Source: a virus (Duplodnaviria; Caudoviricetes). Taken from it: 34,969 nucleotides of DNA. The notes beneath the pieces are model-generated. The model did not search any database, had not been told where the DNA came from, and was given only the letters and a program-made list of their open reading frames with translations. The stretch is from the IMG/VR virus record IMGVR_UViG_3300030330_003007, positions 1 through 34,969 of that record, one strand, 5' to 3'. Shown in pieces: positions 1 to 34,969 of this stretch (the stretch's first letter is position 1; every line of letters starts with the position of its first letter). The position numbers and the translations under genes are program-made.

Positions 1-1
1 A

Positions 2-99
2 CCCGCACCCGCACCCGCACCGACGCCCGCACCCGCACCCGCACCCGCACGGCCTGATGATATCACATTCAATATTCGACAAGATGAAGACTCAAACAA
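2..99. repeat. Terminal direct repeat, left copy (assembly overlap indicating a circular/permuted genome)
   Basis: 2-99 is identical to 34872-34969; only base 1 (a) differs from 34871 (g). Confidence 0.95.
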
Positions 100-643
100 T
101 CTCGTTGTTTCTAGTTTTGTTGATGTTAATGACCATTTCCCTTTTTTAGATCAAAAAAAAAGGGATGACGATGAGGTCGGGCACGTAACGACGCCGACCC
201 CCTATAATGAGTTTGCATCGCTTGACGACCTTAAAGCCGCTTGTGAGTTTAACCGCGTACCTTGGGATGACGTCGTCGCGCTTGGCGCTCGATTAGGTGT
301 AAGTATCGAGCATCTCGGCGCGGAGCAAAAACGACTGTTTTTTTATACGTGGTGTATTCAAAATACGCTCAGAACGTCGAATCTTAAAGCAGGTTGGAAT
401 CGCAACTTAAGCGAAGCCCGAACCGTATTTCGACGCCTCAAGCAAGAATTTAAAAGCATCGCAAATATCGAGAATCGACATATCGGCGCGATACTAGGAC
501 ACCCGACCTTTTGGGAGTCGGCAAAAGTATCGGCAGCGTTCGACGGCGATGCGTTAAAAGAAGCACAAAACGAACTCGACAAGCTCGCAAAGAGCAAAGA
601 CCACGCGCCGTTATTGCCCTCTAGATTGTCCTCGTTGGGGTAA
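2..643 (+). CDS. C-terminal part of the RecT/Redbeta-like recombinase (continues from 34245 across the join)
   Basis: Frame open from 2 to TAA at 641-643 (PAPAPAPTPAPAPAPARPDDITF...LLPSRLSSLG*), in phase with the ORF leaving the right end; not in the supplied ORF track. Confidence 0.85.
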   Translation, partial: PAPAPAPTPAPAPAPARPDDITFNIRQDEDSNNLVVSSFVDVNDHFPFLDQKKRDDDEVGHVTTPTPYNEFASLDDLKAACEFNRVPWDDVVALGARLGVSIEHLGAEQKRLFFYTWCIQNTLRTSNLKAGWNRNLSEARTVFRRLKQEFKSIANIENRHIGAILGHPTFWESAKVSAAFDGDALKEAQNELDKLAKSKDHAPLLPSRLSSLG

Positions 644-892
644 GGGGGTGCGGGCCTTATAGTCGCGTTCACAAAGCACTTCGATACGAGTTACCGCGGC
701 GATTAGCACTTCAAGTTTTGACTCTAATGATTCAAATCGATTATCCCAACGAGATCCGCGGGCTTCAAGAGATGCGACTTGTTGCTTAAGCTTGCCGAGC
801 TCTTCAGCGGCCCGCGCCTTATCTTGAGTTCCTTTGATAATCATCGCGAGAATCGTGAGAATTACGCCAAGATCAACGCCGCTTACATCCAT
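611..892 (-). CDS. Small membrane protein, N-terminal TM plus coiled coil (holin/lysis-accessory-like)
   Basis: VDLGVILTILAMII hydrophobic segment then heptad-rich helix; last gene of the late run. Confidence 0.55.
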   Translation of the reverse strand: MDVSGVDLGVILTILAMIIKGTQDKARAAEELGKLKQQVASLEARGSRWDNRFESLESKLEVLIAAVTRIEVLCERDYKARTPLPQRGQSRGQ

Positions 893-893
893 A

Positions 894-1337
894 TCATAGG
901 CCCTTTACGATCAATATGCTTGTCGCTATAACTGCGACCGCGCCGGCGCTGTATACGCCGATTTTAAGCTTATCGCGCTTGGTGTTGAGCTCTTCAAGTT
1001 GCAACTTTAAAGCTTTATTTTGCTCATCATACGCGCGGATTAATTCGGCGTCATCTTGCTCGCGATCACTCACGACAACCGCGAGTTCGGCAGCGGATAA
1101 CGCACACTCAGTTGCCGCTTGATCGACTGCGGTTCGGCATAGGTTCGGCGAGTTGTGTGCGATGTCCTTCAACTGCAAAAACTGAGTTAATGTAACAGTC
1201 ATACAAAAACCCGTTTTAGAGTTGCATCGTGAGCGTTCGCCCTCAATCCGCGGCAAATGATCACCGAGGTTAATCACGTTCGCCGGCGTCGCGGGTAAAA
1301 GCGCTTGAAGTATGAAAAGAGCGCCGATCATGATCAA
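894..1337 (-). CDS. Cys-rich exported/membrane protein with coiled coil and C-terminal TM (spanin-like candidate)
   Basis: Signal-like N-terminus, 4 Cys, coiled coil, C-terminal IGVYSAGAVAVIATSILIV; ATGA overlap with upstream gene. Confidence 0.5.
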   Translation of the reverse strand: MIMIGALFILQALLPATPANVINLGDHLPRIEGERSRCNSKTGFCMTVTLTQFLQLKDIAHNSPNLCRTAVDQAATECALSAAELAVVVSDREQDDAELIRAYDEQNKALKLQLEELNTKRDKLKIGVYSAGAVAVIATSILIVKGL

Positions 1338-1648
1338 TCCTTACAAATCTCAGCGCATGAGGCGAGCGCTTGCGACACCCGCGCTTGAGTGATTGATTCA
1401 CAATCAAGAGCACAATCGCCCGCCCGTTTAGCTTCGCATTGTGTCAGCTTGATTTGAGAGTCGATTAGGTCGCGGTTTTGCTGTTCTGATTCGATTTTGA
1501 GCTCGTTTTTTTCAGTCTCAAAATGAGCAGTCGCCGACTTGATACCCTCGCGAGCTCCGACGATATACGCCCCCAAAATCAAGCCCGCGCCTAAACACGA
1601 GGCGCCTAAATATTTTAGAGCGTCTTTATTTACATTTAAATTAATCAT
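1334..1648 (-). CDS. N-terminal TM, coiled coil, Cys-rich C-terminus (Rz/i-spanin-like candidate)
   Basis: YLGASCLGAGLILGAYIVG TM, helical ectodomain, 5 Cys in last ~35 aa; ATGA coupling. Confidence 0.5.
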   Translation of the reverse strand: MINLNVNKDALKYLGASCLGAGLILGAYIVGAREGIKSATAHFETEKNELKIESEQQNRDLIDSQIKLTQCEAKRAGDCALDCESITQARVSQALASCAEICKD

Positions 1649-2127
1649 ATTGAATACATCAAGAGGCTAGTATTTGTAAATGTCGTTGACGTGCTCGAAC
1701 CGTCCCAATAGCTAGGCTGATGAAAAGTCATCGCGCGATTAGACCCATTTGACGCACACCTTAGCCTAAAATCTCTTGATCCGGTCCATGTTGGTAATAC
1801 GTACTGAAAATGTATGAACCACCGATAGCCCTGATCTGTTCCGCCGCTATTGCCGATATTTCTACGATATCTATAATTAATCTCACTCCATGTATTACTA
1901 TGGAAATGATCCAAGTAAAACGCCTGAAATGTAATATTATTTAACCTTCGAGCAAAAAAAGACACGTCATAAATCACGCTCGTTGATCCGCTCGCCGGAG
2001 TATAGCTGATCTCAGTGCCCCAAATCGTAGTATATGTATTAGCGGCGTTTGAGCTTGTTTGACTTGAAGTATGTGTCGTAATCAACACTTTCGGATTGAG
2101 AAAGTGTTCAGCTAGTTTATAAGTCAT
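1645..2127 (-). CDS. Beta-rich tail-fibre-tip-like paralog 3
   Basis: Shares ISYTPxS..VIY, WTGSRDFRL, NTSLL motifs with the two upstream genes; AT-rich. Confidence 0.6.
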   Translation of the reverse strand: MTYKLAEHFLNPKVLITTHTSSQTSSNAANTYTTIWGTEISYTPASGSTSVIYDVSFFARRLNNITFQAFYLDHFHSNTWSEINYRYRRNIGNSGGTDQGYRWFIHFQYVLPTWTGSRDFRLRCASNGSNRAMTFHQPSYWDGSSTSTTFTNTSLLMYSI

Positions 2128-2130
2128 TTT

Positions 2131-2640
2131 TCATACCTCTATCTCAACAATGATTAACGCAGTATTTAAATAAACCTCTTCGGAGTCGTCGCCGTCGAAT
2201 TGGCTCGCCCTGTGCAACTGAACTTCGTTGTCAGTACTATACGACCTTGCAACTAAGCGCAAATGACTGCTTCCGTGCATATTTTGAACTAAAAACATCG
2301 GTGTACATGTTCTAAAATAATAATCACGCGCTTCTATAGTGTCTCCGCTAACATTATGAAATGTACCCGCTACATCATTAATATCACTTACAAAATTATC
2401 GTTACTTTTTTGAAGCTTAATATGCAACCACGGTTTATCATATGAACCCGTCCCGCCGGAATCACTAAAATAGTTAGTGCTAAAGTAGAAACAAAATTTA
2501 TAATACACGATAGAATTTGATCGCCTTAAGTTAATAAACCCTTTGCTTCCTGTGATCTCTGTATATGTTGTCGATATGTTTTGAACACTCGGCGCTTGAG
2601 CGCTTGAGTGAGTTAAAAAGCTACGATTACTATAAGACAT
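2131..2640 (-). CDS. Beta-rich tail-fibre-tip-like paralog 2
   Basis: MSY start, GSSHLRLVARSY, NTALI motifs; AT-rich. Confidence 0.6.
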   Translation of the reverse strand: MSYSNRSFLTHSSAQAPSVQNISTTYTEITGSKGFINLRRSNSIVYYKFCFYFSTNYFSDSGGTGSYDKPWLHIKLQKSNDNFVSDINDVAGTFHNVSGDTIEARDYYFRTCTPMFLVQNMHGSSHLRLVARSYSTDNEVQLHRASQFDGDDSEEVYLNTALIIVEIEV

Positions 2641-2643
2641 TTT

Positions 2644-3129
2644 TTATCCGATCACCGAATACGCCATAATGAGCGGGGCCGCGCCGACGCCTTCGGTACC
2701 CGACGCATTAAAAGAGCGGCCTAAAGTAAATTCACTATTAGTGCCGTATGATCTTGCGGCAAGCCTTAACTGACGACTACCAGACCAACTATTTAAATGA
2801 AATTTAAACAGATATGTATGCCAGTTGTAATCTGTTGATGAGCTAAAATTACCCGCAAAAATTTTAGACCCGTCATAAGTAGTCCACGATGCGCCACTAT
2901 TCTCCGAATATTGCAACCTTGCACACATTAACGAGCCCGCCGCGTCGGGGTTCCATGCGATTTGTAAAGCGCACTCATAAATTACTTTTTCGGCGTTTGA
3001 TTCGGGCGTGTATGTAATCAGTGTATCACTTAACGCTACTATTGAAGTGGATACGCTTTGCTTTGTAAATGATGTATCTGCAAGCGTTACGTAATTATTA
3101 AGCGAACCCGTTGTGTTTAAATAGCTCAT
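2644..3129 (-). CDS. Beta-rich tail-fibre-tip-like paralog 1
   Basis: MSY start, ITYTPES..VIY, WSGSRQLRLAARSY; directly downstream of tail fibre. Confidence 0.6.
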   Translation of the reverse strand: MSYLNTTGSLNNYVTLADTSFTKQSVSTSIVALSDTLITYTPESNAEKVIYECALQIAWNPDAAGSLMCARLQYSENSGASWTTYDGSKIFAGNFSSSTDYNWHTYLFKFHLNSWSGSRQLRLAARSYGTNSEFTLGRSFNASGTEGVGAAPLIMAYSVIG

Positions 3130-3140
3130 ATATCAATCAC

Positions 3141-5237
3141 TTAAATAATATAGTAGTTTGAGCCGTCGCTTAATAATGTAAGAGACTCATTTTGACTTGA
3201 GGTTACATATGTACTTGAGTCATCGATGTTACTACTCGCCGGCGTCAACGTTAACGAATACGAACCGCTCAAATTTTTAATCTGATATTTGAACCCCGCG
3301 CCCGCAGCCGATGCCGCCGGAATATTTACAACAATATCAGCGCTCGGAGTGAGTAAGTATACCTCTTCGATTCCCGCATGAGTAGAGATCGTGTAAGCGC
3401 CGCCTGGGCTTGCGCTCGTCACGTTCGGGACACTGCCACCGCCGCCGCTCGCGGTATCCCATGATAAAGCGCCGCTACCATCGGTTTTTAAGAATTGGCC
3501 GTTTGAGCCGGTGTCGTTGGGTAGTGTTAGCGTATAACTCGCCGCGGCCGAATGCGCCGGCCCTTTGATCTTAATACCGTGCGTATTTTGTTCGCAGTTT
3601 AATTGTATTTGACCCGCGCCGCTCGTTGCGTTGCCCGCAATCGTGACGAGTCCGGAACCGTTCGGCGCTAATGTAATCGCACGATTTGAACTCGACACGA
3701 TAGACCGCGTTAAAACGTCCAGGTCCCCGCCGAGCTCTGGCGATTCATCATCAACGACCGCGGCAAGCCCCGAAGCCGCCGCCGCCTCGGCGCCCCATGA
3801 CGTCGACGAATGATCATACGTTAGCACGTAGTTATCAATCCCCGCGCCGGCGCTGTAACTCACGTCTGATAGTTTATTAAGATCAAGTTGAGCCGCCGTG
3901 AAATTGTTTCCATCGCCGACGATGACGTGATTGTTTGTCGGCGTCAACCCCGCGACGTCGGCAAGCTGTGCGTCGTACGCTTGAACGTCTGAACCGATTG
4001 CGACGCCTAGGTTTGTGCGGGCGTCGCTTGCATTGCTCGCACCCGTGCCCCCGTCGGCGATTGTGATGTCAGTGATACCCGTAACCGACCCGCCCGTGAT
4101 GCTTACGCTATTCGATGCTTGAGTCGACATCGTGCCGAGACTCGCAAATGATACAGCGCCCGCGCCGTCGGTTTGTAAAACCTGATTCGCCGACCCGTCG
4201 GATGTAGGCAGCGCATAAGCGCCGGCAACATTCAACCCGCCGACTTGCACCGCGTTCGACGTGGTCGCACCGCGCCCCGTAACTGTGTCGAGTGTATCAG
4301 ATGACGCGCCAACCGCCTCGGCGCCCCATGACGTCGACGAGTGATCATACGTCAAGACATAATTATCAATCCCCGCGCCGGCGGTATAACTCACGTCTGA
4401 TAGTTTATTAAGATCAAGTTGAGCCGCCGTAAAATTGTTTCCGTCGCCGACGATGACGTGATTGTTTGTCGGCGTCAACCCCGCGACGTCGGCAAGCTGT
4501 GCGTCGTATGCTTGAACGTCTGAACCGATTGCGACGCCTAGGTTTGTGCGGGCGTCGCTTGCATTGCTCGCACCCGTACCCCCGTCGGCAACTGCGAGAT
4601 CAGTGATACCCGACACCGAGCCGCCGGTGATCGATACGCTATTCGATGCTTGAGTCGACATCGTGCCGAGGGTGCCTAGCTTCGTATCAATTCCTGCTAG
4701 ATGACTTTCAATCTTGTCGTTTGCGGTTGAGTAATTGCTTGCAGTATGGTCGCCGTCGACGTTCGCACCGTTAAGAACGATTGTTCCCGTTAATCCGTTT
4801 ACTGAACTTACGAGATCAGTGTTGTCGATCTTGTCAATTTTGCTGTTAGATATCGACCCTCCCATATCGTCATTAATGACTAAATGGTCGCCGTCGACCC
4901 AATCTTGACCGTACAGTGTAGCGACGCCTTGAATGATGTAGAAGTCGCCTTTTAAAGCGTTCGCGATACTCGGCGACGCCGTCGTTACGTTGAACGTCCC
5001 TTTATAGGTTAGGCCGCCCGTAACGCTGATCGTAGTAAACGAGATCGCGCCCGCGCCGTCGGTTTGTAAAACCTGATTCGCCGACCCGTCGGATGTAGGC
5101 AGCGCATAAGCGCCGGCAACATTCAACCCGCCGACTTGCACCGCGTTCGACGTCGTTGCGCCGCGCCCCGTGACATCGTCAAGTGTATCTGTAGATGCGG
5201 CCGCGCCCGCGCTTGGTGGTAAAAATACGACAGTCAT
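3141..5237 (-). CDS. Tail fibre protein with internal duplications
   Basis: Gly/Ser/Thr/Ala-rich; fibre-type motifs GGTGASNASDARTNLG, NQVLQTDGAG, NGQFLKTDGSGALSW, VSSVNGLTG. Confidence 0.85.
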   Translation of the reverse strand: MTVVFLPPSAGAAASTDTLDDVTGRGATTSNAVQVGGLNVAGAYALPTSDGSANQVLQTDGAGAISFTTISVTGGLTYKGTFNVTTASPSIANALKGDFYIIQGVATLYGQDWVDGDHLVINDDMGGSISNSKIDKIDNTDLVSSVNGLTGTIVLNGANVDGDHTASNYSTANDKIESHLAGIDTKLGTLGTMSTQASNSVSITGGSVSGITDLAVADGGTGASNASDARTNLGVAIGSDVQAYDAQLADVAGLTPTNNHVIVGDGNNFTAAQLDLNKLSDVSYTAGAGIDNYVLTYDHSSTSWGAEAVGASSDTLDTVTGRGATTSNAVQVGGLNVAGAYALPTSDGSANQVLQTDGAGAVSFASLGTMSTQASNSVSITGGSVTGITDITIADGGTGASNASDARTNLGVAIGSDVQAYDAQLADVAGLTPTNNHVIVGDGNNFTAAQLDLNKLSDVSYSAGAGIDNYVLTYDHSSTSWGAEAAAASGLAAVVDDESPELGGDLDVLTRSIVSSSNRAITLAPNGSGLVTIAGNATSGAGQIQLNCEQNTHGIKIKGPAHSAAASYTLTLPNDTGSNGQFLKTDGSGALSWDTASGGGGSVPNVTSASPGGAYTISTHAGIEEVYLLTPSADIVVNIPAASAAGAGFKYQIKNLSGSYSLTLTPASSNIDDSSTYVTSSQNESLTLLSDGSNYYII
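3782..4670. repeat. Near-identical ~358 bp direct repeat (3782-4139 and 4313-4670) in the tail fibre
   Basis: 531-bp offset; both encode LGTMSTQASN...TSWGAE. Confidence 0.95.
4156..5189. repeat. ~143 bp direct repeat (4156-4298 and 5047-5189) in the tail fibre
   Basis: 891-bp offset; both encode DTLDxVTGRGATTSNAVQVGG...QTDGAGA. Confidence 0.95.
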
Positions 5238-5249
5238 AAGAAAACCCCT

Positions 5250-5618
5250 TTATGATTTAGCAAAACCGGCGACGATTCGGACTTTATCACCCGCCGCGGC
5301 TTTTTTGATCGCGATTGTAGTTACTCGATTTAACAGCGTAGCAAGATCATCGCTGTAAAATTGGCCGACGGCGATTTCATTGTCGGTCGTATCAGTTGCA
5401 AGGGTGCGAGCTCTATATTTTAAAAATGCTGAGCCCGACCCCTCGTTAGAGATGCCCAACCATGCGAATTTTAAATTCGGGTCGCAAGCGTTGCCCGTCG
5501 TCGTGTCTTTAAAATTGGCGCTCGTTAGATCGTTCCAATTGGTATTATTAATCGCCGTCGACGCATCATAAACGCCGCGGATGTTGCCCGCGATAATGGG
5601 GGCTGTAACATTAAGCAT
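5250..5618 (-). CDS. Small beta-rich protein, probably virion/fibre-associated
   Basis: ATG at 5618 preceded by GAGGAG; lies just upstream of tail fibre. Confidence 0.55.
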   Translation of the reverse strand: MLNVTAPIIAGNIRGVYDASTAINNTNWNDLTSANFKDTTTGNACDPNLKFAWLGISNEGSGSAFLKYRARTLATDTTDNEIAVGQFYSDDLATLLNRVTTIAIKKAAAGDKVRIVAGFAKS

Positions 5619-5826
5619 CTTTTTTTGTCTCCTCATCAGTCGGTTTATTCATGCGTTTCGCCGCGACATTCGCACCCGCAAAAACGAGATATAACGTATC
5701 AATTAGGCCTAGCACCTCACCCGACGCTTTACCCGAAAGCGCTAACACAAACGAACACGCGAGCGCGGCATAAAACCCCGCCGCTTTACGACCGCCCGCT
5801 TTACCTGTTAGCGTTTGATTACTCAT
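5611..5826 (-). CDS. Putative holin (2 TM, charged C-terminus)
   Basis: 71 aa, GGRK then two hydrophobic segments, AGANVAAK; overlaps the endolysin stop. Confidence 0.65.
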   Translation of the reverse strand: MSNQTLTGKAGGRKAAGFYAALACSFVLALSGKASGEVLGLIDTLYLVFAGANVAAKRMNKPTDEETKKDA

Positions 5827-6478
5827 CGAAATCGCCGCCTAGTAAACGGTATACATGCGCGACTTCATCGACCGAACGTTGACGAGTGATTACACCCTCA
5901 CCGCGCTCGCCGTTTCCGAGTTCGCCGTATGCGTTACCCTCAACCGTTTCAAAAATACCATCGGTCGCCGGCGGTTCGGTGCATATCGTGATATGATCGC
6001 CGTAGCTTTTCCGAGCCGCGCTGAACACGACGACGATATCCCCCGCCCTCATCTTTTCAACATCAATCAATCGTGATGTATGGCCCCAATCGCGAAACAT
6101 ACGATAACACGACGGAAATGTATTTTTACGAATGTCGAGTTTTACGGATTGCCAACAATACGCGGCGAACGCGCCGCACCAAGCGAATTGACCATTTTTT
6201 TTATATTGCTTCTCCCAACTCCACCCGATGCCCTGTTGAGTACGGATGTAAGTATCAATTCGCGGTGAGGGGTCTTCGACAATAGAGCGCCATTCTTGAA
6301 AACCCCGATCAATCGCTTGTGCCGCTCGCGGGTCAACGTGCGGCGTCGGCCAATAGATCATTTTCGGCGGTAACTCATGCGTATCAATGTCGCTCTGTTT
6401 AAGAGCTCGGTGTAGTCGCCTTACATCATGTTCAAGGTTTTCGACTCGTTGCTGTAACTCGGCTTTCGTAGGCATCAA
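5819..6478 (-). CDS. Endolysin, CHAP/NlpC-P60-type cysteine amidase/peptidase
   Basis: WCGAFAAYC (catalytic Cys), GDIVV, HITI (His), TVEGN motifs typical of CHAP domains. Confidence 0.8.
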   Translation of the reverse strand: MMPTKAELQQRVENLEHDVRRLHRALKQSDIDTHELPPKMIYWPTPHVDPRAAQAIDRGFQEWRSIVEDPSPRIDTYIRTQQGIGWSWEKQYKKNGQFAWCGAFAAYCWQSVKLDIRKNTFPSCYRMFRDWGHTSRLIDVEKMRAGDIVVVFSAARKSYGDHITICTEPPATDGIFETVEGNAYGELGNGERGEGVITRQRSVDEVAHVYRLLGGDFDE

Positions 6479-9400
6479 TTAAACTCCTCAGCGTCGGTTG
6501 ATGTATCTAGTATATCAGAAGAGTTAGCGAGATACGCATCGGTTTTATGATCGCTTGTCGCGTTGCTAAAATCGGTCGGTTCAATCGTGCCACCCGCGGC
6601 GCTTATGCTATGCGCTGCGGTGAACGTGATGACGCTTCCGACGACGCTGAGAATTGTTAACCCGATAATCGCCGCGTCGTGATTACCGGCGGGTAGATAA
6701 TCAACAATATCACCCGCTTTAAAGAATGATGCGTCGGTCGCCGATGATGCACTGTATTTGTTCGCGTCGACTGTAACCGTAGTCGTCGTGTAACTCGACA
6801 CCCGCGCCGCCGAATTCCAATTGACGGGGCTCAAGCCGGTTGTGATAAGCTCAAGCTCGCAACCTTCAGACATAAGATTTTGTCGTATAGCTCTTACCAT
6901 GCCGACACCGTCGGTGACGCCGTATTCATCGCCATAACCCCGCAAATGAGGCGACGAGACAGTCAGATATGAACCGACATCAATGTAAATGCTCTTACCT
7001 GTGCCGATCTCGCCGCGCCAAGTGCGAATAGGATTTGAAAGCAAGTTAAACAGTCGTGACGATGTCGGCAGAAAATAGGCGAAATTGTCACCGGCACCGC
7101 GGCCGAATTGATCGGAGTTTAGACCCGCGAGTCTTAACGTAATCTTTGAGCGCTCGCCGCCATATCTATTGATCGCGGCGTAATTATTAAACACGACCTC
7201 ACTTAAAAATTTGTCTTCGGCGGGGTCATAATCAAACTGATATTCGATTTGTGTAACGATGTCTTCATGTATACCCCATTTCGGCACCGGATCGGCAATC
7301 CAATCTCCCGCGGATACAGTCAACGAGCTCGCCGACGTTCGCTCGTTACCGAGTGAGACCAGGGTGATCAATGATCGGCCCGTTGATGCGTCGCGCTTCA
7401 TCACGATGCAAGCGCCGAGCAACCTTAAAACACTGTCGAACGTCTCTCGGAGGTCGGCACCGTCGCCCGCATAGTTATCAGTAAGCGTAAATGTTGCCGT
7501 CGCATCAGCTGCTAAAAACGACGCCTCATCAATATCAGAGCTCGATATGCCTAGGCCGATTGATAACAGATCATAAGCGCCGTTGATGCCGCCGCCGCCG
7601 CCTGATTCGAGCAACATTAAAAGCACGGTGCCGGCCCGCTGTCCTTCCACCTGCCCGCCGCGATAAATTAACGCTCGCTCTTTATCGCTCCAATCGCCAA
7701 AACTAAACGTGTTTCGGTGATCGTGGTCGTTAGCGATATGGATGATATGGCCGACGTTTGAACCGTCAAAAGTCGCTGTAGTCTGATGAGTGCATTTGAA
7801 GATTTGGCGGCGTATCTCTTCGAGTTTATGGTCATAATATTCGACTGTGAGAAAATGAAACACGCCCGCCGATGCCGTGTTAGGTAGACCTAACGACCCT
7901 TCGACGAGTATACCGCTTTCAAACTGTTGATAATACGCCGACGGAACATCACGAAGGGGTCGCACCGCGGTCGCCGCCGATGAGCCCGCCGTGATCTCGA
8001 TGCGTCTCCATCCGGTACCCTCATCGAATTGTTGTTCGATTGGGTCATTTGATAAACCAAGATCGAGCGGGTATGAAATGCGAGATAGATTGTCAAGCGG
8101 TCCCGACGTCCCAAATGCCCCCCAACGAAGCGGAGCCCTAACACCTTGATCAGCTAAACCCCGTCGAATCAATCGCCATAGATATTCGTTATTCCAAAGA
8201 TACAACCGCGCCGAAAATGGAGAGTTAGACAACTTCTCTAGTCGTATCACGTTATCAGCGCCGAGACGCCAACGAGCAAACCCACCGTTAACGCCGGCGG
8301 TTGAATTCGGGCCGATTGCGGTAAGCGTATCGGTGATCACTTCGGGCCATTTTTTGACCTCTTCGTCGCCGAGCTCGTGTTGCTTTAACTCGACAAGTGG
8401 TAAGCGAATTCTAAGCGACTCACTCGCGGTGATCTCCGCAGCGTTTAATGCGCTCGTTATCGTTGAATCAGCCCGCACCTGATAACCGACGATCCCCGCG
8501 TCGAACGTTAACGAGGTCGGGTATACTCCATCATCAGAAAACACCGGATCTTGTGAGCGTCTTAGTTTCGGGTATCGCGGGTGTTCTCTTGGATAATTAT
8601 CAACGTCCTGGCCCTTCGGTAATGACGTATCAAAATCATCAAACATTTTATTAAAACTTCGTCGCAACTGTACCGACGTTTGAAACGTGCTCGCTGTAAT
8701 CGCCGCGCTTGTATCGGGCGTTATCACCGGCTCCTGATCGTCCAGGTCTTTATGCAAGCCGAGCGCATATTCTAAAATCGACCCCTGGCGACCATCATAG
8801 TAATGATAGCCGGTGAGTAGTCGCGTTTGAGATATGCCCTTGTCGCTCAGATTCGTATCAATCAACGCGGTAAGGGGCATCAATGACAAAGTGATTTCGT
8901 CCCCGGCGTCGACGGTCGGCGACGATTCAATAAACCCGTTCACGATCTCAGTGTAATCAGATACCGCGCCGCTTGGGTATTGATGCGCGACGAATAACCG
9001 AGCGCGTCGCCCCCTAAACGTCGTTATCTCTAACGTGAGTTCGGGCACTACCGAGCCCTCTAAATCAATCGAGTGCGTTTGTATCGGCGTATCACCGGCA
9101 CCGCGGGCACATGTCACCGTCGTTGATGTCGCTGATGATGCTCGTACAGTTTCAGCGCCAACATGAAAAAGGCGCGGATATGAATAGCTTGATAAATCAG
9201 TTGAGACTAAAAACGTTGTGTCTGTTCTCGAAGCGCTCGCCGTCAATTTCGCCCGCATGGATGCCGACCGCGCACCGCATCGACCGAAAACAACGCCCGC
9301 ATCACTAACACCCCCTCTCCGATTAACGCCGAGTGATACTGAAACGGCGCCATAGTCAGCAACGCCGCCGCTCGGGTCGATTGATGCGCTCACCGATCCG

Positions 9401-9558
9401 ACGGCCGTGATTGCCTCAACATCGACGTAATTAATACCCGTCGCGATTGTCGAATCTAACGACGTTGACGCCGGCGGGGTCGTGCTATGATAGCGATATC
9501 TTAAACCCGCGATTTGTAACGCGAATACACGGCGGCCGTGATTGCTATCAACTGTCAT
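6475..9558 (-). CDS. Large tail tip/baseplate hub protein
   Basis: 1027 aa, beta-rich, last large gene of tail module; positional inference. Confidence 0.65.
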   Translation of the reverse strand: MTVDSNHGRRVFALQIAGLRYRYHSTTPPASTSLDSTIATGINYVDVEAITAVGSVSASIDPSGGVADYGAVSVSLGVNRRGGVSDAGVVFGRCGARSASMRAKLTASASRTDTTFLVSTDLSSYSYPRLFHVGAETVRASSATSTTVTCARGAGDTPIQTHSIDLEGSVVPELTLEITTFRGRRARLFVAHQYPSGAVSDYTEIVNGFIESSPTVDAGDEITLSLMPLTALIDTNLSDKGISQTRLLTGYHYYDGRQGSILEYALGLHKDLDDQEPVITPDTSAAITASTFQTSVQLRRSFNKMFDDFDTSLPKGQDVDNYPREHPRYPKLRRSQDPVFSDDGVYPTSLTFDAGIVGYQVRADSTITSALNAAEITASESLRIRLPLVELKQHELGDEEVKKWPEVITDTLTAIGPNSTAGVNGGFARWRLGADNVIRLEKLSNSPFSARLYLWNNEYLWRLIRRGLADQGVRAPLRWGAFGTSGPLDNLSRISYPLDLGLSNDPIEQQFDEGTGWRRIEITAGSSAATAVRPLRDVPSAYYQQFESGILVEGSLGLPNTASAGVFHFLTVEYYDHKLEEIRRQIFKCTHQTTATFDGSNVGHIIHIANDHDHRNTFSFGDWSDKERALIYRGGQVEGQRAGTVLLMLLESGGGGGINGAYDLLSIGLGISSSDIDEASFLAADATATFTLTDNYAGDGADLRETFDSVLRLLGACIVMKRDASTGRSLITLVSLGNERTSASSLTVSAGDWIADPVPKWGIHEDIVTQIEYQFDYDPAEDKFLSEVVFNNYAAINRYGGERSKITLRLAGLNSDQFGRGAGDNFAYFLPTSSRLFNLLSNPIRTWRGEIGTGKSIYIDVGSYLTVSSPHLRGYGDEYGVTDGVGMVRAIRQNLMSEGCELELITTGLSPVNWNSAARVSSYTTTTVTVDANKYSASSATDASFFKAGDIVDYLPAGNHDAAIIGLTILSVVGSVITFTAAHSISAAGGTIEPTDFSNATSDHKTDAYLANSSDILDTSTDAEEFN

Positions 9559-10166
9559 GGTGTGACCTCAGGCGAGTATACATCATAAATCGAAACGGTA
9601 AGGGGTAATAATTGAGTCGTTGTGATTGCGATGTTGAGCAGGTCACCCCGTGACGAAACGGGTACAAAGAGCGGCCGCGGCGGGTCGGCGTTGACGTTAG
9701 TTGGTGCCGGCGCTTGCTCGCACCCTGTAAACGCTATATTGATCTCATCGGGGCCGCTTTCTAAAGTCGTTTCTGTAAACTCAATCCCAACATCTAAAAC
9801 GCTCGCGGTGTATGAGTTGCCCGTCGTTGCCCTAAGCGCCGCTTCCATAGTTACAGAAGTCGCGTTGAAATGCGCTGATACGTATTTGATCATAAGCGCT
9901 AGATGACTCGAAAGCGGTGAGGATTGATATAGAAAATTGTAGACCGTCGCGCCCTTGAGCTCTCCATTTTGAACATAACGCCGGCCGCCCTCCGCAGCGG
10001 CGACGGATCGACCGACGTAATAATGCGCTTGATTCAAAAACTTAACATAATTGAGTTGAGCGAGCGCAGAGGCCATTTGAGCCGCGGCCCCTCCGAATAG
10101 AAGTTGCCCGTTATGGCAACCCGTCGAACTCGGTAAACGTTGAAATGCGGTCGGGATCAGCATCAT
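9555..10166 (-). CDS. Tail tip-associated protein
   Basis: ATGA-coupled on both sides within tail module. Confidence 0.55.
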   Translation of the reverse strand: MMLIPTAFQRLPSSTGCHNGQLLFGGAAAQMASALAQLNYVKFLNQAHYYVGRSVAAAEGGRRYVQNGELKGATVYNFLYQSSPLSSHLALMIKYVSAHFNATSVTMEAALRATTGNSYTASVLDVGIEFTETTLESGPDEINIAFTGCEQAPAPTNVNADPPRPLFVPVSSRGDLLNIAITTTQLLPLTVSIYDVYSPEVTP

Positions 10167-11215
10167 ACACCTACGATTGAAATCCCGCGGATATACGCGG
10201 GTGAGCTGCCGATTGGGTTATCTTTAGAGAGGAGTGTTGACGCATTGTTTAACGTCTCATCAACTCCGACTCGATACATCGATAATCCGAATTGATTACT
10301 AAAATCTGATTCTGGTAATCTCAAATCAAGCCCGTATGAATTCCAATCGCTTAGGGTAACGCTTAGACGATAACCGAAAACGTCGACGTTGATCGGTGTT
10401 GTGATGTTTTCGCCTTTTATGAATACATCAACGTCGAGATTATTGTGATTCATGCCCGCGAAGAGTGCGACATAATTATATAATATTTGCGGATCTAATG
10501 ACCCGACACCTTGAGCGGGTGACGAGCTCGAGTTTTTTACACCCGACCAATTCAATAAGACGCGCCCTCGTTTGCGTATCTCGCTGATATTGTTTAACGT
10601 CTCAACACCGAAGCGGCTCGTTAATGACTGATCATCGCCGAGTCGGGTGATACCCATAGGCGTAACATTAGCGCCGTATTGACCAAGTAATCGAGTCGGA
10701 AGCGGTGACGCAATCGGCAGCCAGTTTGCTTGAACCGCGGCGACTTCGATAGTACCCCCGCTCGGCGCTTGAAGTGATAGCTTACAGGTTGCGTATAGTT
10801 CATCTTCAGCGGTTGTTATGTTGATCGTTACGACATCAAATACGTTATTAAATCGCGATGTATCCGTGATTGTTGCAGTTGACGTGTAAGAGTTACCGCT
10901 TAAAGGAAACTTTAAAGACACCGTCGCAACCGCGCCGCTTACGTTACAACTCGCTGAGATTCTGAATTTAAATTCGGTATGCTCTTCGCTTGGGTTCGGC
11001 ACGTGCCATTCACAACATTCTTTTGTGCTCGTATTCGTGAACTCAAAGACCCCAGAGTCCCAAAATTGGTTTATCACTTCACCGCATCCACCTTGAGCGA
11101 ATGCATAGTTTTGAGCATCGCCGAGCCGATTAAACTCAGTTGATCGAATCGTAAGCCCCGCGGTGAGTCGTGCGGGGTCGGTGAGTAAGGGCGGCGATGT
11201 ATATGAGTTACTCAT
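10163..11215 (-). CDS. Tail tip-associated protein
   Basis: 350 aa beta-rich, ATGA-coupled. Confidence 0.55.
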   Translation of the reverse strand: MSNSYTSPPLLTDPARLTAGLTIRSTEFNRLGDAQNYAFAQGGCGEVINQFWDSGVFEFTNTSTKECCEWHVPNPSEEHTEFKFRISASCNVSGAVATVSLKFPLSGNSYTSTATITDTSRFNNVFDVVTINITTAEDELYATCKLSLQAPSGGTIEVAAVQANWLPIASPLPTRLLGQYGANVTPMGITRLGDDQSLTSRFGVETLNNISEIRKRGRVLLNWSGVKNSSSSPAQGVGSLDPQILYNYVALFAGMNHNNLDVDVFIKGENITTPINVDVFGYRLSVTLSDWNSYGLDLRLPESDFSNQFGLSMYRVGVDETLNNASTLLSKDNPIGSSPAYIRGISIVGV

Positions 11216-12417
11216 AAGTGTTCGAGCTCCATTGTCACGGGCACCCGTCGACGTAATCGAGTCGGATATGATAGGTCAAACTCAGGTGTCACAATGCTCG
11301 CCCGAATTCGGCCGTAATCGCCGTTTGACTCGCTAGTGTATAGTGAATCATAAGCGGGTTGTGTCGCGTTGATCTGATCAGTTCTTAACGCTCTTCGTGA
11401 GTCACCCCATGATTGATAAAATGTTACGCGCTCGCCCGCCGACGCATACAGTAACCATCGGTGGATAAAATGTTGATAGTCGTCGGAGAGGTCAAGACGT
11501 GCGTCAAGATCGAAATTCAGTATAGACGTTGCATATGTGCCGACATAATTAGAGACATACCCGCCGCCGATGAGTCGGCGCGACTGGCTTACATTCTCCG
11601 CTTTGATGTGATGTCGTTGATATGGTCGCGATGGTATGAGTACACCCGCCGCTTTATTCGTCGCAGTGATTAGCGAGTAACTCGTCGCGTATACCGTCGG
11701 CGTCTCGTCACCGGTAAACCCTAATTGATCGCGTATCGCAGTCGATGACCATGATATATCACCGACCGACGTTAGATATGCACAGGCGACGCGGCCGGCA
11801 TCATTAACAAACCATGATATCGCATCGTTACCCGTTAAACTTTGGTCGCGCTCTTCGAGACTCGCGAGCCCGAAAACATCGGCGTCGTTTACCGTCGCCC
11901 GATCTCGAATAAATACACTGACATCTTGAGAATGCACATTGATCGCGGGAAAATTAAACAGGTTCGACCCGCCGACTTCATTGATTCGATAGCTTACATC
12001 GCCGAGGTTAATAGCGCCGCGGGTCCAATCGTTGGGACACGTCACGCTATAAACGCCACTTGATAACGTCGCGGTGAGTGTACCAGTACCCGCGCCGAGT
12101 GCGTCCAATGTGCCGACGTTGGTTAGTGTAAAATCCGCGTTTGCGCTTATCGTGACCTTGTCGCTTGAGTTGATAGATACCGACCAATTCGCGCCGAAAC
12201 TCTTAACAGTGTCTATCTGCCCCGCAGCCGATATTTGAGTATCGCTTGATCGGCCATTCAGAAAAAAGATTGCGTCATCATAAACGCCGGCACCGCTCGC
12301 AAATGTCGGCATCGTCACCGATGTCGAACCGCGGGTAAATACCGTGACGCCTGAAAACGCTCGCATATCGTAGGCGGTGAGTAGTCCAAAATTTGGGGCG
12401 GGGTTATTTAAGGGCAT
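11212..12417 (-). CDS. Distal tail-like protein
   Basis: Immediately follows tape measure; beta-rich. Confidence 0.55.
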   Translation of the reverse strand: MPLNNPAPNFGLLTAYDMRAFSGVTVFTRGSTSVTMPTFASGAGVYDDAIFFLNGRSSDTQISAAGQIDTVKSFGANWSVSINSSDKVTISANADFTLTNVGTLDALGAGTGTLTATLSSGVYSVTCPNDWTRGAINLGDVSYRINEVGGSNLFNFPAINVHSQDVSVFIRDRATVNDADVFGLASLEERDQSLTGNDAISWFVNDAGRVACAYLTSVGDISWSSTAIRDQLGFTGDETPTVYATSYSLITATNKAAGVLIPSRPYQRHHIKAENVSQSRRLIGGGYVSNYVGTYATSILNFDLDARLDLSDDYQHFIHRWLLYASAGERVTFYQSWGDSRRALRTDQINATQPAYDSLYTSESNGDYGRIRASIVTPEFDLSYPTRLRRRVPVTMELEHL

Positions 12418-12419
12418 CG

Positions 12420-14699
12420 TTAAAACCTCCGACGAGGTGCGCCGCGGCGATTCATATTTTGAAGCGTCGTGATTCGATCCGCTAAAGCAATCTCAGCGGC
12501 TCGCCTGGTATCATACACGACCGCACCGCCGAAATTAACATTAAATACAGTCGTTGACGTTTCGGCCTGCTCTCGCCCCTCATCGGGTGCGACTTGAGGA
12601 GTACCAAGCGGCGAAACACTCGGCGACCCCCCGCCCCCTCTCGGCGCTGATGATGCGCCAAGCGACCGGCCATATATGCCCGCCGATGCGGCCGCGCCGG
12701 CCATCACCCCCGAAGCGATGCCATAATTGGCGGCGAGTGCGGGGTTTGTGAAAAGCGCCGCGATTGCTTTAGCTCCAAACATGAGCGACTCAACCGCGGC
12801 CTGTTGACCAAGAGCAACCAAGATTTCACCGATTGCCCGCGGTAAAGCGCTTTTTTCTTGCTCTTCAATATCTCGCCGTGACTTTGTGAATTCGCGTTGT
12901 AAATCGAGTATGCGTTGATTCGCGTCTTCAGTCGCTTTTACTCGCTCGACTTGCGTACCTTCAAACTCTCGAATCGCTTTTCGTTCAGCCTCTATTTGTT
13001 GATTCACTGTTTCGCTGAGATCTCGCCGAGCCTCATTAAATGATTCATCTGTTAACGAATCATAAAGCGCTTTCGTCGCGTCACGTCCGAAGCTTTCGGC
13101 AGCGCTTAAGGCTAAATCGTTAAAGCCTTGTATTTGTTCATTTAAAGCACGGTTTTGTATCGCCGTTCGTTCGAGAGTAAAACGACGAGTCAACTCAGTT
13201 AATTCTTTCTCTGAATGCTCTTTGAGTTGCTTCTCTCGATCATATCTCAATTCGAGCGCGGCGAGCTCTTTGTCGATGCCGTCGTGCATCATGTCGATAT
13301 CAAACGCCCGTGAATCTAAAATGAACGCTCGGCGTTGATCCGCTTGGCGCTTTTCCTCAGCGGCCCGCTTGTCGGCTTCGGTCTTTTCGAGTTGTGTGCG
13401 ACTCATCTGATATTTGATATCAGCCGCAAGGCGTCGCGTGTTGTTCTCGCCCGCTTTATCAAGTTCGAGTTGATGTTGAGCGTCGAGCACTTCCAAAGCG
13501 CTCGCTCCGTTCGCCTTGATTTGTTGAAGTTGTAACGCCCGCAACGCGAAGAGCTCGTTTTGTGCTCGTTCCTCTAGTAATTTCTCAGCGGCGAGCCGTG
13601 TTTGAGCCTGTGCCAATCGGGCCGCCGCGGCCTTTGCATTTTCTTCGTTGCGCTTCTGTAGTAACTCAGCGCGTCGACGGTCGATATCTTCTCTTTTTAA
13701 CTGAACTAAGTCATGAAGCTTTAACTCCTCGCGAATATTATTTGCGAATTCGTCTAGAGCGTTTCTCTCGAATTTAGCTTGCGCGGCGACTAGCTCTAAT
13801 CGCTCTAAAAGCATCATGTGCTGATCTTCTAAATCAAACTTATATTGATCACGAAGATCTTTATTTGCCTCTTGTTCAGCCTCTAATAATTGAGCCGTTT
13901 TTAAGCGTTCGATATTTTCTTTCGTTTTAGTCGCGACAAACTCAGCCGACCTCTCTTCAAATGCTATAAATTGCGCCTCGGCATCTTTGAGTTTTTTTTG
14001 TGCTTTGCGTTGATCGTTTAACGCCGACGTAATCGCTTTAGATGATTCCGCTTTAGCTTTATCGAGCTTTATACGAGCCTCGGAGACTGAGTTATAAAAT
14101 CCGAGCGTTGTTAATAGTTTTCGTGTCGTACTATTTCTATTTATAATTGCGTCGGTTAACTCGTCTTGCGCTTTCGTCTCTTTAGCTAATTTTCTCGATA
14201 TCTTCTCGGTTTGCTTCTCCATCTTTTCTTTAGCGAGTTGCGCCATAAGTTGAGCGCGGGTAAATCTCTCAAGCTCTTTAGTTGTCGGCTCGACACCTTT
14301 TTCGGCGAGCGCTTCGAGTTTTGCTTGTAGATCAGCCGCCGCCGCCGCCGCCGCTTCGTTTGCATCTTCGGCAGCTTGAGCCGCGCCCGTTATGTTTATG
14401 AACGTTTCGTAAAGCGCATACCCGACCGCAATAACGCCACCGATTGCAGGTATTAACGATAAAAATGAAGCTTTGCCGCCTGTGCCTAGGCTTTTAACTG
14501 TCGATGATAGATCCTTAAACGCCCCTTGTGCGTCTTCGACGTTGCCGACAAGCGAGCCGAGCCCCTCGCCTAAATGTGAGTTCGATTTGTCGAACCGGTC
14601 GGCCATACTTGCGGCCGTTTCGCCGATGCCAGTTAGCCCCTTTTTCGCTTCCTCGGCCCCGTCTAAACGTACTTCAATATCAACGGTATTCGTCGTCAT
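12420..14699 (-). CDS. Tape measure protein
   Basis: 759 aa helical Ala/Glu/Lys/Arg-rich with hydrophobic segments; follows chaperone pair; N-terminal VDIEVRLDG. Confidence 0.85.
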   Translation of the reverse strand: MTTNTVDIEVRLDGAEEAKKGLTGIGETAASMADRFDKSNSHLGEGLGSLVGNVEDAQGAFKDLSSTVKSLGTGGKASFLSLIPAIGGVIAVGYALYETFINITGAAQAAEDANEAAAAAAADLQAKLEALAEKGVEPTTKELERFTRAQLMAQLAKEKMEKQTEKISRKLAKETKAQDELTDAIINRNSTTRKLLTTLGFYNSVSEARIKLDKAKAESSKAITSALNDQRKAQKKLKDAEAQFIAFEERSAEFVATKTKENIERLKTAQLLEAEQEANKDLRDQYKFDLEDQHMMLLERLELVAAQAKFERNALDEFANNIREELKLHDLVQLKREDIDRRRAELLQKRNEENAKAAAARLAQAQTRLAAEKLLEERAQNELFALRALQLQQIKANGASALEVLDAQHQLELDKAGENNTRRLAADIKYQMSRTQLEKTEADKRAAEEKRQADQRRAFILDSRAFDIDMMHDGIDKELAALELRYDREKQLKEHSEKELTELTRRFTLERTAIQNRALNEQIQGFNDLALSAAESFGRDATKALYDSLTDESFNEARRDLSETVNQQIEAERKAIREFEGTQVERVKATEDANQRILDLQREFTKSRRDIEEQEKSALPRAIGEILVALGQQAAVESLMFGAKAIAALFTNPALAANYGIASGVMAGAAASAGIYGRSLGASSAPRGGGGSPSVSPLGTPQVAPDEGREQAETSTTVFNVNFGGAVVYDTRRAAEIALADRITTLQNMNRRGAPRRRF

Positions 14700-15118
14700 G
14701 ATTTACTCTCATCTATCATTCGTTGTTGAGCTCGAAGCGCCGCCGAGTTTCTATTTGATTCTAACGTCTCCATCACATCAATTAAAGCGCACGACGGCGA
14801 CGGGTACGCATGAGACAACGGATAAAGGCCGGATCGGTGCCGATTGTATGCACCGATGAGCGGGGCGAGTTGGTTGACACCCGCGACGGGGCACGATCTA
14901 AACTCGTACTCAGAAAACGTCTCATCACAATCGGGTGCGATCCGATACGCCGGCACGAATACCCCGCGGTCATCGCGGCGCGATTGGGGCAACCCCTCAC
15001 GAAACGGCCCGCCGCAATTGCCACGAAGAGCGCGTAAGCCTCGCTTATCTCTGCATTGATCACATGACCAGGAGCGGCCGCCGGCATGTCCTAACCAAAC
15101 CGACGCCGCCGTGATCAT
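14696..15118 (-). CDS. Tail assembly chaperone T-like extension (Cys-rich)
   Basis: Lies in the -1 frame relative to the upstream chaperone, just before the tape measure gene. Confidence 0.65.
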   Translation of the reverse strand: MITAASVWLGHAGGRSWSCDQCRDKRGLRALRGNCGGPFREGLPQSRRDDRGVFVPAYRIAPDCDETFSEYEFRSCPVAGVNQLAPLIGAYNRHRSGLYPLSHAYPSPSCALIDVMETLESNRNSAALRAQQRMIDESKS

Positions 15119-15627
15119 TTTCCCTCAATACCAAGTAACGAGATTCGTTGAATGTGCAAGACAAGTTCGCTAATCGTTTGAATTCTTGCCGGTTCAGGTC
15201 GGATCAATTGCAACTGATCAACGTCGGCGGGTTCGCCGTCGATAGAGACGAGCGCGGCGCGGATCATCTCAACATAAACTCGATTGAGGTATTGTTGATA
15301 TTCAGACATCGCGACCCGCTCATCATCATCTAAATCATGATGCCATTTCGCCCGCTCGGTCGTGTTGTCCGGTGCTTCACTCCACAGCAAACGCCCTAAC
15401 TCAGAACGGGTTAACGCGCCCGCGTTTGCCTCGGCTTGCTCGCGTTCAGCGGGTGATAACGCTTTGATATTAAATCGCGTCGCGTCGTCTCTCACTACGT
15501 CAAGCGCACCGAGCTCGCCTGTCTCTAAATATTGTGAGCGTTGCTCGTCGGTGCATTCGACGGCATCGTCACAAGTCATCACTACATCAATCGTCATTTC
15601 TGACGAGGTGAGAAAACGAAGCGCCAT
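15115..15627 (-). CDS. Tail assembly chaperone (gpG-like)
   Basis: Acidic 170 aa between tail tube and tape measure, ends in slippery site (…EGK*). Confidence 0.7.
   Translation of the reverse strand: MALRFLTSSEMTIDVVMTCDDAVECTDEQRSQYLETGELGALDVVRDDATRFNIKALSPAEREQAEANAGALTRSELGRLLWSEAPDNTTERAKWHHDLDDDERVAMSEYQQYLNRVYVEMIRAALVSIDGEPADVDQLQLIRPEPARIQTISELVLHIQRISLLGIEGK
15118..15124 (-). other. Predicted -1 programmed ribosomal frameshift site G GGA AAA
   Basis: GAG GGA AAA TGA at end of chaperone gene; XXXYYYZ heptamer in correct phase, analogous to lambda G/T GGGAAAG. Confidence 0.75.
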
Positions 15628-15628
15628 A

Positions 15629-16921
15629 TTAAATACCTAGTCCGATTCTAAACGGTGAGTTACCCGCATTTGTTTCGACGACATCGCCGCCAAATCGACT
15701 CTGTTGATAAGTCAATTGTTGACGTACGATATCATTGCCGCTTACGTCATAAACCGAAGGGTCATTTGTCAACATCGCAGCGGGTAACATGATCGCACAA
15801 CCTAGGCCGTCGCCAATCGGGCCAGTACCTACGAGGATTTGTCGAACCGTGCGGTTAAAATAATCTTCGTTGATCGCAGTATTTACGGTGCTTAACGTCA
15901 ACGATAACTCGACAGTCGACTCGCTGATTTCCATACCTGACATTGCCGCGAGGTCGTTGCTATGACCGAGGGGTGTAAGCGTATTCGTTACGCTTAAACT
16001 AAAATCCTCGGCGGCGAGTTGAGTGCGGGCGAGGGTGTCGCCGCTCGTCGCGTTTGTTAACGATGTCGGCGATGTCGTTGACGCGACTACATACGCACCC
16101 CTAAACAATTGAGCCGCGCCGGTGTTGTAAACCGGCTCGATTGGCCCGCCTGCACTACCGTGATCGTCTTGAATAACGGCCGCCTGATACGTGAATTCGG
16201 CCATAAGCCGCCCGCTATCGAGAGAGATATTTAGCGACTCTAAAACGCACCCGTACGCATAAGAGCGGAAATTAACCCCGTCGACTCTAAAACTCAAAGA
16301 ATGCTCGCGGGTGCCGGTGAGATCACGACCGGCTATATACCAGGTCTGCAAGTGTCTGATCGTCGGCGTACCTGTGAACGCTGCGGAGAATGCCGGCGAG
16401 ATCTTAACCGCGCCGCCTTCGTCGTTGTCGGTAATCGCTGAGTATTCAGCGCGGCCGCTGATCTCGGCACCGAGCAACGTACCGACATCGGCCTCGGCGG
16501 GTGCCGCCGTCGGTGTATAGGTGTTAGTGTTCGCGATTGATGAGACGGTATCGCTTGCGTTCGTTGGCTTACGAGTCTTAAACCCCGCGCCGAGCAAATA
16601 TCCGAGATAGTTAGCGTCATAGTCGGCGGCCCCCGTGCCGATTGTAGTGAGATCAACTCTTACGACGACTTGACCCGTGCGACGGCGTACTCTTGAGCCG
16701 CCGTTGTACATGGTGTCGGGTTCCGGGGGTAGATTGTAATTGCCATCACGGGCGTCGAGTCGCTCGGATGCAACCGGCTCGCCGGCGATGATGATCGGGT
16801 CGCGCTCGCATGGAATCGAGACATAGTTTAACCCGCTGTTATCAGGTCGGCCCGTTGATGTGCTGATAGAAGCGTATGCGGTTTCAACCGCGACGCTGAG
16901 AGATCGATGAGTGACTGTCAT
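15629..16921 (-). CDS. Major tail tube protein
   Basis: Position; tube-like pattern (VAVETAY, YLLGAGF, YAYGCVLESLNISLD, FSLSVTNTL). Confidence 0.75.
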   Translation of the reverse strand: MTVTHRSLSVAVETAYASISTSTGRPDNSGLNYVSIPCERDPIIIAGEPVASERLDARDGNYNLPPEPDTMYNGGSRVRRRTGQVVVRVDLTTIGTGAADYDANYLGYLLGAGFKTRKPTNASDTVSSIANTNTYTPTAAPAEADVGTLLGAEISGRAEYSAITDNDEGGAVKISPAFSAAFTGTPTIRHLQTWYIAGRDLTGTREHSLSFRVDGVNFRSYAYGCVLESLNISLDSGRLMAEFTYQAAVIQDDHGSAGGPIEPVYNTGAAQLFRGAYVVASTTSPTSLTNATSGDTLARTQLAAEDFSLSVTNTLTPLGHSNDLAAMSGMEISESTVELSLTLSTVNTAINEDYFNRTVRQILVGTGPIGDGLGCAIMLPAAMLTNDPSVYDVSGNDIVRQQLTYQQSRFGGDVVETNAGNSPFRIGLGI

Positions 16922-16923
16922 TT

Positions 16924-17379
16924 TTAACTCTCCAAAAATAAAAGGGTGAAAGGGACCGTCAAAAGATGCGCGGTTTCCTCAAGGTTGAGCGGTTCGACCG
17001 TCGGTTGTTCGGGTATAACTGAAACGATACCCGTCGTTTCGAGCGAGTAAAGCGGCCCCTTGAGCGTCGTTAAGATCTTCTCGGCGTCTTCACTAATGAC
17101 ACGCTGAAGATAATTAAAATCATCGGGTATGTCATAACGTACCCGGCAATCAATCACGCAACGACGACGACCGCTTAAACCCGCCGCCCCGTCGTCGGTC
17201 GGATAGTCTCGAATTAGCATATCAAAAAAGCGGTTAGAGTTTGGCCGTTGTTCGAGCGGAGGTACTGAACCCGCGCCGGCGTCATAACAAACAAACCCGT
17301 GATGAGGATCACTCTTCGGGTCGATTGCTTCGATTTGAGTTTGTAAATAACTCAGTGCCGCTTGTATCCCCTGGCTCAT
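16924..17379 (-). CDS. Tail terminator/completion-like protein
   Basis: 151 aa directly upstream of tail tube; positional. Confidence 0.5.
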   Translation of the reverse strand: MSQGIQAALSYLQTQIEAIDPKSDPHHGFVCYDAGAGSVPPLEQRPNSNRFFDMLIRDYPTDDGAAGLSGRRRCVIDCRVRYDIPDDFNYLQRVISEDAEKILTTLKGPLYSLETTGIVSVIPEQPTVEPLNLEETAHLLTVPFTLLFLES

Positions 17380-17882
17380 AATAAACGCTTTCTTAATTCG
17401 ATCTCGACGGCTTTTACGAGTATCTCACGATCTTTCGCAGTTAGCCCTAAAAACTCACGATCTTGATTAACCGCATACCCATATTGAGCGTGTTGAGTAA
17501 GCCCGATTACAAAATGATTCGCCGTCGCTTCTTTAACGACTAGATTATTCATCATGTTGCCGCTGAGTACTAAGTCGACCTCGGCGCTTGTACTGGTACC
17601 CCCGCGAGGGTTGCGTGATTGCTTCTTGTATTGAGCGTATCCGCCGGCATAGTAAACACTGCGACCCGTGCGCGATGGTCGGCCCCCCTTTGGTTTCAGA
17701 CGTGCTCCGCGCTTTGAGACATAAAGCGCGTTTGTTGAGTAGCCGTCAAACTTTACCCCGTTCGCATCAATGCCGCGGCTCGTCCTCAGTTTAATCGAAG
17801 CGAGCGTATCACTTGCGAGTCGCATCGTATCGCGAGCGCCCCAAATTACACGGGGTATTTTTAGAGTCACTTTGCTCGCCAT
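17376..17882 (-). CDS. Virion morphogenesis/tail completion protein (Mu gpG / P2 gpS-like)
   Basis: Basic; GIDANG..F..YS, DLVLSGNMMNNL, REFLGLT motifs. Confidence 0.65.
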   Translation of the reverse strand: MASKVTLKIPRVIWGARDTMRLASDTLASIKLRTSRGIDANGVKFDGYSTNALYVSKRGARLKPKGGRPSRTGRSVYYAGGYAQYKKQSRNPRGGTSTSAEVDLVLSGNMMNNLVVKEATANHFVIGLTQHAQYGYAVNQDREFLGLTAKDREILVKAVEIELRKRLL

Positions 17883-18833
17883 CTAGTGCCGTTGTCCTCT
17901 CGAAGGTGTGAAAAATGAATCATTCTCCGACTTCGTGTATGTCTTCCAAGATGCACGAAAATCTTGAGCATTGCCACCGATGCGCCTTAAGTCTTCTTCG
18001 CCGGTGTCAACAATCCCGTCGCCGTCTAGATCCAATGTGATGCTTCGGAGTGCGATCTCTAGCAATTCCTCGCAACGCTCGCGCATAGCGTTCGCAGCGT
18101 CGAAGAGTTGTGACATTTCATAAATGAGAGCGGCCGTACAATAAACATGAGCCCGCATGAATGCTTGTTGATTAAACACTTCGTCTTCGGTTACCCCGTC
18201 GGCGATAACATGGTCGCGTATACGCAACGCGATATCATCAAGCGCCGCGCTGATCTGCGGTGTAAAATCGGATTGACGACGCGGCACCATATCGGCGAGA
18301 TTCGCCATTTGTGCAACGAGCTCGTCATGGGATAAGCCGGTGTTAAATGGTCGCGGGGTGACTTTTAGCAACCCCGTCTCAACGTGTTTAGCGCCGGCGG
18401 TGTCGGTGTATGAAATCGTGTATGGATAAACACCGGTTGTGTCGAGATTGGCCGACGGAATATCAACGGTACTCATCGCAAAGTTTAGCGTCGCCGATGA
18501 TGTGAGATCAATCTCGCGAGGTAGGGGTTCGGCGAGTATCGCTGTCGATCCTCCCAATCTACTAACAGTTACCGCATAGAAAGTGTCACGGTCGGTTTTT
18601 AAAAAAGCTTTGATCTCGTCACGTTCTAAAGCCGTCGCGACGGGTGCGCTTAGTGTTAAAGTACGTCGATCATTCGCGATTGTGGTAACCGTCGCGTCGG
18701 TTCGCGATTGCGTAAAATTCGCAGTGTAGTCGCCTCCGCTGAGTTTAACAGTAATCGACGGCGTCGGCGCATACGGGGCCGGCGGGTTCCATATAAAATG
18801 ATAAGTCTGATCTTTGACCGCTTTTAACATCAT
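17883..18833 (-). CDS. Putative head-tail adaptor with N-terminal beta domain
   Basis: Position after head genes; helical C-terminal half; DLDGDGIVDTGE loop. Confidence 0.5.
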   Translation of the reverse strand: MMLKAVKDQTYHFIWNPPAPYAPTPSITVKLSGGDYTANFTQSRTDATVTTIANDRRTLTLSAPVATALERDEIKAFLKTDRDTFYAVTVSRLGGSTAILAEPLPREIDLTSSATLNFAMSTVDIPSANLDTTGVYPYTISYTDTAGAKHVETGLLKVTPRPFNTGLSHDELVAQMANLADMVPRRQSDFTPQISAALDDIALRIRDHVIADGVTEDEVFNQQAFMRAHVYCTAALIYEMSQLFDAANAMRERCEELLEIALRSITLDLDGDGIVDTGEEDLRRIGGNAQDFRASWKTYTKSENDSFFTPSRGQRH

Positions 18834-19744
18834 CTTTTCTTTCTCGCCGCTCGGTTCGCATCTTTAATGTCGCTCTCGGTTGCCCGCTTTAGGTCGGCCG
18901 CTTCGACAAACCCCGCCGTCACCGGGGACCAACTATGACGACAATTATACCCGCCGCACGACGTTTTTACTGGTCGACCTTGCCCGTTGTTTAGTTGGCT
19001 CATTTGCCTTTCATCAACGACCAGGTTTACGAGTTGTTTACAAAACGGTCTCACAATACCGTCAACCGGCCCCGTATATAAATATAAATCCAAGTCGGCA
19101 GCGGCCGCCGTAGTTGCTGTGATTGATCGGCCATACTCTGAAACCTGCGTTTTGATTTCGGTGAGTTGGCGACCGGTTGAGCGTTGTAACCTCATTTCAA
19201 GATTCGACTTAACAATTGTTAGAGGTATCTCTTGAACTACCGAAGTCAACGCCGAGCGCACCGCGCTTTTAAAGTCCGGTGCGATAACATCCTCAAAAAT
19301 GGCGTTTGCCGTTTGCGCCTGAAGAAAATCAAGTTGAGGTTGAGTTGATGCGGCCGGATCAATGCCAACCGCGCTCAACCCCTTTATCATCGCGTCTCTA
19401 ATATCATCAGTTGACGCGATAAAATCGGCGAGTGCGTCGCCTAGTCCGCTTTGTAGTATAAACGTCGTTAGATCTGTGTTAGGGCTCAATAACACCGCGA
19501 GTGATTCGGGATTGTCTGCCGCCCTCATTATGTCGCTAATCAGTTGTTTTTGAGCTTGTATCAAACCACGTTTAAAAGCGCGTTCGGTGCTAATCTCGGC
19601 TTTCAGTTGATCTCGCCGAGCTCGCACGATAGTCGCGACCGGCCCCCGCTGCCCTTTTACTTGCGCGGTGAGGTCATCGACCGCGCGTTGATCCGCGTCG
19701 TCTTCGTTAAGCGCGACGTGTTGAGGGGGCCAATCTAAACTCAT
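18830..19744 (-). CDS. Head morphogenesis/minor capsid protein (Mu gpF / SPP1 gp7-like)
   Basis: YTGPVD..RPFC...GGYNCRHSW C-terminal motif. Confidence 0.7.
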   Translation of the reverse strand: MSLDWPPQHVALNEDDADQRAVDDLTAQVKGQRGPVATIVRARRDQLKAEISTERAFKRGLIQAQKQLISDIMRAADNPESLAVLLSPNTDLTTFILQSGLGDALADFIASTDDIRDAMIKGLSAVGIDPAASTQPQLDFLQAQTANAIFEDVIAPDFKSAVRSALTSVVQEIPLTIVKSNLEMRLQRSTGRQLTEIKTQVSEYGRSITATTAAAADLDLYLYTGPVDGIVRPFCKQLVNLVVDERQMSQLNNGQGRPVKTSCGGYNCRHSWSPVTAGFVEAADLKRATESDIKDANRAARKKR

Positions 19745-19750
19745 GATACA

Positions 19751-20749
19751 TCAGCTATGACAACCGGTGAGGACGTGACCGAGCGTAGAGTCAATCGCTT
19801 TAAACTGATGCACTTCCTCCGCGTATACATAACGTCGCGTCTTATCGAGAGAGTCGTATTGACCCGCAACCATGTTGCTAAATTGGAAGTTCAGCGCCGC
19901 GACGGGCATTCCTTTAACGTTGCCCGATTTTTGTACGATAGAATCGGAACCGTGCAAAATACCCATAAACAACTTTGAGCCGTCCCAAATATACGATTCA
20001 CTCGAAGCTAAACCGAGTTTCGCCGTATCTTGGCGAGCCGCGCCGACCATGATGTTAGGAATTCCGAGCACGTCACGAAGTACGCTTAAAACCGCTTCAT
20101 CGTTCAAAATCTGATTACCAGATGAAAACGCGCCGGCCCCTGATGAGTCGCCGACATAACCGCGCACCTCGGGATTACGAGCGAGCGCTCTAAACGCCTT
20201 ACGACCGAATACGAGGGTGTCGGGGTTAATACCGTGCGCCGCCTCAAACACTGTATCCTTGAGCTTATGGAGATCAGTAAGAGGAGTAGCACCGGCGGCG
20301 TCAAACGTCGCGGGCGCAACTGAGGTATTAAACGATGCTGTATCAAAGAGCAGATCAGCGGCCCGCTTTTCGCGAGCAAGCTTCATCACGCGAGAAACCT
20401 TCTTTGCAAGTCGCGCCTCTTCGCTGCCTGGATACTGCGAATCAAAGATATCCTCCATCGCGATACTGTCCGAAGCCGCATAAATCAACGCCTTGAATGT
20501 CTGCGATGAGCGATCAAACCCGCCAATAGTCGCACGGCTCGCACCGGCGGCGCGTTCGAGATCAAGCCCCGCACCCGCCCCCATAAAGTTTCGAGTCTCT
20601 TCTAAAAGAAGTGTGCCCGAACGCTCAGGTATATTAATGCTCTCGAATACTTTGTCAGCGATAAGCTGATTATCACTAGGGACCGATTCAACGACAAGCG
20701 ACGTTAGGATTTGGTCGACTGGATGTAAATTACTGTATGAACTAGCCAT
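19751..20749 (-). CDS. Major capsid protein (HK97 fold, lambda gpE-like size)
   Basis: 332 aa after protease/scaffold and decoration gene; VDQILT, REKRAADLL, INPDTLVFG...LARNPEV. Confidence 0.85.
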   Translation of the reverse strand: MASSYSNLHPVDQILTSLVVESVPSDNQLIADKVFESINIPERSGTLLLEETRNFMGAGAGLDLERAAGASRATIGGFDRSSQTFKALIYAASDSIAMEDIFDSQYPGSEEARLAKKVSRVMKLAREKRAADLLFDTASFNTSVAPATFDAAGATPLTDLHKLKDTVFEAAHGINPDTLVFGRKAFRALARNPEVRGYVGDSSGAGAFSSGNQILNDEAVLSVLRDVLGIPNIMVGAARQDTAKLGLASSESYIWDGSKLFMGILHGSDSIVQKSGNVKGMPVAALNFQFSNMVAGQYDSLDKTRRYVYAEEVHQFKAIDSTLGHVLTGCHS

Positions 20750-20763
20750 TTAAACGACTCCTT

Positions 20764-21165
20764 TTATACTAGAGACATCGGGCCAATAAAGAAGGCAAAA
20801 AACTGCTCTCCATCGGCTACGACCTTTTGATTGATATTTGGTAACGCCCTCGCGATTGGATAGAACGTGGTATCCGCTGTTCCACCGCTAGTGATACACG
20901 CTTGAATCTTGCCCGCGGTTGTCGCTGATAAAATCGGGGTCGTTGCGAATGTGATAGCTTCGCCCGCGATGACTCGCGTGATACCATGTACCAAGATCTC
21001 GACAACTTCGCCCGCGCTGACGGCACGTTGCGCGACGCCGATAACCTTTTCGTCGGTTCCCGCGGTTGTGACGACCGCTTTACCGTTTCCATCTAATGAG
21101 ACGACTGCGAATTCAGTGATAGCACCGCCCGCAACCATTGAGATAATGTTGTCAGTGTTCGCCAT
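20764..21165 (-). CDS. Capsid decoration/cement protein (DUF2190-like)
   Basis: Small Ala/Gly/Val-rich, VIGVA...AGEVVEI..HG...V.AGEAI pattern. Confidence 0.75.
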   Translation of the reverse strand: MANTDNIISMVAGGAITEFAVVSLDGNGKAVVTTAGTDEKVIGVAQRAVSAGEVVEILVHGITRVIAGEAITFATTPILSATTAGKIQACITSGGTADTTFYPIARALPNINQKVVADGEQFFAFFIGPMSLV

Positions 21166-21168
21166 TTT

Positions 21169-23094
21169 TTAGCCTCCGAACGCTTGATTGAATAATGATG
21201 GATCTTCGAGGCGCACGACATGAAGCGCCTCGCTATACTTAATCGACTTTTCAGTCGCGACTTGTTTGATACGAGCGTCAAGAGTCTGTTTATTAACCTC
21301 GGCACCGCTTGCCCCGTGCCCAACCTCAGCGAGTGGAACCGCGACCGCAGTACGCTCGCTAAAGTGTCGCCAAAATTCAGGCTGTAAGTCTCGAAGTTCG
21401 AAAGCTTTGCCCGCGACCTCAGTATCAGCGGGCGCGATACGGCCCTCGGAGAGTAGCGCGTTGACCGCTTGGTCGCGTTGCATCGCATCACGTTCGGCCT
21501 TAAGAGTTGCGACGGATTCACGAAGCGCTTGAACTTCAGAGAGTAGCGCGGGCGATGCCTGCTCACTCATGCGCTTATACTCGGTCATCTTCTTTTTCTC
21601 GTCGTCTTCCTCGGCGAGCTTGCGCTTATCCTCGTCGTCTTCCTCGGCGAGTTTGCGCTTATCTTCGTCGTCTTCCTCAGCGGCTTTATTAATCGCCGAT
21701 TCTGAGTCCGATTTCATCTCCTTAATTTTAGCTTCGAGTTGCTTGACCATCTCGTCCTTAGCTTCGAGCATCGCCCGCAACTCATCAACGCTCATGTCAT
21801 CCATGATGTTTAACCTCTCGTTTAGTGTGATGCGGTCGATTTGGTCGTGAGACTGAGCCGGCCGCGGGGTAAGTGTTACGGCTAACAATTGAGCCGCGCC
21901 GATGCGCTCGCCGCCTGAGCGGTCGAATACGTCACCGGTGAGGAATTCAGGCGACGACCAGAGGACACCGCCCGCGTTATTGACGACATCAAGGCCGCGC
22001 TCATTATATGCGGGCACGGCATACAGGCCGTCGTCACGTAATTCTAAATCAATGATTAGACCAAGCGCGTTTCCGCTCTCCGGCGGTGCCGGCGGCCCGC
22101 TTTGATACGGGCTCGTCGCGTGTTGCCAGTCGATGATAACGGGGTCGCGGTCGCGTCGCTCTCGATAGACCCTCAATAATTCAGAGAGTAACTCTTGATC
22201 GACCTCTTTGCCGATGCCGTCACCGGTGAGCCGAGACGATACAGGACCGAGCCCCAAAGTTTTAAACGGCTTACCGATGGTTAACCCGTCGGGCACTTCA
22301 TAAAGTGCGCTGAGTTGCGTTGATTCACCATAAGCGAGTGTATTAGTTTTTTCGTCTGCAGCGTTCATTTGACCTACAACTTTTCTAGCAAATGCGAAAC
22401 CGGCGTCGCCGCCCCAACCGTTCCACGCTTGCCAACCTTTGCCCTGATCCGACCACGTCGCGCCCTCTTTGTCGGATTCGTGACGAGTGAAATATGCAAG
22501 CATACGGCGCACGGTGTCGGGTGATAACTCACGACCGTTTTTAAGATCGCGAGCTCGTGCGATGCCGACGGGCGTCATACCTCTTTGAGATTGGGGTTTA
22601 GATTCGCGAACCTCTAAAGCCCGCGCCGCCGATTCTTGTGCGCCTTTTGGCGGAGTAAAATCGATATGAGAGTATTTAGCCGGCTCGCTTCGCTTTTCGA
22701 CGTGTTGCGGGTGTCCCTTTGGCAATAGATCCAAATCGCCCGTGTATGCCCGTTTGCGTTGCCCCGTCGCGACAAGCTTGAGAAACGTTCGAACGCGAGC
22801 GAGTGCCCACTGTGTGCGGTTCATGTTAGGTCGATGAGATACACTAAACGCGCCGGCCCCTCTTCTAAATACCGCTTTCAACATACCGAGGTCGACGCGC
22901 CGCGACTTCTTCGTGAATCGGGCGTTGTGCTCGTCTCTCAACTTTTCAAGAGACTTAACCGCTTTATCACTGATCTCGATACCACCCCGCGACCCACTCG
23001 CCGAGCCCTTCGGATTTTTTGCGCTGCCCTTGATGCGGTCGCGCTTTGGTGCGGGCGTTTGGGCCTTCGTGCGTTTGCGCTTAATCTTAACCAT
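21169..23094 (-). CDS. Multidomain prohead protease/scaffold (Mu gpI-like protease with two extra N-terminal domains)
   Basis: VIIDWQH, SPEF, LLAVTLTPRP Mu-like protease motifs; acidic coiled-coil C-terminus; basic N-terminal domains. Confidence 0.75.
   Translation of the reverse strand: MVKIKRKRTKAQTPAPKRDRIKGSAKNPKGSASGSRGGIEISDKAVKSLEKLRDEHNARFTKKSRRVDLGMLKAVFRRGAGAFSVSHRPNMNRTQWALARVRTFLKLVATGQRKRAYTGDLDLLPKGHPQHVEKRSEPAKYSHIDFTPPKGAQESAARALEVRESKPQSQRGMTPVGIARARDLKNGRELSPDTVRRMLAYFTRHESDKEGATWSDQGKGWQAWNGWGGDAGFAFARKVVGQMNAADEKTNTLAYGESTQLSALYEVPDGLTIGKPFKTLGLGPVSSRLTGDGIGKEVDQELLSELLRVYRERRDRDPVIIDWQHATSPYQSGPPAPPESGNALGLIIDLELRDDGLYAVPAYNERGLDVVNNAGGVLWSSPEFLTGDVFDRSGGERIGAAQLLAVTLTPRPAQSHDQIDRITLNERLNIMDDMSVDELRAMLEAKDEMVKQLEAKIKEMKSDSESAINKAAEEDDEDKRKLAEEDDEDKRKLAEEDDEKKKMTEYKRMSEQASPALLSEVQALRESVATLKAERDAMQRDQAVNALLSEGRIAPADTEVAGKAFELRDLQPEFWRHFSERTAVAVPLAEVGHGASGAEVNKQTLDARIKQVATEKSIKYSEALHVVRLEDPSLFNQAFGG
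21599..21678. repeat. 33-bp tandem repeat encoding AEEDDEDKRKL in scaffold region
   Basis: tcgtcgtcttcctc starts at 21599, 21632, 21665. Confidence 0.9.
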
Positions 23095-24505
23095 TTCTAC
23101 GACTCGCTATCAATTTCTCGGTAAGCGCGGAAACAGCACCACCCCCGCCGCCGGCGGCGACTCTTGAAAGCGGCGAGCGTTGTGCGTCTTCGGGTAGATC
23201 ACCCGCGCCGAGCCTTTCACGTATTGCGCGTTCAAGCTCATCGTCGGGAGTCAATAGCCCCGCTTGAACTAGCGCGGGCAACGCGGCGAGCGATTCGGCA
23301 AGGTCGTCGGTGTCTAGGCCGGTATGCGTCAATCTCGGCAGTTTCGACGGATCAACTAGTCCATAATTCCAACGAATCAACCGGCCAATTGTGCCGGCAC
23401 CTTGTCGATCAACACCGCTCACAGCCGACGCGACAATATCGCATAGATTAATCGCCGCACGTCTAAACACGCTAAGATGTATCTCACCGACCGACCGCGC
23501 CCCCGTTTCGGTGTTGCCCAGGTCGGCGAACTGAGTGAGAAAAGCGGCGCTGATTTGAGAGTCGCATTTTGTGATGATGTTGAGCGGGCCGTCGACGTGA
23601 AAATTATTAGCCGGCGAGTATGTGTCAAACTTAACCGCGGGGTTTTCAACGAGATAGGATTGTTCAGTCGCAAGTAGCGCTTGCGCTTGACCCTCACCCT
23701 CGTTAATCATCGCGTCGATATCGCCGTCGGTGAGTCCTAATGATTCCGCTTGTGATCTGTCGATAACGAGCTTAGGAGTCGGGATTGCCCAACGATCAGC
23801 AGCGACGCACATTAGATTTGAGATGCGCTGTTTCGTTCGCCAAAACCACCAAACCGGCCTCAACATGCCGATGCCTTCGAAATTCGAACCGGTCTTATTG
23901 AGCGTCAAAAGTAACAGCTTATTTGACGGTATAGGTTCGGCTTGCTTCGCCGTGCCGACGGTGTTTTGTAGAACACCATCAAGCGTTTGATTATCGCGAG
24001 ATAACCAACGTTGATGTGCACTCGGCTCGCGGTCGGCGTAATGCGATAACCATACGCGCACCCGCCCCGTCGAATCCGGCCCGACTCTATAACACTCCTC
24101 AGCGTACCGGTAACCGAGCGGTATAAACTGAAATAGATATTGTAGTTGGTCCTCCCATGATAGCGACATTTGACCCGCGTACCCGTCGAACCCCCAACAT
24201 TCATTAGCATAGCGGGCGAGCTCCTCGCTTACGACATCATTCTCGATACCCGCCTCAAATCGCCAAGATGCCGAGAGAAGTGTTTGTCTCAACATGTGCC
24301 AAGACCGCATAACAATCGGGTCGGTTCTAAGCATCTCCTCAGCTTCACGAACCCAATTTAAGCCGGTGAGTTTCGCATTTTGCTCGTAACCTGTAATCAC
24401 GCCGCCCGATAATTGAGTGCCGGTGATACCGCGAGTTTTGAAGCGCGGTGTCATCGCTCTAAAGTGTTTCGGTATGTCGTCGGGTCGGTGCATTGATGCC
24501 CCCAA
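23087..24505 (-). CDS. Portal protein (DUF935 / Mu gp29-like); start may be ATG at 24493
   Basis: NFEGIGMLRPVWWFW..K, DRWAIPTP, CDSQISAAFLTQF, GARSVGEIH, LIRWNYG motifs. Confidence 0.85.
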   Translation of the reverse strand: MGASMHRPDDIPKHFRAMTPRFKTRGITGTQLSGGVITGYEQNAKLTGLNWVREAEEMLRTDPIVMRSWHMLRQTLLSASWRFEAGIENDVVSEELARYANECWGFDGYAGQMSLSWEDQLQYLFQFIPLGYRYAEECYRVGPDSTGRVRVWLSHYADREPSAHQRWLSRDNQTLDGVLQNTVGTAKQAEPIPSNKLLLLTLNKTGSNFEGIGMLRPVWWFWRTKQRISNLMCVAADRWAIPTPKLVIDRSQAESLGLTDGDIDAMINEGEGQAQALLATEQSYLVENPAVKFDTYSPANNFHVDGPLNIITKCDSQISAAFLTQFADLGNTETGARSVGEIHLSVFRRAAINLCDIVASAVSGVDRQGAGTIGRLIRWNYGLVDPSKLPRLTHTGLDTDDLAESLAALPALVQAGLLTPDDELERAIRERLGAGDLPEDAQRSPLSRVAAGGGGGAVSALTEKLIASRRNG

Positions 24506-24550
24506 AAAGGCGTTTATCTCCTCAACTGATTCGCATCAATACTCATGATC

Positions 24551-24579
24551 ACATTACATTTAATTTCGCGTTGTGTCTA
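24551..24579 (-). promoter_or_regulatory. Putative promoter for portal/structural operon (TAGACA-N17-TAATGT)
   Basis: Sigma70-like boxes with 17-bp spacer in intergenic region upstream of portal. Confidence 0.5.
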
Positions 24580-24627
24580 GCGTCGTTAAATGAGATCATC
24601 TTTTACATTCTGTAGTCTGTGACTAGA

Positions 24628-24696
24628 AAAGAGAAGTGGTCAAGTTTGGCCGCCTCATAGGGTGCCGGTTATCCGGCGGCTTGATCACTTCTCTTT
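24628..24696. terminator. Long hairpin (terminator or structured RNA) after the cyclase/2-TM cassette
   Basis: aaagagaagtggtcaag / cttgatcacttctcttt arms (16 of 17 complementary) plus inner gccgcc/ggcggc stem; starts a few nt after the stop at 24703. Confidence 0.65.
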
Positions 24697-24702
24697 AATA
24701 GT

Positions 24703-25164
24703 TTAGTCGCTACTCGGCAACCATTGTTCGACGGTCGGATGTAGCACAACACTCGACTCGTCGCGGGTTTTAACGACGTTCTCGCCACTAAACAAACTCA
24801 ATTTATCAATCACCGCTTGCTGAAGTTCGCTTTGCTGATCTCTCAATATTTGCATTTGTATTTGGGCATCACGTAAGCGACCGATGAGCGCGGCGCGGTC
24901 GGCGTTTGCGCTCGCTAACTTATCCTTGAGCTCTTCGACTTCTGACGGATCACGACCCGACGCTATCGCGACCATCGACGAGATAGAACCGGTGATCATA
25001 CCGAGGATACCGACGAGCACGTCTCGATTTTTCTCGACGATCTCGACATACGTTAAGAACAGAATCAAGCCGACGACGAGCGCCATAAAGAACACGCTAA
25101 ACCACCAACCGCGGCGGGCCTTCTCTGAACGCGTTAATTCTTTCTCGCTTGGTCGTTTATCCAT
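24703..25164 (-). CDS. 2-TM membrane protein with C-terminal coiled coil
   Basis: WWFSVFFMALVVGLILFLTYV and VLVGILGMITGSISSMVAIA segments, then ~45-aa heptad helix; overlaps cyclase stop by 8 nt. Confidence 0.8.
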   Translation of the reverse strand: MDKRPSEKELTRSEKARRGWWFSVFFMALVVGLILFLTYVEIVEKNRDVLVGILGMITGSISSMVAIASGRDPSEVEELKDKLASANADRAALIGRLRDAQIQMQILRDQQSELQQAVIDKLSLFSGENVVKTRDESSVVLHPTVEQWLPSSD

Positions 25165-25945
25165 CGTTTAGTACCCTCTTAACAATCGTCACGATAAACC
25201 GCAGCGGCGGCCAATGTGTCGACAAATAGGGCCATAATACAAAGAGGATGTAAACCGCGCTGATGATCGCGAGCCGAGGTAGTGACCACATGAGCCACTC
25301 GATAAGACGACGGTCGCGGGCATGACTGCGAATCGCTTTAGGCCCGCCGATGCGTTTTGCTTTCTCGGAGCTCGGCGGCGGCTGTAATGATCTGATATCG
25401 CTGCCGACTGCGTATATGATGCGAGCGCCTGAAACGCCCTTGAACTTATACAACCCGACTTGAGCGTATCGAGTATGTCGCGGGGTGTCGCGGTTCGTTC
25501 GATTCCGGATTGCGTTGAACGCCTCGGCGGTGAGAAGCACTTGACCCGATCCGCAAAGAGACATCACCCGCGCCGTGATATTCTTAGCGACCCCTTCGAG
25601 CTCAACCGGTTTAGCGCCGACCATTACGTCAAGCTCGCGTTGCGTAACCTCGGCGACGGTGCCGACGTGTATGCCGATTCTAGTATTTAGCCCTGTCTTG
25701 CGGGGTATCGTTGACTGATAATGAAGCGCGAAATTGACGGCGTTGATAGTCTCCTCAAACGAGATCAAAAACCCGTCGCTTCGGTCGATCTCGCGACCGT
25801 TGAACTTGAACATAAGCGAGCGTGTTAGCCGGTCGTGATATTGTAGCCACTCGGCGGCCTTCGTATGCCCGACGCGCTGAACGAATCGAGTTGAGCCGAT
25901 AAGATCAAGTAGGACGATGGAAAGCTCTCGGGTTTTGATTTGCAT
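25157..25945 (-). CDS. Class III nucleotidyl (adenylate/guanylate-type) cyclase with C-terminal TM anchor
   Basis: IVLLDLIGST (Asp1), DRSDGF (Asp2), RIGIHVG, G..KNITARV (Asn/Arg), GQVLLT, KFKG; C-terminal LAIISAVYILFVLWPYL. Confidence 0.9.
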   Translation of the reverse strand: MQIKTRELSIVLLDLIGSTRFVQRVGHTKAAEWLQYHDRLTRSLMFKFNGREIDRSDGFLISFEETINAVNFALHYQSTIPRKTGLNTRIGIHVGTVAEVTQRELDVMVGAKPVELEGVAKNITARVMSLCGSGQVLLTAEAFNAIRNRTNRDTPRHTRYAQVGLYKFKGVSGARIIYAVGSDIRSLQPPPSSEKAKRIGGPKAIRSHARDRRLIEWLMWSLPRLAIISAVYILFVLWPYLSTHWPPLRFIVTIVKRVLNDG

Positions 25946-27050
25946 TTAGTCCTCCCCATAACACTCTAAACGCTCGTTCAGCGGTTGCGGGCACAACTCC
26001 GTTTCCAAGCAATCGCAGTTCACTAACTCGATTATCCAAGGATCCGCACAACTCGGCATAACCCAACCGACCGGCAGCCCCATCAGCAACTCTACCCATC
26101 TCGGGTTTAATTTCGGTCGTGACTCGTGGCGGTTCAAATGGTCGCTGTTTTGATCCTCGCGGGGCGGGATATGCGTTTGCATGTTTAAAGTAAGTGTTCG
26201 GTGCATACCGTTCGACCGATACGCTCGCCCGCTGCCCGACCAAGGTGCCCCCGTTTTCGAGTACAACTTTTCTTGATTTGTGCCCGCAGTCGTGGCCGGC
26301 GTAATCCATAAACCTTGTATCGGTTGCACTTGATTTTCCAACCTCGTCAAATACCGTTTGTTCGTTCGGTCGCCGCCGCCCGCCGGCGCTTTCGACATGT
26401 CGGCCCGCGGGGTAATCCATGCTTCTCCGCTTTGAGTCTCGGAGCATTCTGGAAACGATATCGCACCCTGAGTCATTAAGATCGGCGCGGCGAGCCAGTA
26501 TGAAAACCCGCTTTCTTTGATGGGGTGCGCCGACTTCAGCCGCACTGAATATTCCCGCCGTCGCGTTGTAGTCCATTCGCTCCAATTCTCGAAGGACATG
26601 TAACAAAACCGGCGTTGATTCGGGGTCGCTCCATCCGTCGCTTTTAAGTCGGCTGCTAATGATCCCCTCGACGTTTTCGAGGAAAACAAGGGGAGGTCGT
26701 CCCAATTCAGCGAGTCCTTTAACGATGTACGGCCATAGATGCCGCGGGTCGGCGTCGGCGTCTCCTTTCCCGGCAACACTAAATGGTTGACAAGGGAAAC
26801 CGCCGCTGACGATGTCAACGCAGTTTCGAAAGCTTGACCATGCGAAGGTTTTAATATCCGTCCAAATAGGCGCCACGTCGAGCAAGTTGTTTTCAACCTT
26901 CGCGACCAAGTTCTCGACGGCGAAGGCTTCGATTTCCACATAAGCGACCGCGCTGATATTTCCGAGAGCCCGTTTAAGTCCGATATCAATGCCGCCGTAT
27001 CCGGTGCAAAGTGAGAGATGTCTAAGTTTTCGGGAATTATCCACATTCAA
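25905..27050 (-). CDS. DNA (cytosine-5) methyltransferase, catalytic frame (start TTG 27050 or GTG 27044)
   Basis: Motif I LSLCTGYGG, IV GGFPCQPFS, VI ENV, VIII HQRKRVF, X LGNGVV; motif IX not seen in this frame. Confidence 0.92.
   Translation of the reverse strand: MNVDNSRKLRHLSLCTGYGGIDIGLKRALGNISAVAYVEIEAFAVENLVAKVENNLLDVAPIWTDIKTFAWSSFRNCVDIVSGGFPCQPFSVAGKGDADADPRHLWPYIVKGLAELGRPPLVFLENVEGIISSRLKSDGWSDPESTPVLLHVLRELERMDYNATAGIFSAAEVGAPHQRKRVFILARRADLNDSGCDIVSRMLRDSKRRSMDYPAGRHVESAGGRRRPNEQTVFDEVGKSSATDTRFMDYAGHDCGHKSRKVVLENGGTLVGQRASVSVERYAPNTYFKHANAYPAPRGSKQRPFEPPRVTTEIKPEMGRVADGAAGRLGYAELCGSLDNRVSELRLLGNGVVPATAERAFRVLWGGLNANQNPRAFHRPT
25946..27046 (-). CDS. Overprinted second-frame methyltransferase subunit (TRD-like repeats plus motif IX)
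   Basis: 366-codon open frame, ATG directly after the TerL stop and TAA directly before the cyclase ATG; WITP x2 and RPKLNPRWVELLMGLP (motif IX-like). Confidence 0.7.
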   Translation of the reverse strand: MWIIPENLDISHFAPDTAALISDLNGLSEISARSLMWKSKPSPSRTWSRRLKTTCSTWRLFGRILKPSHGQAFETALTSSAAVSLVNHLVLPGKETPTPTRGIYGRTSLKDSLNWDDLPLFSSKTSRGSLAADLKATDGATPNQRRFCYMSFENWSEWTTTRRREYSVRLKSAHPIKESGFSYWLAAPILMTQGAISFPECSETQSGEAWITPRADMSKAPAGGGDRTNKRYLTRLENQVQPIQGLWITPATTAGTNQEKLYSKTGAPWSGSGRAYRSNGMHRTLTLNMQTHIPPREDQNSDHLNRHESRPKLNPRWVELLMGLPVGWVMPSCADPWIIELVNCDCLETELCPQPLNERLECYGED

Positions 27051-28426
27051 AACGACCTGCTTTTACTTGTACCGACGCGCACCCGACGCGAGCTCGGCGC
27101 GGACGCGGTGTACTGTCTGCGATCTACTAACGTCTCGCCCCAATTCCACGTAATACAATCGTATCTTAAAGCGTCCAAAGGATCTTCGCGCCCGTCCTTT
27201 TTGGGTAATTCTTTATTGTCCCAACCGTAACTTAAAAGCGCTTTGCGTATCGAGTTACCCGTCGCCCGTTCGCCGGCGGTCCATACCTCGCGAGTAATCC
27301 GATATTGACCACGCGCAAACGCCCGCTTCAATCGTTGAACACCGTTTAAGATGTCGGTGCGTATCGGGTCGGTATTGCTCCTAAGCGGCATACCTAAACC
27401 CCGCGGCGGGTCGGCCCTCATCGCCCGAAATGCCGACCGGCCGGTTTGATCATTACGAGCCCGACCGGCCTTATCGGCGACCCCATAATCGAGCCAGATA
27501 CGCGAAGACGGTGCGCGATCCTTTAGCGACCTAGGCCACGCGACGCACAGTATCAACCGCGCTAACTCTTCGACAGTGACCTCGGCGGGGTTCATCTCAG
27601 CGGCGATCACGTCGGCACCTAAAGCGGGGTCGTGTACGATGATGAGCACCGACGGCTTACGAAAACCCCAATCAATCGCGATGCGCCCGCTCATGCTCGG
27701 ATGATAAACCCAATCATCTAAAACGTGTTCATCTTCGCGAAACTCCGAATAGACTAAACCCGACGGCGGGCGGGGCTTATTCATTACCATCGCTTCGCGC
27801 TCTTCGGGGGGTAACAGCTTAGTCGCCTCGAACCAAGCTTCGGATAGATTCGCTTCGTTGACGTACGACGAATAGAGAAGGGGCTTACACCCCGCGGTTT
27901 CTGCTAACTGTACCCACCATGCCCCCGACACCGGCAACCCGACGAGGATCATAATTGGCGATGGACCCGACCGAAGACGACCGAGCGCTTTTTGTGCGAC
28001 TTCTGATGTAAGCGTTTGGCACTCATCAACTAGACAAACCCCGCTTGTGATGTTGAGCCCCTCTAGAGGATTGTGAGTCGTGTCGCGGGTATTGGGTCGG
28101 AAGTATGCACGGCACCAAACCGACGACTTCGTTTCGGGGTCGAACCACTTGCGAAGCGTATGGTTATACGTCCAACCGATAGCACCTAACCATTTTTGCA
28201 TTTCGGGCATGAGAACGGATTGATAACGCGGGTTTGTATCAGTGATGAGTAGCGACGATGTCGCGGGGCGAGCTTGCGAAACGTAAAGCAACGCGAAGAC
28301 GAGCGCCGCCGTTTTACCCGAACCCCAACCGCACCGCGCCGCTATCACTCGTTGATCGCAGGTGATCGCGGTTATGATCTCGCGTTGAAGCGGATTTAAC
28401 TTAATCCTCGTCGGCGGGTTCGTCAT
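27047..28426 (-). CDS. terL: Terminase large subunit
   Basis: Walker A GWGSGKT, Walker B CLVDE, RNase H-like AIDWG and DPLDALRY; ATG 28426 has GAGG upstream. Confidence 0.92.
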   Translation of the reverse strand: MTNPPTRIKLNPLQREIITAITCDQRVIAARCGWGSGKTAALVFALLYVSQARPATSSLLITDTNPRYQSVLMPEMQKWLGAIGWTYNHTLRKWFDPETKSSVWCRAYFRPNTRDTTHNPLEGLNITSGVCLVDECQTLTSEVAQKALGRLRSGPSPIMILVGLPVSGAWWVQLAETAGCKPLLYSSYVNEANLSEAWFEATKLLPPEEREAMVMNKPRPPSGLVYSEFREDEHVLDDWVYHPSMSGRIAIDWGFRKPSVLIIVHDPALGADVIAAEMNPAEVTVEELARLILCVAWPRSLKDRAPSSRIWLDYGVADKAGRARNDQTGRSAFRAMRADPPRGLGMPLRSNTDPIRTDILNGVQRLKRAFARGQYRITREVWTAGERATGNSIRKALLSYGWDNKELPKKDGREDPLDALRYDCITWNWGETLVDRRQYTASAPSSRRVRVGTSKSRSF

Positions 28427-28826
28427 CGGTTGACGCCTCGTTGTTTGATTCGATGTCGCTGCGTAACTGATCAATCATATCTCGCACGATGTCGGCACCC
28501 GACGAGCTCGAATTGCTTACATTTAATTCTACTTCTCGTCGATCGCTCCATTCGTCCGGCGCGACATTTCTTAAAAATGTGTGAGCGGATCGCCAATCAC
28601 CTTTTAAGCCTTCTTGGATAAGCACATTAGTCATGAGCGCTTGTGGTGTTGTACGAGCCGCGGCACATTCTAAAGTCCACTCTCCTTCGGGGCCGGACTC
28701 TTCAAGCCAATTATAATATGTTTGTCGCGAAATGCGAGCTTGACCGCAAGCGGCTTTAATTGTTAAGCCGGCCCGCAGATCATTTAATAATTGATCTTGT
28801 TTTTGCTCTTTGACTTTTTGGTCCAT
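28401..28826 (-). CDS. terS: Terminase small subunit
   Basis: N-terminal HTH (TIKAACGQARISRQTYYNW), GDWRSA..FL...P.EW motif, overlaps terL start. Confidence 0.75.
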   Translation of the reverse strand: MDQKVKEQKQDQLLNDLRAGLTIKAACGQARISRQTYYNWLEESGPEGEWTLECAAARTTPQALMTNVLIQEGLKGDWRSAHTFLRNVAPDEWSDRREVELNVSNSSSSGADIVRDMIDQLRSDIESNNEASTDDEPADED

Positions 28827-28876
28827 TTTTATTACGCCCGCGCATATGGGGTGTCTAATATGTAAAGTTAATTAGA

Positions 28877-29053
28877 TCACTTGCGATCAATCGCACTCAA
28901 AACACGCTTAATGTTCTGATACAGATTAACACAATCTCTTATCAATTTCAGGTCGTCGGGGTTGTTCGGGTCTAGGTCATCCAATAACCTAACGATCACC
29001 ATTTCTTGAAGCTCTTTTAAGATGTCGAAACCGTCGTCGTTTTGTTCGCTCAT
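28877..29053 (-). CDS. 58-aa hypothetical protein (below ORF-track cut-off)
   Basis: MSEQNDDGFDILKELQEMVIVRLLDDLDPNNPDDLKLIRDCVNLYQNIKRVLSAIDRK*; ATGA-coupled to upstream gene. Confidence 0.65.
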   Translation of the reverse strand: MSEQNDDGFDILKELQEMVIVRLLDDLDPNNPDDLKLIRDCVNLYQNIKRVLSAIDRK

Positions 29054-29247
29054 GACTGCCTATGCTTTCGATTTGATGCTCTTTGATTCGCTAAACGCTC
29101 GTCGCGTTGTTCGGGTGTCTCGGCGGCTCGTTTACGTCGCGCATAATCGCGTTGATATGCTAACCGTCGTTCGCGTTGTTCGGGTGTCTCGGCGGCTCGT
29201 TGTGCTCGTCTATAAAGCGCAATATAAGACGACTGTACATCACTCAT
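29050..29247 (-). CDS. Small basic protein with two 23-aa STPR-like repeats
   Basis: ETPEQRERRLAYQRDYARRKRAA / ETPEQRDERLANQRASNRKHRQS; ATGA-coupled at both ends. Confidence 0.7.
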   Translation of the reverse strand: MSDVQSSYIALYRRAQRAAETPEQRERRLAYQRDYARRKRAAETPEQRDERLANQRASNRKHRQS

Positions 29248-29432
29248 CTTTTACTCACTTTAAACAGCCAAGGCGGCATATCATCCGCGGGTAGATCCTC
29301 GCCGAGAAGATGAGCCGGCCATTTATTACCGACATTGAATTTATTGCGAGCTCGTTGTCGAACCGGCTTACCCTTGAGTTTAGCTTGAAGCGCGGCGAGC
29401 TTGTCGGCTGCCCGTTGTCGGTTGATGCTCAT
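29244..29432 (-). CDS. Small basic hypothetical protein
   Basis: ATGA-coupled at both ends; shares ADKLAALQ with upstream gene. Confidence 0.65.
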   Translation of the reverse strand: MSINRQRAADKLAALQAKLKGKPVRQRARNKFNVGNKWPAHLLGEDLPADDMPPWLFKVSKR

Positions 29433-30847
29433 GATTCAAGCCTCTTTTTTAAAGAGGCAATAATATGATCGCGTTCAGCGATCTCATACTCTAAATCTAT
29501 AATCCGTTTAGCAAGTCTTGAGTGCACTCTTCTCCCTGATTCGCTATACAAAAATCTTGAACGGGCATTATTTAATACTTCGACCTCTGCGACCGCTTTT
29601 AACTCTTCGACCTCTGCGACCGGTTGCGGCGCTTCGACGTCGTCTAAATGCTTTAAAAGCGCGTTAACATGATCTTGATGAGTCCAAGAAATACTCGGTA
29701 TACCTTTAAAATTATTAGTGATTGGGTCAAAAATCAAGTAATGATGTATCAGGCCTTTTGACTCTAAAACCTCATGAAAACGCCTTAAACATTCAAAATA
29801 ATCATAGGAAGTGTCGCAGACCTTCCAAGGATATTTCATGTCCGAATCATTCAGATGATTCTTGAAAATCTTTGTAAGTCGAAGCCGTCCTATTTTATCG
29901 TTAGCTTTAGCGACCTTAAGGCCGAAATGTATAAACGTTAGAGCGATAAAAAATTCTCTTGGATTAAGAACATGTATCCGAGTTGATACATAACCTACGC
30001 TTGTTAAGCGATCCTTTAAACGCTTTTTTGTATGTTGATCAACTTCTAAGTCTTTAATGTAGACTAAGCTTGTAGCGTTGATACTCCTCTTATCATGTCT
30101 ATCTTCAAGTATGATTGAAGCATAATCGAGCTCATCAAAATGATATCGTCTCTGATTATCATACATGATCAATTCTTGTGCGGGCCTGGCGAGCTCGGCA
30201 GCCTTCATTCTTGGTTGAAGCGCGGCGAGCTTGTCGGCAACACTCATATCTGGGTGTGCTTCGGGGGCGGTGTCAACCCGATCTAATCTCAAGCCGTGAT
30301 AACTTAAGACTTGGTCGATATCAATGTATCGACTCTCCCCAACTCCGGTGAACGGCCATTTAAACATCGAATCACGAAATGTTAGATGATTAGGGTTAAC
30401 GAAGATGTCGTTAACATCTAAAACGGTATACTGAACTCGTGTAGACCAACCATATATGACATGCGCTGAATGATAAGCGTTTAAAAATGCAGTTCGATCA
30501 TTTCTTAGTGCGTCTAGTTCGCTTATGCGGTTCACCTGATGAACGCCAATAATCGCGACGTACAAGAAATTTTCAGCGGTTGCGGCTTCGAGCCCTTGCT
30601 TTAGTTGATGAGCAAGTTTTAACGTAATAAATTCAGGGTCCATGGCATCGGCTTGCCTGATGAATTTACGACTCTTTAACTCAATAAGCGTCCGACAAGG
30701 TGTTTGAAAATCTGCGAATGATGCGCGGTCGTCGGTTACTTTTCTGATATCTTGGTCGTATGCCCTCATGAGGCTTTGACCTACACAATGTTCGAAAGTC
30801 GAACCGACCCTGAAATGTAACTCAGTATTATGATTTGTCATATTCAT
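29429..30847 (-). CDS. Hypothetical protein with possible N-terminal PD-(D/E)xK nuclease-like motif
   Basis: Long AT-rich ORF; FE...ADF...LIELKSR pattern. Confidence 0.55.
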   Translation of the reverse strand: MNMTNHNTELHFRVGSTFEHCVGQSLMRAYDQDIRKVTDDRASFADFQTPCRTLIELKSRKFIRQADAMDPEFITLKLAHQLKQGLEAATAENFLYVAIIGVHQVNRISELDALRNDRTAFLNAYHSAHVIYGWSTRVQYTVLDVNDIFVNPNHLTFRDSMFKWPFTGVGESRYIDIDQVLSYHGLRLDRVDTAPEAHPDMSVADKLAALQPRMKAAELARPAQELIMYDNQRRYHFDELDYASIILEDRHDKRSINATSLVYIKDLEVDQHTKKRLKDRLTSVGYVSTRIHVLNPREFFIALTFIHFGLKVAKANDKIGRLRLTKIFKNHLNDSDMKYPWKVCDTSYDYFECLRRFHEVLESKGLIHHYLIFDPITNNFKGIPSISWTHQDHVNALLKHLDDVEAPQPVAEVEELKAVAEVEVLNNARSRFLYSESGRRVHSRLAKRIIDLEYEIAERDHIIASLKKRLES

Positions 30848-30882
30848 TTATCAATTCTCTCTTATCAATTCTTTAAAGGTGT

Positions 30883-31314
30883 TTAACGGCGCGTAAATCC
30901 CTCGCCCCAAGGTGTCGGGTTATGTTGTGTGTTACTGGCAAACGTCGCGACGGGTTCGGGCGGCAAAAATGGATCGTTTCGGCGTTCGGTGCTCGTCTCG
31001 TCGCGCTTCGTTAGATTGCGCCATTTTTCGACTTTGACCTCCCATAAACGGCCCGTGCCGTCGGTCTTCTCAAAGCTCCGCAACTGCCCAACGACCGAAA
31101 CGAGGTTGCCGCGCTTAAGCGTTTGCGCGGCTCGTTCGTATGAGCGATTCCAAATTTTGAGCGTATGCCACTCGCTTGATTCTTGCCAGGTACCCGATGA
31201 ATCTTGATAATACTCGTTTGTGACGATGCGTAGATACGCATATGTCGTCCCGCTTTGAGTAGTTCGTAACTCTGGGTTATCGCCTAGTCTGCCGACTAGC
31301 TGAATTTGATTCAT
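30883..31314 (-). CDS. ssb: Single-stranded DNA-binding protein
   Basis: MNQIQLVGRLGDNPELRTTQSG, EWHTLKIW, LKRGNLVSVVGQLR; GGAG SD. Confidence 0.95.
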   Translation of the reverse strand: MNQIQLVGRLGDNPELRTTQSGTTYAYLRIVTNEYYQDSSGTWQESSEWHTLKIWNRSYERAAQTLKRGNLVSVVGQLRSFEKTDGTGRLWEVKVEKWRNLTKRDETSTERRNDPFLPPEPVATFASNTQHNPTPWGEGFTRR

Positions 31315-31357
31315 GTTGTCTCCGATCAATACTCACCGCCCTTCGAGCGGTTTGAGT

Positions 31358-31386
31358 ATCCTAGACCATGCCGGCCATAAGTGCAA
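31358..31386 (-). promoter_or_regulatory. Putative ssb promoter TTGCAC-N17-TAGGAT
   Basis: Sigma70-like boxes directly after the terminator and ~45 nt upstream of ssb ATG. Confidence 0.55.
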
Positions 31387-31388
31387 CG

Positions 31389-31418
31389 AAAAAACCCCCA
31401 ACCGAAGCCGAGGGTTTT
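31389..31418 (-). terminator. Intrinsic terminator with cUUCGg tetraloop
   Basis: Minus strand CCCTCGGC-TTCG-GTTGGGGG-TTTTTT; G-U pairs work only on this strand. Confidence 0.8.
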
Positions 31419-31518
31419 AAAGAGCGCTGAGATCAACGATTGACATTATCTTTAAAAAAGAAAGTTTAACAAACGGCGCTGACTTAACGTTAACTCGTTA
31501 GATGCCCGTCGTCAAGCG

Positions 31519-31755
31519 TTACATGCCTAAACGTCGATAGACGTCATTGATAGCGTCGATGATCGCGTCGCGGTCGTATAGATCACAGTACGGATAATAA
31601 GCTTCAAAGGTCGATGAGATACAGTGTAACACTTGATACTGATTAATTCGGTACGGTGCGGAGTCGAAAGCGTTAAGCAGACGATCAAGGTGCCGTCGAA
31701 GTTGTCCGGCGTCGTAGCGCTTCATAGTGGTTTCTTTTAGTCGTTTCATAATCAT
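31519..31755 (-). CDS. Hypothetical protein
   Basis: 78-aa ORF co-oriented between dnaC-like and ssb. Confidence 0.55.
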   Translation of the reverse strand: MIMKRLKETTMKRYDAGQLRRHLDRLLNAFDSAPYRINQYQVLHCISSTFEAYYPYCDLYDRDAIIDAINDVYRRLGM

Positions 31756-31875
31756 TACTCTCTGCGACGTGGTCGCGGTTGTCGGTTAGTGTTGCGTCGT
31801 GTTGACCTCTTCACTATTCCCGACTTTAAAGTGCTTAGTCAAGCTAATTTCAAATAAACTTGAAACTTACTTGAA

Positions 31876-32844
31876 CTACCGACCCCAAAACCCCAAGTTA
31901 TCGGAATCAATCCGACGGTCGCGCCCCTTCATTTGGATTGTAGAATGTTTAAACATGCCGGTAAGTCGTGACCGTACGGCGCTATTATCGTTGAGCGCGT
32001 GTATCAGTTGATTCGGGTGCAAGTTGCTCGTAAAGACAACCGCGAGTTCGCCGGCGCGGTGCATCCGATAGATTTGCTCGATAATCTGTATCGACTGATC
32101 AACCCACCACGCGCTTTTATTCGCGCTTCCACCGATGCCGCCGAGCTCATCAACGAGCAGAAGGTTGACCCCGTTTAACCAATTTTTCAGAGGATCTTTA
32201 GCGTTGCGGTCGTTGAACGTTGAACGAATCGCACTCATGAGCGACGAATGCGAGATGTATCGAGCGCGACGCCGGCGTCGCGGGTCGTGATAGCGATCAT
32301 AGTACGCAGCCTCACGGGCGAGACAATAAAGCGCCGAACTCTTACCGTTTCCGCTTGTACCGAAGAGAAACAGCGCCGGCGGCTTCGTGATGTCGGGGTC
32401 GCGTTGTATCCATCGTCGTAAGTAATCAAGCGCTTCAAATTGCTCTTGAGAGTCGCATTTATAATTCTTGAAATGCATATCAATCGCGTCGGCGGGCAAC
32501 CTGAGCTTGTTAAGTCGGCTTATGAAACGGCGTGGTACTTCGCAGTGTTGACACATCCTCGCAGTATCCGCGGTGCCGTTAAAATGTCGCTCGTAATGCC
32601 AACCTTCTTGACATCGACCACAGTAGGGTACATCGCGACCGGTTAGTGTTACCTCGCCGCGTTCGATCCAATCGTTAGCCTCAAGTGAGTCATGAGAGAG
32701 GAACGACCAATCGCCGAAAACGGGTTCAGGGTTGCCGAGCTCTTCGGATCGGTTCCGAGAGAGTTGTTTTAGTGTTCTCAGTTGCTCGTTGATATTCGGC
32801 CCGAGAGCATCGGCCAATTTTATCATGTCAATTTCTAAACTCAT
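31876..32844 (-). CDS. DnaC/IstB-like AAA+ helicase loader with Zn-binding motif
   Basis: CGRC...CQHC, Walker A GTSGNGKS, Walker B LLLVDELG, FTSNL, SRL, GRDRR; AGGAG SD before ATG 32844. Confidence 0.88.
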   Translation of the reverse strand: MSLEIDMIKLADALGPNINEQLRTLKQLSRNRSEELGNPEPVFGDWSFLSHDSLEANDWIERGEVTLTGRDVPYCGRCQEGWHYERHFNGTADTARMCQHCEVPRRFISRLNKLRLPADAIDMHFKNYKCDSQEQFEALDYLRRWIQRDPDITKPPALFLFGTSGNGKSSALYCLAREAAYYDRYHDPRRRRRARYISHSSLMSAIRSTFNDRNAKDPLKNWLNGVNLLLVDELGGIGGSANKSAWWVDQSIQIIEQIYRMHRAGELAVVFTSNLHPNQLIHALNDNSAVRSRLTGMFKHSTIQMKGRDRRIDSDNLGFWGR

Positions 32845-32845
32845 T

Positions 32846-33385
32846 TCAATAACTCCTATAAGCACTCTTCATTCGCTTTTGTGCGTCTCTGATTCGTTGT
32901 TCTCTGAGTTGTCGCTCAGTCATCATCGGTCTAATTGTATTCTTAATTGTATCTAGATTGTTATCCTCTATTGTAAGTGTATCAATCCGCGATAGGGGGG
33001 GTGTATCAATCCGCGATACAGGGGGTGTATCAATCCGCGACACAGGGGGTGTATCAATCCGCGATACAGGGGGTGTATCAATCCGCGATACACTTAGGAT
33101 CATCTTAACGTTAACGTCGACGACCGTGCGCTTAAACATCTGTTTACCCGCCGCCGTCGTCGTTGCGTTCAGTCGAGACGTGATCAACCCCGCCTCATTT
33201 AGCTTTTTAAGCGATGAGCGCACCGAGCTCGCCGAGAGGTTCATACGCTGCGCTAGATCTCTGAACGATACCTCACCGCGCCACGTCTCCCAATTTACGC
33301 GCGATATAACGCCGAGTAGTGTAAGCTTCACGGCCGGCGACAGCTTCAAGCCGTACGCCGCTAGTCTTACTTCATGTTCATTCAT
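32846..33385 (-). CDS. Replication initiator (lambda O-like organisation, winged HTH)
   Basis: SFRDLAQRMNLSASSVRSSLKKLNEAGLI HTH; internal iterons; precedes DnaC-like gene. Confidence 0.8.
   Translation of the reverse strand: MNEHEVRLAAYGLKLSPAVKLTLLGVISRVNWETWRGEVSFRDLAQRMNLSASSVRSSLKKLNEAGLITSRLNATTTAAGKQMFKRTVVDVNVKMILSVSRIDTPPVSRIDTPPVSRIDTPPVSRIDTPPLSRIDTLTIEDNNLDTIKNTIRPMMTERQLREQRIRDAQKRMKSAYRSY
32977..33093. repeat. Five 24-bp-period iterons, putative replication origin
   Basis: gtgtatcaatccgcga at 32977, 33001, 33025, 33049, 33073; internal dyad GTATC-N7-GATAC; AT-rich flank ~32930-32976. Confidence 0.85.
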
Positions 33386-33425
33386 TCTTGAACCTTTCAA
33401 GTTGATGTCAAATAATTTATAAAGT

Positions 33426-33458
33426 AGCTTGACATGACTTTTAAAACTATGTCAAGCT
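33426..33458. promoter_or_regulatory. Palindromic operator in the divergent control region
   Basis: AGCTTGACAT-N13-ATGTCAAGCT perfect 10-bp arms, each containing TTGACA. Confidence 0.7.
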
Positions 33459-33497
33459 CGTTTCACAACTTTTGATCATGCTTGAAAGGTAAGCATT

Positions 33498-33926
33498 ATG
33501 AACGATGAAAAACGAAAGATCATTACGGCGCTTAAAGTTCGCGTCGTTGCTGATCGTGCCGGCGTGACGCCGTCATACATTTACGCATTGATAAAGGGTG
33601 ATATGAAATCGTCCCCTCATCGCGCTGTCGAACTCGCAAAGATTCTTAATACAATGTGCAACGAGTACGGAATCGAGCCCGCCGAATCATTTAACGCCGT
33701 CGATTTTAACGCCGACCTGGACCCGTCGTTACACGTAAGCCCCGACGCATCATTTAACGTGTATTGTCTCGCGTTTGCGGAGTCTCGGCAAATGACCGCG
33801 GGCGAGCTCACTGAGCGATTCTCTAGTGATCGCCGATTGGGTAAAGCGTTGATGATGTTGCAAGCTAGAGAGGTGCCTTTCATTTCTTATGAAGGCTGCA
33901 TCATCAAGCATGAGGGGACTTGGTAG
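33498..33926 (+). CDS. HTH transcriptional regulator (Cro/Xre-like N-terminus)
   Basis: VRVVADRAGVTPSYIYALIKG HTH; first gene of the divergent operon; no S24 peptidase seen. Confidence 0.7.
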   Translation: MNDEKRKIITALKVRVVADRAGVTPSYIYALIKGDMKSSPHRAVELAKILNTMCNEYGIEPAESFNAVDFNADLDPSLHVSPDASFNVYCLAFAESRQMTAGELTERFSSDRRLGKALMMLQAREVPFISYEGCIIKHEGTW

Positions 33927-33927
33927 T

Positions 33928-34134
33928 ATGTGCGTAACTGATCAATATCCTACATGCTACGACCTAAAACCGGTCGTCATTGAACCCGCCCGCCCGTCGA
34001 TCACCGACGTCGAACTCGCCGCGCTTCGGGGTGTAGACCTCGCCGAGTGCATCAACGAACCTTTTAACCGCTTTGACTTCGCCCGTGCAAGCGTTCGACT
34101 TGTCGCTCGTATCGCTCGCCAGGTTCGCCGATGA
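33928..34134 (+). CDS. Hypothetical protein (68 aa)
   Basis: ATG 1 nt after upstream stop, GAGGGG SD, ATGA-coupled to next gene. Confidence 0.55.
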   Translation: MCVTDQYPTCYDLKPVVIEPARPSITDVELAALRGVDLAECINEPFNRFDFARASVRLVARIARQVRR

Positions 34135-34223
34135 ACCCACTAGACCGTCGCATTAAACGCGACCTTATCATCATCATCACACTGTTCATCATTATCATTA
34201 TACTGATGATCATTAAATTCTGA
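34131..34223 (+). CDS. 30-aa single-pass membrane peptide
   Basis: MNPLDRRIKRDLIIIITLFIIIIILMIIKF*; ATGA coupling; fills the gap before recombinase. Confidence 0.6.
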   Translation: MNPLDRRIKRDLIIIITLFIIIIILMIIKF

Positions 34224-34244
34224 GTATTGATTGGAGACAACGAA

Positions 34245-34969
34245 ATGATTTTACCACCTACACAACGACCCGCCGCCCCGTTCAGATTCCGACCGACGAA
34301 TCAAGATGATTTATGGAATATGGCAATGATGCTCTCAAACGGCGACAACCGACGAGCGCATGATATGGTTCTTTGTTACGCTGAATACGGTCATCATTTT
34401 GATTATGACCTCGGCATTCTTAAGAGTCAGTGTTACGTGCTAAAGGGCACGCCCGCACTTAAAGCCGACGCGATTGCGGGAATTTGCCGCAAGTCCGGGC
34501 TCGTCGGCATTATGCGAATTTCATCATGGAGTGACAATCATTGCACATATGAAGTGAGCCGCGTTGATGAGCGTGTAAACGGGGTCGATATCATTCATGA
34601 GTTTACGTTTACGCGACAAATGGCCGACGCTCAAGGGCTAACACGAAACCGCAATTGGGACACCATGCCGCGCCAAATGCACCGAGTTAGAGCTCTTACT
34701 ATGGCGTTACGTGCGCTTTTTCCCGATGCTGTGTCAGGCCTTTACTCAGTTGATGAGATCGCCGATAATATGCCGATGGATGATTACGAACGTATGATGC
34801 TTACCGCTGAGTCGCTCGGCGAGGAAGTGAAACTTGACTCGCGAGCTCCACGATCACAGCCGGCACCGACGCCCGCACCCGCACCCGCACCGACGCCCGC
34901 ACCCGCACCCGCACCCGCACGGCCTGATGATATCACATTCAATATTCGACAAGATGAAGACTCAAACAA
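34245..34969 (+). CDS. RecT/Redbeta-like single-strand annealing recombinase, N-terminal part (continues at window start, ends 643)
   Basis: CYVLKGTPAL, NWDTMPRQM..RAL..ALRALFPDAVSGLYSVDE signature; GGAG SD; no stop before the end. Confidence 0.85.
   Translation, partial: MILPPTQRPAAPFRFRPTNQDDLWNMAMMLSNGDNRRAHDMVLCYAEYGHHFDYDLGILKSQCYVLKGTPALKADAIAGICRKSGLVGIMRISSWSDNHCTYEVSRVDERVNGVDIIHEFTFTRQMADAQGLTRNRNWDTMPRQMHRVRALTMALRALFPDAVSGLYSVDEIADNMPMDDYERMMLTAESLGEEVKLDSRAPRSQPAPTPAPAPAPTPAPAPAPARPDDITFNIRQDEDSN
34860..34919 (+). repeat. (CCCGCA)n hexamer repeat encoding Pro-Ala/Thr linker
   Basis: PAPTPAPAPAPTPAPAPAPA. Confidence 0.9.
34872..34969. repeat. Terminal direct repeat, right copy
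   Basis: Identical to 2-99. Confidence 0.95.

Follow-up and report, generated by a model that had tools for sequence, protein, structure and literature searches.

A predicted membrane-anchored class III nucleotide cyclase and a coiled-coil membrane protein form a widespread gene module of tailed phages

The gene pair and its surroundings

The window, which means here the whole 34,969-nt stretch of DNA that was analysed, is a whole virus record that is rated complete. Genes for terS, terL, a Mu-type portal, protease, capsid, tail proteins and an endolysin on the minus strand identify it as a tailed phage, and the two sequencing runs that contain the entire window are marine metagenomes, which may be its source. 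The pair described here consists of a gene for a putative class III nucleotide cyclase and a gene for a small membrane protein, hereafter called the partner (Table 1). The two open reading frames (ORFs) overlap by 8 nt (ATGGATAA), each is preceded by a ribosome-binding site, and the frame of the DNA methyltransferase (MTase) overlaps the start of the cyclase gene by 41 nt. The cyclase carries D14, D57 and the motif N122-I-T-A-R126, followed by a single hydrophobic helix at residues 225–243. Helix 73–126 of the partner has a heptad pattern, in which 10 of the 15 a/d positions are hydrophobic.

Table 1 Features of the cyclase–partner locus and its context in the window
Feature	Position	Strand	Remark
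Putative membrane-anchored class III nucleotide cyclase, 262 aa	25157..25945	-	XC_0250/TIGR04510-type domain without sensor domains
Predicted catalytic domain, about aa 1–198	25352..25945	-	D14, D57 metal; D54, E115 base-site; K112, K121; N122, R126 transition-state
Predicted C-terminal transmembrane (TM) helix of the cyclase, aa 225–243	25217..25273	-	after basic linker
GGAGG ribosome-binding site	25951..25955	-	5 nt before cyclase ATG
Partner with two TM helices and coiled coil, 153 aa	24703..25164	-	phage-wide family, weakly phrog_9990
Predicted TM hairpin of the partner, aa 22–40 and 49–67	24964..25101	-	N46-x-D48 loop
Predicted coiled coil of the partner, aa 73–126	24787..24948	-	predicted cytoplasmic; core DRxxLIxRLRDxQI
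Long hairpin directly after the partner stop codon	24622..24702	-	arms 24622-24644 and 24680-24702
C5 DNA methyltransferase	25905..27050	-	context; variable insert
Second frame overlapping the MTase	25946-27046	-	context
Terminase large subunit (terL)	27047..28474	-	context
Mu-type portal	23087..24505	-	context
Endolysin of the window phage	5819..6478	-	context; about 18 kb from the pair

The arms of the hairpin that follows the partner gene are 87% complementary, its z-score is -6.5 for 90 nt, and compensatory changes are found in six of 24 pairs among four close relatives. Scans for promoters and terminators stay at chance level and do not call the hairpin a T-tailed terminator, and Rfam has no match in the window. 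The loop motif is present in 13 of 571 loci, several of which are copies of the same contigs, and one of the 13 is a 2-mismatch match in a bacterial locus. Because its sequence is limited to the closest relatives, the hairpin is not a defining part of the module.

The original prediction, made from the sequence alone, had described a 262-aa class III cyclase with both metal-binding Asp residues, the Asn/Arg pair and a C-terminal TM helix, overlapping by 8 nt a 153-aa gene with two TM helices and a coiled coil, the pair being set between terL/MTase and portal and closed by a long hairpin. The position is correct on the annotation. The ORF, the motif and the modelled fold agree with the description of the cyclase, the ORFs and the helices with that of the partner and the overlap, and the hairpin is a real structure on arm pairing, z-score and compensatory changes.

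Fold, catalytic site and ancestry of the cyclase

The window cyclase has no match in Pfam, PHROG or PADLOC. Its residues 10–198 match positions 8–204, the N-terminal domain, of the NCBIfam profile TIGR04510 with an E-value of 1.6e-43, and PF00211 is found on many of its homologues. A profile search of the PDB leads to Rv1900c (E 3e-12). The AlphaFold model has a pLDDT of 85, and Foldseek connects it to Rv1900c/Ma1120 (1ybu) with an E-value of 3e-14, among 188 matches at E 0.001 or better. By modelled fold and by residues, the protein is a member of class III. The best structural matches are the mycobacterial class III adenylyl cyclases Rv1900c (LipJ) and Ma1120 (PDB 1ybu, 5d0e), with which the phage cyclase has the compact fold and the metal-binding Asp pair in common (TM-score 0.91 on target), whereas sequence identity is about 25%, the phage protein has Asp rather than Asn/Lys at the first base site, and only the phage enzyme is predicted to be membrane-anchored and is phage-encoded. 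Class III domains of other viruses are unrelated, with BFVD matches at 8–19% identity.

The putative catalytic residues are highly conserved. D14, D54, D57, K112, K121, N122 and R126 are kept in 31 of 31 phage rows (30 representatives under 85% identity plus the window protein), and E115 is kept in 26 of them. There is also a one-residue deletion before D57. The position of N122 is occupied by P, A, S, L or V in all 200 non-phage rows (50, 120 and 30 from three sets, with slight overlap possible), so the catalytic Asn is absent from all of them. Judging from these residues, the cyclase is probably active in one way or another. The hydropathy of the TM helix reaches 1.6 in 25 of the 30 representatives, and the net charge ahead of it is +4 to +9 in 28 of the 30. 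Because the linker before the TM helix is basic, the catalytic domain is predicted to be cytoplasmic. The cyclase is conserved at 60–65% identity across phage types, and the median dN/dS over 27 pairs is 0.066 for the cyclase and 0.033 for the partner, indicating strong purifying selection on both.

The closest non-phage relatives carry the motifs IDRSDG and GAKxxExEGxxK, as the phage cyclase does. All longer relatives examined are fusions with TolB/TPR, STAND NTPase-TPR, kinase or TM-TPR parts. The cellular cyclase-STAND-TPR, -TolB-TPR and -kinase proteins (Rubrivivax, Sumerlaeota and others) belong to the same domain clade at 30–47% identity, but they are multi-domain, mostly soluble and without the catalytic Asn. 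A tree built from 18 of the 31 phage rows together with 52 non-phage rows, and rooted at the midpoint only, places the phage cyclase domains in one clade (100/100) without a specific sister group. Because the phage domains stand in a clade of their own and their relatives are fused and lack the Asn, the phage enzyme is read as a free-standing form that is tethered to the membrane, has no sensor domains and keeps the complete catalytic set. The same sub-clade includes XC_0250/TIGR04510, in which a TM helix also follows the domain and the equivalents of D54, K112, E115, K121 and R126 are present. However, TIGR04510 has Pro where the phage cyclase has Asn. By score and architecture the phage cyclase is not a TIGR04510 member, as it reaches 149 bits against a cut-off of 400 and, with 262 aa, has no TPR region. 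The gene neighbours also differ: an XC_0250-type cyclase stands beside a cNMP-GGDEF gene, and a GGDEF-motif gene adjoins the cyclase in 30 of 30 cellular TIGR04510 loci, whereas the neighbour of the phage cyclase encodes a protein with two TM helices.

In class III cyclases the base is specified by a residue pair, Lys/Asp for ATP and Glu/Cys for GTP. The corresponding pair of the phage cyclase, D54 and E115, is acidic at both positions and fits neither combination, so the substrate is not readable from that rule. At the position of E115, adenylyl cyclases have Asp. D54 aligns with a Lys of Ma1120 and with a Glu of the GTP-complexed KDA-to-EGY mutant of Ma1120, and an Asp at this Lys/Glu base site points to guanine. 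The available part of PMC3770947 reports that XC_0250 of Xanthomonas campestris turns GTP into cGMP, with none formed from ATP. XC_0250 was placed in TIGR04510 by residue numbering, with the second metal-binding Asp set to 71. All six XC_0250 residues named in that part of the paper sit at the same numbers in 18 of the top 30 TIGR04510 proteins, several of which are 875–885 residues long compared with the 886 that it states. Residue assignments in the available text look misaligned relative to our alignment; no retraction or correction notice was found for this paper. With these comparisons, cGMP would be a more likely product than cAMP and is slightly more likely than not to be what the phage enzyme makes. 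The cGMP assignment leans on a single paper, PMC3770947.

Linkage and distribution of the pair

The partner lies directly downstream in 76 of the 80 best viral cyclase loci, the other four of which end within 32 nt, and the cyclase lies upstream in 78 of the 80 best partner loci, the other two of which start within 92 nt of the contig end. Because each of these scans takes the best 80 of 90–282 matches, the sample leans to close relatives. When 271 viral and metagenome loci were pooled, 161 unique cyclase loci were obtained, in which the partner is directly downstream in 142, while 12 are cut by contig ends and seven are flagged. In two flagged loci the partner lies immediately upstream of the cyclase; in another two, one of them on a 255-kb contig, inserted genes separate it from the cyclase and it follows 1.4 and 4.1 kb downstream. 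The other three end 0.7–1.2 kb after the cyclase. The partner is nearby in 146 of the 149 informative unique loci. The co-occurrence on which the original prediction had staked the pairing is thus near-complete.

The pair is located between terL and portal in 110 of the 142 loci and elsewhere in the remaining 32. GC content of the paired loci ranges from 26 to 63%, and the phage contigs range from 35 kb to 255 kb. At 90% identity there are 674 cyclase and 1,478 partner clusters, and an Atlas cluster of 1,722 members is 99% viral. The 124 cyclase–partner pairs correspond to 35–52 effective sequences. Divergence of the cyclase correlates with that of the partner with a rho of 0.56, compared with 0.72 between partner and terL, and the partial rho is 0.29 (p 0.003, 33 loci). 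In one locus, L077, a divergent cyclase is accompanied by a partner that groups with those of L503/L495, suggesting that partners can be swapped. A scan of GTDB finds the phage-type pair in no genome; the best cyclase there is 43% identical, and in none of 53 loci does a partner stand beside the cyclase. The pair is a real, widespread and strongly selected module. The term obligate pair was rejected as a description in both directions, since it is true for the cyclase and false for the wider partner family. A Cys-rich peptide is encoded upstream in 29 of 127 loci and is absent from the window and from the remaining 98; as it is not family-wide, it was rejected as a defining part of the module.

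The partner family and its history

The model of the partner consists of three helices, namely two TM helices and a 54-residue coiled coil, without any beta strand and with a pTM of 0.29. Such an arrangement leaves no room for a nucleotide-binding domain. A fold search with this model gives generic helical matches only (best Z 7.0). A viral scan with the single protein P0292 found nothing, but alignments of 5–9 sequences did match, and a profile search of 1.8 billion representatives revealed two wider groups of partners, the near sisters and the short relatives. The near sisters are 41–51% identical in the partner, and the terL of their phages is 59–66% identical to that of the window. No cyclase is found in any of 211 distant-partner loci or in any of 10 sister records, four of which are rated complete, and the positive control is found in five of five. 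The four complete genomes without a cyclase are close kin whose partner genes hardly differ, and they represent roughly one lineage.

The invariant core of the partner (N46, D48, GRDP, DRxxLIxRLRDxQI and W148) is common to the cyclase-less sisters. The cyclase-linked partners show clade-specific changes, including large-to-small swaps in TM2. Twenty-two cyclase-linked partners were placed in a tree with 12 of 24 sister proteins and 16 of 125 short ones; the cyclase-linked partners fall into a single clade (100/100), which sits on a long branch within the sisters. In the simplest history, the partner would be older than its pairing with the cyclase, which would have been recruited once, and the pair would then have spread. 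The tree has no firm root, and loss of the cyclase in the sister phages would be an admissible alternative to a single recruitment. Because the partner occurs without the cyclase in the sisters and its core is common to them, it is more likely to be a scaffold or regulator than a receptor. For the same two reasons, the idea that the partner is a dedicated effector did not hold up.

The short relatives (110–140 aa) are homologous to the partner over 111 columns (HHalign 99.6%). Of 125 loci, 24 had too little flanking DNA and were set aside, which left 101 unique loci with 1 kb on both sides; in 46 of these the short relative directly adjoins an M15 peptidase or amidase endolysin, and in 54 such an endolysin lies within 1 kb. 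Their endolysin distances fall into bands of 37, 4 and 0 of 70, and in 38 of the 101 loci a 3-TM holin is encoded within 1 kb of the short relative. Because a separate holin is present there, the short relatives need not be holins themselves. The nearest cyclase-less sisters stand beside an M15 or amidase endolysin in none of 19 cases, and sister partners stand beside an endolysin of the window type in one of 24.

Comparison with known systems

Pycsar (PycC + PycTM) and Pucsar (PucC + PucTM) have the same two-gene layout of a cyclase and a membrane protein. In the available parts of PMC11224242 and bioRxiv 10.64898/2026.08.12.744502, their effectors are described as combining a domain that binds nucleotides with either three TM helices or a TIR domain. 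Their cyclases are, as far as the available descriptions go, without a membrane anchor, whereas the phage cyclase is predicted to be anchored. Furthermore, the partner has a coiled coil only and is probably older than its link to the cyclase, and the two genes are a conserved phage set rather than a defence locus of cells. The window cyclase has no PADLOC match, and the partner has no PF00027. PycC is weakly matched by six of 30 cyclases (best 4.8e-5), as any class III domain may do, and PycTM is matched by two of 30 partners at E 0.012 or worse. The SLATT_fungal profile is weakly matched by 27 of 30 partners at E 0.1 or better (best 3.4e-5), and the window partner reaches 16 bits on the SLATT profile against a cut-off of 26.5. 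Because AbrB matches the same 27 partners, the SLATT match may be generic, and a reading of the partner as a SLATT effector was rejected as resting on a generic 2-TM match. Pycsar membership was rejected because a nucleotide-binding domain is missing from the partner and no cellular genome was found to contain both genes as a pair; the earlier claim that the pair differs from Pycsar was therefore upheld.

The partner is homologous to small phrog_9990-like membrane proteins, of the holin/antiholin type, in phage lysis cassettes. Their short members abut endolysins, whereas the partner is longer, lies among the packaging genes and has a cyclase gene linked to it. The pair may also be likened to a receptor guanylate cyclase that is split into two genes. 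In the literature covered, which lies largely outside subscription journals, neither the pair nor any cyclase of such a type encoded by a phage was found to be described, and the available part of PMC7824862 mentions no cNMP cyclase. New here are the cyclase-less sister group, the single clade of linked partners, the reversal of gene order, the Asn signature and the MtsC host lead described below.

Possible functions of the module

A cNMP-binding domain (PF00027) is found in none of five phage records, namely the window and four larger ones, two of which are complete, and there is no GGDEF match among 40 proteins of the window. Because these five records encode no cNMP-binding domain, the receptor is likely to be a host protein. 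The reading that we tentatively prefer, at less than even odds, is that the partner scaffolds a phage source of cGMP at the inner membrane and that the signal acts on host cNMP receptors. According to the positive-inside rule, cyclase and partner would both be in the host inner membrane with their soluble parts in the cytoplasm, and the position between terminase and portal suggests late expression. The invariant D14/D57/N122/R126 would make the cyclase active, and the acidic residue at the Lys/Glu base site, together with the kinship to XC_0250, would make GTP its substrate. Already in a late membrane role, the partner may use TM packing and its coiled coil to cluster the cyclase and to switch it, and the coiled coil would replace the sensor and dimerising domains that the cellular relatives carry in cis. 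The dimeric cyclase would then make cGMP late in infection without the partner binding the product, and cGMP would act on host receptors, perhaps in a Myxococcota host, to tune the envelope state or the timing of lysis. The earlier interpretation stands in part: the conserved membrane module of a cyclase and a 2-TM protein, its distinctness from Pycsar and its link to lysis-type membrane proteins are retained, the last of these through the short relatives, whereas the dedicated partner effector is not, given the cyclase-less sisters.

A more direct role in lysis, in which the partner is a holin or antiholin gated by the cyclase, either through its TM helix or through cGMP and a host protein, and which would tie the time of lysis to GTP status, is unlikely but deserves attention. 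It is consistent with the 46 of 101 short-relative loci that abut an endolysin and with the partner being the only small ORF of the window with two closely spaced TM helices (nine of 44 ORFs are TM-positive); the partner also fits the type of small membrane protein with one to three TM helices and a charged tail. Paired loci lie within 1.5 kb of an endolysin of the window type in six of 142 cases, another holin-like 2-TM gene neighbours the pair in 16 large-phage loci, and one of 32 partner relatives matches the holin/anti-holin family phrog_5871, although weakly (E 0.0036). However, the pair is usually found at terL–portal (110 of 142) and lies 18 kb from the endolysin in the window, the window partner matches no described holin family, sister phages have the partner without the cyclase, and the partner has no ligand-binding domain. 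It is improbable that the module serves counter-defence, with a flood of non-cognate cNMP or poisoned host cyclase dimers blunting nucleotide-signal immunity and the partner acting only as an anchor. Many close cellular relatives are cyclase-STAND-TPR proteins, which are expanded in Rubrivivax, and the available part of bioRxiv 10.64898/2026.08.12.744502 proposes that a STAND-fused cyclase clade is immune-related and describes cGMP as an antiphage messenger in Pucsar. But cGMP would activate rather than block the Pucsar effector, the phage cyclases do not branch from within the STAND-fused group, the pair sits in a late operon, and an identity of 60–65% with dN/dS under 0.07 across phage types is unlike most arms-race genes.

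Quite improbable is a Pycsar-like defence or superinfection exclusion, in which a cNMP opens the partner as a pore, so that cells attacked by a rival phage die or are depolarised. The layout of a cyclase and a small TM gene with translational overlap and the weak matches to SLATT_fungal (27 of 30 partners) and PycC (six of 30 cyclases) would agree with it, whereas the all-helical partner model without a CNBD, the two of 30 PycTM matches, the AbrB matches of the same 27 partners, the lack of a partner in all 53 GTDB loci and the existence of the partner without a cyclase argue against it. The non-canonical base site and the deletion before D57 may indicate that the cyclase fold makes no 3',5'-cNMP and is a nucleotide-binding regulator or performs other chemistry, and the NCBIfam name points to peptide modification; a Cys-rich peptide is encoded upstream in 29 of 127 loci. 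Such a non-cNMP role is very unlikely, because the catalytic residues do not vary and include the Asn, XC_0250 of the same clade is reported in the available part of PMC3770947 to make cGMP, and the peptide is absent from the window and 98 of 127 loci. Equally hard to credit is that the two are merely late membrane genes that are transcribed together. Partners alone in sister phages and the modest co-divergence would fit such a view; the linkage, however, is kept where the gene order is reversed, where other genes are inserted and where the pair has moved between phages of 35–255 kb and 26–63% GC, and no cyclase was found without a nearby partner where the DNA sufficed, with three of 149 loci left over.

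Phages are known to destroy or sequester nucleotide messengers. For a phage gene pair that makes a late-cycle messenger of its own, no precedent was found in the literature. Sister phages that have the partner alone provide a natural comparison with and without the cyclase, and the phage cyclase offers a way into a little-known cyclase clade, in which the catalytic Asn is missing from the cellular members. If the timing of lysis were coupled to cGMP, this would add a new layer of control to lysis. The module is small enough for work in E. coli and is widespread in the sea.

Host leads

Neither protein has a match among 50,697 annotated phage records; no annotated phage isolate thus points to a host in culture, and the protein clusters yield no useful host names. 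One branch has, immediately upstream of the cyclase, a gene whose product is partly homologous to MtsC, a MYXO-CTERM protein of myxobacteria; this lead comes from two distinct genes in phages other than that of the window. Such a neighbour suggests Myxococcota hosts for these phages. In its boldest and rather doubtful form, the proposal would be that phages of marine myxobacteria grafted a sensor-less guanylate cyclase onto a holin-family protein and so gained a switch that links the lysis protein's state to cGMP signalling and thereby times lysis or reprograms the host, and that the two genes later moved together among phages ranging from 35 kb to jumbo size. Bathyarchaeota MAGs are the listed source of two partner homologues, which are possibly mis-binned viral contigs.

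Genes and structures surrounding the cyclase and its partner

The gene encoding the 2-TM coiled-coil partner flanks terL not only in phages that also carry the cyclase but still in the cyclase-less sister phages, in which terL is inverted (L404, L406, L413 and related loci). Whether or not a cyclase is present, the partner is therefore linked to the packaging region. Upstream of the cyclase, the C5 methyltransferase gene of the window is accompanied by a further ORF that runs its full length in a different reading frame and whose C-terminal end matches a methyltransferase PHROG. ORF comparison has shown that the two frames co-occur in 15 of the 15 paired loci that have the methyltransferase, and their starts lie no more than 4 nt apart in all except one (14/15). 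M.EcoHK31I is a methyltransferase with a two-frame alpha/beta arrangement, and the layout in the window is reminiscent of it. Downstream of the partner, the loop motif of the hairpin is invariant among the closest relatives and the stem beneath it shows compensatory changes. This motif occurs once in the window, and the hairpin has no match in Rfam. Possible roles for the hairpin are as a site of RNA processing or as an element bound by a protein.

Features of the window and of homologous loci
Feature	Position or loci	Strand	Basis or remark
Three small membrane-anchored coiled-coil genes	611-1648	-	ORF layout; end of late region
Head protease gene, fusion	21169-23094	-	Domain matches
Hairpin loop region	24650-24680	-	Loop motif and stem covariation in closest relatives
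C5 methyltransferase gene with two overlapping frames	25905-27050 and 25946-27046	-	PHROG matches, ORF reading
SKKF-motif holin-like 2-TM gene near cyclase	L070-L080, L222, L487, L488, L491, L495		16 large-phage loci

In 16 large-phage loci, another holin-like 2-TM gene, with an SKKF motif, is found no more than 1.2 kb from the start of the cyclase. Purine genes sit within a few kb of the pair in large phages, namely purB and the GMP reductase gene in L503 (12735-16250), where a purA-like start is also present, and purA and purB in L539 (5145-7302). A Cys-rich, metallothionein-like peptide of 53-97 aa is encoded upstream of the cyclase in 29 of 127 loci spanning several phage types (e.g. L005, L039, L067, L073), and none is found there in the window. 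A homologue of MtsC, a myxobacterial cell-cohesion protein, is encoded immediately upstream of the cyclase in L075 (7267-7965) and L080 (7290-7961), with partial matches under the cut-off (E values of 2e-50 and 5e-47, respectively). Such an MtsC-like gene is present in four loci and absent from the window. Myxococcota as possible hosts are a lead from the loci of other phages.

Cellular relatives of the cyclase

The numbering in PMC3770947, which reports XC_0250 of Xanthomonas campestris as a guanylate cyclase, was applied to TIGR04510 proteins (L542-L571) standing in for the XC_0250 sequence. The first metal-binding Asp then corresponds to D28, in contrast to the published D41, and the Asn/Arg sites to P141/R145, in contrast to L157/A161. 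Judged from these proteins, the residue roles given in the paper therefore appear to be misaligned. One Rubrivivax MAG carries at least seven paralogues of the cyclase clade (L083, L088, L097, L098, L101, L119, L125), in most of which a P-loop NTPase region follows the cyclase. This set is a lineage-specific expansion.

Other genes of the window

The three coiled-coil genes have no family match, including in a PHROG search of the window, and look spanin-like by layout. The head protease carries N-terminal DUF5824 and phrog_2859 domains as a fusion.
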